Below, piece after piece: positions 1 through 59,835 of a stretch of 59,835 nucleotides of DNA. Source of the DNA: Pseudomonadota bacterium (lineage in GTDB: Bacteria; Desulfobacterota; Desulfarculia; Adiutricales; JAGVGV01); contig JAHJTB010000365.1 of NCBI GenBank assembly GCA_018830135.1, positions 1 through 59,835 on the forward strand, written 5' to 3'. The translations under genes and the position numbers were made by a program. Position 1 is the first letter of the stretch. Every line of letters begins with the position of its first letter. Under the pieces are notes generated by a model. It had not been told where the DNA came from, searched no databases, and saw only the letters and a list, made by a program, of their open reading frames with translations.

Positions 1-1
1 C

Positions 2-1522
2 AACATGAGCCACGAAATCCGGACGCCCATGAACGGCATCATCGGCATGACCCACCTGGCCCTGGAGACCGGTCTGAACAAGGAGCAGCGGGAGTATCTG
101 GAACTGATCCAGGCCGCGGCGGAAAATCTCGAGGTCCTGCTCAACGACATCCTGGATTTCTCGAAGATCGAGGCCGGCCGCCTGGAACTGCGGCCCGTGG
201 TCTTCGGCCTGCGGGAGACCCTGGAGGGGGCCTTGCGGACCCTGGAGGTCAAGGCCCGGGCCAAGGGGCTGAGGTTGTCCTGGGAGGCCGACGAGGAGGC
301 GCCCGACGACCTGCTGGGGGACCCGGACCGGTTGCGGCAGGTGCTGATCAACCTGGTCGGGAATGCCGTCAAGTTCACGGACCGGGGCGGGGTCGCCGTA
401 ACGGTCGGCCTGGAGCGGGCCGCCGGTCCGGATATCGAACTGGGCTTTCAGGTCCGGGACACCGGGCCCGGCATTGCCGAAGGGGACCGCGAGCGCATTT
501 TTTCCGCCTTCACCCAGGCCGACGGTTCCACCACCCGACGGTTCGGAGGCACCGGACTGGGTCTGGCCATTTCCTCCCAACTGGTCGCGATGTTCGGCGG
601 CCGCATCTGGGTGGAAAGCGAAATCGGCCGGGGCAGCACGTTCTGTTTCACGGCCCGCTTCAACCGGCCCGAGCGGTCCGCGCCGGGCGAGAACGCGGCC
701 ACTGAATCCAAGGCGGCCCCGGCCGCCGTCGGATGCCTTGCGCCGGAGTCCGGAATCGGCCAGCGGATTCTCGTGGCCGAAGACAACCCCATCAACCAGC
801 GGCTGGCCGAGCGCGTCCTGGCCAGGGCCGGATACGAGGTGGTCCTGGCCGACAGCGGCCGGGCCGCCCTCGAGGCCTGGAAAGACCGGACCTTCGACCT
901 CATCCTCATGGACATCCAGATGCCGGAACTCGACGGCCTCGGCGCCACGGCGGCCATTCGCGAACGGGAAGACCTCGAGGGCGGCCACACGCCCATTGTG
1001 GCCCTGACCGCATACGCCATGAAAGGGGACCAGGATCGGTTTCTCCAGGCCGGCATGGACGGGTATCTGGCCAAGCCCATCCGGCCTCAGGTACTTCTGG
1101 CCAAGGTCGCCGAAATGCTTGGATGCCCGCCCCCCGCTTCGCCTTCGGACGAAAATGAAACCGAGGCGCCGGAAGCGTCGGGCCCGGCGTTCGACTACCA
1201 GGTCTTGTGCAACCGTTGCGGCGGGGACCAGGAACTCATCAATGAAATGATCGCCCTATTCCTGGAAGAGCTGCCCCAGCGCCTGGACGAAATCCGGTCG
1301 GCCCTCGAGTCGTCGGACCGCGGCCGGCTGGAACGGGCCGCCCACTCGCTCAAGGGCGGCATCGGCTATTTTACGACCAACAAGCCCTGGCATCTGGCCG
1401 ACACCCTCGTGGATATGGCCCGTCGGGGCGACCTGGCCGGCGCCGATGCCACGGCCTCCGACCTCCAGCGGGAGACGGCCCGACTCAAATCCGCGCTCCA
1501 GGCCGTATCCCGCCAGACCTGA
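2..1522 (+). CDS. Hybrid sensor histidine kinase/response regulator (HisKA-HATPase-REC-Hpt), 5'-truncated by the window edge
   Basis: H-box (N)MSHEIRTPMNG, N-box NLVGNAVKF, G1 DTGPGI, G2 GGTGLGL, receiver ILMDIQMP...KP, Hpt AHSLKG; frame is open to the window start. Confidence 0.95.
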   Translation, partial: NMSHEIRTPMNGIIGMTHLALETGLNKEQREYLELIQAAAENLEVLLNDILDFSKIEAGRLELRPVVFGLRETLEGALRTLEVKARAKGLRLSWEADEEAPDDLLGDPDRLRQVLINLVGNAVKFTDRGGVAVTVGLERAAGPDIELGFQVRDTGPGIAEGDRERIFSAFTQADGSTTRRFGGTGLGLAISSQLVAMFGGRIWVESEIGRGSTFCFTARFNRPERSAPGENAATESKAAPAAVGCLAPESGIGQRILVAEDNPINQRLAERVLARAGYEVVLADSGRAALEAWKDRTFDLILMDIQMPELDGLGATAAIREREDLEGGHTPIVALTAYAMKGDQDRFLQAGMDGYLAKPIRPQVLLAKVAEMLGCPPPASPSDENETEAPEASGPAFDYQVLCNRCGGDQELINEMIALFLEELPQRLDEIRSALESSDRGRLERAAHSLKGGIGYFTTNKPWHLADTLVDMARRGDLAGADATASDLQRETARLKSALQAVSRQT

Positions 1523-1532
1523 CCCGAAGGAT

Positions 1533-1754
1533 TTTATCCGCGGATTACGCAGAAAGACGCAGATTATAAAAAAGAAGAAATCGGGCTGAAGCCGATAGCG
1601 CGGGACTTGGTCGAGAAACGGTTACAACGCGGATTTCATCTCTTCCGGCTCAATCATTACAGGGCATGCGGCCATCAAACGACCGGCCGGATTACAAGAG
1701 GCACAAGTCAGACTTGTATATAATCTTCGTGAATCTGTGTAATCCGCGGATAAA
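1533..1754. repeat. Imperfect 36-bp inverted repeat pair bounding a ~220-bp intergenic element (MITE/REP-like)
   Basis: 1533-1568 TTTATCCGCGGATTACGCAGAAAGACGCAGATTATA matches the reverse complement of 1719-1754 at 31/36 positions; lies between convergent genes. Confidence 0.75.
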
Positions 1755-1798
1755 TATTTTCCAGGGCATTTCGCCAGGGGGCGGCCTCCGGCCGATCG

Positions 1799-2323
1799 TC
1801 ATTTCTGATCATGGACCATCCGGGCGATCCGGTCCTGATGCCGGCCGACATAGGCGCAACTCGGGCTCGATCCGCAGTTCCGACAGGACCGGTCGTAGGC
1901 CGAATTCAGGGTCCCGCACTCGGGACAGGCGAAATGGGCCAGCATTTCCTGGTACCAGGCCTCCCAGCCGACCTGGCTGATGCGTTCGAGGGTCTCCCAA
2001 AGTTCGATCCGATGGGGCATGGCCCGCTGAAAGGCCTCGAGTTCCTCGCAGGGATAGTCCTCGCACTGGCCGCAAAAGTCGAGCCCCTTTTCCGCGGCGC
2101 ATTTTTCCATCTTGCAGGTGGCGCAATAGGGGCAGCGGCGTTCGGCCCGGCAGCCGTCGCACATGGCCTCTTCCACCGGGACGCCGAACTGGGCGGCGAT
2201 GCGTTTAAGCCGCTCCGGATGCTCGTGGGTGCCGATGTACACGGTGCAGGACGGGCAGAACAGCCCGCAGACCGCGGCCAGCCGCTTGTCGGGTTGGGTG
2301 TGGCCGCCGCTTTTCTCGGTCAT
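1799..2323 (-). CDS. DUF3795-like Cys-rich (putative Fe-S/Zn) protein
   Basis: CGLFCPSC...CDGC...CPYCATC...C..EKG.DFCGQCEDYPC pattern plus a C-terminal CPEC/CRNC ribbon; ATG at 2323 overlaps the stop of the upstream gene. Confidence 0.75.
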   Translation of the reverse strand: MTEKSGGHTQPDKRLAAVCGLFCPSCTVYIGTHEHPERLKRIAAQFGVPVEEAMCDGCRAERRCPYCATCKMEKCAAEKGLDFCGQCEDYPCEELEAFQRAMPHRIELWETLERISQVGWEAWYQEMLAHFACPECGTLNSAYDRSCRNCGSSPSCAYVGRHQDRIARMVHDQK

Positions 2324-2928
2324 GACGTTCCCTTTCCGCCCGGGCCTCCGTTCCTGGCCGGGCAGTCCTGGCGGGCGCATCGGGCGCAGCGTCCGTCCGG
2401 AGCGGCTTCCCGGCTCGGGGCCGGATAGACCACGACCAGGCCGGTCCGGCCGGACATCTCGCCCGAAGGCAGCAACTCGAAGCCCCGGCCCTGCTCCGGG
2501 CCGAAATGGTCCAGCACGTCCCGGTTGGCCGACAGGGGCAGGTCCGGGCAGCCGGGCGCCAGCCGGGGACCCGGCCGTCTCCCCGTGGGTTTGAGAAACA
2601 GATCGATTCGATATTCCAGAAAGTCCAGGGCCTCGCGGAGGGCGAGCCGGCAGAGGACCTCCCAGTTCGCCCGGTCCGGTCCGGCCGCGGCCGCGGCTTC
2701 GGCGGCCCGCGGTCCCAGCGTGCAGAGGCCGACGATCACGGTCGGTCCCCGCCCCGGAACCGCACCTTGAAAAACCTTCCCGGGCTCGACCTCGTCGAAA
2801 AGGCCGGCCGCCTCGATCAGCGGTCCGGCCCGGTCCAGAAACCCGGCCGCCTCCCGCTCGGTCGAACCCGCCTCCCCGGCCAGCCGGGCCGGTGACAGGT
2901 CCACGGGTATGGGCCGCACGGAAATCAT
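2320..2928 (-). CDS. Vitamin B12-dependent methionine synthase activation-domain-like protein
   Basis: CTLGP, RLAPGCPDLPLSAN, LLPSGEM and a C-terminal CARC...DCPAR, as in stand-alone MetH activation-domain homologues. Confidence 0.6.
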   Translation of the reverse strand: MISVRPIPVDLSPARLAGEAGSTEREAAGFLDRAGPLIEAAGLFDEVEPGKVFQGAVPGRGPTVIVGLCTLGPRAAEAAAAAGPDRANWEVLCRLALREALDFLEYRIDLFLKPTGRRPGPRLAPGCPDLPLSANRDVLDHFGPEQGRGFELLPSGEMSGRTGLVVVYPAPSREAAPDGRCARCARQDCPARNGGPGGKGTS

Positions 2929-2944
2929 TCGAATCGAGGTCCGA

Positions 2945-3208
2945 TCAGGAGACGGTCGCCCCGTCCTCGAACTCGCATCCGCACCAGGGGCAGTATTTGA
3001 AGTCCTTGTTGGTCAGTCCCTCCTTGCAGGCCGAACACTGAAGGTGCAGCTCTTCGGCGCAAAAGGGGCAGAAAATAAAATCAGCCAGATGTTCGGCCAT
3101 GGCCGGCGAGATTTTCTCCCAGGCCTCCGAACACTCGTTGTCCAGGCAGATTTTTTCCAGATGGCCCGTGCAGGGCGATTTTGGCTCGGTCATCGTTTCC
3201 CTTGTCAC
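2945..3208 (-). CDS. Small double zinc-ribbon protein
   Basis: FCPFC, CSAC and YCPWC motifs; RBS-like GAGGAG upstream. Confidence 0.65.
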   Translation of the reverse strand: MTRETMTEPKSPCTGHLEKICLDNECSEAWEKISPAMAEHLADFIFCPFCAEELHLQCSACKEGLTNKDFKYCPWCGCEFEDGATVS

Positions 3209-3295
3209 TCCTCGTCTTGGTTCCCATGGTCTGGGATGAATATATCAGAGGGCGGGGGCAACAACAAGACGCCGCCGGGGGCCGGAAGGCGCGGG

Positions 3296-4123
3296 TCAGG
3301 TGTAATCCGACAGATTGAGCAGCTTGGGTTCGACCTCGGCCAGAATGCCGTCGAAGTCATCGGTCGACAAGCCGAGTTCCTCCCAGGCCCGGGGCGACAG
3401 CGGGGGCACCAGCCGGTCGCCGCTGAAACCGAAGCCCATGGCCCGCACGACGATGTTGGCCAGATGGACGATGGCCGTCTGCTGCACCGCGTTGCGGGCC
3501 AGTTCGGGCCGGTGATGGTAGCGCATGGGCTCGGCCAGGGCGTCGGGCAGGTTCCAGTGCTCGGCCAGCCAGAGGCCCACGTCGCCGTGGTTGAAGTCCA
3601 GCACCTTGTTCTCGGCCTCGTAAAAGGTGATCCCCTTGGCCGCGGCCACTTCCTGGACCCGGGCCGACTCCTCGGGAAGCTGAAGATTGAGGACCACCTT
3701 GCCCAGATCGTGGAGCAGGCCGGCCACCAGCACCTCTTCCGCGTCCGGCCTCCCCAGGCGGGCGGCGATAACCCCGGAGGCGGCCGCGCAGCCGACCGAA
3801 TGCTCCCACAACCCGACCATCCCTTTCTTCATCATGTCGAAGACCGAGGTGGTCAGGACCAGGCCCTTGACCACGTCGAAGCCCAGAACCACCAGGGCCT
3901 GCGTGATCGAGGAGATGCGGCGGGAAAAACCGAAAAAGGCCGAGTTGGCCATGCGCAGGACCCGGGCCGAAATGACCTGGTCCTGGCTGATGAGCCGGCC
4001 GACGTCGGCCGAGGAGGTATCCGGGTTTTCGACCATCCGGGATATCTTCTGGACGATGCCGGGCAGGGTCGGCAGATTCTTGATCCGCTTGACCTTTTTC
4101 TTGACTTCCGACCGGTCTTCCAT
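3296..4123 (-). CDS. HDOD domain protein
   Basis: LPTLP...ISQDQVISARVLRMANSAFFG...WEHS...AGLLHDLGK...HGDVG...WNLP; start MEDRSEV overlaps the upstream stop. Confidence 0.9.
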   Translation of the reverse strand: MEDRSEVKKKVKRIKNLPTLPGIVQKISRMVENPDTSSADVGRLISQDQVISARVLRMANSAFFGFSRRISSITQALVVLGFDVVKGLVLTTSVFDMMKKGMVGLWEHSVGCAAASGVIAARLGRPDAEEVLVAGLLHDLGKVVLNLQLPEESARVQEVAAAKGITFYEAENKVLDFNHGDVGLWLAEHWNLPDALAEPMRYHHRPELARNAVQQTAIVHLANIVVRAMGFGFSGDRLVPPLSPRAWEELGLSTDDFDGILAEVEPKLLNLSDYT

Positions 4124-4431
4124 CACTCGTCCTCGCGCAGTTTCCGGAGCAGCGCGTTCTTGAGTTCGACCAGGATGGGGTCGTTTTCGACCCGGACGAA
4201 ACGCGCGTCCAGCTCGGCCTCGAGTTTGGACAGACGCGCCTGCTTTTCCTCCGGCGATTCGGACGAGACGAACTCGATGGGAACGGTCTCGTAATTCATG
4301 CGCTGGAGCATGCGCAGCAGGGCCTCGGTCAGTTCCGTCCCCTTCTGGCAGAGCAGGACCCCGTCGTCGCGCACCATCTTTTGGGCCAGGATCATACCCG
4401 GCCTCGCCTGGTCCAGGGGAATCCGTTTCAC
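4123..4431 (-). CDS. Small conserved-type protein coupled to the HDOD gene (resembles the N-terminal region of HD-GYP proteins)
   Basis: IPLDQARPGMILA...DDGVLLCQKGTELT motif; translational coupling to the HDOD gene. Confidence 0.7.
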   Translation of the reverse strand: MKRIPLDQARPGMILAQKMVRDDGVLLCQKGTELTEALLRMLQRMNYETVPIEFVSSESPEEKQARLSKLEAELDARFVRVENDPILVELKNALLRKLREDE

Positions 4432-4526
4432 CGCACGACACCGCCCGTCTTAATAAACAGCCTTCCGGTCTTGATCGATTCCGGATTGTAGCACAGGCCC
4501 CGGAACGCACGCAACCGGCCCCGGGG

Positions 4527-5015
4527 TCAGGCCCGGTATTTCGATATCAACTCGAGCAACGCGCCGGCTTCGGAACCGGCTGCCGAGGACAAAGCCGCCG
4601 CCAGGGCCGCCAGCACGACCGCCACCACCTCGGGCAGGGGCTTCGAACGCCGCCCCTGGGCCTTCAAGGTCTCCAGGTCGGCCTTGACGTCTTTCAAGGC
4701 AGCGGCATCGAGTCCCAGGTCGTTGACGGCCGCTTCGAACCGGGCGGTCAGGGCGCCCAGGTCCGGGGCCTCGGCCCCTTGCGGCTCCGCCCCGGTCCCG
4801 GCCTGGCCCAGACCGGCTTCGGTCAGGGACAGCCCGCCGGAAAGGTTCCTGATCTCGACCAGCCCCTCGGCGACCAGCTCCATGGCGATGTCCTGGGTCA
4901 GGGGCCGGTCCAGGCCCATGGCCTCGCCAATGGCCCACATTCCGGCACTCCGGTTCGGGTCGCCGCCGGTCTCCCGAAAGATCGCGGCCAGCATTTTCTC
5001 CATGTTTTCGTCCAT
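4527..5015 (-). CDS. Hypothetical protein with an N-terminal winged-helix-like region
   Basis: AAGGAGG RBS before ATG 5015; MWAIGEAMGLD...ELVAEGLVEI...GGLSLTEAG pattern. Confidence 0.6.
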   Translation of the reverse strand: MDENMEKMLAAIFRETGGDPNRSAGMWAIGEAMGLDRPLTQDIAMELVAEGLVEIRNLSGGLSLTEAGLGQAGTGAEPQGAEAPDLGALTARFEAAVNDLGLDAAALKDVKADLETLKAQGRRSKPLPEVVAVVLAALAAALSSAAGSEAGALLELISKYRA

Positions 5016-5210
5016 GACGCCTCCTTGCTTTGCTGGCCTCAGCGTACCACAGTCCCTTGAAAAAACAAGCACAGGGGGATGGCTCATTCCATCGAGTACC
5101 GGTCCTGCGTTAAGATCGAAGGTGATGGGGTTCCGCTATTGGGCCGGATATGGAAGGAGTCCTTGTCCCTGCCGCCGTAGGCGTGCTACTAGTGGCTGGG
5201 AGGTCGTTCC

Positions 5211-6389
5211 ATGGCCCGCATTCGCCCAGAGATTCCGGCCCTGCAAAACTGGCTGGTGGCCCTGCGCCGGGAGATTCACCGCCATCCCGAACCGGCGTAC
5301 GGGGAGACCCGGACCGCCGGCCTGGTGGAACGCACCCTGCGCGGCATGGGCCTGCCCCCACGAACCGGGATCGGCCGGACCGGAGTGGTCGGGTTGTGGC
5401 GGGCGGACCGTCCGGGCCCCTGCCTGGGACTGCGGGCCGACATGGACGCCCTGCCCGTGCAGGAGGCCCTGGACCACGACTGGCGCTCGACGGTCCCGGG
5501 CATGATGCACGCCTGCGGCCACGATCTGCATACGGCCATGCTTCTGGGCGCGGCCCGGGTCCTGGCCGATGATTCGAGGTACAGTCAGCGCCTGGCCGGC
5601 GCGGTCAAGTTCATTTTTCAGCCGGCCGAGGAGGAGGGGGCCGGGGCCCTGGCCATGATCGCCGACGGGGTCTTGGACGACCCGCCCCTGGACGCGATCT
5701 TCTCCGCCCACGTCAATCCAACCCTGGAAACCGGGCAGGTCGGGTACACCCCCGGCCCGGCCCACGCGGCCGTCGACAATTTTCACATCACGGTGACCGG
5801 TCGGGGAGGCCATGCCGCCCATCCCGAGTTGGCCGACGACCCGCTGGCCCCGGCGGCCGAACTGGTGGGGCGTATCCGCTCCCGGAGCGCCGGACTGGAC
5901 CGGGCCCTGGTCGCCGTCTGCTTCTTCCAGGCCGGCACCACCACCAACGTCATTCCCGACCGGGCCTTGATTTCCGGGACCGTTCGTTCCCTGGACCGCT
6001 CCGCCAGAGAACGCGCCCTGGACGCGATTCGGGCCGCGGCCGCCGAAGCCGGGGCCGGCTCGCCCTGCGACATCCAGGTCCGTCTCGTCCCCGGATACCC
6101 GATTCTGCGCAACGACGAATCCATGACCCAAGAGCTGGTCCGCCTGGCCGGGGCCGTCGTCGGCGCCCCGAACCTCGTTTTCCAGGCGCCTTCGTATGGC
6201 GCCGAGGACATGGCCTATTTTCTCGACAAGGTCCCGGGGTCCGTATTCGGGTTGGGCTGCCGGCGGCCCGGCGACCATCGGCCGGCCATGCTCCACTCGC
6301 CCCGCTTCGACCCGGACGAGTCCGTCCTGGCCCTGGGGGTCGAACTGTTCGTTACCCTGGCCGAGTCGTTCCTGTCTCCATCCGGGTAA
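5211..6389 (+). CDS. M20D family amidohydrolase
   Basis: IHRHPE, LRADMDALP, MHACGHD, FQPAEE, GGHAA, AEDMA and LHSPRF motifs; GGAGG RBS. Confidence 0.95.
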   Translation: MARIRPEIPALQNWLVALRREIHRHPEPAYGETRTAGLVERTLRGMGLPPRTGIGRTGVVGLWRADRPGPCLGLRADMDALPVQEALDHDWRSTVPGMMHACGHDLHTAMLLGAARVLADDSRYSQRLAGAVKFIFQPAEEEGAGALAMIADGVLDDPPLDAIFSAHVNPTLETGQVGYTPGPAHAAVDNFHITVTGRGGHAAHPELADDPLAPAAELVGRIRSRSAGLDRALVAVCFFQAGTTTNVIPDRALISGTVRSLDRSARERALDAIRAAAAEAGAGSPCDIQVRLVPGYPILRNDESMTQELVRLAGAVVGAPNLVFQAPSYGAEDMAYFLDKVPGSVFGLGCRRPGDHRPAMLHSPRFDPDESVLALGVELFVTLAESFLSPSG

Positions 6390-6759
6390 AACCGGTTTGG
6401 TCGGGTGCGACAAACGGGCTTGACCTGAACACGGCCCGGGAGGGATGCCTTGCCATCAAACAGGGATGTAAGGTCGGCCCTCCGGATGGTGCCGCTTCAG
6501 GCCATTCGGCCGGCCGAAAATCTTTCATCAGGGGCCGACCCGGGATTCAGCCCGCCGGCCTGCTAAACGACAAACAGCCCCTTTCCGGCGTCCCCGGAAT
6601 GGCGCCGGGAGCCTGAAGGGGGGCCTCCCGGGACGGCAGGTCCTGTTCCATGTCTCCAATTTCTATGAAATGCTCAAGGATTCCTTGGGAAAGGGGCCAT
6701 ACCCGAATCGGTCGCGCCCCACGATTGGAGACGACCGATTCGAGGGCATGGGGGGTGGC

Positions 6760-8166
6760 TCAGGTCGACTCCTTGCGCTGCTTTTCGACGTACTGCCGGC
6801 CGCTCTGGGGGAAAAGGGCGCAGATGAGCTGCTCCTCTTCGGACTGGGCCACGCCGGCGGTGTCCGTCTTGACCTTGTCCATTTCCGGACTGAGCACGTC
6901 GCCGGGCCGGCAGTCGATCCGGGTCCGGTCCGCCTTGGCCCCGCCGGACTTGAGGACCTTTTCCGCCACTTCGGGGTCGATGGGCGCCGGAGTCCGGCCG
7001 TACAGACCCTGGACAATCGCCCGGGTCTCGTGGGTCACGATCTTGTATTCGCCGAAAAGTACGTTCAGGACCGCCTGAACGCCCACGATCTGGCTGGTGG
7101 GGGTGACCAGGGGCAGGTTGCCCAGTTCGCGCCGGGTCTTGGGAATCTGGGCATAGACCTCGTCCAGCCGGTCCAGGGCGTTTTGTTCCTTGAGCTGGTT
7201 GACCAGGTTGGAGATCATGCCGCCCGGGACCTGATGCAGCAGGACACCCGTGTCGATGACCGCCATTTTGTGGTCGTCGAGAAGCTGGCTGTAGTTCTTG
7301 GCCACCTCTTCCAGTTTCTGGCTGAGGCTGACCAGGAGGTTCAGATCGAAGCCGGTGTCGCGCGGGGTGCCCATCACGGCCGCGGCGATGGCCTCGACCG
7401 CCGGCTGGCCGGTGCGCATGGCAAAAGGCGACAGGGAGCAGTCCACGACGTCCACGCCCGCCTCGGCCGCCTTGAGATAGCTCATCGAGGCCATGCCCGA
7501 GGTGTAATGGGTGTGCAGGTTGATGGGAATGGAGACCTTTTTCTTGAGGGCCGAAATCACCTCGAAGGCGTCGTACGGGGCGATCAGCCCGGCCATGTCC
7601 TTCAGGCAGATGGAGTTCGCGCCCATGGCCTCGAGCTGTCCGGCCTTTTCCACGTAGTAGTCCAGGTTGTAGACCGGCCCGCCCATGCGGCGTTCGGTCA
7701 GGGAGTAGCAGATCGTCCCCTGGAAGTGCATGCCGTTCTTTTTGATCCCCTCGACGCAGGTCTCGAAGTTCCTGAAGTCGTTGAGGGCGTCGAAAACGCG
7801 GAATATCTCGATGCCCACTTCGCAGGCGTGGTCCACGAAGGCCCGGACCACGTCGTCGGCGTAGTTGCGGTACCCGACCAGGTTCTGGCCGCGCAGGAGC
7901 ATGGAAAAGGGCGTTTTCTTGATGTACTGTTTCAGGATGCGCGGCCGGGCCCAGGGGTCTTCGTCCAGAAAGCGGTGCATGGTGTCGAAGGTGGCCCCGC
8001 CCCAGACCTCGCAGGCCCAATAGCCCACTTCGTCGATCCGCTCGGCCAGGGGGATCATGTCCTCGGTCTTCATCCGGGTGGCCAGCAGGGACTGGTGGCC
8101 GTCCCGAAGGGTGGTGTCCAGTATCCTCAAGGGCGTGGCCGCCGGTTTCACTTGCGTTTCGTTCAT
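6760..8166 (-). CDS. Pyruvate/oxaloacetate carboxyltransferase (PycB/OadA-type catalytic domain, no biotinyl domain)
   Basis: DTTLRDGHQSL, EVWGGATFD, LLRGQNLVGY, FRVFDALND, CLKDMAG, HTHYTSG, VPGGM, LVTPTSQIVG; no AMKM motif; GAGGA RBS before ATG 8166. Confidence 0.93.
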   Translation of the reverse strand: MNETQVKPAATPLRILDTTLRDGHQSLLATRMKTEDMIPLAERIDEVGYWACEVWGGATFDTMHRFLDEDPWARPRILKQYIKKTPFSMLLRGQNLVGYRNYADDVVRAFVDHACEVGIEIFRVFDALNDFRNFETCVEGIKKNGMHFQGTICYSLTERRMGGPVYNLDYYVEKAGQLEAMGANSICLKDMAGLIAPYDAFEVISALKKKVSIPINLHTHYTSGMASMSYLKAAEAGVDVVDCSLSPFAMRTGQPAVEAIAAAVMGTPRDTGFDLNLLVSLSQKLEEVAKNYSQLLDDHKMAVIDTGVLLHQVPGGMISNLVNQLKEQNALDRLDEVYAQIPKTRRELGNLPLVTPTSQIVGVQAVLNVLFGEYKIVTHETRAIVQGLYGRTPAPIDPEVAEKVLKSGGAKADRTRIDCRPGDVLSPEMDKVKTDTAGVAQSEEEQLICALFPQSGRQYVEKQRKEST

Positions 8167-8257
8167 CGTTTTCCTCCTCAACATACTCAACATAAACCGG
8201 CTCCCCCGGCCCGCGGAGCCAACGGCGGGACGGGGGAGCCTGACGGTTAATAGCGTT

Positions 8258-8941
8258 CTATACTCGCTCGGCTTTCAGTCCGAAAAAGACCATGTCGCAC
8301 ATCTGGCCGGCCATGAAATCGACGTCGATTTCATGGTTGAAAATGATGGCCGGGAGGCAGAGGTGCTCGATGGCGCCCAAAATGAGCTGTCGCCAGTAGG
8401 ATGGTGAAACATCCGGTCGGATTTCACCGTTGGCCATGCCCTCCTCGAGCATTTCCAGAATGATGTCGCCATATCCCTGAATCAGCCGGTAGGGCTCGCT
8501 CTGCCAGTAGCCCGGATCGTTGCGGACCTCCAGAAGCAGTATTTTGGAGAAGACCCGATCCGAACTGTAAAAGTTCATATGGGACCAAATGAGTTTTCGG
8601 ACCTTGTTCAGGGCTCCTTGAATGCCTTTCACGGCATGCTCGGTCTGCGAGATGTAAGCTTCGAGATATTCACGGAGGACGTAATGAAGCAGACCGCGCT
8701 TGTCCCCGAAATAGCGGTAGATCAGGGCCTCGTTGGCCCCGGCTTCACGGGCGATTTCCGCGGTGGTGATGGAATTGAAGTCCTTGGCCGCCAAAAGGAG
8801 GCGCAGGGCCTGGGCCAGTTTGATCCCGGCCGGCGGCAGGGGCTTCCGGGCCGGTTCGGTCTTGACGCGCCGCCCGGCCGCCGGCGGAGCCGGGGGGGGG
8901 CGGCGGACAATTTCGTCGGTTTTTTCAGGCCCCTGGATCAT
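8258..8941 (-). CDS. TetR/AcrR family transcriptional regulator
   Basis: HTH TTAEIAREAGANEALIYRYFGDK; C-terminal EEGMANGEIRPD. Confidence 0.9.
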   Translation of the reverse strand: MIQGPEKTDEIVRRPPPAPPAAGRRVKTEPARKPLPPAGIKLAQALRLLLAAKDFNSITTAEIAREAGANEALIYRYFGDKRGLLHYVLREYLEAYISQTEHAVKGIQGALNKVRKLIWSHMNFYSSDRVFSKILLLEVRNDPGYWQSEPYRLIQGYGDIILEMLEEGMANGEIRPDVSPSYWRQLILGAIEHLCLPAIIFNHEIDVDFMAGQMCDMVFFGLKAERV

Positions 8942-9027
8942 GTAACGTTTACTTTCATATCCATCTATTTGATAAATTTGTCAAAATTGCCATGCAACCG
9001 TGGTGTATGTAACATTTACCTAGCCTC

Positions 9028-9056
9028 AGGATACCATGGAGTCCGGACCCTGTCAA
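9028..9056 (-). promoter_or_regulatory. sigma70-type promoter for the tetR/carboxyltransferase unit
   Basis: Minus strand TTGACA-17 bp-TATCCT with an extended -10 TGn; downstream palindrome TTTGATAAATTTGTCAAA (8968-8985) is a candidate operator. Confidence 0.55.
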
Positions 9057-9144
9057 TGATTTTTTTGGGGGGAAAGCCGGTCCGGTCGGCGCAAACCGTC
9101 CTCCATCCGGTCCGGGCGGGGTCGGCCCACGGGGCGGAGGTCAT

Positions 9145-9173
9145 TTGACAACCCGGGCCCGGGCGGATACACT
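9145..9173 (+). promoter_or_regulatory. sigma70-type promoter for the CbbQ/NorQ operon
   Basis: TTGACA-17 bp-TACACT about 50 bp upstream of ATG 9224. Confidence 0.6.
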
Positions 9174-9223
9174 TCCTGGCACGATTCGCCGAAGGCGGAT
9201 CATTCCGACGGGGGAGATGGTAC

Positions 9224-10111
9224 ATGACGGACAAGACCGTGGAACGGGTCGGGGGCGTGGAGCGGTTTTTCGAGGAGCATTTTTTCACCGAAGAGCCTTT
9301 CTACCTGCCGATCAGCGACGAGATGGAGATATTCCGCACGGCCTATTCATTGCGGATGCCCGTGCTGTTGAAGGGGCCGACCGGCTGCGGGAAGACCCGG
9401 TTTCTGGAGTACATGGCCTATACGCTTCAGCGGGAGCGTCTGGAGGCCGGGCTGGAATCGATGGACAGTCTGACTTCGCCCCTGATCACCGTGGCCTGTC
9501 ACGAGGATTTGAGCGCGAGCGATCTGATCGGCCGGTATCTGCTGGTGGGTGACGAGACGGTCTGGATCGACGGGCCGCTGACGCGAGCGGTCAAGATCGG
9601 GAGCATCTGCTACATGGACGAGGTGGTCGAGGCCCGGAAGGACACGACGGTTCTGATCCATCCGCTTTCCGACTACCGGCGGATTCTGCCCATCGAGAAG
9701 AAGGGTCAGATGATCGAGGCCCACGAGAACTTTCTGCTGGTGATTTCCTACAATCCCGGGTATCAGAGCGTGCTCAAGAACCTCAAGCACAGCACGCGCC
9801 AGCGTTTTCTGGCCATCGAGTTCGATTATCCGCCCAAGGACCTTGAGTCCCGGATCGTGGCCCATGAGAGCGGGGTGGACGATTCGACGTCCGAGGCCCT
9901 GGCCCTGCTGGCCGAGAAGGTGCGCCATCTTCGGGAGCACGGGCTGGACGAGGGCGTGAGCACGCGCCTGCTGATCTACGCGGGCAAACTGATCGTCTCC
10001 GGAATTTCGCCCCGCCGGGCCTGCGAGCTGTCCGTGGCCAAGTCCATCACCGACGATCGGCAGACGGAACGGGCGGTCACGGAGATCATCCGCAGCATAT
10101 TCGAGGCATGA
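9224..10111 (+). CDS. CbbQ/NirQ/NorQ family MoxR AAA+ ATPase
   Basis: Walker [24 protein letters not shown], Walker [26 protein letters not shown]. Confidence 0.93.
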
Positions 10112-12699
10112 AGTTTCGAGGCCGACCCGAACCCCAGGTGACGGCCGAACGGCTGGCCGAGGCGGCCCGTCCGTTCGTCGAGCCGGTGCGGTCCAGCCTG
10201 GTGCGTTTCCTGGGCCGGGTTTTCGACTCGGACCCCCGGGCGGCGTTGCGTTGCGCGGACAACGCCGCCGGGGTGCTGGGCGGGCTGAGTCTTGCGCAGC
10301 GCCGGCTGTTTCTGTCCCGGGCCGAGGCCATGGCTGAACGGACCGTGATCGCGACCGAGTTTTTCTGCCGGGGGTCCGAGCCCCTGTGTTTCCTGAACGA
10401 GTCGGAGTATCAGGCCTGGATCGACGAGGGCCTGGCCCTGGGCGCGGACAACCCCGGGGCGGCGGCAGCCTTTTTCCGTCAGGAGTCGCAGGCCGGGATG
10501 GCGGCCCTGAGCCGGCGGCGCCAGTCGGTTCATCTGGGGGACGTGAGCCGGATTCTTCAGCTTTACTGCACGGCCATTTCCGGAAAGAAGGTCGGGGTCA
10601 AGAGCGTGGGCGAGGCGCCCGACGAGCTGATCCGGGACCGGCGGCCTTTTCCCCTGACCGACGGCAAGACGGTGTTTTTGCCTGAAACCGTGAAGCGGTA
10701 TGCGGCCTGGGAGGACAACTTCGAGTCCTACAAGGTCCTGGCCGCCCACCAGGCCGGGTATCTCGAGTTCGGGACCTTCGATCTGGACCTGGACCGTCTG
10801 CGGGAGCGGCCGGAAGCCGAGGGCCTGGCCTGGGACCGGGCCGAACGCTACGCCCTGGCCTCCCACTACGAGCTTTTTTTCCAGCTTTTCGACGATCCGG
10901 TCCTGGCCCGCGACGTTTTTTTCGCCGTGGAGGACGGCCGGATAGACTTTCTGCTTCGCCGCAAGTACCGGGGGCTGGTCCGGGCCCTGGACCGGGCCGA
11001 GCGCGAGGCCCTGGCCGACCGGCCCGACCTCGAAGGTCTGCCTTTTCGGGAGGCCCTGGTCGAGATATTGATCCGTTTTTCCCTGGGCGGTCCGCCGGAC
11101 GAGGCCGTGGCCGGGGAAGCGAGGGGCCTGGCGGCCGAAACGACGGGGATCATGTCGGGCGTGTTCCGGCCGGATGCCGACGTGATTGATTCGGCGGCGG
11201 CCGCGGTCCGCATCTGCCTGCTTCTGGGGCCGGCCCGCAACCTGGCCCGGGTTTCGTCCCCCGGCGCGGCCGCCCGGGCGGCCGAGCAGGCGGCCGGCCT
11301 GGCCAGCCCGGGTTCGGACCTGCCCGGCGAGGAAGACCTGCCCTACCTTCCGGCCCAGCCGGTGGACTTCCGGGGGCAGACCAGCCCGGACCTGGTCCAG
11401 TTCGAACTGGCCGTCGAGATGCTCCAGGACTCGGCTCCGCCCGGAGACGGGGAGGGCGTGCCCCTGTCCAAGGAACTTCTGGAAGAACTGATGAAGCGGG
11501 GGGCCAAGATCAAGATCAGCCAGATGACGGCCAAGGAGCTGGCCGACGCCCAGGGCCTGTTCGTGACCGATCTCCAGGGGCTGATGCAGGAGAAGATCAA
11601 GAGCCTGTCTCCGGAAGACAAAAAAAGGCTGGCCCGCCTGCTCCAGAAGGCCCAGCCCCTCAAGTCGGACCCGGCCGACGGCCCCCGGGTCTTCTACTAC
11701 GACGAATGGGACTACCTGATCGGCGATTACCGGCCGCATTGGTGCAAGCTGCGGGAGATCACGGTCGAAGGGGAGTCCAGCGAGATCGTCAACCGCATCC
11801 AGAAGGAACGGGCCGCCCTGATCCATCAGGTCCGCCGGCATTTCCAGCGCATCCGGCCGGAGATGCTTCACCGGGTCAATCGTCTGCCCAGCGGCGAGGA
11901 CGTGGAACTCAACGCGGCCATCGAGGCGGTCATCGACCGCCGGGCCGGGCTGACGCCTTCCGAGCGCATCTACCAGCAGCGGGACCGAAGGCGCCGGGAC
12001 GTGGCCACCGCCTTTCTCCTGGACCTGAGCGCTTCGACCAACGAGTTCATCGAGGACGAACCCGGGGCCCTGGGCAAGGCCCGCGAGGCCATGCTGGACA
12101 ACCGTCTGGACGAGTACATGGGACGGGCTTCGGTGGGGCCCGTCGAGCCGTTGTCCGAGCCCCGGCCCAGCCAGCGGGTCATCGACGTGGAACGGGAGGC
12201 CCTGGTCATCATGGCCGAGGCCCTCGAGAGCCTGGGCGACGAGTATGCCATTTACGGTTTTTCCGGGTACGGCCGGGACAACGTCGAGTTCGTCACGGTC
12301 AAGGACTTTTCGGAGCGGTATTCGGAGCGGGCCCGGTGCCGGATCGGGGCGCTCAAGTCCCGGACCAGCACGCGCATGGGCCCGGCCATCCGGCACACCC
12401 TGGACAAGCTGGACGGGACCGGCTGCCGGCTCAAGGTCATGATCCTGCTCAGCGACGGGTACCCCCAGGACTACGACTACGGGCCGGACCGCATGAGCCG
12501 GGACTACGGGCTGCACGACACCATGGTCGCCCTGCGGGAGGCCCGCCGCCGGAACATCCACACCTTTCTGGTCACGGTGGACCAGGCGGGCAACGACTAC
12601 CTGCAGGAGATGTGCGCCGGCGAGAACTACCTGGTGGTCAAGCGGCCCAGCGCCCTGCCCCGGATTCTGCCCCAGGTCTACCGGGGGCTGACCGCGTGA
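10108..12699 (+). CDS. CbbO/NorD-like VWA-domain adaptor protein
   Basis: [19 protein letters not shown]...[32 protein letters not shown]; 4-bp overlap with the ATPase gene. Confidence 0.9.
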
Positions 12700-13178
12700 G
12701 TCCGAAGCCGAAGGACCGGGGCATCATGGTGGCCGTGGGCGCGGTCATCCGGGACGAGGCCGGCCGGGTGCTCGTGGTCCGGCACAAGCCGGAACGCAAG
12801 GGCTACTGGCAAGGCTTGTGGATCTGCCCCGGCGGGCGTCTCGAACCCGACGAAACCATGGCCCAGGGCGTGTTGCGGGAGGTCAAGGAAGAGACGCATC
12901 TCGATGTGGTCCTGGAACGGATGCTGCCGCCTTTCGAGACCGTGGTCCGGCGCGACGGAGAGTTGACGCTCCACGTGGTCTATATCGACTATCTGGCCGA
13001 AGCGGTCGACGGCCGCCTCGAGCCGGACGACGACGTGGGCGAGGCGGAATGGTGGGACGTCGAGACCCTGGCCGAGCGCTGGGAGGAGCTTCACGCCGAC
13101 ACCCGGCGCCTGATGGCCCTGGCCGGGTACGAGGCCGGCCCGTTCGAGGCCGGGGTCAGCCGCGTCGATGAAGGCTGA
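12696..13178 (+). CDS. NUDIX hydrolase
   Basis: Nudix box GGRLEPDETMAQGVLREVKEETHL; GTG start overlaps the stop of the VWA gene (GTGA). Confidence 0.88.
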   Translation: MSPKPKDRGIMVAVGAVIRDEAGRVLVVRHKPERKGYWQGLWICPGGRLEPDETMAQGVLREVKEETHLDVVLERMLPPFETVVRRDGELTLHVVYIDYLAEAVDGRLEPDDDVGEAEWWDVETLAERWEELHADTRRLMALAGYEAGPFEAGVSRVDEG

Positions 13179-13181
13179 CCG

Positions 13182-13859
13182 CTAGGAAACGATCGCCCGC
13201 ATGATCTCCGCGTCGAACGGTTTGCCGTGGCCGGGATAGACCTTTTTCGCGCCCATGTCCAGCAGCCTTCGCCAGCTTTGTTTGAGCAGTTCCCGGTCGT
13301 ATCCCAGAACCGGCAGCCCGGGTCGGAGGACCATGGGGAAGGCGCTCATGGCCGCGTCGCCCACGATGGCCCGGCCGTCTTCGAGCAGGACGCCGACGGA
13401 GCCGGGCGAGTGGCCCGGCATGTGGACGATCCGGCCGGCCACGCCCCAGCCGTCCAGCGTCAGGCCCTCGTCCTCGATCACGGTCCCGACCGGGGCGGGC
13501 GGAAAGTTGACCAGGGGCAGGAGCATGGTCCCGATACGGTTGATGACCCGGCCCCAGCCGGTCAGGCCCGGGGGCATGTGTTTTTCCGCCTTTTCGAGCC
13601 AGTCCTTTTCCCGGGCATGCATGGCGATGTCAGCCCCGGTCCGGTCCCGGACCTCGGCGGCCGAACCGACGTGGTCCCAATGCCCGTGGGTGATGACGAT
13701 CAGTTTCACCTGATCCGGCCTTAGACCGACCGCTTCGATCTTTTTGAAAATTTCGTCCCCGTTTTTCGGACCGCCCGTGTCCACGAGCAGGGCGCCTTCG
13801 TCCCGCACCAGATAGGCGTTGACCGAACCAAGGGCAATGGTTAGAATCCGGGCGCTCAT
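13182..13859 (-). CDS. MBL-fold metallo-hydrolase
   Basis: THGHWDHVG, PGHSPG, GD, PGHG. Confidence 0.92.
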   Translation of the reverse strand: MSARILTIALGSVNAYLVRDEGALLVDTGGPKNGDEIFKKIEAVGLRPDQVKLIVITHGHWDHVGSAAEVRDRTGADIAMHAREKDWLEKAEKHMPPGLTGWGRVINRIGTMLLPLVNFPPAPVGTVIEDEGLTLDGWGVAGRIVHMPGHSPGSVGVLLEDGRAIVGDAAMSAFPMVLRPGLPVLGYDRELLKQSWRRLLDMGAKKVYPGHGKPFDAEIMRAIVS

Positions 13860-13925
13860 GACGAAACCTCCTTGGGGCCGGACCGGCCGCCAGCCGCGGC
13901 TTTGGAGCCGGGCAAATCCGCCCTG

Positions 13926-14333
13926 TTAGCCGGTTTCGCTCAGGTCGACGATCAGCAGGTGCCCGCGCCGGTCCACCGGATAGGTGTCCACCGGACCCTT
14001 GGCCGGGCCGGCCAGCTTGTCGCCGTGATAGTCGTACGTGGACTTGTTTACACTGCAGCACATCAGGTTCGGCTGCCCCGGCAAGGGGTCGAGGCGTCGG
14101 CCGGCATGAGTGCAGTGGTTGCGGAAGGCGTGATACTCGCCGTCCTCGCCGTGAACGATCAGGACCCGGACCGGCAGGCCCCGGCCTTCCAGGCGGACGG
14201 CCCCGCCCGGCTGTTCCAGTTCCTGGACACGGGGCAGTTCGATTTCCAACGAGCCCTGGGCATAGCGCCACGCCTCCGGAGCCGCCGGCGGCCGGGTCCG
14301 GCAGATTCCCAACAGTCTGGACAAGAAGCCCAT
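13926..14333 (-). CDS. Rieske-like (2Fe-2S) domain protein with an atypical second box
   Basis: NHCTHAG box 1, GPA..P..YPV tail; second box reads CCSVNKS; AGGAGG RBS. Confidence 0.75.
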   Translation of the reverse strand: MGFLSRLLGICRTRPPAAPEAWRYAQGSLEIELPRVQELEQPGGAVRLEGRGLPVRVLIVHGEDGEYHAFRNHCTHAGRRLDPLPGQPNLMCCSVNKSTYDYHGDKLAGPAKGPVDTYPVDRRGHLLIVDLSETG

Positions 14334-14488
14334 TTCTTCCTCCTGGCCTCACTCGCGATATTCGATTTTACGTAACTTTCTTTTTCTAATAAGGGATTCC
14401 GGTAAATGTCAAGGGGAAACGGGGCGGGGCGGAGAATCGTCAGAGAAATGCCGCGTTGAGCGGGCCGGGCTGTGCGTCCTGGTTGAGC

Positions 14489-14561
14489 GAGACTTGTGCG
14501 CCTCTGGCGCATTTATCAGCCTCCGGCTGATTGCTTCGTCGCCTGCTGCTCGCAAAGACGG
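14489..14561. repeat. Dispersed palindromic repeat (RPE/REP-like), copy 1
   Basis: 14511-14544 ATTTATCAGCCTCCGGCTGATTGCTTCGTCGCCT is 33/34 identical to 30019-30052; flanks GAGACTTGT and GCAA.GACGG also shared. Confidence 0.75.
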
Positions 14562-14595
14562 TGCTGTTTGGGTAAAGAGAATTATTCAAGGGGGC

Positions 14596-14645
14596 TTGAC
14601 AGACCGGGGGTCAGGCTGTACATTGAAACTAAACATCGTTCAGTT
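14596..14645 (+). promoter_or_regulatory. sigma70-type promoter with a TetR-like operator just downstream
   Basis: TTGACA-17 bp-TACATT followed by the palindrome AACTAAACATCGTTCAGTT (14627-14645); second copy at 14809-14827. Confidence 0.6.
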
Positions 14646-14667
14646 ATTGAGGGAGGCAACAACCGTC

Positions 14668-14814
14668 ATGAGTCGGCCAAGGGACAACAGGAGGGAAGGT
14701 ATCCGATCCCGGCTGGCCGCCGATACGCGTCTTGGCCGACCGGGTTTTTGTAATCAACCCGCGGTTCCGGGTGAGGGAAATGGCAGGGGCCCGTTTTTTT
14801 CGTCCAAAAACTAA
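14668..14814 (+). pseudogene. Possible remnant of a TetR-type regulator N-terminus
   Basis: Strong GAGGGAGG RBS, MSRPRDNRREGI start resembles TetR N-termini; only 48 codons and no HTH. Confidence 0.3.
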
Positions 14815-14840
14815 ACACCGTTTATTTATGGAGGTGGCAA

Positions 14841-15707
14841 ATGTCGAAATATTTGAAATATTTGAAAATCGCTGCCATTGCCCTGGCGATTCCTCTGGCC
14901 GTGGGAGCCGGGTTCGTTCTGTATTCTTCATACCGGACGGAAGCGACCCTCGATGCGCATCGGGAAAAAGTGAAAGACATGGGGCGAGCCGCGTCTTCCC
15001 CGGTGTACGTCCCAGGCATGGCCGATCAGCTCCCGGCTCCGGTGGCCCGGTACTTTGCCTTTGTCTTCCCCGAACCGCCCAGACCGATCAATTACGTGGC
15101 CATGGAGATGGCCGGGAAGTTTCGGCGTCCGCGAACCGAAGGCTTTGCGCCCACCACGGCGACCCAGGTCGCTTCGGTCGGCAGGCCCTCCCTGGTGTTT
15201 GCGGCCAATACATCGGTTCTGCCGGGACTCTGGGCGGTCGCCTACGATGCGTATATCGACGGGCGCATGGAAATGAAGGCGAAAATTCTATCCACGCTGA
15301 CCGTGGTCGACGAGTACGACAAGCCGTCCCTCAACAAGAGTTCATTGCGCAGATGGCTGATCGAGAGTCCGCTTTATCCGTCGGCGCTGTTACCCGGCGG
15401 GCCGGTTCAATGGGAGCCGATCGACGAGAATCGCGCCCGGGCTCATGTATCGGCCTATGGCATCGAGACGTCCGTGGTTGCCGTGTTCGGACCGGACGGC
15501 AGTCTGCGGCGCTTTGACGCCGAGGAGGACGGCGACCTCGGCACTCCGTACCATGGGTCCGGCGAGCATGTCCTGCGTGGTGATTACCAGCGAATTTCGG
15601 GCATGATGATTCCCCTGTCGTTCACCATTGCCCGCGCGGCCGCCGGCCGGATATATCCCTTCTGGATCGGCAAGATCAAATCGATCGAGTTTGACTTCAA
15701 GCATTGA
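14841..15707 (+). CDS. DUF6544-like protein with an N-terminal membrane anchor
   Basis: N-terminal hydrophobic helix; LPAPVARYF, YDAYIDG, LRRWLIESPLYPSALLP, WEPID, YQRISGMMIP; GGAGG RBS. Confidence 0.75.
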   Translation: MSKYLKYLKIAAIALAIPLAVGAGFVLYSSYRTEATLDAHREKVKDMGRAASSPVYVPGMADQLPAPVARYFAFVFPEPPRPINYVAMEMAGKFRRPRTEGFAPTTATQVASVGRPSLVFAANTSVLPGLWAVAYDAYIDGRMEMKAKILSTLTVVDEYDKPSLNKSSLRRWLIESPLYPSALLPGGPVQWEPIDENRARAHVSAYGIETSVVAVFGPDGSLRRFDAEEDGDLGTPYHGSGEHVLRGDYQRISGMMIPLSFTIARAAAGRIYPFWIGKIKSIEFDFKH

Positions 15708-15915
15708 ACTCCGGCTTGAGGTTGAACAAGGCCTCCCCTGGACGCCCCTGTAGGCCGGCCGCGGCATTGTTCACCGGCCGGGCCTCGGGGGCGATCATGT
15801 TGGCGTATGGTTACTGTGAAAAATATTTTGATATATGGATGTCTAAAATTATTTTATTCTAAAAGCCTGCACCTTACGGAATAAGGGGTTGAAGCAGAGC
15901 TTCAAGGCGATATGG

Positions 15916-15990
15916 CGTTCCCAAGCGGGAGCTTGGGAACGAGTGGAAAATACGCGGCAAAGATGTTGGGTTACGCTTCGCTAACCCAAC
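15916..15990. repeat. Two short REP-like palindromes
   Basis: CGTTCCCAAGC-GGGA-GCTTGGGAACG (15916-15941) and GTTGGGTTA-CGCTTCGC-TAACCCAAC (15965-15990) between convergent genes. Confidence 0.7.
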
Positions 15991-16031
15991 CGGCTGGACA
16001 GGGTTCCATCAATCCCGATCCACCACCCCCC

Positions 16032-17243
16032 CTAATCAAAAAACAGATGCTTGGACCATTCGACGGCCTCGATGTAGGCCTTGGGAAGCTGTTTTTCATC
16101 GACCCGCAGGGCGGCGGCCAGTTTGGCCACGGCCTCCCAGCGGCCTTTCTCGAAGGCCAGCATGGTTTCGTAGACCACGCGCATCTTGTTCCGGCCGCCC
16201 AGGAGGCCGGTCTTGATGTCGTCGCTGACGGGCAGTTCGTCCAGGATTTCCTTGAGGGGGCGATCGACGATGGCGTCGAGCATGGAGAACAGGCCCATCA
16301 TGAAAAAGTCCGAGGCCCGATTGCGCATGCCCATGAGCGGGGCGAGCTGTTCGCAGAACTTGGCCCGGATGAGGCTGGAGATGACGAGTTCGGCCGGTTT
16401 GTCCGAGGCCATGCCGTGGAGGGTCAGCAGCGAGGCCCATTTCCGGACCTCGTTTTCGCCCAGCAGGGCCAGGGCCTGTTTGATGGAGACGATCTTTTCC
16501 CGCAGTCCGAAGGCGGCCGAGTTGATGTATTTGAGCAGTTTGTAGGAGATGGAGACTTCGGTCTGGATGAGTTCGGCCAGTTTGTCGAAATCGACCTCCG
16601 GCGAGTTGATTTCCTTGAGGATGCGAAGGTACTGGAGTTTGAAGGACGGGACGTCCTTGCGGGAGACCACGACCGGTTTGGCGAAGAAGTAGCCCTGAAA
16701 GTATTCGTACCCCTGTTCCAAGGCGGTTTCGAAATCCTCCCGGGTCTCCACTTTTTCGGCCAGCATCTTGATGCCGCGAGGGATGAAGGTTTCAGCCAGC
16801 CTGCGCCGCTCGTCCGCGTCGGAGATCAAAAAGTCCACCTTGATGATGTCGGCCATTTCGAGCAGGGATTCGTACTTGGCGTCGTAGACGAAGTCGTCCA
16901 GGGCCAGGATGAAGCCCTGGTCCTTGAGTCGGCGGCAGGCGGAGAGGACCTCTTCGTCCGGTTCGACGTTCTCGAGGACCTCGACCACGGTCCACTGGTT
17001 GGGCAGCAGGCTGCCATAGCCTTTGAGCAGGACGCCCCGGGTGAAATTGATGAAGGCCTTGGCGCCCCCGGTCATCTCCTCGATGCCGAACAGGAGGAAG
17101 CTGTTGGCGATGACCCGGGATGAGGCCTCGTCCCCGTCGACGTGGTCGAAGAAGTTGTCCATGCTGGACCGAAACAGGAGTTCGTAGGCATATATGCTTT
17201 GCTTGCGGTCGAAGATCGGCTGTCTGGCGACGAACTGTTCCAT
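16032..17243 (-). CDS. EAL-HDOD c-di-GMP phosphodiesterase-like protein (YuxH/PdeH type)
   Basis: VARQPI, YELLFR, EVLE, LALDDF, AEKVET, FQGYFFAKP, then an HDOD region (SYKLLKYINSA). Confidence 0.92.
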   Translation of the reverse strand: MEQFVARQPIFDRKQSIYAYELLFRSSMDNFFDHVDGDEASSRVIANSFLLFGIEEMTGGAKAFINFTRGVLLKGYGSLLPNQWTVVEVLENVEPDEEVLSACRRLKDQGFILALDDFVYDAKYESLLEMADIIKVDFLISDADERRRLAETFIPRGIKMLAEKVETREDFETALEQGYEYFQGYFFAKPVVVSRKDVPSFKLQYLRILKEINSPEVDFDKLAELIQTEVSISYKLLKYINSAAFGLREKIVSIKQALALLGENEVRKWASLLTLHGMASDKPAELVISSLIRAKFCEQLAPLMGMRNRASDFFMMGLFSMLDAIVDRPLKEILDELPVSDDIKTGLLGGRNKMRVVYETMLAFEKGRWEAVAKLAAALRVDEKQLPKAYIEAVEWSKHLFFD

Positions 17244-17365
17244 GGCGCCCTCTGTGTATGGGAGTGGGTTCCGCGCTTCAATCCCGCACGGTGGACCGAA
17301 TTAATCTTATCGCATAACCCCGGATGCCGCAATCCGGGAAATAGCCGGTCCGGTTGGCCGGCTCC

Positions 17366-17395
17366 TTGACACCCCGCCGCGCATGGACTATACCT
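17366..17395 (+). promoter_or_regulatory. sigma70-type promoter for the DnaJ-class operon
   Basis: TTGACA-17 bp-TATACC. Confidence 0.5.
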
Positions 17396-17467
17396 TAAAC
17401 CAGCAAGTCGGAGGCGGAAGGGGGAGCGCCCCCTTTTTTCCGTTTGGGACTGAGGAAGCCACACAAA

Positions 17468-18421
17468 ATGGGCGAACGAGACTATTACGAGATTCTGGGC
17501 CTGGGCCGTCAGGCCAGCCCGGAAGAGATCAAGAAGGCGTACCGGCGCCTGGCGGTCAAGTATCATCCGGACCGCAACCCGGACGACAAGGCGGCCGAGG
17601 ACCAGTTCAAGGAACTCAGCGAGGCGTACGCCGTTCTGAGCGATCCGGAAAAGCGCAAGCAATACGACATGTACGGTCATTCCGGCTTTCAGCAGCAGTA
17701 CAGCCAGGAAGACATCTTCCGCAATTTCAACGCCGGGGACATGTTCAAGGAGTTCGGTTTCGGGAACGAGGATGTTTTTTCCCAGCTTTTCGGCGGGGGC
17801 CGGCGCAGGACCAGCCGGCCTTACGGGCGGGCCGGACGGGGCGGCGGGTACGGGGATTTTTTCGGTGAATTCGGCGGGGAACGGCACATGCCCCGGCGCA
17901 AGGGCGCGGACGTGGCCGTGGACCTGCACGTGTCGCTGGCCGAGGCGGTTTTCGGGACCGAGCGCCTGATCGCCTTCAACATGGAAGAGGGCGTGACCAA
18001 GATCACGGTCAAGGTCCCCCCCGGCATTGCCTCGGGCCGGAAGCTGCGTGTGAGCGGCAAGGGGCGGCCCAGCCACGAAGGGGGTCCTCCCGGAGACGTG
18101 CTGGTGACGGTTCGGGTCGATCCGAACCCCGGTTTTCAGCGGGAAGGGGACGACCTGAGCGTTGACGTCCGGGTCCGGCCCAGCCAGGCCCTGCTGGGGG
18201 CCAAGGTCCCGGTGGAAACGCTGGATGGCAAGACCCTCAACCTGACCATTCCGCCGGGCACCGCCAGCCAGACCCGCCTGAGGATTCCCGGTCATGGGGC
18301 CCCTCGCTTCAAGGGCGCCGGACGCGGCGATCTGTTCGTCCGGGTCCTTGTCACCGCGCCGGCCGACCTGACGGAGCGGCAGCGGGAGCTGCTGGAGGCC
18401 CTGGCCGAGGAAGGCCTGTAA
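17468..18421 (+). CDS. Class B DnaJ/CbpA-like co-chaperone (no zinc finger)
   Basis: DYYEILG...HPD J-domain, G/F-rich linker, C-terminal substrate-binding domains; no CxxCxGxG repeats. Confidence 0.93.
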
Positions 18422-18437
18422 GGAGCCCCGGCCGGAC

Positions 18438-19106
18438 ATGGACGGTCTGCACCAAGCCGCCCTGGATTTGCGCTACCTGCTCGGTCGGGGCTACCCTCGG
18501 CCCGGGGCCTTGACCTTTGTCGGAAACCGCTATCAGCTCCCCCGCGAGGACCGGGATGTGCTGAACCGGGGCGTATATCCGACCGCCGAGGCCGCGGCCC
18601 GGCGGGCGAGGTTGAGGGGACCGGACGCGATCCGGGGGCGTTGTGTGGGGGTTGACGGACACAACGTTCTGATCACCCTGGAAAGCGCCCTGCTGGGCCG
18701 CCGTCTGATCCGGTGCGACGACGGACTGATCCGGGACGCGACCGGCGCGGCCGCGTCGTACCGGCCCTCGGAGACCACGGATTCGGCCCTGGACATGATC
18801 ATGGACTATCTGCGGGACCGGAGCGCGGGATCGGTGCTGTTTCTGCTGGACGCTCCCATGAGTTGCAGCGGAGAACTGGCGGCCCAGGTCCGGGCGGTCC
18901 TGGCTGGCCGAGGCATGATGGGGAGAGCCCGGGCCGCGGGGGACCCGGATTTCGAACTGGCGACCTTCTCCGGTCTGGTGGCCACCAGCGATTCGGTCCT
19001 GGTGGACCGGGCCGCCGAACCGCTGGACCTGGCCGGCTGCATCATCCGGGAGCGCATGCCGGAGGCGATTCTGGAGAGCCTGGACGGGCCGGGCGGGAGC
19101 GAATAA
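18438..19106 (+). CDS. DUF434-family protein (PIN/NYN-like fold suspected)
   Basis: LRYLLGRGY....LTFVGNRYQL, VDGHNVLITLE, CDDG.IRD, LDAPMSCSG, ATSDS motifs. Confidence 0.75.
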   Translation: MDGLHQAALDLRYLLGRGYPRPGALTFVGNRYQLPREDRDVLNRGVYPTAEAAARRARLRGPDAIRGRCVGVDGHNVLITLESALLGRRLIRCDDGLIRDATGAAASYRPSETTDSALDMIMDYLRDRSAGSVLFLLDAPMSCSGELAAQVRAVLAGRGMMGRARAAGDPDFELATFSGLVATSDSVLVDRAAEPLDLAGCIIRERMPEAILESLDGPGGSE

Positions 19107-19130
19107 GGTCCGGAAAAGAAAAAGCAATAT

Positions 19131-20102
19131 ATGGCAAAAGGTTACGGAATATTCTCCGGCGGCCTGGACAGCATCCTCGCCGCCGCGTTACTTCAGGAAC
19201 AGGGCCGGGAATTGGTCCTGCTTACGTTCTCGACGCCGTTTTTCGGCCCGGAACGGGCCCTGGTTTCGGCCCGGGCTCTGGGCCTGAGGGCCCGGGTGGT
19301 GGACCTGACCGCTCCGCACATGGAGATGCTCCAGCAGCCCCGGCACGGGTACGGCCGGTTCATGAATCCCTGCATCGACTGCCACGCCCTGATGTTCCGC
19401 CGGGCCGGGGAGATCATGGCGGCCGAGGGCGGGGACTTTCTTTTTTCCGGCGAGGTGCTGGGCCAGCGGCCCAAATCGCAGAACCGGCGGGCTTTGGACA
19501 TTGTGGCCCACGAGTCCGGGTACGCGGATTTCATCCTCCGTCCGCTCAGCGCCCGGGTCCTGCCGCCGACGCGAACCGAGGAACTGGGCCTGGTGGACCG
19601 GGACCGGCTGCAGGGCTTTTCAGGCCGGACGCGCAAGCCCCAGATGGAGCTGGCGGCCCGGTACGGGATCAAGGACTACCCGTCCCCGGCCGGCGGCTGC
19701 CTGCTGACCGACCCGATTTTTTCCAGGCGCCTCAAGGAACTGGCCGGTCAGGGGCCTTTGCTGGACCCTCGGGACGTCGAACTGCTCAAGTGGGGGCGTC
19801 ACTTCCGGCTGCCGGACGGTCTCAAGGCCATCGTCGGCCGGAAAAAGGCGGAAAACGAGGCCCTGGAGGGTCTTTTCCGTCCCGGGGACGTGATGTTCAA
19901 GGTGGCTTCGGCTCCGGGACCCACGGTCCTGATCCCGGCCGGCGAACCCGAGGACCCCGGCCTGGCCGCGTCCATGACCGTGTCCTACAGCGACGCCCCG
20001 GACGGGGAGCCCGCTGCGGTCCGGGTCATCGGGGCGCTCGGCGAACGGACTGTCGCGGCCCGGGGACTCCCCAAAAAGGACTTCGCCCATTTCATGATCT
20101 GA
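19131..20102 (+). CDS. PP-loop tRNA sulfurtransferase-like protein (ThiI/MnmA-related, THUMP-less)
   Basis: SGGLDS PP-loop, NPCIDCH, SGEVLGQRPKSQ, PSPAGGCLLTD, GRHFRL, IVGR. Confidence 0.85.
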   Translation: MAKGYGIFSGGLDSILAAALLQEQGRELVLLTFSTPFFGPERALVSARALGLRARVVDLTAPHMEMLQQPRHGYGRFMNPCIDCHALMFRRAGEIMAAEGGDFLFSGEVLGQRPKSQNRRALDIVAHESGYADFILRPLSARVLPPTRTEELGLVDRDRLQGFSGRTRKPQMELAARYGIKDYPSPAGGCLLTDPIFSRRLKELAGQGPLLDPRDVELLKWGRHFRLPDGLKAIVGRKKAENEALEGLFRPGDVMFKVASAPGPTVLIPAGEPEDPGLAASMTVSYSDAPDGEPAAVRVIGALGERTVAARGLPKKDFAHFMI

Positions 20103-20197
20103 TGCCGATTTTTGGGGAAAAGCACCAAAATCCGTTTTTGCGGGCAATCGTCCGTTGAGAAATCCAAAAGCTATCGGGTTTGGATATGGCTTCCGCC

Positions 20198-20346
20198 ATT
20201 AAACCCGAGTTTTGCGGTCGTCTTCAACCGCGGCGCCGAAATGCGTGCCGCAACGCTCGTTTCCCGCTTTTCGGCCTCGACGTATCCCGTGGTACAGCGG
20301 GGGCCAAAAATCGGTCCAACTTCGCGTTTCGCCATGCATTTCGACG
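20198..20346 (+). mobile_element. MITE-like repeat, copy 1 (partial), immediately downstream of the transposase
   Basis: ~150 bp closely similar to the reverse complement of 45821-45969. Confidence 0.8.
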
Positions 20347-20379
20347 TTTGACAACCCGCAACAGGCGGGCCATCTCGGC

Positions 20380-21363
20380 TCAGTCGGCCGTAAACGCCTC
20401 CTTGCCGGCCCTCACGCCTCTCAGCCAGCGTTTGCCCAGAATCTCGGTCGCCGGCTTCATGGCGTCCGGATGCCCGACCACCTGGTGGAACAGCTTGCCG
20501 TAATCCTTGACCGTATCCAGCCAGCGAGCCTGGTTGATCGGAAGGCGGCCCAGAATATCCGACAGTTCCGCCGGAATCTCCCCGCGGGTCCCCAGGCGGA
20601 TTTCCCGGCCGGTCCAGTCCATCAAAGACAGGTACTCGTCCAGGTTAAGCGGCAGCACGCCCCGGAGGCCGCCGGATTCTTCGACCCCGATCGGGCAGAG
20701 CCAGGTCGCGTCCGGCCCGGAAGCCCGGTCCTGGATTCGATCGTAAAGGCCCGTATATTCGCTCTGTTCCGGCGTGTCGGCCAGGCCGGACCGAACCGGG
20801 TTCAGGTCCACAAAGGCCATACAGGCCAGGAGCGCCGCATCGTCCAGCAAAACCTGGCATTTGAATCGCCCCTCCCAAAAACGCCCCTTGCAGCCGTCCT
20901 CTCGATTGGCCGTTCTGGACAGGAATTCATTCAGGGACCGCATGAACCAGCTTACACTGCCCAGACGGGACCGGATTTCATCGAGTCGCTTGGGTTTGCC
21001 CGCCAAGGCCTTGATGGCGGTCCGGCTCGGCGCCTTGGGGCGGCCATCCTCGGCATGGTCCTTGGGAGCCAGGGTCAGCCAGCGCCGGACCGTGTCCTCG
21101 GCCGACCAGCCCTCGACCAGGTCCGGACGGGTGCGGAGCATCACATGCAGGTGGTTGGACATGACCGCGTACGTGATGACCTCGATGCCGAACAGGGCCG
21201 CCAGCTCCTGCAAGCGGGCCTGGACCCAGCCCTTGCGGTGGTCTTGCGACTGGCCGGTGTACGGATCGACGCCGCCAAGATAGGCGCCGCGCACGCACCG
21301 GGAAATACAGTGGTAACAGGCCTCCTCGCCCTGGGTCACCATTTCGCTGCGGGCGACGGTCAT
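20380..21363 (-). mobile_element. REP-associated tyrosine (Y1/HUH, IS200-superfamily) transposase-like protein
   Basis: YHCISRCVRG, YAVMSNHLHV (HUH), SWFMR.LNE, ANRED...GRFWEGRFK, MAFVDLNPVR; GGGAGG RBS before ATG 21363. Confidence 0.88.
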
Positions 21364-21457
21364 GACGCATCCCTCCCAATTTTTTGGGTCAGGATAGCAG
21401 GTCGAGGCCGCCATGTCAAATATCTGGATGTCCTACAAGTAAGTCAGGGTCTTGGCC

Positions 21458-21865
21458 TCAGCCGTCCCGCATGACGATCTGGGACTGGGAGACCAGGGCG
21501 ACCAACTTGCCCTCCGTAGTCCTGAGTTCCGTCTGCCAGAGCATCATGGTCCGGCCCTTGTGCTTGAGCGTGCAGGCGCCGACCACGGTCTGGCCCAACC
21601 GGGCCGCGCCCACGAAGTTGGTCTTGGACTCGACGGTCGAGGTCCGGGCGCCGGGCGGCAGGTTCAAAAACGTGCCCACCGCCCCCAGGGTGTCGGCCAG
21701 GGCCATGCTGGACCCGCCGTGCAGAATCCCGCCCGTGGTGCACAGGGCATCACCGACGACCAGCCGGCCCACGACCTCTTGGGGATCGGCCGACACGATT
21801 TCGAAGCCCAGGTGGCCGGGCAGCAGGTCCTTGAATATCTCCTGAATCTGATCGACGATTTGCAT
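21458..21865 (-). CDS. PaaI family hotdog-fold thioesterase
   Basis: GILHGG..MALAD, STVESKTNF, HKGR. Confidence 0.9.
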   Translation of the reverse strand: MQIVDQIQEIFKDLLPGHLGFEIVSADPQEVVGRLVVGDALCTTGGILHGGSSMALADTLGAVGTFLNLPPGARTSTVESKTNFVGAARLGQTVVGACTLKHKGRTMMLWQTELRTTEGKLVALVSQSQIVMRDG

Positions 21866-21982
21866 ACATTTCCCTCCCGGAGCGGCCCCGGCCCGTTCGG
21901 CGGGGCCGGCGGTCTTTTGCTTGCTTTTTGGGCGGAAGGCCGGTAGACAGAGTTATGATACGCCGGCCATCCGACATGATAA

Positions 21983-22015
21983 TGTTATGATACATACTCA
22001 AAGTATGTTTGTCAA
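21983..22015. promoter_or_regulatory. Overlapping divergent promoters with a TetR operator
   Basis: Minus strand TTGACA-17 bp-TATCAT; plus strand extended -10 TGTTATGAT; perfect palindrome ACATACT-CAA-AGTATGT (21992-22008). Confidence 0.7.
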
Positions 22016-22039
22016 GAGGACAACACCGGACCGGGAGAG

Positions 22040-22660
22040 GTGAACATGAAGACCCGATCACGCAAGGAAGAGTATGCCGAAGCCACCCGGGAGGCCCTGC
22101 TGGAGGCGGCCCTGGACCGGTTCATCGCCCGGGGATATGCCGGTACGACCATCGAGGACATCGTGAGGCAGGCCCGGGTGACCCGGGGCGCGCTCTACCA
22201 CCATTTTTCGAGCAAGGAAGAGATATTCACCGTGGTCTATGAGCGGATCGCCGCCCGGCTGGCGGCCCGGCTGGAAGCCTCGGTCCGCGCCCTGGACGAT
22301 CCCTGGGAGCGGGCACTGGCCGGGTGCCGGGCCTTTCTGGATTTCTGCCTGGACCCCTGGGCCAGGAGCATCCGCCTGAGCGACGCCATCGGGGTTTTGG
22401 GCTGGGAGAAGTGGCGCCGGCTGGATTCGAGCTACACCATGGGAGTGATCCGCGAGGCTATATCCGGCCTGATGGAAGCGGGGGCCGTACCGGCGTATTC
22501 CATCGACCGGGTTTCCGGCCTGATTCATGCCCTGTACGTCGAGGCCTCGATGATTCTGGCCGCGGCCCAGGACAAGCGGGCGGCCCGTGATGAACTCTAT
22601 GGCATCATGGAGCGAATGATACGCGGGCTGGGGCGGTCTCCGGAAAGCGGCGGACTATAG
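22040..22660 (+). CDS. TetR/AcrR family transcriptional regulator
   Basis: TTIEDIVRQARVTRGALYHHFSSKE HTH; start may be ATG 22046. Confidence 0.92.
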   Translation: MNMKTRSRKEEYAEATREALLEAALDRFIARGYAGTTIEDIVRQARVTRGALYHHFSSKEEIFTVVYERIAARLAARLEASVRALDDPWERALAGCRAFLDFCLDPWARSIRLSDAIGVLGWEKWRRLDSSYTMGVIREAISGLMEAGAVPAYSIDRVSGLIHALYVEASMILAAAQDKRAARDELYGIMERMIRGLGRSPESGGL

Positions 22661-25600
22661 CCCGTTGTCCTCGGGCATTTTCAGGTCGGCCTGGATGGCC
22701 AGACGCTGGATTGCGCGGAACAGTTCGGTCGTGTCTTCCCTGACTTGGCGTCTGGGAGGAGCCGAGGCGGCCAGCCATTCCCGGAGCGGGGTTTTCCCCG
22801 GCGTCCGGTCCGCGGCCGCCAGTCTTTTCAGGCGGATGATTCGCCGTCCGGCGCGGATGACGACCCGGCGCCCGAATCGGGACAGGCGCACGTGGCTGAT
22901 GCTTTCGGCCGGGACGAGCAGGCGTTCCGAAGGCGAGGTCAGGGCCAGTCCTTCCGGGACCAGGTCGACGAAGTACCCGTCCGCGCTGCGGCGGTTCATC
23001 AGGTAGAGCAGTCCCAGCCAGGTGGGGGTCAGCAGGACGGCCAGGGCGGCCACGGCCTGGACCAGGAGGCCCAGGTAGAAGACCAGGGCTTCGATGGCAA
23101 GTTTGGTCAGGCTGGGGGCCTGGAGGACCGCCTGATGATACTGCTTCAGGAGCCAGGGGGCGATGGCGACGAGACCCACCGCGAGGGCGCCGGCCTGCAG
23201 GACGACCATGAGGACCAGGACGATCCCGGCCCCGCGCCGCCGGGTCCAATAGAAGGCGCGGCCCCGGGGCGGTTCGGTGAAGCGGGGACCCTTGAGGGCG
23301 GAACGGACCTGGTCGCCCAGGCCTTCGAACAGGGTGTACATGACCGGAACCACGACCAGGGTCAGGATCGTGGCGAAACCGATGCCGAAGATGATGACCA
23401 CGCCCAGACCTTCCCATAGTTCATCGGTGATGGTCAGGGTGATGATGCCGCCGATGGTGGTCACCGTGGTCGAGAGGATGGGGCGCAGCCGCTGCTGTCC
23501 GGCCAGGACCACGGAGTCGAAGATATTGCCGCCGGTCTGCCGGTTGCGGTTGATGCAGTCGACCAGCACGATGGAGTCGTTGACCACGATGCCGGTCAGG
23601 CCGACCAGGCCGATGAAGCTCATCACGGAAAAGTTGTTGTGGGTGATCAGCAGGCCGATCATGGCCCCGACCACGGAAAGTGGCAGGGCGGTCATGATGG
23701 CGAAGGGCTGATAGAAGGAATTGAACTGGGCCACCAGCAGGGTGAAAATGATAATGAAGGCCACCGCATAGGCCAGTTTGAGGCTGGCGAAGGACTCGGC
23801 GGTATCCTTGAAATCCCCTGAAAAATCGAAGGTGTATCCTTCCGGCAGCCGATAGCTGGCCAGTTTGTCCTGGAGCTCCTTGCTGACCTCGACCGCGGAG
23901 CGGCCCTCGCTCTGGGCCGTGATGCGAACGACCCGCCGCCGGTCCACGTGACGAATGGTATTCAGTCCCGGTCCATGGGTGAATTCGGAGAAGTTGCCCA
24001 GAGGCACCAGGGCTCCGGTGATGGACCGGACCCGGACCTTGTCCAGCATTTCCGGACCGGTCCTCGATTCGGGGGAGTAGCGCACCTTGAGGTCGTATTT
24101 CTTGGAGACGTCCAGTTCGTCGCGGAAGTCCCGGATGTCCAGGCCGGCCGTGGCCCCGCGCATGGTCGTGGCCACCGCGGTCAAAGGCACTCCCAGGGAG
24201 GCCGCCTTGGCCCGGTCCACCTCGACCCGGAGTTCGGGCGGGGCGCCGGTAAAATCGTCCTTGATCTCGACGGCCCCGGGGATGGCGCTCAGGATCGATT
24301 TGACGTCCGTGTTGATCCGGCGCAGGACGCTCAGGTCCGGCCCGTAGATGTTGGCCACGATGGGCGCCAGCCGGGGCGGTCCCCAGGCCAGGGGGCGGTA
24401 GGTGATGCTGGCCCCGGGAATCCGGTCCAGAAGGGGCCGGATGCGTTTCTGGATTTCCTTGTGGGAGGCCCGCTTGAACTCATGGCCGTCCTTGAGTTCC
24501 ACGGTCACTTCGGCGAAATGGGACTGGGGGCCGGCCGTGACCTGGACCTCGAAGGCGCTGGGCATCTTGATGCCCACGCTGGAAACGACCTGGACCGCCT
24601 CGGGCACCCGTTGCCTGACGATCGCTTCCACCCGCCGGGCCACGGCGTCGGTCTCGTCCACCTCGGTCCCGGGCGGGGTCTCGATGGTGATGTAGATGAA
24701 GTCGAAGTCGATGTCCGGAAACATTTCCACCGAGACCACCCCGGCGGCCAGCAGGCTGCCGGCCCCGGCCAGGGCCACCACGGCCAGGAGCGCCAGAAGG
24801 ACACGGTGGTTCATGGACCAGGCCACGCCCAGGACATAGAGCTTTTTCAGCCAGCGCATGTCATCTTCCGGACTGACGACCCGGCCCTCCTTGACCGACT
24901 GCTTCATGAATCGCGACAGAATAAGGGGGCTGGTGACCAGGGCCACGACCAGGCTGCTCAAGAGGGCGATGGTCACCGTCTTGGGCATGAAGCCCATGTA
25001 CTTGCCCGTGGTCCCGGTCATGAGGAGCATGGGCAGGAAGGCGGCCATGGTGGTCAGGGTCGCGGATATGACCGGCAGGGCGATTTCACCCACGCCGTCC
25101 ATGATGGCCGTCAGCCGGTCCTTGCCGAGCTGGTAGTGGTGATAGGCGTTCTCGACCACGATAATGGCGTTGTCCACCAGCATGCCGATGCACAGGACCA
25201 GGGCGAAGCGGACCATGTTGTTGTTGGTGATGCCGGCGACATGGAGCAGAACGAAGGTGAGGAGCAGGGACAGGGGGATGGAAAGCGAGGTGATGACCGA
25301 GTTCCTCAGCCCCATGGCGAAAAACAGGACGAAGATGACGATGAGCAGGCCGGTCACGGCCGAGTTGCTCATGATGTCGAAACCCTGCTGGATGAAGCGG
25401 GACTGGTCCGCGGTGATGACCGTGTGAACGCCGGCCGGGAACCCCTTTTCCAGGCGTTTGATCTCCTGGCGGACCTTTTCCGCGGTCTTGAGTATGTTGG
25501 CGCCGCTGCGTTTCTTGACCGAGATCGAAACCGAGGAACGGTCGTCGACCCGGGAGTAGGTCACGTCCTCGGCGTGTCCGTCCACGACCCGGGCCACGTC

Positions 25601-26365
25601 GCCCAGATAGACGACCCGGTCGCCGGCCGTGATCAAAGGCACCTGCTCGTAGTCCTGGACCCGTTTGACCTCGGTCAGGGTCCGGAGCAGGAAGCGCCGG
25701 CGGGAGGTGTTGACCATGCCGCCGGGTATGTTCACGTCCGACCGCTTGACCGCGTCGTACACGTCGAGAATGGTCAGGCCGTACTGGTTCAGTCTTTCCG
25801 GGTCCAGGTAGATTTGAATCTCGCGGGTCAGGCCGCCCGAAACCACGGTTTCCAGGACTTCCGGCAGCAGATCGAGCTGGTCGGCCACGGTTTCGGTCAG
25901 GCGCTTGAGCCGGATCGGGTCGATGTCTCCGACCACGGAGATGATCATGATCGGGATGTCGGACAGGGTGATCTCTTCCACGCTGGAGTCGTCCGCGTCG
26001 TCCGGGAGGTCGGACCGGGCCTCGGTCACCTTGTCCCGGACCTTCTGCAGGGATCGCTCGACGTCCGCGTCCACGTCGAACTCGACGACGACCACGGAAA
26101 CGCTTTCCGGGGATGAGGAACGCACCTCCTTGACGTCCTTCAGGCCGGACAGGGCCTCTTCAAGGGGATTGGTGACCAGGCTTTCCACTTCGCTGGGCGA
26201 GGCCCCCGGATAGGGGGTTATGACGATGGCGATGGGCGCGGATATCTCCGGTTCGCCTTCCTTGGGCATCTGCTGATAGGCCACCGTGCCCGCGACGATG
26301 GGCAGGACGATGACCAGCAGGGTGAAAATCCGGCTGTAGCGGATGATGAACTGAAAAAATTTCAT
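22655..26365 (-). CDS. RND efflux permease (AcrB-like) with an ~220-aa C-terminal extension
   Basis: YPGASP.EVE, GMLVDNAIIVVE, GIVVNDSIVLVD, RLRPILST, LTLVVVPVMY; 1236 aa. Confidence 0.93.
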   Translation of the reverse strand: MKFFQFIIRYSRIFTLLVIVLPIVAGTVAYQQMPKEGEPEISAPIAIVITPYPGASPSEVESLVTNPLEEALSGLKDVKEVRSSSPESVSVVVVEFDVDADVERSLQKVRDKVTEARSDLPDDADDSSVEEITLSDIPIMIISVVGDIDPIRLKRLTETVADQLDLLPEVLETVVSGGLTREIQIYLDPERLNQYGLTILDVYDAVKRSDVNIPGGMVNTSRRRFLLRTLTEVKRVQDYEQVPLITAGDRVVYLGDVARVVDGHAEDVTYSRVDDRSSVSISVKKRSGANILKTAEKVRQEIKRLEKGFPAGVHTVITADQSRFIQQGFDIMSNSAVTGLLIVIFVLFFAMGLRNSVITSLSIPLSLLLTFVLLHVAGITNNNMVRFALVLCIGMLVDNAIIVVENAYHHYQLGKDRLTAIMDGVGEIALPVISATLTTMAAFLPMLLMTGTTGKYMGFMPKTVTIALLSSLVVALVTSPLILSRFMKQSVKEGRVVSPEDDMRWLKKLYVLGVAWSMNHRVLLALLAVVALAGAGSLLAAGVVSVEMFPDIDFDFIYITIETPPGTEVDETDAVARRVEAIVRQRVPEAVQVVSSVGIKMPSAFEVQVTAGPQSHFAEVTVELKDGHEFKRASHKEIQKRIRPLLDRIPGASITYRPLAWGPPRLAPIVANIYGPDLSVLRRINTDVKSILSAIPGAVEIKDDFTGAPPELRVEVDRAKAASLGVPLTAVATTMRGATAGLDIRDFRDELDVSKKYDLKVRYSPESRTGPEMLDKVRVRSITGALVPLGNFSEFTHGPGLNTIRHVDRRRVVRITAQSEGRSAVEVSKELQDKLASYRLPEGYTFDFSGDFKDTAESFASLKLAYAVAFIIIFTLLVAQFNSFYQPFAIMTALPLSVVGAMIGLLITHNNFSVMSFIGLVGLTGIVVNDSIVLVDCINRNRQTGGNIFDSVVLAGQQRLRPILSTTVTTIGGIITLTITDELWEGLGVVIIFGIGFATILTLVVVPVMYTLFEGLGDQVRSALKGPRFTEPPRGRAFYWTRRRGAGIVLVLMVVLQAGALAVGLVAIAPWLLKQYHQAVLQAPSLTKLAIEALVFYLGLLVQAVAALAVLLTPTWLGLLYLMNRRSADGYFVDLVPEGLALTSPSERLLVPAESISHVRLSRFGRRVVIRAGRRIIRLKRLAAADRTPGKTPLREWLAASAPPRRQVREDTTELFRAIQRLAIQADLKMPEDNGL

Positions 26366-27492
26366 CAGCCCTGGGCCGGTTTGGGGGGCGCGAGCAGGAC
26401 CTTGGTTCCCGATTCGAGGAACTGCTGGCCGGTGACGATGAGCATATCACCCGGGGCCAGTCCGCCCAGGACGCGGACGCGGTCGCCCAGGGCCGGCCCC
26501 AGTTCGATGCGCCGCCGGACGGCGGTCTGGTCGGGACCGAGGAGGAAGACCTCCTGGGAGCCCTCACGGTAGATGACCGCGTTCTGGGGAATGACCATGG
26601 CCTGTTTTTCCACCCGCGTGGTCAGGCTGATACGGGCGGTCAGTCCGGCCTTGAGGAAGAGGTCCGAATTGTCCACGAGGACCTCGACGCCAAAGGTGTT
26701 GGTCGTGGGATCGGCCCGGATGCCGATGACGTCGATCCGGCCCTTGAACTCGCGCTGGGGGTAGGCTTCGACCACGACCCGGACCGGATCGTCGCGATCC
26801 AGGTGGATGTAGTCCCGTTCGTTCAAAAAGAGTTTGACCCGCATGGGGTCCAGATCGACCAGGATGATCAGGGGCTGGCCCGGGGCGACCGTCTGGCCGG
26901 TTTCGACCGTTCTGAGGGCGACCAGTCCGCCGAAGGGCGCCGATATCCGGGTCTTGGCCAGTCGTTCCCGGGCGATCGCCACGCCGGTCCTGGCCCGGGC
27001 CGTCTGGGCCTGGGCGGACTTGTATTCCGCTTCCATCCGTTCGAAGGCTTCGGCGGCGATGACCTGGCGAGGCAGGAGCTTGCGGCCCCGGTCATAGGCC
27101 TTGGCCGCCGCCTCGAAGCCGGCCTCGGTCAGGGTCAGATTGGCCTGGGCCTCGGCCAGGGCCAGCCGGTAGTCGGTCGGGTCGATCTCGACCAGGGTCT
27201 GGCCGGCTTCGACCCGGCCGCCCACGTCCACGGGGTGGGAAACGGCCACCCCGGCCACTTCGGCCGACAGGGTCACTTCCCGGTTGGCGGCCAGGCGGCC
27301 CACGGCTTCCACCACCACCGGCCGGTCCGCCGGCTCGACCCGGAAGACCTGGACCGGAATGGGTTTGTCCTCATGGGTTTCCGTCCCGGCCTGTTCGGAA
27401 CAGCCCGCGCACAGAAGGCCCCAGGCGAAAAGAATGATCAGCCCGAGCCGGAAGACCCACGGTCTCGAATGTCCGTCTGGATAGGTCGGCAT
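26365..27492 (-). CDS. RND periplasmic adaptor (membrane fusion protein)
   Basis: Lipoprotein-like signal (CAGC), EVAG...VGGRV.AGQ.L, ISAPFGG, GL.PGD.LIVTG. Confidence 0.92.
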   Translation of the reverse strand: MPTYPDGHSRPWVFRLGLIILFAWGLLCAGCSEQAGTETHEDKPIPVQVFRVEPADRPVVVEAVGRLAANREVTLSAEVAGVAVSHPVDVGGRVEAGQTLVEIDPTDYRLALAEAQANLTLTEAGFEAAAKAYDRGRKLLPRQVIAAEAFERMEAEYKSAQAQTARARTGVAIARERLAKTRISAPFGGLVALRTVETGQTVAPGQPLIILVDLDPMRVKLFLNERDYIHLDRDDPVRVVVEAYPQREFKGRIDVIGIRADPTTNTFGVEVLVDNSDLFLKAGLTARISLTTRVEKQAMVIPQNAVIYREGSQEVFLLGPDQTAVRRRIELGPALGDRVRVLGGLAPGDMLIVTGQQFLESGTKVLLAPPKPAQG

Positions 27493-27608
27493 GGTTTCAA
27501 CCCGAATGCGTCCTGGAGTTCATCCTTTCCATCATACCGGTCTTTCGAGGCAAAGGCGACCGGAAAATGATAGCCCCATCCGTCCGGCCATGCAAGCCGG
27601 AACGCCGG

Positions 27609-28619
27609 TCAGCCCTCCTGGACCAGGGCCACGCGGCCGATGGACCGGCGGCCCATGACCGCGGCCATGGCCTCCTGGAACCGGTCCAAGGGGAAACGGT
27701 GCGAGATGTGCGGCCGAATGCCTCCCTGTTCGTACCAGCGGCAAAGCCGGTCCATGAGGTCCCGGACCCGGGGCTCGTATTCCAGCCGCACGTCGTCCGG
27801 ACTCCAGCCCAGATAATAGCCCCAGTTCAGACCGCGGACGCTGATGTTCTTGACCAGCAGAATATTGGCCGGAATGCTGGGGATGCGGCCCGAGGTGAAG
27901 CCGACCGGCATGATCCGGCCTTCGGCCGCCAGGCAGCGCAGGGACTGGTCGAATACGTCGCCGCCCACCGGGTCGAGCACGGCGTCGGTCCCGCGTCCGC
28001 CGGTGATCTCGAGGACCCGTTCGCGGAAGTCTTCACTCTGATAGTCGATGACGTGGTCCGCGCCGTGATCCAGGGCCGCGGCCCGTTTTTCCGCGGTGGA
28101 GGCGGCGCCCACGACCCGGGCCCCGCATAGCTTGCCGATCTCGACGGCGGCCAGTCCCACCCCGCCGGCGCAGCCGTGGACCAGCAGGGTCTGGCCCGGC
28201 CGAACGTCGAGCAGATGGGGCCAGGTCAAAGCGGCGCAGGCCGTGGCGTATGAGCTGGGCAGGGCGATGGCCTCGGCAAAGTCCATCGAGTCCGGGATGG
28301 CATGGACGCCCACCTCGTCGGCCACGACCGCTTCGGCCATGCCGCCCCAGTCCACGGCCGCGGCCACGCGGTCGCCGACCTTGAAGCGCGTCGCCCCCGG
28401 ACCGGTCTCCGCGATCACCCCGGCCACCTCGGTGCCCGGGGCAAAAGGCAGCGGCGGCCGGCGCTGGTACCGGCCGCTGACCCAAAGGCTGACGGCGAAG
28501 CTGACGCCCGTGGCCCGGACGTCGATCCGGACATGTCCCGGCCTGATCTCCGGTTCCGGAACGTCCTCCACGGCCAGATTTTGATAATCCGTATATTCAC
28601 GAACCCAGACGGCCTTCAT
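27609..28619 (-). CDS. NADPH:quinone oxidoreductase family (MDR) protein
   Basis: PFAPGTEVAG, HGCAGGVG, DPVGG, VGFTSG.IP; start MKAVWV with GGAGG RBS. Confidence 0.9.
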   Translation of the reverse strand: MKAVWVREYTDYQNLAVEDVPEPEIRPGHVRIDVRATGVSFAVSLWVSGRYQRRPPLPFAPGTEVAGVIAETGPGATRFKVGDRVAAAVDWGGMAEAVVADEVGVHAIPDSMDFAEAIALPSSYATACAALTWPHLLDVRPGQTLLVHGCAGGVGLAAVEIGKLCGARVVGAASTAEKRAAALDHGADHVIDYQSEDFRERVLEITGGRGTDAVLDPVGGDVFDQSLRCLAAEGRIMPVGFTSGRIPSIPANILLVKNISVRGLNWGYYLGWSPDDVRLEYEPRVRDLMDRLCRWYEQGGIRPHISHRFPLDRFQEAMAAVMGRRSIGRVALVQEG

Positions 28620-28769
28620 GTAATCGTCCTCCGATGCGCGGGGTTTTGCGGGATGATAGCATAATTCGTTTTCCACGGGCCACGCTCGAAGCGGGCTCGG
28701 GGACGGTTGACAAATTTGCGCCGTCATAGATAATGGTCCCAAGAACGGCCTGAAAAGGAGAATACGATC

Positions 28770-29033
28770 GTGCTGATCTGCGAGGCTTGCGGTCACGAAA
28801 ACGAAGGACGGCTTTGCGACGAATGCGGGGAATCCAGCCCGGCCCAGGCGCGGTTCTGCTGCCACTGCGGCCGGGAACTGGGCCCGGCCCGGGAGGCCGG
28901 CGGGGCCGAACCCGGCCAGGACCCTTACGACCTGGACAACCGGACTCTGTGCACGGACGATTCCTGCATCGGCATCATCAATGAGGAGGGCGTCTGCTCC
29001 GAGTGCGGCAAACCGTATCGACCCGAGGGGTGA
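28770..29033 (+). CDS. Zinc-ribbon domain protein
   Basis: CEAC, CDEC, CCHC, CTDDSCIG, CSEC; AAGGAG RBS; upstream TTGACA-16 bp-GATAAT. Confidence 0.75.
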   Translation: MLICEACGHENEGRLCDECGESSPAQARFCCHCGRELGPAREAGGAEPGQDPYDLDNRTLCTDDSCIGIINEEGVCSECGKPYRPEG

Positions 29034-29037
29034 GAGC

Positions 29038-29496
29038 ATGACCGGTTCGGATTCCGTGATCGTCCGCTGCCCGTCCTGCGGGACCAAAAACCGTATCCCC
29101 GCAAGCCGGCTGAATCAAGGGCCCAAGTGCGGAAAATGCCAGGCGGCCCTGAACGCGGAAACGCTCGAGGGCCCGGCCGGGCCGGTGGTCGTGACCGACG
29201 CGAACTTCGAACCCGAGGTCCTGCGTTCCCCCCTGCCCGTGCTCCTGGACTGCTGGGCCGAATGGTGCGGGCCCTGCCGCATGGTCGGGCCCATCGTCGA
29301 AGAACTGGCCCGCGAATGGCAAGGCCGGATCAAGGTCGGCAAGCTCAACGTCGATCAGAACCCCGGAACCGCGGGACGTTTCCAGATTCGAAGCATCCCC
29401 ACCCTGCTGGTCTTCGACCGGGGCCAGGTGGCCGACACCATCGTCGGCGCACTGCCCAAGGCCCAGATCGTCCAGCGCATGTCCCCCTGGCTTTAA
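29038..29496 (+). CDS. trxC: Thioredoxin 2 (Zn-finger thioredoxin)
   Basis: N-terminal CPSC...CGKC zinc finger followed by a WCGPC active site. Confidence 0.92.
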
Positions 29497-29511
29497 CCCG
29501 GAGGCAAGGCC

Positions 29512-29718
29512 ATGTCCGGCACGGTTGACCAGGCGTTCATTCGCCAGATGCAAAAAAAGGTCGAAGACGAACTCCGGAAAAAGGAACGCGAAGTCCTGGA
29601 GTACTGGCGCGGCGAGGTGGACAAGCTGCTCCGGCGTCGCCACCAGGACCTCGCCGGCCTGGCCAGCGACCTCAAGACCCTCAAGGACCGCATGGAAAAG
29701 CGGCTGGCCGCGATCTGA
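29512..29718 (+). CDS. Small coiled-coil hypothetical protein
   Basis: GGAGG RBS, charged heptad-like 68-aa ORF directly after trxC. Confidence 0.6.
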   Translation: MSGTVDQAFIRQMQKKVEDELRKKEREVLEYWRGEVDKLLRRRHQDLAGLASDLKTLKDRMEKRLAAI

Positions 29719-29985
29719 GGGCCGAAAAGCCTGCTTGAAGCGCCGGGCTGCTTCGGAGGCCCCGGGCTTAAGGGACAAGGCGAAACGTTCCCCGTCTACT
29801 CCTCCCTCCAAAAGACCGCGTTAACAGCCAGGTGCATCCATGGTAGCGGAACGCCGCGCTTGTTGCCGCCTGGCCGTTGTGATAGAGTCCCTTGAAAAAT
29901 GACAGGTTCCATCAAGAGCGGGGGCGACACCCAAGCCGGGGTCGTCGTGATTTTTTTTCGATAATCCGGCAGGTCCCGGACTCGG

Positions 29986-30116
29986 GAGACTTGTACGGCG
30001 AAGCCTTGGTGTACGCGGATTTATCAGCCTCTGGCTGATTGCTTCGTCGCCTTTAGGCTTGCAAGGACGGCGCCTGTAAGCTCCGTCACTGCGAGGAGCG
30101 AAGCGACGAAACCGTC
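29986..30116. repeat. Dispersed palindromic repeat (RPE/REP-like), copy 2, with an inverted partner arm
   Basis: Core shared with 14489-14561; the arm CCGTCACTGCGAGGAGCGAAGCGACGAA (30083-30110) pairs with TTCGTCGC...GCAAGGACGG. Confidence 0.75.
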
Positions 30117-30180
30117 TGTCTGAATTCAATCAGCTCGCTTCATCCTGAAAATCGAACGGGTCTGAACACAACGGGGGAGG

Positions 30181-31419
30181 GTGATGGTCAAGCAAAGAGG
30201 GTTTCACTGGGCCTGGGTCGTTCTGGCCGTCTGCTTCGGGGACTTGTTCGTCAACTACTCGATCCGGCTCGGGTACAGCGTCGTGCTCCCGGAAATGATC
30301 CGGGACCTGGGCATCAGCCGGACGGACGCCGGGACGATTTTCAACGCCTACCTGCTGATGTACGTGGCCCTGACGCCTTTAACCGGATACCTGACGGACC
30401 GGATCGGGGCCCGGCGGGTCATCGCCGCCTGCGCCCTGGTCCTGGGGACCGGTTCGATACTCATGGGCACGATCAACAGCCTGTTCTGGGCCTGCGTTTT
30501 CTACGGGGTGGCCGGCCTGGGTTCGACGGGCATGTGGGCCCCCATCGTGACCGTGGTCCAGCGCTGGTTCGCCGTCAGGCGGCGGGGCATGGCCCTGGGG
30601 GTGCTGTCCACGGGCTTCGGTCTGGGCTTTGCCACCATGGGCCTGGTCTTCCCCGCCATCGTCCGTCATTTCAACTGGCGTTTCGCCTGGTATTTCCTGG
30701 GGGGGGCGGCCCTGGTCATGGTCGCGGTCAACGGGCTGCTGCTGCGGAGCGATCCGGATTCGGCCGGTTACCGGCCCTGGGGGGAAACGGGAGACGATAA
30801 ACCGTCGACGGCCGACGCGGCGGCCAAGGCCGCCAGGCCTCCGGCGTCCGTGGCTTTCAGGCAGGGCGCTTTCTGGTTGATCGGCGCCTCGTACTTCTGC
30901 ATCGCCTACTGCGTTTACGGGTTTTCGACCTTCATGATCGACTACGCCCGGTACCAACTGGGCTGGCCCCTGGAACAGGCGAGCTTTCTGGCCACCATCA
31001 GCGGTTTCGGCCAGGTGGCCGGCGTGCTGATCATCCTGCCCCTGTCCGACTACCTGGGCCGGAAGAAGACCATTCTCCTGGCCCACCTGTTCATGGCCCT
31101 GTCCCTGGCCGGACTGTTGCTGGCCGGGGGAGACTGGAAGCTGGTCTACCCCCTGGCCGGGCTGATGGCCGTTTTCGGCGGGGCCATATTTCCGCTTTAC
31201 GGGGCCTGCGCCGGGGACTACTTCCCGCCGGCGATCATGGGCACGGTCATGGGCGCCTGGACGCCCTTCTACGGCCTGGGGGCGGTCGTGGTCCACTGGG
31301 TCACCGGCGCCCTGCGGGACGCCCGGGGCGACTACGACCTGGCCTTCACCATCGCCGTGTCCGCCGCCGTCCTGGCCTTCCTGTTCATGCTTCCGGTCCG
31401 CGGGCGGGTGGAGGGCTGA
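30181..31419 (+). CDS. MFS transporter
   Basis: About 12 hydrophobic segments; motif A GYLTDRIGARR and SDYLGRKK. Confidence 0.92.
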   Translation: MMVKQRGFHWAWVVLAVCFGDLFVNYSIRLGYSVVLPEMIRDLGISRTDAGTIFNAYLLMYVALTPLTGYLTDRIGARRVIAACALVLGTGSILMGTINSLFWACVFYGVAGLGSTGMWAPIVTVVQRWFAVRRRGMALGVLSTGFGLGFATMGLVFPAIVRHFNWRFAWYFLGGAALVMVAVNGLLLRSDPDSAGYRPWGETGDDKPSTADAAAKAARPPASVAFRQGAFWLIGASYFCIAYCVYGFSTFMIDYARYQLGWPLEQASFLATISGFGQVAGVLIILPLSDYLGRKKTILLAHLFMALSLAGLLLAGGDWKLVYPLAGLMAVFGGAIFPLYGACAGDYFPPAIMGTVMGAWTPFYGLGAVVVHWVTGALRDARGDYDLAFTIAVSAAVLAFLFMLPVRGRVEG

Positions 31420-31437
31420 CGGCGAACCCGGGCCGGA

Positions 31438-32064
31438 CTATTCCTTCTGCTTGATCACGACCCGGACCTCGCCTTCGAGGGCCGAGGCGAACTTTTGGGC
31501 ATCCTCCTCGGAGCCGACGATCTTCCCGTAGTGCATGGGCACGGCCACCTTGGGCCGGATGGCCCGAACCGCGGCCACGGCCTGGTCCACGTCCATGACG
31601 TAGGTCCCGGAAACCGGTATCAGGGCGATGTCCACGGCCAGGTCCTTCATCTCGGGGATGAAGTCGGCGTCGCCGGCGTGGTAGATTTTCACGCCGTCCA
31701 TTTCGACGACGAAGCCGAGCCAGCCGTTGTCCTTGGGATGGAAGGCCTTGTCGGTGTTGTACGAGGGCAGGGCCTGGACCTGAAGACCGGCCGCCTCGAT
31801 GCGTTCCCCGGGTACTACCACTTTGACGTTGCCCGAAAGCTTGGGCGCGGACTGGGCTTCGGTGACGATGACCGTGTCCGCTTTGGACAGCCGGGCCACG
31901 TCGTCCGGCGAGCAGTGATCGAAGTGTTCGTGGCTGATCAGGATCAGGTCCGCCTTGGGGCCGTCGTCCACTTCCCAGGGATCGAAGTAGACCACCTTGG
32001 AACCCTGGACGCGGAAGCTGGCGTGTCCCAGCCAATGCACGTTGTCGATCATTTTTTCCGGCAT
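31438..32064 (-). CDS. MBL-fold metal-dependent hydrolase
   Basis: WLGHASF, SHEHFDH, YHAGD, PMHYG; AAGGAGG RBS before ATG 32064. Confidence 0.9.
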   Translation of the reverse strand: MPEKMIDNVHWLGHASFRVQGSKVVYFDPWEVDDGPKADLILISHEHFDHCSPDDVARLSKADTVIVTEAQSAPKLSGNVKVVVPGERIEAAGLQVQALPSYNTDKAFHPKDNGWLGFVVEMDGVKIYHAGDADFIPEMKDLAVDIALIPVSGTYVMDVDQAVAAVRAIRPKVAVPMHYGKIVGSEEDAQKFASALEGEVRVVIKQKE

Positions 32065-32139
32065 GGTATCCTCCTTCGGTGCCAAAGGGTTTGGGGACGG
32101 GAAAGGCGGTCCGGCCCGCCTTGACAGACAAGGCCCGGT

Positions 32140-32673
32140 TCAGGCTCCCGGGAACTGGCGCCTGAATTCCGAGGCGAATACGTCGTATGCCTCCTGGCCG
32201 TAGAGGCAGAAAACGATGCGTTCGAGAACGCTCGTCCCGACGGCGTGTTCCCGGGCCGTTTCCAGCATGATCCGGGCGGCCCGATCCACGGGAAAGCCGA
32301 ATATGCCCGTACTGATGGCCGGGAAGGCGATGGAGGCCATCTGCTTTTCCTCGGCCCGCAGCAGGCTGTTTTTCGTGGCGCTTCGCAGCTTTTGGTCCTC
32401 GTTGCCTTCGCCCATCCGGGGCCCGACGGCGTGAATGACGTAGCGGGCTTTCAAACGGCCGGCCCCGGTCACCACCGCGCCGCCCACGTAGGTCCCGCCG
32501 AGCCGGTTGCATTCCTCCTGGATGGCGGGACCGCCCTTGATCCGGATGGCCCCGGCCACGCCGGCCCCCAGGATGAGACGGTCGTTGGCCGCATTGACGA
32601 TGGCCGTGGTATCCATGTCCGTGATGTCGCCCTGGACGATCTCGATCCCGGTCCGATTGACTTGGGCCTTCAT
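32140..32673 (-). CDS. Macro domain protein (ADP-ribose processing)
   Basis: GDIT, IVNAAN..L..GAGVAGAI, VIHAVGP, FPAISTGIFGFP. Confidence 0.93.
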   Translation of the reverse strand: MKAQVNRTGIEIVQGDITDMDTTAIVNAANDRLILGAGVAGAIRIKGGPAIQEECNRLGGTYVGGAVVTGAGRLKARYVIHAVGPRMGEGNEDQKLRSATKNSLLRAEEKQMASIAFPAISTGIFGFPVDRAARIMLETAREHAVGTSVLERIVFCLYGQEAYDVFASEFRRQFPGA

Positions 32674-32677
32674 GAAA

Positions 32678-34042
32678 TCACTCCTTGGGCTCCGCTCCCC
32701 CGGCCGCCTTCAGACGGGGCCCGAAATAATGGATGATGGCCTCCCGGACGAGCTCCTGGGAGCGGCGCCCCATTTTTTCACCGTGAACCACCAGGGCGGC
32801 CAGGGCCAGGGACTCGCCGCCATTCCGCATCTGCGCATAACTGACGAACCAGTCCACCCGGTGCCCGTCCTCGTCGTCGATGGACCCGGACTTGCCGCCG
32901 ATTTCCAGTTTCGACAAAACCTTGTGACGGGCCAGGTCCCGAAAACGCTTCCGCCCCGTGCCTTCGGTCACCGTGGCATCCATCATCTCCCGCAGTTCCT
33001 TGACCGTCCGGGGCGAAACGACCTGGCCCAGGGAGACCGGCTTGTGTTCGTAGTAGATGTTGTTGTCCATGTCGAAGACTTCCCGGACCACGGTCGGTTC
33101 CATCAACCGGCCGCCGTTGACGATGGCCGAGGCCAGCATGGCCCCGTGCAGCGGGGAGACCCGGGTGGTGCGGTTGAATCCCGAGGCCAGTTCGGCCATA
33201 CGGTAGGGGTCCTCGCCTTCCGGCGCCTCGAAGCGGCTTTTCTGGACCGGCATTTCAAAAATGATCGGCTGGTTGAACTGGAACCGGCGGGCAAAGCCTT
33301 CCAGGGCCTTGGGGCCCAGGGAAAAGGCCCCCAGTTTGCCGAAAACCGTGTTGATACTGTCGGCAAAGCCTTCCTTGAGGGTCACTTCGTTGGAACCCTC
33401 CTGGATGCCGCCCTTGATGTGCTGCTTGTACAACGTGTGTTTGCGTCCGTCATAGGCCAGGGTCGAACTGCTGCTCAGATGCTGGTTTTCCACGGCCGCG
33501 GCCGCCGTGACGATCTTGAACAGGCTGGCCGCCGGGAAATTTCCGTTCAAGGCCATGTTGATGGGCCGCCCGTCGGCCCGGAAACTGGCCATGGCCAGGA
33601 CCTCGCCGCTCTTGGGGCTCATGGCCACCAGGGCCGCCGAGAGGCTGTTGACCTTGGGCAGTTCCCGCAGGGCCCAGGTCTGAAGCGCGGGGTCCATGGT
33701 GGTTCGCACAAAAAGCGAGTGGCCCTGTTCGTCGTCGATCTTGAAGGTGCGTATCTCGTCGATTTGAAAGGCGTGGGGGCCGATGATCCTGGCCAGTTGC
33801 TTCTTATCCAGCCGCTCTTCCGGAATCGGGGCCTTCTCGCCGGGCTTGACCAGGACCACGTCCGGTCCCGCGCCCGCGCCTCCGCTGTTGAACAGGGACG
33901 GGATGACGGCCACGACCAGGTAAGCGAGGCCGGCCAGGCCGAGCAGGGACAGGAAGGCGAAGCGCAACCTTTTCTTCAGGCGGCCCCGGGTCCGTCCCCG
34001 CTGGAGTATGTTTTGACTGGCTCGCCAGTCGGAATAGGGCAT
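32678..34042 (-). CDS. Penicillin-binding protein (transpeptidase domain)
   Basis: N-terminal TM helix; SxxK (SLFK), SxN (SIN) and KSG motifs. Confidence 0.9.
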   Translation of the reverse strand: MPYSDWRASQNILQRGRTRGRLKKRLRFAFLSLLGLAGLAYLVVAVIPSLFNSGGAGAGPDVVLVKPGEKAPIPEERLDKKQLARIIGPHAFQIDEIRTFKIDDEQGHSLFVRTTMDPALQTWALRELPKVNSLSAALVAMSPKSGEVLAMASFRADGRPINMALNGNFPAASLFKIVTAAAAVENQHLSSSSTLAYDGRKHTLYKQHIKGGIQEGSNEVTLKEGFADSINTVFGKLGAFSLGPKALEGFARRFQFNQPIIFEMPVQKSRFEAPEGEDPYRMAELASGFNRTTRVSPLHGAMLASAIVNGGRLMEPTVVREVFDMDNNIYYEHKPVSLGQVVSPRTVKELREMMDATVTEGTGRKRFRDLARHKVLSKLEIGGKSGSIDDEDGHRVDWFVSYAQMRNGGESLALAALVVHGEKMGRRSQELVREAIIHYFGPRLKAAGGAEPKE

Positions 34043-34085
34043 GGCGACGTGTCTGCCTCGGTGCCGAGGAAAGGATCGGCCGGAA

Positions 34086-35372
<1,287 letters not shown>

Positions 35373-35481
35373 CCCCCGCCGCTGATCGCTTGGCGTTCAT
35401 GGCGAAAAGTAACATGCTCCCCGGACGCGGGTCAATCATAAAACCGGGCGCCTCCGGCCGTTTCCGGCTCGCCGGGCCGAC

Positions 35482-35510
35482 TTGAAACATATGTCTGAAA
35501 GGGTTATAAT
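35482..35510 (+). promoter_or_regulatory. sigma70-type promoter
   Basis: TTGAAA-17 bp-TATAAT upstream of the GGAGG RBS of the mini rod-like gene. Confidence 0.7.
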
Positions 35511-35535
35511 TTCCCCGTTGGGAGGAACGAGCGCC

Positions 35536-35892
35536 ATGGACATCAATCGGCCCGAAATGACCGCCCTGCTGACGTATTCGACCCGGGTGACGGCTACGGC
35601 CAACAACCTTGCCAACATGGAAAGCCGGGGCTACAAGGCCCAGCGCGTTCACACGGTCGAACTGCCCGGGGGCGGCGTGTCCGTGACCGTGAGCCAGGAC
35701 ATCAGTCCGGGACGGCCCATCGTGGACCCGGAGGGACTGCCCGGGTCGGAAGGTCCCCTGGAGGGGTCCAACGTGGACCCGGGCCGCGAAATGATCGACC
35801 TGATCACCACCCAACGCTATTTCGAGGCCAACGCCCGGGCCCTCCGTTCGATCGAGGAGACCCGGGGACAGGTCCTGGACATCGTCATCTGA
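35536..35892 (+). CDS. Small flagellar basal-body rod/hook-family protein (N- and C-terminal axial motifs only)
   Basis: ANNLANMES.GYK and SNVD..EM..LI..QRYFEAN; 118 aa. Confidence 0.8.
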   Translation: MDINRPEMTALLTYSTRVTATANNLANMESRGYKAQRVHTVELPGGGVSVTVSQDISPGRPIVDPEGLPGSEGPLEGSNVDPGREMIDLITTQRYFEANARALRSIEETRGQVLDIVI

Positions 35893-36158
35893 ACATGCAG
35901 GGCGGGCGCATTCCCCGCAGCTTGCCGCGGGGTCAGCCCGCCAACCAATATGGGTTATTCTTCCTTTCATGTCGAAGATTCCCCGCGGCACACCGCGGGG
36001 AGCTTCAACCAGCCCTCCGTCATCTCCTTGCGCCGGACCCGGCGGTCCATCGAAGCCCGAGTCAAAAAAATGGCTTGTCGCCCGAGCGTCAAAATAATAT
36101 CATTACGGTATTATCGGTCCCGGTCAGACCGGATAGCTCCCCAGACGAAAGGGTGGCC

Positions 36159-37529
36159 ATGAGTTCGATTCTTTTCGCTCACCGCGACCCCAAAGCGGCC
36201 GAAACCGTAAAACCGATCCTCAAAGCGAAGAACCTCCTGCTTCTGAGGGCGGACGACGGGGTTCGCGCCCTGGAGATTATCGAAAACGAACCGGTCGTCG
36301 CCGCCTGGGTCCAGCAGGACCTGCCCGGTCTCGACGGCGAACAGTTGCTGCGGCGCCTGGACCTCCAGGACCTGGACATCCGGGTCGTGCTGATGTCCGA
36401 AGACCCATCCTTGAAGGCCGCCCGGTCCGCCCTTCGCGCCGGCGCTTACGACTATCTGCCCCTGCCTCTGGATGAAAACGAGTTTTCCGACTGCCTGGAG
36501 CGCATTCTGGAAGAAGAGGCCGAACCGGCCGGCCTGCCGCCGGCCGGCCCGGTCCCGGGCCGCTTCGACCATATCGTCGGCCAGAGCCAGGCCATCCGCT
36601 CGGTCTTTCGCCTGGTGGAAAAGGTGGCCGATACGGACAGTACGGTCATGATCTACGGCGAATCGGGGACCGGCAAGGAGTTGATCGCCCGGGCCCTGCA
36701 CCAGCACAGCCGACGAAGGGACATGCCCCTCATTCCGGTCAACTGCGGGGCCATCCCCGAGGAACTGCTGGAAAGCGAACTGTTCGGCCACGAAAAGGGC
36801 GCTTTTACCAGCGCGATCCGCATGCGCATCGGCCGCTTCGAAATGGCCAGCGGCGGAACGATTTTCCTCGACGAAATCGCGGACATGAGTCCCAAACTTC
36901 AGGTCAAGATCCTGCGGGTCCTTCAGGAACAGCAGTTCGAGCGCATCGGTGGAAGCAAGACCATCAACGTCGATATCCGGGTCATCACCGCCACCAATAA
37001 AAATCTGCGCCAGGCCATGGAACACGGCCGCTTTCGGGAAGACCTCTTCTACCGGCTCAACGTCATCCCCATGACCGTCCCGCCCTTGCGGGAGCGCCAG
37101 GCCGACATCCCCCTCCTGATCGAACACTTCCTCCATCAGTTCCATCTGAACAAAGGCAGTCGGGCCAAGAGCATCGATCACGAAACCATGGCCCGGCTCA
37201 TGGCCTATCCCTGGCCCGGCAACATACGCGAACTCGAAAACCTGGTCGAGCGCATGGTCATCCTGGCCGAAAACGAGACCCTGACGGTCGTGGACCTTCC
37301 GGCCCGCATCCGGGAGGCCGTGGCCGCCCCCGGCCAGGCCCCGGTCGAGATACCCGAGGAGGGAATCGATTTCAATCAGGTCGTTTCGGACTTTGAAGAC
37401 CAACTCCTGCTCCAGGCCCTGGAAAAGGCCGGCTGGGTCAAGAACAAGGCGGCCAACCTGCTCAAGCTCAACCGGACCACCCTGGTCGAAAAGCTGAAAA
37501 AGAAAAAGATCAACCCGCCCGGGGGGTGA
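36159..37529 (+). CDS. sigma54 enhancer-binding regulator, FleQ/FlrA-like flagellar master regulator
   Basis: GESGTGKE, ELFGHEKGAFTSA, FLDEI, FREDLFYRLNV, HTH NRTTLVEKL; degenerate receiver domain; heads the flagellar cluster. Confidence 0.85.
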   Translation: MSSILFAHRDPKAAETVKPILKAKNLLLLRADDGVRALEIIENEPVVAAWVQQDLPGLDGEQLLRRLDLQDLDIRVVLMSEDPSLKAARSALRAGAYDYLPLPLDENEFSDCLERILEEEAEPAGLPPAGPVPGRFDHIVGQSQAIRSVFRLVEKVADTDSTVMIYGESGTGKELIARALHQHSRRRDMPLIPVNCGAIPEELLESELFGHEKGAFTSAIRMRIGRFEMASGGTIFLDEIADMSPKLQVKILRVLQEQQFERIGGSKTINVDIRVITATNKNLRQAMEHGRFREDLFYRLNVIPMTVPPLRERQADIPLLIEHFLHQFHLNKGSRAKSIDHETMARLMAYPWPGNIRELENLVERMVILAENETLTVVDLPARIREAVAAPGQAPVEIPEEGIDFNQVVSDFEDQLLLQALEKAGWVKNKAANLLKLNRTTLVEKLKKKKINPPGG

Positions 37530-37676
37530 TTCCAGCCCGTCGTTCGACACTTTTTTGACGATTTTCCGCTCCGACTCCCGTCAAAGCATCATAGGATTCA
37601 TCGGACACCGATCCCGGATTGTTTTTTAACACAATGAATTCATTGGCAAACATCGCCCGGTCTTCTCTCGGGGGCA

Positions 37677-37692
37677 TGGTACGGAAATTGCT
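37677..37692 (+). promoter_or_regulatory. sigma54 (-24/-12) promoter of the TPR-sensor-regulator operon
   Basis: TGGTAC-GGAAA-TTGCT. Confidence 0.8.
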
Positions 37693-37727
37693 ACCTCCAG
37701 GGACGATGTCTGCTTGGAGACCAATCT

Positions 37728-40247
37728 GTGCGGAACTTTAACCGTATCCGTATAACAGCCGTCAGGCTTGCGGCCCTCGTTCTGATCGCGGGGCTTTGGG
37801 TCGTCCTGGGCTCCGCCCCGGGCGCCTTGGCCGCCCCCACGGACAAACCCTTGAAGCCTGATGATAAAGCGTCGGCCCAGGCCGAACTGGTCGGGGTGCG
37901 TCTGGGCAGCTTCAACGACTATACGCGCCTGATTTTCTCCTTTTCCACAGGCCTGAAAAACTACCGGGTCCTGCGGGGGGGCGTGGACGAGGTCTGGCTG
38001 GATTTCGGGCCGGGGGGCAGCGAACGTCAGGGCGTTCTGGACCTGGGTAACGACCTGGTGCGGGGCGTGGCCGTGGAAGTGGCCTCCGGACGGATAACCG
38101 CCCGGGTCAAGTTGAATATGACCCAGTTCGATTTTCGTCATTTTGTCGGACCGGACCGGGACCTGGTCGTGCTGGACCTGCGCGCGATCCTGCCCGAACG
38201 GGAGTCTTCCGAAGCCAAGCCGGCCAAAGACAAGGGGCTGTTGCTGGCCATTCCCACGGCTCAGGAAGTGGGGCTCCAAAACCGGGAGTCCCTGCCGTTC
38301 GAGCCGGAGCCCAAATCAGACGCGGCCCTGCTGGCCGGTGCGGCCGATGAAGTCATGGCCGGCAATTTCGAGGCCGCGACCCGGGTGCTCGAACGGTTCA
38401 AAAACACGTTTCCGGACAGTTCCTTGACCGCTCAGGCCCTCTACCTGCTGGCCGATGCGTATTATTTTTCCGCAAAAGACAATTTATCGGGCGTGTTTCA
38501 GAACATCGTCACCGCGTACCAGGACGCGATTCAGGGTTTCCCCGAGGCGCCTCAGGCAGCGCGGGCCAGCCTGATGCGGGCCGGGGCCTATTTTAAAATG
38601 GATTATCTGGGCGAGGCCACGGGGTACCTCAAGCTTCTGATCAAGGACTATCCGAACAGCCCCTACGCCGTGATGGCGCAGGTCTATCTGGGTGAAATCT
38701 ATTTCAAACTGGGCAAGTTCCAGCTGGCCAAGGCCTCCTTCGACCAGGTCCTGGCCCTCTCGCCCCGGGGCCGCTTCTTCCTGGACGCCTACTTCAAACT
38801 GGGCGAGGCCTATTTCAAGGACGGCCTGTACAGCGAGGCCACCGAAGTCTTCAAACAGATTCTCGACATGGACGAGGTCTATTATCTGCATCGGCCGGAT
38901 GTTCTTTATTACATGGGCGAGGGTTACTTTCAGCTCAAACGGCCCGACCTCTCCCGGGACTTCCTCTACCACATCCTGAACATCGAGCCCCAGCACAAGG
39001 CCAAGGACGTGATCCTGGCCCGGATCGGGGACACCTATCGGGAGGAAGGCCGGGACAAGGAGGCCATCAAGGTCTTTTCCCTGGTCAGGCGCATGTTCCC
39101 GGGGACGACCGGGGCCCTGATCAGTCAGTTGCGACTGGCCGACTACGGGGCCTTGCGCAGCGTTTTTCGTCCCGAATCCATCTTCATCGAACTCGAGGAA
39201 GGGACCCTGGAGGCCACGCTGAAGATGTACGAGGAGATCGTGGCCTCCCAGCAGGAGTCTCCGCTGGTCCAGCTGGCCATGTTCAAGATGGGTCTGGCCT
39301 ATTTTTCCAACGAGGACTATCCCCAGACCATCAAGATTCTGGGGGAACTGTTGGACAAATATCCCCGGGGCAACCTGGTTTCGGACGTCAGTTTTATCAT
39401 AAACAAGGCCTTGCTGGCCGAAATGAAGAAGCTCTACGACCTCAGGCAGTATTTCCGGGTCCTGGCCCTTTACTCGGAAGACAAGCGTTTTCTCGACGAA
39501 GCCACCTGGCCCCGGGTTCGGCACTACCTGGCCATGAGCCATCTGGCCCTGGACATGAACGAGGAGGCCGTCCGCCTTTTCGAGGCCAACAAGGGGATGA
39601 CCGAGTACGAGGACGAGCGTCTCCTCGGTCTGGGCCGGGCCCTGCTGGGCATGGGCCGTTACGCCGACGCCTCCAAGGCCTTCGCCGAGTTCCGGCTACG
39701 GTTTCCGGACTACAAGGAGGCCCCGATCACGCTGGTGGAACAGGCCCGGGCCGAGTGGTCCCAAGGCAATCTGAACCTGGCCCTCAGCTACCTGGAGCAG
39801 GCGGTCAAAGATCTGCCCGCCCTGGAAAAGGACGGCAAAATCCAGAGTTTCCTGGGCCAGCTTTATCTGAAGCGAGGTGATTCCGAAAAGGGGATCGAAG
39901 CGCTCGAAAAGGCCCTGGCCGCCGTCCAGAACCAGAAGGATGCGCGTCAGGAGACCTTCCTGGCCCAGTCCAGGTTGGGGCAGGCCTATGCGGCCCTGGG
40001 GAAGAAGGCGGAAGCGGTCAAGGCCCTGGATTCGGCCCTGAAGATCATGCCCGATGATCCGCTGGCCGAGAGCCTGTACCTGATCGCCCAGAGTTTCAAA
40101 AGCCTGGACCTGCCGGACCAGGCTCGAAAGGTCTTCGAACTGATGGAAAAAAGCAAGGAACCATTTTGGCGGGACGTGGCCGTCGAGGAACTACAGGCCG
40201 GCAGCAAGGAAGCCGGTTTTACCCGTCTGCTGAAAGACGGACGTTAG
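37728..40247 (+). CDS. Exported TPR-repeat protein of the flagellar cluster (PflA-like architecture)
   Basis: Signal peptide, beta-rich AMIN-like N-domain (VRLGSFNDYTRLIF), many TPR/YbgF-like repeats (FPDS..AQALYLLADAYY). Confidence 0.8.
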   Translation: MRNFNRIRITAVRLAALVLIAGLWVVLGSAPGALAAPTDKPLKPDDKASAQAELVGVRLGSFNDYTRLIFSFSTGLKNYRVLRGGVDEVWLDFGPGGSERQGVLDLGNDLVRGVAVEVASGRITARVKLNMTQFDFRHFVGPDRDLVVLDLRAILPERESSEAKPAKDKGLLLAIPTAQEVGLQNRESLPFEPEPKSDAALLAGAADEVMAGNFEAATRVLERFKNTFPDSSLTAQALYLLADAYYFSAKDNLSGVFQNIVTAYQDAIQGFPEAPQAARASLMRAGAYFKMDYLGEATGYLKLLIKDYPNSPYAVMAQVYLGEIYFKLGKFQLAKASFDQVLALSPRGRFFLDAYFKLGEAYFKDGLYSEATEVFKQILDMDEVYYLHRPDVLYYMGEGYFQLKRPDLSRDFLYHILNIEPQHKAKDVILARIGDTYREEGRDKEAIKVFSLVRRMFPGTTGALISQLRLADYGALRSVFRPESIFIELEEGTLEATLKMYEEIVASQQESPLVQLAMFKMGLAYFSNEDYPQTIKILGELLDKYPRGNLVSDVSFIINKALLAEMKKLYDLRQYFRVLALYSEDKRFLDEATWPRVRHYLAMSHLALDMNEEAVRLFEANKGMTEYEDERLLGLGRALLGMGRYADASKAFAEFRLRFPDYKEAPITLVEQARAEWSQGNLNLALSYLEQAVKDLPALEKDGKIQSFLGQLYLKRGDSEKGIEALEKALAAVQNQKDARQETFLAQSRLGQAYAALGKKAEAVKALDSALKIMPDDPLAESLYLIAQSFKSLDLPDQARKVFELMEKSKEPFWRDVAVEELQAGSKEAGFTRLLKDGR

Positions 40248-40264
40248 GAGCGGTTCAGGTGACG

Positions 40265-41497
40265 ATGCCCCGATTGAACGATTTCGAGGAACACGATCTG
40301 CTCAACCGGGCCTTTGGCCGGTTCAACGAGATCGCCTCGGCCTTGTGCGATTCGTACGAACGCCTCCATGACGAGGTCGCGGCTCTGAATGTCGAACTGG
40401 CCGAAAAGAACCAAGCCCTGTCATCCAGCCTGGCCGAACAGGAGCGGACCCGCAAGTTTCTGACCCACATCATGGACAATCTGACCACCGGCGTGGTCGT
40501 TCTGGACCCCGAGGGCCGGATCGCCCTGGCCAACCGGGCCGCGACGCGTCTGCTGGGCCAGGCCCTGGACCAGGTCATGGGCCGGGACGTTTTGAGCGTT
40601 CTGGACCCGGCCTCCCTGGCCGGCGACCGGGAACCCGATACGGATCAGGCCCTGGAGTTCGTGGTCTCCCACGGTCCGGACGGCCGTCTGCTCTCCCTGT
40701 CCCTGTCCGCCTTTTCCTGGCCGGGTCGCCAAGGGCTCGGGCGGATCGCTCTGTTCCGGGACGTGACCGACGAAACCCGGATCGGGGCCCAGCGGGAGCG
40801 GACCCAGGTCTTGTCGGCCATGGGGGAGATGGCCGCCGAGGTGGCCCATCAGATTCGCAACCCCCTGGGCAGCCTGGAGCTGTTCGCTTCCATCCTGGCC
40901 CGCGAGGTTTCAGGGGACGACAATCTCGAGACCCTGGTCGAACACCTTCGTTCCGGCGTCAAACAGGTCAACCATCTCATTACCAACTATCTGTCCCTGT
41001 CCCATCCGCCCCGGCCGGAAAAATCGCCGCTTCGCCTGGATCGACTCATCGAGGAGGCCGTGGCCGCGGCGGCCCAGGCCATGAACCTGGCCGGAATAGA
41101 GGCCCGGGTCCGAATCGGCGAGGAACCGGTCTGGGTCGAGGCCGACCGCGACCTGCTGCTCCAGGTCTTCCTCAACCTCATCCTCAACGCCGTCGAGGCC
41201 CTGTCTCCGGGCGGCCGTATCGAGGTGGACCTCCGGCCCGGCCCCCGGGAGGTCGAGGTACTGGTTCGGGATACCGGTCCGGGCATTCCTCGAGAGGACC
41301 TGGACCGGATATTCAATCCGTTTTTCACGACCAAGGAAAAAAAACTCGGCCTGGGGCTGGCGGTCAGCCACCAGGTCGTCGATGCCCATCGAGGACTGAT
41401 CCAGGTCAAGACCCGGCCCGGACAAGGCACGACCGTCAGCGTCACGCTGCCCGTGCTGAAAAAGGAAACCCAGGGGCAAAGGAATTCAGGAGATTGA
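40265..41497 (+). CDS. Cytoplasmic PAS sensor histidine kinase (FleS/FlrB-like)
   Basis: PAS region, AAEVAHQIRNPLG, NLILNA, DTGPGI, FFTTK..LGLGL; start may be GTG 40259. Confidence 0.88.
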   Translation: MPRLNDFEEHDLLNRAFGRFNEIASALCDSYERLHDEVAALNVELAEKNQALSSSLAEQERTRKFLTHIMDNLTTGVVVLDPEGRIALANRAATRLLGQALDQVMGRDVLSVLDPASLAGDREPDTDQALEFVVSHGPDGRLLSLSLSAFSWPGRQGLGRIALFRDVTDETRIGAQRERTQVLSAMGEMAAEVAHQIRNPLGSLELFASILAREVSGDDNLETLVEHLRSGVKQVNHLITNYLSLSHPPRPEKSPLRLDRLIEEAVAAAAQAMNLAGIEARVRIGEEPVWVEADRDLLLQVFLNLILNAVEALSPGGRIEVDLRPGPREVEVLVRDTGPGIPREDLDRIFNPFFTTKEKKLGLGLAVSHQVVDAHRGLIQVKTRPGQGTTVSVTLPVLKKETQGQRNSGD

Positions 41498-41501
41498 ACC
41501 G

Positions 41502-42881
41502 ATGCCAGCCAGACCCATCTTAGTCGCCGATGACGAACCGGGCATGCGCAATGCCCTTTTCGAGGCGCTGACCCGCCAGGGCCACGCCGTGGACCTGGCC
41601 GAGAACGGCCTGGACGCCTTGGAAAAGTTCCAGGCCCAGCCCTTCGACCTGGTCATCACCGACGTCCGCATGCCCCGCATGGACGGGATGCAACTGCTGC
41701 GGGAGATCAAAAAGCGGTCGTCCCGGGTTCCGGTCATCGTGGTCACCGGTTACGGCACCGTGGAAAACGCGGTCGAAGCCATGCGTGAAGGCGCCTTTGA
41801 TTACGTGCTCAAGCCCTTTTCCCTGGACCTGATCGAAGAGATCGTCCTGCGGGCCCTGGGCCAGGCGCCGAGGGCGGACTCCGGCGCCCTGCCGGCGCCG
41901 CTCATGGACAACGGCGACCGGCCCATCATCACCCGGGACGAGCGTTTGAAGCGCATTCTCGACATGGCCCGTTCAGTGGCCTCATCCCAGGCCACCATCC
42001 TGATCGGCGGAGAGTCCGGCACCGGCAAGGAACTTCTGGCTCGTTTCATCCATCACCATTCCGACCGGGTCCATGGCCCCTTCGTGGCCGTCAACTGCGC
42101 CAGCCTGCCCGAAGGGCTGCTGGAAAGCGAGCTGTTCGGCCACGAAAAAGGGTCCTTTACCGGGGCCGTGGCCCGCAAGACCGGCCGCTTCGAACTGGCC
42201 GACGGCGGCACGATTCTGCTCGATGAAATCAGCGAAATGGACATTTCCCTTCAGGCCAAGCTGCTTCGCGTCCTGCAGGAGGGCGAGATCGACCGGGTGG
42301 GCGGCAAGAACCCCATTCAGATCAATGTCCGGGTCATCGCCACGACCAATCGGCATCTCAAGACCTGGGTCGCCGAAGGGAAGTTCCGTGAAGACCTCTA
42401 CTATCGCCTGAACGTCATTCCCCTGACCATCCCCCCGCTCCGCGAACGTCCCGGCGACATACCGGTCCTGACCGACTTTTTCCTGACAAAATACGCCCGG
42501 GTCAACAACCTTCCGGTCAAGACCCTGACCCGGCGCGCTCTCCATCGGCTCGAAAGCCTGCGCTGGCCGGGCAATGTTCGGGAACTCGAGAACATCATCG
42601 CCCGGGGCGTGCTCCTGGCTCGGGCCGCCGAAGTGGACCTGCCCGACCTGTTCATCGATGAGGCCGAGGCGCCCGGGGCAGCCTCGGGAGCATCACCGGC
42701 CCAGGCCGTCGAACTGACGACCATCCGGGAAATGGAGCGGGAGATGATCGAGCGGGCCCTGTCCGAGACCGACGGCAACCGGACGCACGCCGCCAAGATT
42801 TTGGGCATCAGCGTCAGGACCCTGAGGAACAAGTTGGCCGAATATCGAGGCGAAAACGGCCAAACCGGTCTGGCTGCATGA
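41502..42881 (+). CDS. sigma54-dependent response regulator (FleR/FlrC-like)
   Basis: Intact receiver (VADDE, ITDVRMP, KP), GSFTGA, HTH ISVRTLRNKL. Confidence 0.9.
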   Translation: MPARPILVADDEPGMRNALFEALTRQGHAVDLAENGLDALEKFQAQPFDLVITDVRMPRMDGMQLLREIKKRSSRVPVIVVTGYGTVENAVEAMREGAFDYVLKPFSLDLIEEIVLRALGQAPRADSGALPAPLMDNGDRPIITRDERLKRILDMARSVASSQATILIGGESGTGKELLARFIHHHSDRVHGPFVAVNCASLPEGLLESELFGHEKGSFTGAVARKTGRFELADGGTILLDEISEMDISLQAKLLRVLQEGEIDRVGGKNPIQINVRVIATTNRHLKTWVAEGKFREDLYYRLNVIPLTIPPLRERPGDIPVLTDFFLTKYARVNNLPVKTLTRRALHRLESLRWPGNVRELENIIARGVLLARAAEVDLPDLFIDEAEAPGAASGASPAQAVELTTIREMEREMIERALSETDGNRTHAAKILGISVRTLRNKLAEYRGENGQTGLAA

Positions 42882-42913
42882 AAAATTCGATCACCGGTCC
42901 TCGGGGCCGGCAT

Positions 42914-42929
42914 TGGTACGTTAATTGCT
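42914..42929 (+). promoter_or_regulatory. sigma54 promoter of the flgB operon
   Basis: TGGTAC-GTTAA-TTGCT. Confidence 0.82.
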
Positions 42930-42953
42930 TCGAAACCGTCGAGAGGATGATCC

Positions 42954-43391
42954 ATGAATAACATGACGACCAGTCTTTTCGGACGCACCGTCCAGGTCAT
43001 GAGCAAGGCGCTCAACCTGCGCCTGTCCAAACACGGCATGATCTCATCCAACCTGGCCAACATGGACGTGCCCGGTTATCGCCTGAAGGACCTGAAATTC
43101 GAAAAGGCCATGCAGGAGGCCCTGGGACCCGCGGAGGGCGCGATGGAGCCGAGCCGGACCCACGCCACCCACCTGCCTCGGCGAGGCATCGACGAAGCGG
43201 AGGCCGCGGCCCGGAGAAACGTGGTCTACAGCGAATACGGCCGGGACGAAAAAAATCATGACCTGATCGATATCGACCAGGAAATGAACAAGCTGGCCAA
43301 GAACCATCTGGTTTACAACGCCACGGTCCAGATGCTGGCCAAGGAACTGGAAGTCCTGAAGTACGCCATTACCGAAGGAGGCCGCAGCTGA
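42954..43391 (+). CDS. flgB: Flagellar basal-body rod protein FlgB
   Basis: ISSNLANMDVPGY, IDIDQEM..LAKN. Confidence 0.93.
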   Translation: MNNMTTSLFGRTVQVMSKALNLRLSKHGMISSNLANMDVPGYRLKDLKFEKAMQEALGPAEGAMEPSRTHATHLPRRGIDEAEAAARRNVVYSEYGRDEKNHDLIDIDQEMNKLAKNHLVYNATVQMLAKELEVLKYAITEGGRS

Positions 43392-43828
43392 TGAATTTTT
43401 TGACCGCCATGGATATTAGCGCGTCCGGCCTGACCGCCCAGCGCGGCCGGATGAACCTGATCGCCATGAACCTGTCCCACATGAACACCACCCACACGCC
43501 CGAGGGCGGGCCGTACCGGGCCAAGCTGCCGGTCTTTTCGGCCATGCCCGTATACAAGGGCATGCGGGGCCGCTTCAAGGACAGCCTGGACCGGGAACTC
43601 GATGACGTCAAGATCACCGAGATCGTCGAGGATCAGCGGGACTTCAAAATGATCTTCGACCCCTCCCATCCGGACGCCGACCAGTTCGGATACGTGCTGA
43701 TGCCCAACATCAACGTCATCGAGGAAATGGTGGACATGGTTTCGGCCAAACGGTCCTACGAAGCCGGAGTGACCGCCATCGGGGCCAGTCACAACATGGC
43801 CCTCAAGGCCCTCGAAATACTGAGGTAA
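43391..43828 (+). CDS. flgC: Flagellar basal-body rod protein FlgC
   Basis: ISASGLTAQR, GGPYR, DPSHPDA...GYV.MPN. Confidence 0.95.
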   Translation: MNFLTAMDISASGLTAQRGRMNLIAMNLSHMNTTHTPEGGPYRAKLPVFSAMPVYKGMRGRFKDSLDRELDDVKITEIVEDQRDFKMIFDPSHPDADQFGYVLMPNINVIEEMVDMVSAKRSYEAGVTAIGASHNMALKALEILR

Positions 43829-43840
43829 CAGGAGTCCGCC

Positions 43841-44128
43841 GTGAAAACCTCCCCCATCAGTTCCATGCCCCTGGAAGCCAGGGCCCCTGACAAGCGAATC
43901 GACGACCGGCCCGGCTTCAAGGAAAGCCTGATGTCCTCCATGAAGGAGGTCAACGATCTTCAGGCCAAGGCCCACGAGGCCATGACCGACCTGTCCACCG
44001 GCCGGTCCAGCAACATCCACGAGGCGATGCTTGCGATTCAAAAGGCTGAAATATCGTTTAAAATGATGATGCAGGTCCGCAACAAAATCATCACCGCCTA
44101 CCAGGAAATCATGCGCATGTCGGTTTGA
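43841..44128 (+). CDS. fliE: Flagellar hook-basal body complex protein FliE
   Basis: QVRNKIITAYQEIMRMSV. Confidence 0.95.
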   Translation: MKTSPISSMPLEARAPDKRIDDRPGFKESLMSSMKEVNDLQAKAHEAMTDLSTGRSSNIHEAMLAIQKAEISFKMMMQVRNKIITAYQEIMRMSV

Positions 44129-44186
44129 TGCCGGCTTTGCCTTTTCTCCGGGCGTGCGATAGAATAACAAGGAGCGCGAGGTAGGT

Positions 44187-45779
44187 ATGTTCGAAGGCCT
44201 TGCCGATCGTTTGGGGCAATGGTGGGAAGGTTTTTCCGCCATGACCATGGCCCGCAAGATTGTGGTCCTGGCCGTGGCTTCCATGGCCCTGGCCGGATTT
44301 ATCGTCCTGATGATCTGGACGAACAAGACGGACTACGAAGTCGTCTATTCCGGGCTGTCCCAGGAGGACGCCGGGGCCATCATCGCCAAACTCAAGGAAA
44401 AAAAGGTCCCCTTCCTTCTCGAGGCCAACGGGACGGCCATCCAGGTGCCCCGTGAGGTCATGGAAGAGACCCGGCTCCTGCTGGCCACCGAGGGGCTGCC
44501 GGCCGGCGGGGCGGTCGGTTACGAAATTTTCAACCAGATATCCATCGGCACGACGGATTTCGTCCAGCGGCTCAACTTCCAGCGGGCCCTGCAGGGCGAA
44601 CTGGAACGGACCATCAAGAAGTTTCGCGAAGTCGACCAGGTTCGCGTTCATCTGAACATACCCAAGGAATCGTTGTTCATCGAAGAGGCGCGGGAACCCT
44701 CCGCCTCGGTCGTGCTCAAGTTCTCCTCGGGCCGCAGTCTGACCCGCTCCCAGCTCGAGGGCGTGGTCCATCTGGTGGCCAGTTCGGTCGAGGGCCTCAA
44801 GCCGCAAAACATCTCCATCGTCGATACGACCGGCGGGCTGCTGTACAGCAAGGAGGACGAGAACCAGCAAGGCCTCCTGACCGACAGCCAGGTTCAGTAC
44901 CGCCGCAACCTGGAAAAAACGCTGGCCGACCGGGCCACGAGCATGCTTGAACGGATCGTGGGGCCGGGCAAGGCCCTGACCCGCGTCAGCGCGGACCTCG
45001 ACTATACCCGGATCAGCACGGACGAAGAGATTTACGACCCGGACCGTTCCGGCGTCCGGAGCGAGCAGCGCACGAAGGAAACGAGCTCCGGCCAGGGCCA
45101 GGGCGCCTCGGGGGTGCCCACCGAGCGGTACGACCTTGGGACCCGGGCGCCGGCGACCGGAGCCCAGGGATCGGCGAAGGAGACCTTCGAGCGATCCGAT
45201 GAGACGACCAACTACGAAGTGACCAAGATCAACCGCCGGACTCTGAGTCCCGGAGGGGAGATCAAGCGGCTGACCGTGGCGGTCATGGTAGACGGGACCT
45301 ACCAGATGACGGAAAAGGACGGCCAGAAGGTCAGCACCTTTGTGCCGCGCGATCAGGCCGAACTGACGCGCCTGGAGGACCTGGTCCGCAACGCCGTGGG
45401 ATACAGCGGAGCGCGGAACGACTCGGTCGTGGTCCAGAGCGTGCCCTTCTATCTGCCCGAGAAGATCGGCGAGAGTATGATGGACCGGGTCTTCGAATAC
45501 CTGGGCCAGTACGGCCGGACCGCTTTCAACATCATCCTGATCGTCCTCTTCTTCCTCTTCGTGGCCCGTCCGATGATCAACTGGATTCGTGAAGAGTCCG
45601 CCGCCGCCTTGCCTGCGCCTCAGCCGTTGGAAGAACTGCCCGAGCCCGAGGAACGGGAGGCCCTGGAGCAACCGGAGGTCGAGAAGGGCCGGATAACCCG
45701 CGAACAGGTCCAGGCCATCGCCCAGCAGAATCCGGAGCGGACCCTGAACCTGCTTCGGAGCTGGATCGACCAGAGATAG
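44187..45779 (+). CDS. fliF: Flagellar MS-ring protein FliF
   Basis: GYEIF, FQRALQGELERTI, SASV, TNYEV, RLTVAV; two TM helices. Confidence 0.96.
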   Translation: MFEGLADRLGQWWEGFSAMTMARKIVVLAVASMALAGFIVLMIWTNKTDYEVVYSGLSQEDAGAIIAKLKEKKVPFLLEANGTAIQVPREVMEETRLLLATEGLPAGGAVGYEIFNQISIGTTDFVQRLNFQRALQGELERTIKKFREVDQVRVHLNIPKESLFIEEAREPSASVVLKFSSGRSLTRSQLEGVVHLVASSVEGLKPQNISIVDTTGGLLYSKEDENQQGLLTDSQVQYRRNLEKTLADRATSMLERIVGPGKALTRVSADLDYTRISTDEEIYDPDRSGVRSEQRTKETSSGQGQGASGVPTERYDLGTRAPATGAQGSAKETFERSDETTNYEVTKINRRTLSPGGEIKRLTVAVMVDGTYQMTEKDGQKVSTFVPRDQAELTRLEDLVRNAVGYSGARNDSVVVQSVPFYLPEKIGESMMDRVFEYLGQYGRTAFNIILIVLFFLFVARPMINWIREESAAALPAPQPLEELPEPEEREALEQPEVEKGRITREQVQAIAQQNPERTLNLLRSWIDQR

Positions 45780-45781
45780 CC

Positions 45782-45971
45782 GTGTTGAACCCGAATTTCA
45801 CGGTTGGGTTGGTAGCGAGGCGTCGAAATGCATAGCGAAACGCGAAGTTGGACCGGTTTTGGGCCGCGGGCGTATTATAGGATACGTCGAGGTCAAAAAG
45901 CGGGAAACGAGCGTTGCCGCACGCATTTCGGCGCCGCAGTAGAAGCCGACCGCAACATCCGGGTTTAATAC
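45782..45971 (-). mobile_element. ~190-bp MITE-like element between fliF and fliG (copy 2, complete)
   Basis: Terminal inverted repeats GTGTTGAACCCGAAT / ATCCGGGTTTAATAC (12/15 match), long internal inverted arms, similar copy at 20198-20346. Confidence 0.8.
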
Positions 45972-45986
45972 CAGGGGGAACGATTT

Positions 45987-47000
45987 ATGGCCGACGCCAA
46001 ATCCATGACGGGCCCGCAAAAGGCCGCCGTGCTGCTTCTGACCATGGGCGAAGATTTTACGGCGGACATCTTTCGGCAACTCGACGACAACGAGATCAGG
46101 CAGCTGGGCCGGGCCATGTCTCGTATCCAGGCCGTGGACCCGGAAACGATCCAGGAGGTGCTCAAGGAGTTCGTCGGAGAGGTGACCTCGCCCACCGAGT
46201 TGCGAGTCAAAGGGGACGCCTTTCTCAAGGGCGTGGTTTCGCGGGCCATTACCGACGACCGGGCCGAAGGCCTGCTCGATGATATCGGTTCCGACATCGG
46301 CCCGGCGCCTTTCGAGACCCTTCGGGACGTGGACGCCAAGGTGCTGGCCAACTTCATCCGCAACGAGCATCCCCAGACCGTGGCCTTGATCATGGCCCAT
46401 CTGGATTCAGGCAAGGCCGCCGAGATATTGAGCGAATTTCCCGAACAGCTCCAGATCGACGTGATTATGCGCGTGGCCGAACTCGAGACCGTGCCGCATC
46501 AGGTCATCGAGGAGATCGAGCAGGTCCTGCGCGAGGAGATCACCTCGCTGGGTACGGTCGGGGCGCAGAAACTGGGCGGGGCGCAGACCGTGGCCGAGAT
46601 TCTGAACCAGGTCGATCAGACCACGGAAAACGCCATCCTGTCGCGGATCGAGGAAGACAAGATGGACCTGGCCAACGAGATTCGCAAGTTGATGTTTGTT
46701 TTCGACGACCTGTCCAGCGTGGACGATCGGGGCATGCGCTCCATCCTCAAGGAGGTCAACAACGAAGAACTGACCATGGCCTTGAAGACCGCCTCCCAGG
46801 ACTTGAAGCAGAAGGTGCTCTCGAACGTCTCCGAACGCGCCGCCGAGATGATCCGGGAGGACCTGGAGGTCATGGGCCCGGTTCGTCTGTCCGACGTGGA
46901 GAAGGCGCAGCAGGCCATTCTCCGCGTGGCCAAGAAGCTCGAAGCCGAAGGCAAGGTCATGATCGGCAAGTCCGGTTCCAAGGAGGACGTCTTTGTCTGA
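45987..47000 (+). CDS. fliG: Flagellar motor switch protein FliG
   Basis: KAAVLL, EHPQTVA, MFVFDD, MGPVRLSDVE. Confidence 0.97.
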   Translation: MADAKSMTGPQKAAVLLLTMGEDFTADIFRQLDDNEIRQLGRAMSRIQAVDPETIQEVLKEFVGEVTSPTELRVKGDAFLKGVVSRAITDDRAEGLLDDIGSDIGPAPFETLRDVDAKVLANFIRNEHPQTVALIMAHLDSGKAAEILSEFPEQLQIDVIMRVAELETVPHQVIEEIEQVLREEITSLGTVGAQKLGGAQTVAEILNQVDQTTENAILSRIEEDKMDLANEIRKLMFVFDDLSSVDDRGMRSILKEVNNEELTMALKTASQDLKQKVLSNVSERAAEMIREDLEVMGPVRLSDVEKAQQAILRVAKKLEAEGKVMIGKSGSKEDVFV

Positions 47001-47766
47001 TCCATTGGGCGGCCGCCAGACCTCCGGGGCCGAAGTCAAGCGGTTCGAGATGCCGCGATTCGACGCGGGCGAGGAACCCTTCAAGGCCTCCGAGTACATT
47101 TTTCAGCCCCTGGAAGGCACCGGCGACCCGGCCCGGACCTACCAAGAAGCCAAGACGGCATCGGAACGGATGCTCAAAGAGGCCCGGGCGGGGGCCAAGG
47201 TCCTGAAAGCGGAGGCCGAGAAAATCCGGAACAAAGCCCAGGCCGAGGGCCGCGAACAGGGCTTGGCCGAGGGGCGGGCTCAGGGCCGGGCCGAAGGCCA
47301 GGAGGAAGGCCGGGCCGGTTTCGAGGCCGGCATGGCGCCCCTGGTCCAGGCGTTCCAGGCCGTTCAAGGGCTTTACCAGGACCTTTGGAAGACCAGCGAG
47401 GCCACCCTGGTCCGCCTGGCCCTCAAAGCGGCCGAGCGACTCGTCCATCACGAATTGAGCCTTTCGCCCGAACTGGTGGCCGAGGTATTCAAGGCGGCCC
47501 TGGACCAGTTGCAGGAGCAGCACCGGGCCGTGTTCCGGATCAATCCCGAGGACCTGGAAATCCTGGAAACCGCCCGCTCCCAGGCCCTGGAACAGGTCAA
47601 GGGTCTGGTCAAGATCAGTTTCGAGCCGGATTCCGATCTGGCTCGGGGGGAACTGGTCATGGAGACCGAGGCCGGCAAGGTCGATGCCACCCTGAAGCAG
47701 CGAATCAATGCCCTGGCCGAAGTCATGGACGGCATTCTGAGCCAAAAGATGGACCTGGACTGGTAA
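46993..47766 (+). CDS. fliH: Flagellar assembly protein FliH
   Basis: AEG/GxxxG repeats, INPED, G.VDAT; lies between fliG and fliI. Confidence 0.9.
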   Translation: MSDPLGGRQTSGAEVKRFEMPRFDAGEEPFKASEYIFQPLEGTGDPARTYQEAKTASERMLKEARAGAKVLKAEAEKIRNKAQAEGREQGLAEGRAQGRAEGQEEGRAGFEAGMAPLVQAFQAVQGLYQDLWKTSEATLVRLALKAAERLVHHELSLSPELVAEVFKAALDQLQEQHRAVFRINPEDLEILETARSQALEQVKGLVKISFEPDSDLARGELVMETEAGKVDATLKQRINALAEVMDGILSQKMDLDW

Positions 47767-47781
47767 GAGACCGGAGAGACC

Positions 47782-49110
47782 ATGAACGACCCGAACCCCG
47801 CCCTGGATTTCGACGACTACTTTCCCGCCCTGGATTCGGCCCGGGTCCTGTCCCTGGAGGGCCGGGTGGTCAAGGTGGTCGGACTGGTCATCGAAGGAGA
47901 CGGTCCGGCGGCCTCGGTGGGCGAGTTGTGCGCCATTCAGCCCAAAGCGGACGGGCCGGCGATCGAGGCCGAAGTGGTCGGGTTCCGGGAAGGCCGCATC
48001 CTGCTGATGCCCGTGGGCAGCATGCGGGGGCTGACGCCGGGCAGCCGCATCATCTCCCTGGGGACTACGGCCACGGTTAGGATCGGTCCCGGCCTGCTGG
48101 GCCGGGTCCTGGACGGTCTGGGCAACCCCATCGACCGGAAAGGCTCTTTCGAGGTGGAAGGCCGCTATCCGTTGCAGGCCCGTCCGGGCAACCCCCTCGA
48201 ACGGGCGCGGATCGCCAAACCCGTCGATCTGGGCATCCGGGCCATCAACGCCCTCCTGACCATGGGCCAGGGCCAGCGGATGGGCATCTTCGCCGGATCG
48301 GGCGTGGGCAAGAGCACCCTGCTGGGAATGATCGCCCGTAACATGCGCGCCGACGTCAATGTCATCGCCCTGATCGGCGAACGTGGCCGGGAGGTTCGCG
48401 AGTTCATCGAAAAGGACCTCGGCCCGAAGGGCATGCAACACTCGGTCGTCATCGCGGCCACCTCCGAACAGCCGGCCCTGGTTCGCATCCGGGGGGCCTA
48501 TCTGGCCACGACCGTGGCCGAATACTTTCGAGATCAGGGCAAAAACGTCATTTTGATGATGGATTCGGCCACCCGGTTCGCCTATGCCGCCAGGGAAGTC
48601 GGACTGTCCATCGGAGAACCGGCCACGACCCGAGGATACACGCCCTCCGTTTTTTCACAGCTCCCCCTCCTGCTCGAACGGGCCGGCGCCTGGCGGAACG
48701 GCGGCTCCATTACGGGACTTTACACCGTCCTGGTCGAGGGCGACGACATGAACGAGCCCGTGGCCGACGCCATGCGGGCCATCCTGGACGGTCATATCGT
48801 TCTGAGGCGTGAACTGGCGGCCAGAAACCACTATCCGGCCATCGACGTGCTCTCCTCGGTCAGCCGCCTCATGATCGACGTGGTCGACGCCAAACAGCTG
48901 AAGCTGGCCCGGGCCATGACCGACATCATGTCCGTCTATGCCCGGTCCGAAGACATGATCAACATCGGCGCCTATGTCAAGGGCTCCAACCCCGACATCG
49001 ACAGGGCCATCGACATGCACCCCCACTTCGAGGGGTTCCTGAAACAGGACCTCCATGAATCCATAACCCTGTCCGAGGCCCGCGAGGCGCTGGCCCGCAC
49101 GTTGAACTGA
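47782..49110 (+). CDS. fliI: Flagellar export ATPase FliI
   Basis: GSGVGKST, GERGRE, MMDSATR, ILDGH, IGAY. Confidence 0.97.
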   Translation: MNDPNPALDFDDYFPALDSARVLSLEGRVVKVVGLVIEGDGPAASVGELCAIQPKADGPAIEAEVVGFREGRILLMPVGSMRGLTPGSRIISLGTTATVRIGPGLLGRVLDGLGNPIDRKGSFEVEGRYPLQARPGNPLERARIAKPVDLGIRAINALLTMGQGQRMGIFAGSGVGKSTLLGMIARNMRADVNVIALIGERGREVREFIEKDLGPKGMQHSVVIAATSEQPALVRIRGAYLATTVAEYFRDQGKNVILMMDSATRFAYAAREVGLSIGEPATTRGYTPSVFSQLPLLLERAGAWRNGGSITGLYTVLVEGDDMNEPVADAMRAILDGHIVLRRELAARNHYPAIDVLSSVSRLMIDVVDAKQLKLARAMTDIMSVYARSEDMINIGAYVKGSNPDIDRAIDMHPHFEGFLKQDLHESITLSEAREALARTLN

Positions 49111-49112
49111 CC

Positions 49113-49559
49113 ATGTTCCGCTTCCGACTGGAATTCATGATCCGCTACCGAAGGCAACTGGAGGAGACCGCCATGTTCGAACTGGCCAACCGCATTCGTC
49201 AGGCCAATGAGATCGAAGACCAGCTCGAACAAATACGACGCCGGTCCGCCGAACTGAGCCGCGACGTCCGGGAACGGGCCGCGGACCGGCTGCCCGCTCC
49301 CGTCCTGGCCATGTACCGGGACTACCAGGAACATCTTCGGCAGAGCGGTCATGCCGCCAGGGGCCGGTTGACCCGCGTCGAGGCCCAGATCGAGGAAAAA
49401 CGCCAGGCATTGATCCAGGCCAGCGTGGACCGGAAAACCATCGAACGATTCAAGGAAAAGCAGCACCAGGCCTGGAGCGTGGACGAGGCCAGAAAAGAAC
49501 AGAACATCCTGGATGAAATGGTCACCCTGGCCGAGGCGAGGAAAGAGCATGAGTCCTGA
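49113..49559 (+). CDS. fliJ: Flagellar export chaperone FliJ
   Basis: FRFRLE start, coiled coil, EQ..LDE near the C-terminus. Confidence 0.9.
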   Translation: MFRFRLEFMIRYRRQLEETAMFELANRIRQANEIEDQLEQIRRRSAELSRDVRERAADRLPAPVLAMYRDYQEHLRQSGHAARGRLTRVEAQIEEKRQALIQASVDRKTIERFKEKQHQAWSVDEARKEQNILDEMVTLAEARKEHES

Positions 49560-50256
49560 GGCCAAATCCGGACGAATGAAAAAAACCTGGCTGAATCTCG
49601 AAGCGGTCATCATCATCGGCTTGAGCCTCAAGCTCGTCCTGACCGGCGCCTTCCTCGTCCTGGACGGCGGACAAGGACGGCTTTTTCAGCCTCGACTGGC
49701 CCACGCCCAGGAACAGCCCGCAGCGCCCCCTCAGGCCGCCCCCGCCGCCTCGGACGCCGGCATGACCGAGCAGTACCGGCAGATGCTCGAAGCCCTCAAG
49801 CTCCGGGAACAGGCCATGAAAAAAAAGGACGAACGACTCGATGAACGCGAAAAGGCCCTCGCCGCCCTCGAAACCGAACTCAAAAAGAAAATGGCCGAAC
49901 TGGACGAGACCCGCAAGCAACTCAACGAACTCGTGAAAAAGAACGCGGAACTGGTCCAGGAACAGCAGATTCTGAAAAACGCCCGCATCGAACATCTCGT
50001 CTCGGCCTACAAAAGCATGCGGCCCGAAAGCGCCGGCGCCCTGGTCAACAGCCTCGACGATAACGTCGCCGTGCAAATTCTGGCGGCCATGCCCGGACGA
50101 AGCGCGGGGCAGATTCTGGCCAACGTCGAACCCGTCAAGGCGGCCCGCCTGACCAAGGCCATCTCCATCATGAAAAGCGGCCAGCCGGGCAAGGATGAAA
50201 AAGCGCCGGCCGGAGATGGGGCGGCTCAACCGGCCAAGGCAGCGACCAATCCTTGA
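49549..50256 (+). CDS. MotE/FlbB/YlxF-like flagellar protein (coiled coil plus MgtE-N-like domain)
   Basis: N-terminal hydrophobic helix, coiled coil, YKSMRPESAG...IL.AMP.R.AGQILA. Confidence 0.82.
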   Translation: MSPEAKSGRMKKTWLNLEAVIIIGLSLKLVLTGAFLVLDGGQGRLFQPRLAHAQEQPAAPPQAAPAASDAGMTEQYRQMLEALKLREQAMKKKDERLDEREKALAALETELKKKMAELDETRKQLNELVKKNAELVQEQQILKNARIEHLVSAYKSMRPESAGALVNSLDDNVAVQILAAMPGRSAGQILANVEPVKAARLTKAISIMKSGQPGKDEKAPAGDGAAQPAKAATNP

Positions 50257-50462
50257 TTGAGACCCTGGCGGGGCCGTTTCGGAGAGCGCTTTAGAAAAGT
50301 TAAACTTTATTTTAAGAATTTGACACCCGCATTGAATTTTATTCCCATTCCCCTGAATAAAACTCGGTAAAACATGCCGATCTCCAGCCGCCCGGCCGGC
50401 CCTTTCAGGGGTTCTGTCTTGTAACTTCCTGTAAAATCAATTAAAAGTCATTTCCATCATTC

Positions 50463-50478
50463 TGGCACGACAGTTGCT
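50463..50478 (+). promoter_or_regulatory. sigma54 promoter of fliK-flgD-flgE
   Basis: TGGCAC-GACAG-TTGCT preceded by an AT-rich tract. Confidence 0.88.
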
Positions 50479-50522
50479 CCTATCACCCCCGACAACAAGT
50501 TACCCAAAGGCGAGGATCGAAA

Positions 50523-52208
50523 TTGCAGCCAGGAACGATCACATCATCACCGCGAGCCAACCTGGCCGATCTATTTCTGGACCATGCCAGTGACGCCAGG
50601 ACGTCGCTGGTTTCGGAACTGGGTCGGCCGCGGATGGATGAAGCCTTCAATCAGATTCTGGACAACAGTTTTCGCCGGATGAACACTCAGGACGCCGAAC
50701 CGCGCCAAGCGGTCCTGGAAACGCCCGACACGCCGATTGAGCGAAGCGCCGAACCCGATTCGTCGCGGTCCGAGAAGCCGGATGAGAAGCCTCGGACAAC
50801 CCGACCGCGCCGGCGGGAGCCTCAAGCGGATCGCACGACGGCCTTGGAGTCTTTCAAGTCCGAGGTCGAGAGCATGGGCGTGCCGTTGAAATCACTGAGC
50901 CTGGAAAAGGCCGACCTCAAAGATTTAGGTGATATTCTTGAAAAAAGCGGTCTGGACCCGGAACAGGTCGGGGCGATCATCGCCCGCTTGCAGGCCGGTC
51001 CCTTAACCATGGATCGAGTCATGGCGGTTCTGGCCACGGCGGAAAAGCAGATCGCGTCCAAGTCCGGACTCAGCCTGGGATCGACGAGTATTCAGTATCT
51101 GGGCCTGTTTCTCCAGGACCTGGGGCTGGAAGCCCAGACGATCAAGGAGATGCTTTCGGGCCTGGAGGCGGGTCAGAAAATGGGGGCCAATGAATTCCGG
51201 AGCCTCCTGCTCAAGCACGGTTCAAAGAACCTCAAAGGTCTCGATCTGTCCGGGGTGGACCTGGGGAACGCCAAGGACCTGTTGACCTCGATGGGGGCCA
51301 AGCCGAGCCAGATAGAGCAATTGACGAGCATGATCTCGCAGACCGGCGGGCGGCTGTCCGCGGAAGGCTTCCTGGCTTTTCTCGAATCGATCGAACGACC
51401 CGAACTCCTCCAGTCCGATCAATTGGCCCAGGTCGAGCACCTCGTTCAGAAGATGAAGCTGTCTCAGGGACTGCGGGTCCGGCCCTATTTCAACAAGATC
51501 GTCAGCCTGCTGGAAAGCATGGGCGATCAGGAGGTCGACCGGGAGTTTCTCTCGGGCAATCCGGCCATCCAGATGCTGAGGGGCGGAGCGGTTTCGGCCC
51601 GTTCGGTGGCTCCGGAGGCCGGTTTGGCGGGTCAGAACTTTTCGAACACGTCCGGCGGCCAGGGCCAGGGCTTGTTCCAGGGTCAGACCCAGACCCCGCT
51701 CCAGGGGCAGGCGGACGGGACGGGCATTTCGGCCCGGGCCGATGCCGCGGGGGCCGCCGCCCGGACGGCCACGACCGGGCTTCCTTCGAACCTGTCCGAA
51801 TCGGTCGTCCGTCAAATCTCCGAGAAGATGGTTCTCATGGCCCGGAACGGCCAGCATCAGGTTCGCTTGAACCTCAATCCGCCGGAACTGGGCCGGGTCA
51901 ACATCCGCATGGTCCTGGAAGGCAGCATCGTCCGGGCCTCGATCATGACCGAGACGGCCATGGCCAAAGGCGCCGTCGAGGAGCAGGTGGCGCAGCTCAG
52001 GGACAATCTGGCCCAGTACGGGCTCCAGCTTGAACGGTTCGACGTGATGTCGGAACGGGGTCAGGCCCAGTCGGATTTGTGGGGACGGGAGCGCCGGTTC
52101 TCCGAGCGGGGCGGGAAGCACGGCCGCTTGACGGAATCCGATGCAGACCTCGATCCCCTGGATTACCAGGTTCGCCGGGAGGCCGGCCGACTCGATTTGA
52201 TGGCCTGA
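50523..52208 (+). CDS. fliK: Flagellar hook-length control protein FliK
   Basis: C-terminal LNLNPPELGRVNI...LRDNL.QYGL; directly upstream of flgD; TTG start uncertain. Confidence 0.88.
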   Translation: MQPGTITSSPRANLADLFLDHASDARTSLVSELGRPRMDEAFNQILDNSFRRMNTQDAEPRQAVLETPDTPIERSAEPDSSRSEKPDEKPRTTRPRRREPQADRTTALESFKSEVESMGVPLKSLSLEKADLKDLGDILEKSGLDPEQVGAIIARLQAGPLTMDRVMAVLATAEKQIASKSGLSLGSTSIQYLGLFLQDLGLEAQTIKEMLSGLEAGQKMGANEFRSLLLKHGSKNLKGLDLSGVDLGNAKDLLTSMGAKPSQIEQLTSMISQTGGRLSAEGFLAFLESIERPELLQSDQLAQVEHLVQKMKLSQGLRVRPYFNKIVSLLESMGDQEVDREFLSGNPAIQMLRGGAVSARSVAPEAGLAGQNFSNTSGGQGQGLFQGQTQTPLQGQADGTGISARADAAGAAARTATTGLPSNLSESVVRQISEKMVLMARNGQHQVRLNLNPPELGRVNIRMVLEGSIVRASIMTETAMAKGAVEEQVAQLRDNLAQYGLQLERFDVMSERGQAQSDLWGRERRFSERGGKHGRLTESDADLDPLDYQVRREAGRLDLMA

Positions 52209-52235
52209 GGGCCGTGTTTCAATCAGGAGGATGAC

Positions 52236-52946
52236 ATGTCCGTGATCTCGCAAACGTCCATCATTGAAAACCTCACGTCCTCGCAGACCGCCAGCGGGAC
52301 CAAGGCGACCTCGGGCTCGGACGCAATGGGCAAGGAAGCGTTTTTAAAGCTTCTGGTGACCCAGCTTCAAAACCAGGACCCCCTCAATCCGATGGAGGGC
52401 GTCGAGTTCACCTCGCAACTGGCCCAGTTTACGTCCCTCGAGCAGTTGTACAACTTAAATTCGAGCTTCGGCTCCGTGAGCAAGGCCATCGAGTCCCAGA
52501 ACAATTTCAAGACGCTGGAACTGGTCGGCAAGGAGGTTTCGGCCGTGGGTGACGGTCTGAGCGTCAAGTCGGGCGAGTCGACCGGCGGCTATTTCCATCT
52601 GGACGAAGCGGCGGCTTCGGTCGTGATCAGCGTGTATGATGAAACCGGGACCCGCATCCGGACCATCGACCTGGGGCCCATGGAGGCCGGCCAGCACGAG
52701 GTGGAATGGGACGCCAAGAACTACACGGGGCAGACCGCGTCCGACGGGGACTACAGCTTCGCCGTTACGGCCACGGGGGCGGATGACCAAAGCCTGAGCG
52801 TCTCGACGTGGATTCAGGGCGTGGTGACCAGCCTGAGTTTCGACTCTACCGGGTATCCGATCCTGAAAGTCAACGGCCTGAACATCGATCCGGCCAACGT
52901 ATTCGAAATCACCATCCCGGAAGAATCCGAGGGTGAGTCCGTTTAA
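52236..52946 (+). CDS. flgD: Flagellar hook capping protein FlgD
   Basis: FLKLLVTQLQNQDPLNPM...QLAQF. Confidence 0.96.
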   Translation: MSVISQTSIIENLTSSQTASGTKATSGSDAMGKEAFLKLLVTQLQNQDPLNPMEGVEFTSQLAQFTSLEQLYNLNSSFGSVSKAIESQNNFKTLELVGKEVSAVGDGLSVKSGESTGGYFHLDEAAASVVISVYDETGTRIRTIDLGPMEAGQHEVEWDAKNYTGQTASDGDYSFAVTATGADDQSLSVSTWIQGVVTSLSFDSTGYPILKVNGLNIDPANVFEITIPEESEGESV

Positions 52947-52978
52947 CAGCGGTTCTCTGAAACAAGGAGGTTTGGAGA

Positions 52979-54733
52979 ATGGGCATTTCAACCGCCATGT
53001 ATACAGGCATAACCGGCCTGTCGGCCATGGGCACGGCCATGTCGGTCATCGGCAACAACATCGCCAACGTGAACACGTTGGGTTTCAAGGCCTCCCGGTC
53101 CAACTTCCAGGACCTCCTCAGCCAGACTTCCCACACGGCCTCGGGCAAGGACCAGATCGGCCGGGGCGTGCAGTTGGGCGCGGTGACCCAGGTCTTCAGC
53201 CAGGGTTCGTATCAGAACTCGGCCCAGGACACGGATGTGGCCATCAGCGGGGAAGGCTTTTTCGTGGTCCGCGATCCGCTGACCCAGGAGGAGTATTACA
53301 CCCGGGCCGGCAATTTCATTTTTGATTCCGCCGGCCGCCTGCAGAGTCCGTCCGGATACGTTCTCCAGGGCTGGGAACTGGACGCCCAGGGCAACCGGGT
53401 CGGCACGCCTTCAGACGTACGGATGATGGCTTTCAACGCCGATCCCCGGGCCACGACCCAGGTCCAGTACATCAGCAACCTGGACTCGACCGCGGAATCG
53501 CAGACGGCGGGCCGCCTGTCCACGGCCTGGGACGGGACCCGGGACCAGCCTATTTACGGAGACTCCTACAGCTATCAGACCTCGGTCCGGGTATACGACG
53601 CCCTGGGCAACGGCCATGATCTCTCGGTCTATTTCGATCCGGACGACGGAAGCGGCTCTGACAACGTCTGGGACTACGCGGTCTGCTGCGATCCGTCCGA
53701 TGACCTGCGGACCGACAACGGCACGATCACGGGCCAGGAATTCGCCAACACCAGCTTCGCCGGCCTGCTCCAGCGCGGGACGATCACCTTTGATCCTCAG
53801 AACGGCAATATCGACGACATCACGGCCGAATACATCTCGGACCTCGACTACGCCATCAACGCGGCGACCTACGGGACCTGGACGGGCACCAGCGCGGTGA
53901 CCTCGGGTGGCGCCTTCACCGGGACCGGGGACAAGACCTGGCAGATCGAAATCAACGGGGCGGGGACCGTCGGGGCCGGCGCCTCCACTTTCCGATGGAG
54001 CGACGACGGCGGGACGAACTGGACCACGGAGAACATCGGAGCGGGTTACGCGGCCGGAACGGACATCACCCTGTCCGACGGCGTGACGGTGAACTTCGGG
54101 GCCGGAACGGTGGTTCTGGCCGACGACTGCAGCGTGGACCTGGCTTCGCCCACGGCGACTTGGACCGCCCAGGCCGTGGACGCGACCACGGGGCATTTCA
54201 ACCTGACCGCGGCCTTCCAGGTGGACCCGGCCACGGGCAATCAGATCGACCAGAGCATGGACATCGATTTCGGCTCCAAATACGGCAACGGAACCTGGAC
54301 CGCCGACAACCTGACCACGACCCAGTACGCCGCGGCCTCGACCACGCTTTTCCAGACCCAGGACGGCTTTGCCTCCGGCTACCTCCAGCGCATCTCGGTA
54401 GACGCCGACGGCGTCCTGGTCGGCACGTATTCCAACGGCCAGAACCAGTCCCTGTTCCAGATCGGACTGGCCATATTCCGCAACCAGTGGGGCCTGCGAA
54501 AGATCGGGGCCAACATGTACATGGAAAGCCGCCTCTCGGGCGAGGCGACCGTCAATCCGCCGGGCGCAGGCGGGACCGGCATCATCGCCCCCAACTCCCT
54601 GGAACAGTCCAACGTGGACCTGGCCGACGAATTCGTGGACATGATCGTCCAGCAGCGCGGCTTTCAGGCCAACTCCAAAATCATCACCACCACGGACTCC
54701 ATGCTGTCCGAGCTGATCCAGATGAAGCGTTAA
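52979..54733 (+). CDS. flgE: Flagellar hook protein FlgE (long form)
   Basis: IGNNIANVNTLGFK, YTRAGNF, VYDALG, LEQSNVDLA.EFV; 584 aa. Confidence 0.95.
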   Translation: MGISTAMYTGITGLSAMGTAMSVIGNNIANVNTLGFKASRSNFQDLLSQTSHTASGKDQIGRGVQLGAVTQVFSQGSYQNSAQDTDVAISGEGFFVVRDPLTQEEYYTRAGNFIFDSAGRLQSPSGYVLQGWELDAQGNRVGTPSDVRMMAFNADPRATTQVQYISNLDSTAESQTAGRLSTAWDGTRDQPIYGDSYSYQTSVRVYDALGNGHDLSVYFDPDDGSGSDNVWDYAVCCDPSDDLRTDNGTITGQEFANTSFAGLLQRGTITFDPQNGNIDDITAEYISDLDYAINAATYGTWTGTSAVTSGGAFTGTGDKTWQIEINGAGTVGAGASTFRWSDDGGTNWTTENIGAGYAAGTDITLSDGVTVNFGAGTVVLADDCSVDLASPTATWTAQAVDATTGHFNLTAAFQVDPATGNQIDQSMDIDFGSKYGNGTWTADNLTTTQYAAASTTLFQTQDGFASGYLQRISVDADGVLVGTYSNGQNQSLFQIGLAIFRNQWGLRKIGANMYMESRLSGEATVNPPGAGGTGIIAPNSLEQSNVDLADEFVDMIVQQRGFQANSKIITTTDSMLSELIQMKR

Positions 54734-54752
54734 GCGTTCGCCTATCCATCCG

Positions 54753-54778
54753 CGAGGGCCCCCCTTTGGGGGCCCTCG
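54753..54778 (+). terminator. GC-rich hairpin after flgE (terminator or mRNA-stabilising stem)
   Basis: CGAGGGCCCCC-CTTT-GGGGGCCCTCG, 11-bp perfect stem, weak U tract. Confidence 0.55.
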
Positions 54779-54824
54779 ATCCGTTTCGCCCCCTTGCGCT
54801 CCGCTCCGGATTCCCGTTTTTTAT

Positions 54825-54838
54825 GTCAATGAATTGAC
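54825..54838. promoter_or_regulatory. Candidate FleQ/FlrA-type enhancer
   Basis: Palindrome GTCAATGAATTGAC about 190 bp upstream of the motA sigma54 promoter. Confidence 0.55.
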
Positions 54839-55025
54839 TTAGCCGCGTGAACCCTTGACGCCCCGGTCGATTCGGCCCGCCTGGCGGCCTTGCCGCGCCC
54901 CGTCGGGGCCTTTTGCGTCCTACGCCTCTTAATTACTGAAAAACCTATAAAACAGGGTCCCCGGTCCCACTTGACATTAATTAGGGGTTGGTCATATTCT
55001 TTTAAAGTAGCCGTCTAGGTTTACA

Positions 55026-55041
55026 TGGCACAGGCCTTGCT
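55026..55041 (+). promoter_or_regulatory. sigma54 promoter of the motA-motB-motB-fliL-fliM-fliN-fliO operon
   Basis: TGGCAC-AGGCC-TTGCT. Confidence 0.88.
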
Positions 55042-55079
55042 TTGCATCGGTCCAGATTCTTTTCGCCAAGGGGACGAGT

Positions 55080-55844
55080 ATGGATATCGCGACCTTCATC
55101 GGCATCATCGCATCCTTCATGCTCCTGATCATTGCGATCATGATGGGAAGCAGCCTTCTGGTCTTCATTGACATACCCTCCGCCCTTATCGTCGTCGGCG
55201 GGACCATCTGCGCGACGATGATCAACTACCCCCTCAAGGACGTCATCCGGACGGTCAATGTGGTCAAGAACGCCTTTTTCGCGAAAAGTCTGACTTTTGG
55301 CGAGATCATCGCCAACTTCGTCAATTTCGCCAACAAGGCCCGCAAGGAGGGCATTTTGGCCCTGGAATCCAGCCTGCCGGAGATTTCCGACGAATTTCTG
55401 AAAAAGGGGCTCCAGTTGACCATCGACGGCCTGGAACCCCAGGCCATCAACGAGATCATGGAGACGGAGATCGCTTTTATCGAGGACCGGCACCGGCTGG
55501 GAGCGGAGTTGTTCCAGACCATGGGCACCTTCGCCCCGGCCTTCGGCATGATCGGCACTCTGATCGGGCTGGTTCAGATGCTCCAGTCCATGGACGACCC
55601 GGGCTCGATCGGCCCGGCCATGGCCGTGGCCCTGATCACGACTTTTTACGGCGCGGTTATGGCCAACGTCCTGTTCCTGCCCATTTCGGGCAAACTCAAG
55701 ACCCGGAGCAAGGAGGAGAGCCTGGTCAAGGAGATGATCATCCAGGGGATCATGTCCCTGTCGCGGGGCGACAATCCCCGGATCATCGAGCAGAAGCTCC
55801 ATTCCTTCCTACCGCCGAACCTGAGGGTTTCCGCGTTCAAGTAA
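55080..55844 (+). CDS. motA: Flagellar stator A subunit (MotA/PomA type)
   Basis: ARKEGILALE, APAFGMIGTLIGL, AVALITTFYG. Confidence 0.95.
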   Translation: MDIATFIGIIASFMLLIIAIMMGSSLLVFIDIPSALIVVGGTICATMINYPLKDVIRTVNVVKNAFFAKSLTFGEIIANFVNFANKARKEGILALESSLPEISDEFLKKGLQLTIDGLEPQAINEIMETEIAFIEDRHRLGAELFQTMGTFAPAFGMIGTLIGLVQMLQSMDDPGSIGPAMAVALITTFYGAVMANVLFLPISGKLKTRSKEESLVKEMIIQGIMSLSRGDNPRIIEQKLHSFLPPNLRVSAFK

Positions 55845-55859
55845 GGCAGGTCGTCCCGC

Positions 55860-56657
55860 ATGGCACGCAAAGAGCCGGAAGAAAAGCCGGAATGGGAACT
55901 GAGCAACATCGCCCTGATGATGTTCACCTCCCTGATGATCATTCTGCTGGCTTTTTTCATCATGCTCAACTCGATGGCCGTGGTCGACGAAAAACGGCAG
56001 ATATCGGCTCTCGGCTCCGTGCTGGGGGCCTTCGGCCTGCTGCCCGGCGGCCTGTCGCCCACGCAGGAGGAGGCCGCCAAATCCGTGGCCCCTCCGACCG
56101 GGCCGATGGAACCGGTCAAGACGGACCTCCAGCTCATCCGGGACGTTTTATCCAACCGGGTCGTTTCGGAAAGTTTCAACATCCTGCGCGGGAGGAGCCG
56201 GGAGATCATCAGCCTCCAGGACGCGGTGCTATTTCCGCCGGACGGAGTCGACATCCTGCCCGAGGCCGAGCCGGTGCTCATGGACATCGCCCACATTCTC
56301 CAGGGGTCCGATTACCCGATCACTATCGAGGGACACACTGACGACCGGCCGCCCCGCACGGAAGGCTTCAAGGACAACTGGCACGTCTCGGCCATGCGCG
56401 CGGTGGCCATCCTGCGATTTTTCACGGAAAAGGGCGGCCTGGACCCGAACCGGATGACCGCTTTCGGCTACGCGGGCTTCAGCCCGATCGCGCCCAACAA
56501 TTCGCCGCTGAACCGGGCCAAGAACCGGCGCATCGACCTGGTCCTGGACAATTCCCACCGGCTGCGCGTTCTCAAGCACGAGGAACGCTTTCGGCGGGAT
56601 CGGCGTTTCGAGTTCCGAGGATTCAGCTTCAAGCTTTTCGGCAAGGACGGGGAATGA
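55860..56657 (+). CDS. motB: Flagellar stator B-like subunit 1 (OmpA/MotB domain) lacking the conserved TM aspartate
   Basis: TM MMFTSLMIILLAFF; OmpA domain EGHTDD...NWHVSAMRA...NRRIDL. Confidence 0.85.
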   Translation: MARKEPEEKPEWELSNIALMMFTSLMIILLAFFIMLNSMAVVDEKRQISALGSVLGAFGLLPGGLSPTQEEAAKSVAPPTGPMEPVKTDLQLIRDVLSNRVVSESFNILRGRSREIISLQDAVLFPPDGVDILPEAEPVLMDIAHILQGSDYPITIEGHTDDRPPRTEGFKDNWHVSAMRAVAILRFFTEKGGLDPNRMTAFGYAGFSPIAPNNSPLNRAKNRRIDLVLDNSHRLRVLKHEERFRRDRRFEFRGFSFKLFGKDGE

Positions 56658-56663
56658 TCGATT

Positions 56664-57401
56664 ATGGCCGGCAAGAAAAAAGAGTCCGCCGCGAGCCAGA
56701 TCAACCCCCTGGGATACATGACCACGTTTTCAGACCTGGTCACCCTGCTGATGACCTTTTTCGTGCTGATGATCACCATGTCCTCCATGGACAACAAGGC
56801 CATCAAGGAGGCCTTCGGCCTGTTCACCGGCGGGTCCGGCCCGCTGGCCTTCACCCAGGACGCCAAGCTCCAGGCCCTCAGCCAGATCATCGACCGGAGC
56901 GAAAATATTCCCTCGAAGATGCTGCTCAGCCAGAGCGAGATCAAGGAAACGGTTTTCCAGTTTCAGGATGTCGATTACCAGAAGCTCATGGAACTGGTGG
57001 ACCGGGATATTACGGTCACCATCGACGAGCGCGGCATGGTCATTCAGATGGCGGACTACATCCTGTTCGAGGAAGGCAGCGCCAAGCTGAAGATGGAATA
57101 CCTGCCGATTTTAAACCGGCTGGCGCTCGTGCTCAGGGGCATGCGTTATCCGATCTCCATCGAGGGCCATACCTCGACGGGGGAGATCGAGAATCCCAAG
57201 GACCCGCAGGGCTGGATGCTTTCGCTGGACCGGGCCATCGCCGTGCTCGAGTATTTCACGACGCAGGAGGGTCTGCTCGAGGAAAGTTTCCGGGTGGCCG
57301 GTTACGGGCCGTCCAAGCCGCTCTATCCGAACGACACGGTGGAAAACCAGGCCAGAAACCGCCGGATAGAGATCGTTCTTTACAAACGGCGGATCGGTTA
57401 G
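56664..57401 (+). CDS. motB: Flagellar stator B subunit 2 (MotB/PomB type)
   Basis: TM YMTTFSDLVTLLMTFFVL with the conserved Asp; OmpA domain EGHTST...LSLDRA...NRRIEI. Confidence 0.9.
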   Translation: MAGKKKESAASQINPLGYMTTFSDLVTLLMTFFVLMITMSSMDNKAIKEAFGLFTGGSGPLAFTQDAKLQALSQIIDRSENIPSKMLLSQSEIKETVFQFQDVDYQKLMELVDRDITVTIDERGMVIQMADYILFEEGSAKLKMEYLPILNRLALVLRGMRYPISIEGHTSTGEIENPKDPQGWMLSLDRAIAVLEYFTTQEGLLEESFRVAGYGPSKPLYPNDTVENQARNRRIEIVLYKRRIG

Positions 57402-57465
57402 GCGGGAAGGCGCCTCGGATGAAGACTCGGAAATAAAAGGAACAGAAGACGGGAGCAAACGCGGT

Positions 57466-57945
57466 ATGGGCAAGATAATTATCATCGCGGTCGTGGTCGT
57501 GGCGGTCCTGGCGGGCGGGGCCGTGGCACTGAGGTTCGTGGCGCCCGGACTGATTCCCGGCTGGGGAGAAAAAGCGGCCGCCCCCGATGCCGCGACCCAG
57601 GCGGAATCTGCCGGGAAGGAGGCGGACAAAATGTTGGTTTTGGTGCCGCTTCAGTCCTTTATCGTCAATCTGGCCGATCCCGGCGGCAAGCGCTATCTGA
57701 AACTGACCCTGACCCTCGAGGTCCGGGACGCCGTGATCCAGGGGGAAGTGAACAGTCATCTGCCCCAGATTCGCGACTCGATCCTGCTCCTTCTGTCCAG
57801 CCTGACCTTCGAGGAGATCAGCACCGTGGGCGGGAAGGACGCCCTGAGGGCCAAGATCAAGAGCCGCTGCAACACGGTTCTTGCCAGCAGCGGCGGGATT
57901 CCCAAGGTCCATAATATCTATTTCTCCGAGTTCGTGGTCCAGTAG
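57466..57945 (+). CDS. fliL: Flagellar basal body-associated protein FliL
   Basis: N-terminal TM, FIVNLAD..G.RYLK, IRD.I, YFSEFVVQ. Confidence 0.93.
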   Translation: MGKIIIIAVVVVAVLAGGAVALRFVAPGLIPGWGEKAAAPDAATQAESAGKEADKMLVLVPLQSFIVNLADPGGKRYLKLTLTLEVRDAVIQGEVNSHLPQIRDSILLLLSSLTFEEISTVGGKDALRAKIKSRCNTVLASSGGIPKVHNIYFSEFVVQ

Positions 57946-57954
57946 AGGAAACCC

Positions 57955-58932
57955 ATGAGCAAGATTCTGACCCAGGATGAAGTGGATGCCCTGTTAAAGG
58001 GCATGTCCGGCGGTGAGATCGAGACGGAAACCGACAGTATCGAAGATGATTCGGGCATAACGGTTTACGATCTGACCAACCAGGACCGGATCATCCGGGG
58101 CCGGATGCCGACCCTGGAGATCATCAACGACCGGTTCGCCCGGATTCTGAGGACCACGCTTTCCAGTTCCCTTCGCAAGGTCATCGACGTGTCGGCCTTT
58201 TCCATCGACATGATCAAGTTCGGGGAGTTCATGCGGGCCTTGCCGGTCCCGACCAGTCTGCACATCTTCAAGGTCGATCCGCTCCGGGGTCATGGGATCA
58301 TGGTCATCGAGACCAAGCTGGTCTTCAATCTGGTGGACAACTTTTTCGGGGGATCGGGCCGGTCCTTTGTCAAGATCGAAGGCCGGGACTTCACGGCCAT
58401 CGAGAACCGGCTGATCAACAAGGTCATTCTCATGGCCCTCGACGACCTGGAAAAGGCGTGGAACCCCGTCCATGCGTTGAAGCTGTCCTTTGTCCGTTCG
58501 GAGACCAATCCGCAGTTCGCCAGCGTGGTGGCGCCCACGGAGGTGGTCATCGTCATCAAGTTCGAACTCGAGCTGGAACAGACCGTGGGCACGTTGATCA
58601 TCTGTCTGCCCTATTCGACGATCGAGCCGATCCGGTCCAAGTTGTACGCGGGCTTTCAGAGCGACCAGCTCGAAGTCGATCATGAGTGGATCAACCGATT
58701 CATTGACCAGGTTCGCCAGGCCAGGGTGGAGGTCACCGTGGAACTGGGCCGGACGTGGATCAGCAGCCGCCAGTTGCTGGACCTGAAGGTCGGAGACGTC
58801 GTCTCGCTGGACAAGGACGTGACCGATCCGCTGGTGGCCAGGGTCGAGGGAGTCCCCAAATTCAAAGGTCACCCCGGTCTGATCAAGGGAAGCAAGGCTT
58901 TTCAGATCCGCAGCGAGATCGTCAACACATAA
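57955..58932 (+). CDS. fliM: Flagellar motor switch protein FliM
   Basis: [11 protein letters not shown] CheY-binding motif, [13 protein letters not shown]. Confidence 0.97.
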
Positions 58933-58942
58933 GGAGTTGGCC

Positions 58943-59386
58943 ATGGCCGATGATCAGGTGCTTAACCAGGAAGATATTGACAAGCTGATGTCCGAGGACG
59001 GGGATCTCGGGGAGGACTGGGGAGAAGACTCCTTCGATGCGCCGTCTCCGCCCCCGAAACCCGCTGCTTCCCCGGCTCACGCCTTCGAGGCCCTGACCCC
59101 GCAACTGGGGGGCAAGGCCGTCGACGGCCGCCCCCTGGACTTCATCCTGGATATCCCCCTCGAGGTGTCGGTCGAACTGGGCCGGACCAAGATGGTTATC
59201 AACGACCTGCTTCAGCTCGGCCAGGGGTCGGTGATCGAGCTGACCAAGCTGGCCGGCGAGCCGCTCGAGATTCTGGTGAACAACAAACTCGTGGCGCGGG
59301 GCGAAGTGGTGGTCGTCAACGAAAAGTTCGGGGTCCGGGTTACGGACATCGTCAGCCCCATGGAGCGGGTCAAGAGCCTGAGCTGA
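58943..59386 (+). CDS. fliN: Flagellar motor switch protein FliN
   Basis: [26 protein letters not shown]; AAGGAG RBS. Confidence 0.96.
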
Positions 59387-59402
59387 AGGAAGAGGTGCGT
59401 TC

Positions 59403-59835
59403 GTGTCCATAAAAAAAGCCCTGGCCTGCTGGATCGCTTCCGCGGCCAGCCTCCTTCCGGCGGGCGTCGCCCTGGCCGCGGAGGCCGTTCCGGGAACGGG
59501 GGCTCCGGACCTGACCGTGGCCGCGGTCAAGATGGTCGCCGTCCTGGTCGGACTGATCGCCGTCCTGCTGCTGGCCATGCGCCTCATGCGACGCCTGGGC
59601 TCGGCCGGAAACGGTCTGTTCGGCGGACGGGAAATCATCCGGATCATCGCCACGCGGCCCCTGGCTCCCAAGAAATACATCGCCCTGGTCGAGGTCGGCG
59701 GAGCAGTCCTGACGCTGGGCGTGACCGGCGATCGGATCACCTGTCTGGACAAGTCGTCCGCCAGCGATTTCCGGGAGTTTATCGGCCAGGGGCCGCGGGA
59801 GGAACCCGCCGCCGGTTTTTCCGACCGACTCCGAA
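59403..59835 (+). CDS. fliO: Flagellar biosynthesis protein FliO/FliZ, 3'-truncated by the window edge
   Basis: Manual translation from GTG 59403: TM MVAVLVGLIAVLLLAM then IRIIATRPLAPKKYIALVEVGG..LTLGVT; follows fliN; open to the window end. Confidence 0.85.
   Translation, partial: MSIKKALACWIASAASLLPAGVALAAEAVPGTGAPDLTVAAVKMVAVLVGLIAVLLLAMRLMRRLGSAGNGLFGGREIIRIIATRPLAPKKYIALVEVGGAVLTLGVTGDRITCLDKSSASDFREFIGQGPREEPAAGFSDRLR

Follow-up and report, generated by a model that had tools for sequence, protein, structure and literature searches.

In flagellar stators the channel aspartate of MotB (Asp32 in Escherichia coli, Asp22 in Campylobacter jejuni) binds the transported ion and is regarded as the single residue that the complex cannot do without, and in current 5:2 models the two aspartates of the MotB dimer alternate. 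The locus described here raises the question of what a MotB without this residue does in a flagellar operon. In the window, by which we mean the whole 59,835-nucleotide stretch of DNA analysed, a single motA gene is followed by two motB genes, motB1 and motB2. The original prediction held that the two MotBs had suffered reciprocal losses, MotB1 of the channel Asp and MotB2 of the peptidoglycan-contacting Asp, and that they might together form one asymmetric stator. Every coordinate and residue that it gave for the three genes was correct when the sequence was re-read. The features of the locus are collected in the table.

Table. Features of the motA-motB1-motB2 locus (positions in the window)
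Feature	Position	Strand	Remarks
flgE (hook)	52979..54733	+	Pfam FlgE_D2, Flg_bbr_C, Flg_bb_rod; upstream neighbour in the conserved order
sigma-54 type promoter, TGGCAC-N5-TTGC (predicted)	55026..55040	+	perfect -24/-12 element; 54 nt 5′ of the motA ATG
motA, 254 aa, PomA/MotP-like	55080..55844	+	only A subunit of the operon; Pfam MotA_ExbB 112 bits
motB1, 265 aa, Asp-less MotB paralogue	55860..56657	+	Ser24 at the channel Asp position; GHTD kept
motB2, 245 aa, Asp-bearing MotB	56664..57401	+	Asp24; GHTS (Ser171) and GW at the peptidoglycan motif
fliL, stator-associated	57466..57945	+	Pfam FliL 97.9 bits; 3′ of motB2 in nearly all related loci

Among NCBIfam models the motA product scores best against PomA (285 bits) and MotP (278 bits), in each case short of the equivalog cut-off. 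The motB genes are separated by 6 bp (56658-56663), and the single sigma-54 promoter proposed ahead of the three genes was confirmed as a predicted element. Of 69 related loci, 57 have a relaxed form of this motif 5′ of motA (background 0.02 per 310 nt) and 40 have the strict form, and a gene for a sigma-54 response-regulator activator is found upstream in the window (41502-42881). With this predicted promoter, the motA operon fits a sigma-54 dependent flagellar operon.

Codon 24 is TCC in motB1 (55929-55931, context MFTSLM) and GAC in motB2 (56733-56735, context TFSDLV). The encoded Ser24 and Asp24 align with each other by BLASTP (28% identity, E 2e-27), and phmmer places both opposite one and the same Asp in the solved MotB of Clostridium sporogenes (6ysf/8ucs). 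A relocated acidic residue was sought in the MotB1 helix, and none was found at residues 17-42; at the periplasmic end, Asp43 is the counterpart of MotB2 Asp42, which is conserved. MotB1 matches the Pfam MotB_plug family PF13677 over residues 19-53 at 26.1 bits (cut-off 24), weakly in comparison with the 51.9 bits of MotB2. Its OmpA domain (PF00691, 56.4 bits, above cut-off) has both the peptidoglycan-binding Asp and Arg: the GHTD Asp is encoded by GAC at 56340, and NW..S..RA and NRR are also kept. In the AF2 model of MotB1 (pLDDT 82) a helix at residues 11-57 is followed by a disordered segment (59-86), an OmpA-like fold (89-230), and a further helix (232-246) and beta-hairpin (249-258) at the C-terminus. 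This last helix and hairpin are specific to the MotB1 family and bear conserved aromatic residues.

MotB2 has the membrane-helix Asp, the plug and the adjacency to motA that characterise a stator B subunit. Its OmpA domain (PF00691, 56.1 bits, likewise above cut-off) retains NRR and the Arg of 'RA'; the Asp that contacts diaminopimelate (DAP) is replaced by Ser171 (TCG, 57174-57176), giving GHTS, and the Asn of the usual 'NW' by Gly, giving 'GW'. A compensated frameshift was considered as the origin of GHTS and rejected, since the frame 3′ of 57174 (W, LS..RA) stays aligned with the proteins of relatives. From this comparison of the window DNA with the relatives' protein alignment, GHTS is taken as a substitution.

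MotB1 lacks the conserved ion-binding membrane Asp of the MotB family, and so do all 80 of its orthologues, which have Ser (66), Ala (13) or Cys (1) at this position; the absence is therefore more than chance. The same Asp is present in all 76 partner MotB2s. In 75 of 79 related loci motB2 lies directly 3′ of motB1; three of the other four plainly reach the contig end just past motB1, and wherever the sequence of a related locus extends far enough, motB2 comes next. Across the Thermodesulfobacteriota the genes are repeatedly found in the order flgE-motA-motB1-motB2-fliL-fliM. The gap between the two motB genes has a median of 6 nt and is 30 nt or less in 64 of 74 loci, with the genes overlapping in 24. 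In a tree of 38 B1, 38 B2 and 24 other MotB sequences, B1 and B2 each form one clan (SH-aLRT 95 each) and their internal groupings mirror one another; over 72 loci the divergences of the two proteins correlate with r=0.93. The two genes are thus inherited together. B1-type matches (at least 200 bits) occur in 44 of 50 genomes of the order to which the window belongs and, in a sample of 301 genomes from the phylum, in 38 at E<=1e-57. The trio is also carried by the cultured organisms Desulfocarbo indianensis and Dethiosulfatarculus sandiegensis (loci L054 and L048).

These data bear on one account of an Asp-less MotB, that it is a functionless relic retained through operon linkage alone. Such a relic could well lack the residue held essential in its family, but we disfavour this account and find it scarcely credible. 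MotB1 diverges no faster than MotB2 (mean pairwise identity over the 72 loci 0.365 for B1 and 0.374 for B2), the motB1 reading frames are intact in 79 related loci, several motifs of the MotB1 family are invariant, and at least 83 Asp-less clusters (50% identity) were found among the best 128 single-domain representatives. Conservation, intact frames and matched divergence rule out decay of motB1 to a pseudogene. Orthologues of copy 1 that kept the Asp, or that were decaying, would have spoken against the original prediction; neither was seen, and the prediction was not refuted in this respect. At the level of sequence, MotB1 is confirmed as an old, conserved Asp-less MotB family and not a decaying copy.

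The peptidoglycan-binding residues behave differently. In the part of a review available to us (PMC12108004), Asp271 and Arg286 of Acinetobacter baumannii OmpA (3td5) are reported to bind diaminopimelate; the domain has the same fold, and on this account they are the equivalents of the GHTD Asp and 'RA' Arg in MotBs. The MotBs described here depart from this OmpA by Ser at the Asp position in MotB2 of the window and by Met, Lys, Ser or Gln for the Arg in many MotB1 orthologues. Among 75 full-length partner MotB2s the GHTD Asp is kept in 69, with Ser in this window only and Asn in one five-member clade, and the Arg is kept in all 75. Database homologues of MotB2 have the Asp in 116 of 119 cases, the nearest (66% identity) included, and GHTS in one. 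MotB1 orthologues have lost the Arg in 34 of 80 and the GHTD Asp in 6 of 80. Both chains have the full Asp and Arg pair in 39 loci, B1 alone has it in 6 and B2 alone in 30, and there is none of the 75 in which neither has it. This pattern, in which the two chains are never both defective, is not significant (Fisher p=0.075, ignoring kinship), and only two lineages account for the six B2 losses. The scatter of losses over the 75 loci, now in one chain and now in the other, hints that the two chains may share one anchor.

The predicted reciprocal loss therefore stands for this window (Ser24 with GHTD in MotB1, Asp24 with GHTS in MotB2) and falls as a conserved design: GHTS occurs in this MotB2 alone among the 75 locus partners, and copy 2 does not in general lose its GHTD Asp alongside the loss of the channel Asp from copy 1. 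The same counts weigh on a strict division of labour, in which MotB1 would anchor, MotB2 would conduct, neither would work alone, and this reciprocity would be the reason for the pair. Here MotB1 has the full GHTD/NW/RA set beside GHTS/GW in MotB2, and in all five loci where MotB2 has Asn at the GHTD Asp, MotB1 is complete. We nevertheless think this very unlikely, because GHTS is a singleton in a family whose MotB2s otherwise keep these residues, and because in 30 of 75 loci the incomplete chain is B1, not B2. As MotB1 is the more frequent loser of peptidoglycan residues, 'B1 anchors, B2 conducts' cannot be a general rule, and the family-wide counts exclude reciprocal loss as a conserved one. 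They also indicate that the MotB pair long predates GHTS and does not depend on it. Two further motA-motB pairs of classical type, both complete, are present in the genome, so the cell need not rely on MotB2 alone for an anchored stator, and motility need not depend on motA-motB1-motB2.

The membrane helix is the best-conserved region of MotB1 (mean top-residue frequency 0.70) and retains the F..LL.FF.L pattern of MotB, as expected if it is packed inside MotA and is not a mere anchor. The plug region is also well conserved, with a mean top-residue frequency of 0.64 in B1 and 0.52 in B2. Other features of MotB1 could be taken to place it outside the MotA ring, as an OmpA-like scaffold, tethered to the membrane, by which stators would be positioned or stabilised in the manner of MotY or FliL. 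The length from the membrane position to GHTD is nearly constant in B1 (132 ± 2.6 residues; 148 ± 8.9 in B2) and, like the C-terminal helix and hairpin with their conserved aromatics, could serve periplasmic docking; MotY of the Vibrio T-ring likewise carries an OmpA-like domain. We judge such a scaffold decidedly unlikely. A simple tether would not be expected to hold the helix pattern of MotB as its most conserved segment, Pfam still calls that segment MotB_plug, and loss of the peptidoglycan-site Arg from so many MotB1s fits an anchor poorly.

The fold comparisons point to an existing structure. The MotB1 model best matches DVU_2228, a 'putative MotB like protein' of Desulfovibrio vulgaris (3khn; E 9.7e-16, TM 0.83 on target), followed by the periplasmic domains of MotS and PomB, and MotB was also matched. 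By sequence DVU_2228 matches MotB1 (5e-22) far more strongly than MotB2 (7e-11). The deposited chain is a periplasmic fragment without the membrane helix, and our literature search found no functional paper on the protein.

When MotB2 and MotB1 were modelled as a complex, the median score was 0.65, compared with 0.00 for the best control, and passed a mark that 58 of 80 solved complexes, and 2 of 110 mismatched pairs, also attain. Runs agreed in at least 83% of contacts, and the pLDDT of the partner was at least 68. The predicted contacts follow the two membrane helices over residues 16-40 and also link the OmpA-like domains; residue 24 lies outside the interface. MotB homodimers have been solved (6ysf, 8ucs, 6ysl, 8bri), so this pass may reflect likeness only, and it may be compatible with B1-B1 or B2-B2 dimers too.

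Homodimers are one alternative to a mixed complex: MotB1 could pair with itself in MotA5 to give a non-conducting unit that competes with MotA5(MotB2)2 at the rotor or sits beside it, as a brake, placeholder, load-dependent reserve or static strut. The conserved MotB-like helix and plug fit insertion into MotA equally well here, all the solved MotB-family units are homodimeric, and no positive co-variation of B1 and B2 linker lengths was found among partners (Pearson 0.05, Spearman -0.27). Separate units of this kind, in whichever of these roles, appear unlikely to us. A MotB1 homodimer from which the Arg or the GHTD Asp is missing would be poorly anchored, yet such MotB1s are conserved; one motA with tightly coupled translation of the two motB genes should yield mixed dimers anyway, unless something excludes them; and the B1-B2 model scored well above its controls.

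We tentatively favour a mixed complex, MotA5-MotB1-MotB2, in which MotB1 occupies one B position of the MotA ring beside MotB2, and put it just short of an even chance. The trio would then specify a single flagellar stator system whose two B subunits differ from each other. Of these, MotB2 would be the ion-coupling chain, as bearer of the channel Asp. MotB1 is an ancient paralogue, apparently under purifying selection, that has retained the MotA-facing helix, a plug-like helix and the OmpA-like fold, with a neutral Ser, Ala or Cys at the channel position. A mixed axle would present one ion-binding carboxylate per unit in place of two, and the cell-wall anchor could come from either chain: in this genome the intact motif is on MotB1 and MotB2 has Ser for the DAP-contacting Asp, and in many relatives the situation is reversed. 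We infer from these data that MotB1 enters the MotA ring and that it pairs with MotB2, and the same holds for any effect on stepping. Substitutions of E. coli MotB Asp32 abolish function and are dominant-negative, and a mixed B1-B2 dimer might therefore be inactive. That a natural one-Asp unit drives the flagellum, its Ser or Ala chain acting as a permanently 'protonated' half of the axle and only every second 36-degree step of the MotA ring being ion-coupled, seems to us somewhat unlikely.

Canonical stators (MotA5MotB2, PomA5PomB2 and MotPS; C. sporogenes 6ysf/8ucs, Bacillus subtilis 6ysl, Vibrio 8bri) likewise come from flagellar operons in which a gene of the MotA type precedes one of the MotB type. 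Over their full length, the two B proteins of the window align with the canonical MotB of 6ysf/8ucs (E about 1e-26) and share its single membrane helix, plug region and OmpA-like domain. The present locus differs in having two different B genes per A gene, and in a MotB1 that is Asp-less and extended by the C-terminal helix and hairpin. An operon of motA, motB1 and motB2 has been described in Aquifex aeolicus; according to the portion of that paper available to us (Takekawa et al. 2015, PMC4525482), the two MotBs are 97% identical in their membrane and N-terminal regions and differ strongly in their periplasmic regions, and each is functional as an E. coli MotB chimera, so that both would be conducting. 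In the present trio, unlike the Aquifex one so described, the first MotB, which shares only 28% identity with the second, lacks the Asp, and there are no near-identical Asp-bearing membrane regions. Another parallel is the gliding motor of Myxococcus, in which, according to a structural prediction in the accessible part of the source (PMC11761067), AglQ and AglS form a heterodimer inside the AglR5 channel, so that two unlike B-type chains would share a pentamer of the MotA/TolQ type. AglQ and AglS are TolR-like and, in what was available of a further source, each is predicted to have a mid-membrane Asp (PMC9389320). This motor differs from ours in not being flagellar and in that both its B-type chains are predicted to bear the Asp that MotB1 lacks.

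A literature search found no description of an Asp-less MotB or of a mixed MotB axle, although supplements might list such variants; the main text of a 2025 mBio survey of MotAB evolution (PMC12505986) has no occurrence of aspartate, D32, Desulf, 'two MotB' or heterodimer. The family described here is large and strongly conserved, and its members are invariably encoded in the main flagellar operon, flanked by motA and a normal motB. As it has cultured carriers, the question is open to experiment. If a one-Asp unit does exist, ion consumption and maximum torque per turn would both be halved; such a unit would form a low-cost gear suiting energy-limited anaerobes and would be a natural test of the alternating-site model for 5:2 rotary motors. 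The Asp-less MotB may thus either make for a motor that naturally runs on one Asp or serve as a built-in subunit that does not conduct, and either would bear on how stators step, are gated and are anchored.

Re-reading the DNA showed that the coordinates and residues of motB1 and motB2 in the original prediction were all correct. MotB1 has TCC at codon 24 (Ser, in MFTSLM) and its GHTD Asp codon at 56340; MotB2 has GAC at codon 24 (Asp, in TFSDLV), TCG at codon 171 (giving GHTS) and GW in place of NW. A 6-bp gap separates the two genes. Their products share 28% identity with Ser24 aligned to Asp24, and each aligns over its full length with the solved Clostridium sporogenes MotB (6ysf/8ucs), whose channel Asp, the ion-binding residue of the membrane helix, falls in the column of Ser24 and Asp24. 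Both products pass Pfam MotB_plug and OmpA, the plug match of MotB1 being weak (26.1 bits).

The genes lie in a + strand flagellar cluster at the right end of the window. The TPR-protein, histidine kinase and activator genes directly before its flagellar genes are likely to encode regulators of the sigma-54 promoters. A perfect sigma-54 type element, TGGCAC-N5-TTGC, is present at 55026-55040, and 57 of 69 related loci have the relaxed motif upstream of motA, where the background expectation is 0.02 per 310 nt. At 54755-54777, 22 nt past the flgE stop codon, is a perfect 10-bp GC-rich inverted repeat, GAGGGCCCCC TTT GGGGGCCCTC, that lacks a following T-run; it could be either a hairpin for RNA stability or a terminator, parting flgE from the motA promoter. 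FliJ is the gene expected between fliI and fliK, and is usually much shorter than the 247-aa product found there, for which a Pfam search gave no match at E<=1e-4.

Flagellar and stator genes of the window and of two other contigs (C490, C509) of the same genome
Feature	Position	Strand	Remark
TPR protein (839 aa), PAS histidine kinase, sigma-54 response-regulator activator	37728-42881		directly upstream of flagellar genes
sigma-54 response-regulator activator	41502-42881 (same gene as above)	+	
fliF, fliG, fliH, fliI, ORF, fliK, flgD, flgE		+	in this order, between sigma-54 activator and motA
ORF, 247 aa	49513-50256		between fliI and fliK
motA	55080-55844	+	
motB1	55860-56657	+	
motB2	56664-57401	+	
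fliL, fliM, fliN, one further ORF		+	after motB2
motA-motB pair (locus L001)	C490, 931-2443	-	complete
motA-motB pair (locus L002)	C509, 709-2295	+	complete

The organism thus has three stator gene sets. The MotBs of C490 and C509 contain the channel Asp, the GxTD Asp, NW..S..RA and NRR. They come from a MAG in 562 contigs, with completeness 95.7% and contamination 6.2%; since G046, a closed genome from the same family, has adjacent motB1 and motB2 genes plus two more MotB-like matches, the extra sets look like a group trait rather than contamination.

Loss of the channel Asp from the first copy is not limited to the window. About 60 close homologues of MotB1 turned up among 5.8 billion proteins, each with a helix of the FT[SA]L type. 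Species-representative genomes were scanned as well and yielded 292 relatives, of which the best 80 loci were used. By record title these come from Desulfarculia, Adiutricales, Desulfobacterales, Desulfatiglandales and Desulfomonilia, with a few MAGs labelled Nitrospirae or Nitrospinaceae; two carriers are cultured, Dethiosulfatarculus sandiegensis and Desulfocarbo indianensis. The channel position is Ser in 66 of the 80 MotB1 proteins, Ala in 13 and Cys in one, never Asp, and is Asp in 76/76 MotB2 proteins. The order flgE-motA-motB1-motB2-fliL-fliM recurs, with motB2 right after motB1 in 75/79 loci; in three of the other four the contig ends just after motB1, and in the fourth (L066) it stops after some 640 nt more, less than a whole motB2 needs. 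Among the best 150 matches of a profile search of 1.84 billion cluster representatives, 128 of single-domain length were aligned and the other 22 left out; 83 lack the channel Asp (S51, A28, G2, T1, N1), 43 have it and two are gapped. Within the window's order, 44/50 genomes have a full-length MotB1 match of at least 200 bits and one more a truncated match; the top confirmed Asp-bearing match, the C490 MotB, scores about 180 bits, and G046 has a match of 186 bits that is presumably canonical. Across the phylum, sampled evenly, 38/301 genomes have a match at E<=1e-57, near-threshold matches being counted by E-value and not by Asp state. MotB1 is therefore a family, not an accident.

A small tree was built from every second locus (38 MotB1, 38 MotB2) and 24 other MotBs, namely 22 database proteins and the two others of this genome. 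MotB1 and MotB2 each came out as a single clan (SH-aLRT 95), the groupings inside one mirroring those inside the other, suggesting a single old duplication followed by co-inheritance. Across 72 loci mean pairwise identity was 0.365 for MotB1, 0.374 for MotB2 and 0.636 for MotA, the divergences of MotB1 and MotB2 were correlated (r=0.93), and the membrane helix was the most conserved part of MotB1. That MotB1 is a relic seems very improbable.

The original prediction proposed that the losses were reciprocal, MotB1 perhaps anchoring and MotB2 conducting. Passages of a review (PMC12108004) describe diaminopimelate bound by Asp271 and Arg286 in the Acinetobacter baumannii OmpA-like domain; judging by the shared motif, their MotB counterparts would be the Asp of GHTD and the Arg of 'RA'. 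The GHTD Asp is kept in 69/75 full-length MotB2 rows (Asn in five, Ser in the window alone) and in 74/80 MotB1. The Arg is kept in 75/75 MotB2 and in only 46/80 MotB1 (Met 25, Lys 3, Ser 3, Gln 2, Trp 1). Of 119 database homologues of MotB2, 116 have the GHTD Asp, two have Gly and one, the protein encoded in the window itself, has Ser; GHTD is intact in the closest homologue (66% identity). The Asp-Arg pair is complete in both chains at 39 of 75 loci, in MotB2 only at 30, in MotB1 only at six and in neither at none (Fisher's p 0.075, uncorrected for kinship, the six MotB2 losses representing two events). Reciprocal loss thus fails as a general design, and a strict division of labour between the chains is improbable. 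These counts indicate that the conserved feature, as read from sequence, is one Asp-bearing and one Asp-less chain, not one anchor and one channel; the window's GHTS is a lineage-specific detail. The absence of any locus with the anchor site lost from both chains hints at a shared anchor but does not prove one.

In the clade nearest the window (homologues P0267-P0315; loci L011-L016), MotB2 has Ala, rarely Gly, for the Asn of NW..LS..RA (Ala in 49/119) and a distinctive loop, GHTD.S..EGG....AW; this clade-wide remodelling of the peptidoglycan site is older than the window's Asp-to-Ser change. A clade of five MAGs (L019, L021, L024, L025, L026) has Asn for the GHTD Asp in MotB2, with altered flanks (GFTN, SHTN, CHTN, AYTN; NRR to NAR/NSR) and all motifs intact in the partner MotB1, and is a second, independent instance of the window's pattern.

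The AF2 model of MotB1 (mean pLDDT 82) contains a long helix (11-57), a disordered linker (59-86), an OmpA-like domain (89-230) and a family-specific C-terminus of helix 232-246 and beta-hairpin 249-258. The C-terminal extension (residues 234-265, window 56559-56654), not found in MotB2 or in solved MotBs, has conserved aromatics, F.F.GF.F..F, with Phe257 nearly invariant in two orthologue alignments (A1, A3). Top fold matches were Desulfovibrio vulgaris DVU_2228 (3khn), Bacillus subtilis MotS and Vibrio PomB. The DVU_2228 fragment, a structural-genomics 'putative MotB like protein' and the first of these fold matches, fits MotB1 far better (5e-22) than MotB2 (7e-11). Its entry lacks the N-terminus; the fragment may represent the Asp-less family with its periplasmic domain solved.

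Complex prediction for MotB2 with MotB1, using a 36-row alignment for each, gave a median score of 0.65 against 0.00 for the best control, a mark reached by 58/80 solved complexes and 2/110 mismatched pairs. Contact agreement between runs was at least 83% and partner pLDDT at least 68, with contacts along both helices (residues 16-40, not 24) and between the OmpA-like domains. As MotB homodimers have been solved, the model shows that the pair can adopt a MotB-dimer layout, without showing a preference over homodimers. Separate, non-conducting MotA5(MotB1)2 units are judged unlikely.

Full-text literature, searched in main texts, yielded no description of an Asp-less MotB. The Aquifex motA/motB1/motB2 operon (PMC4525482) resembles the trio in gene layout, but there the Asp-bearing helix is the same in the two MotBs. 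The AglR-AglQ-AglS motor has a predicted heterodimeric axle (PMC11761067), but AglQ and AglS are both predicted to carry the Asp (PMC9389320).

Our best reading, held tentatively, places MotB1 beside MotB2 within the MotA ring, because helix conservation is MotB-like, linkage to one motA and one motB2 is strict, gene junctions are tight or overlapping (median motB1-motB2 gap 6 nt; 30 nt or less in 64/74 loci), evolutionary rates are equal, and the pattern of anchor-site losses and the dimer model agree with it. A scaffold outside the ring appears rather improbable. With MotB1 inside the ring, its neutral residue would mimic the protonated state, by comparison with D22N as described in a review (PMC9389320), so that with a mixed axle the MotA ring might need no ion for one step in two.
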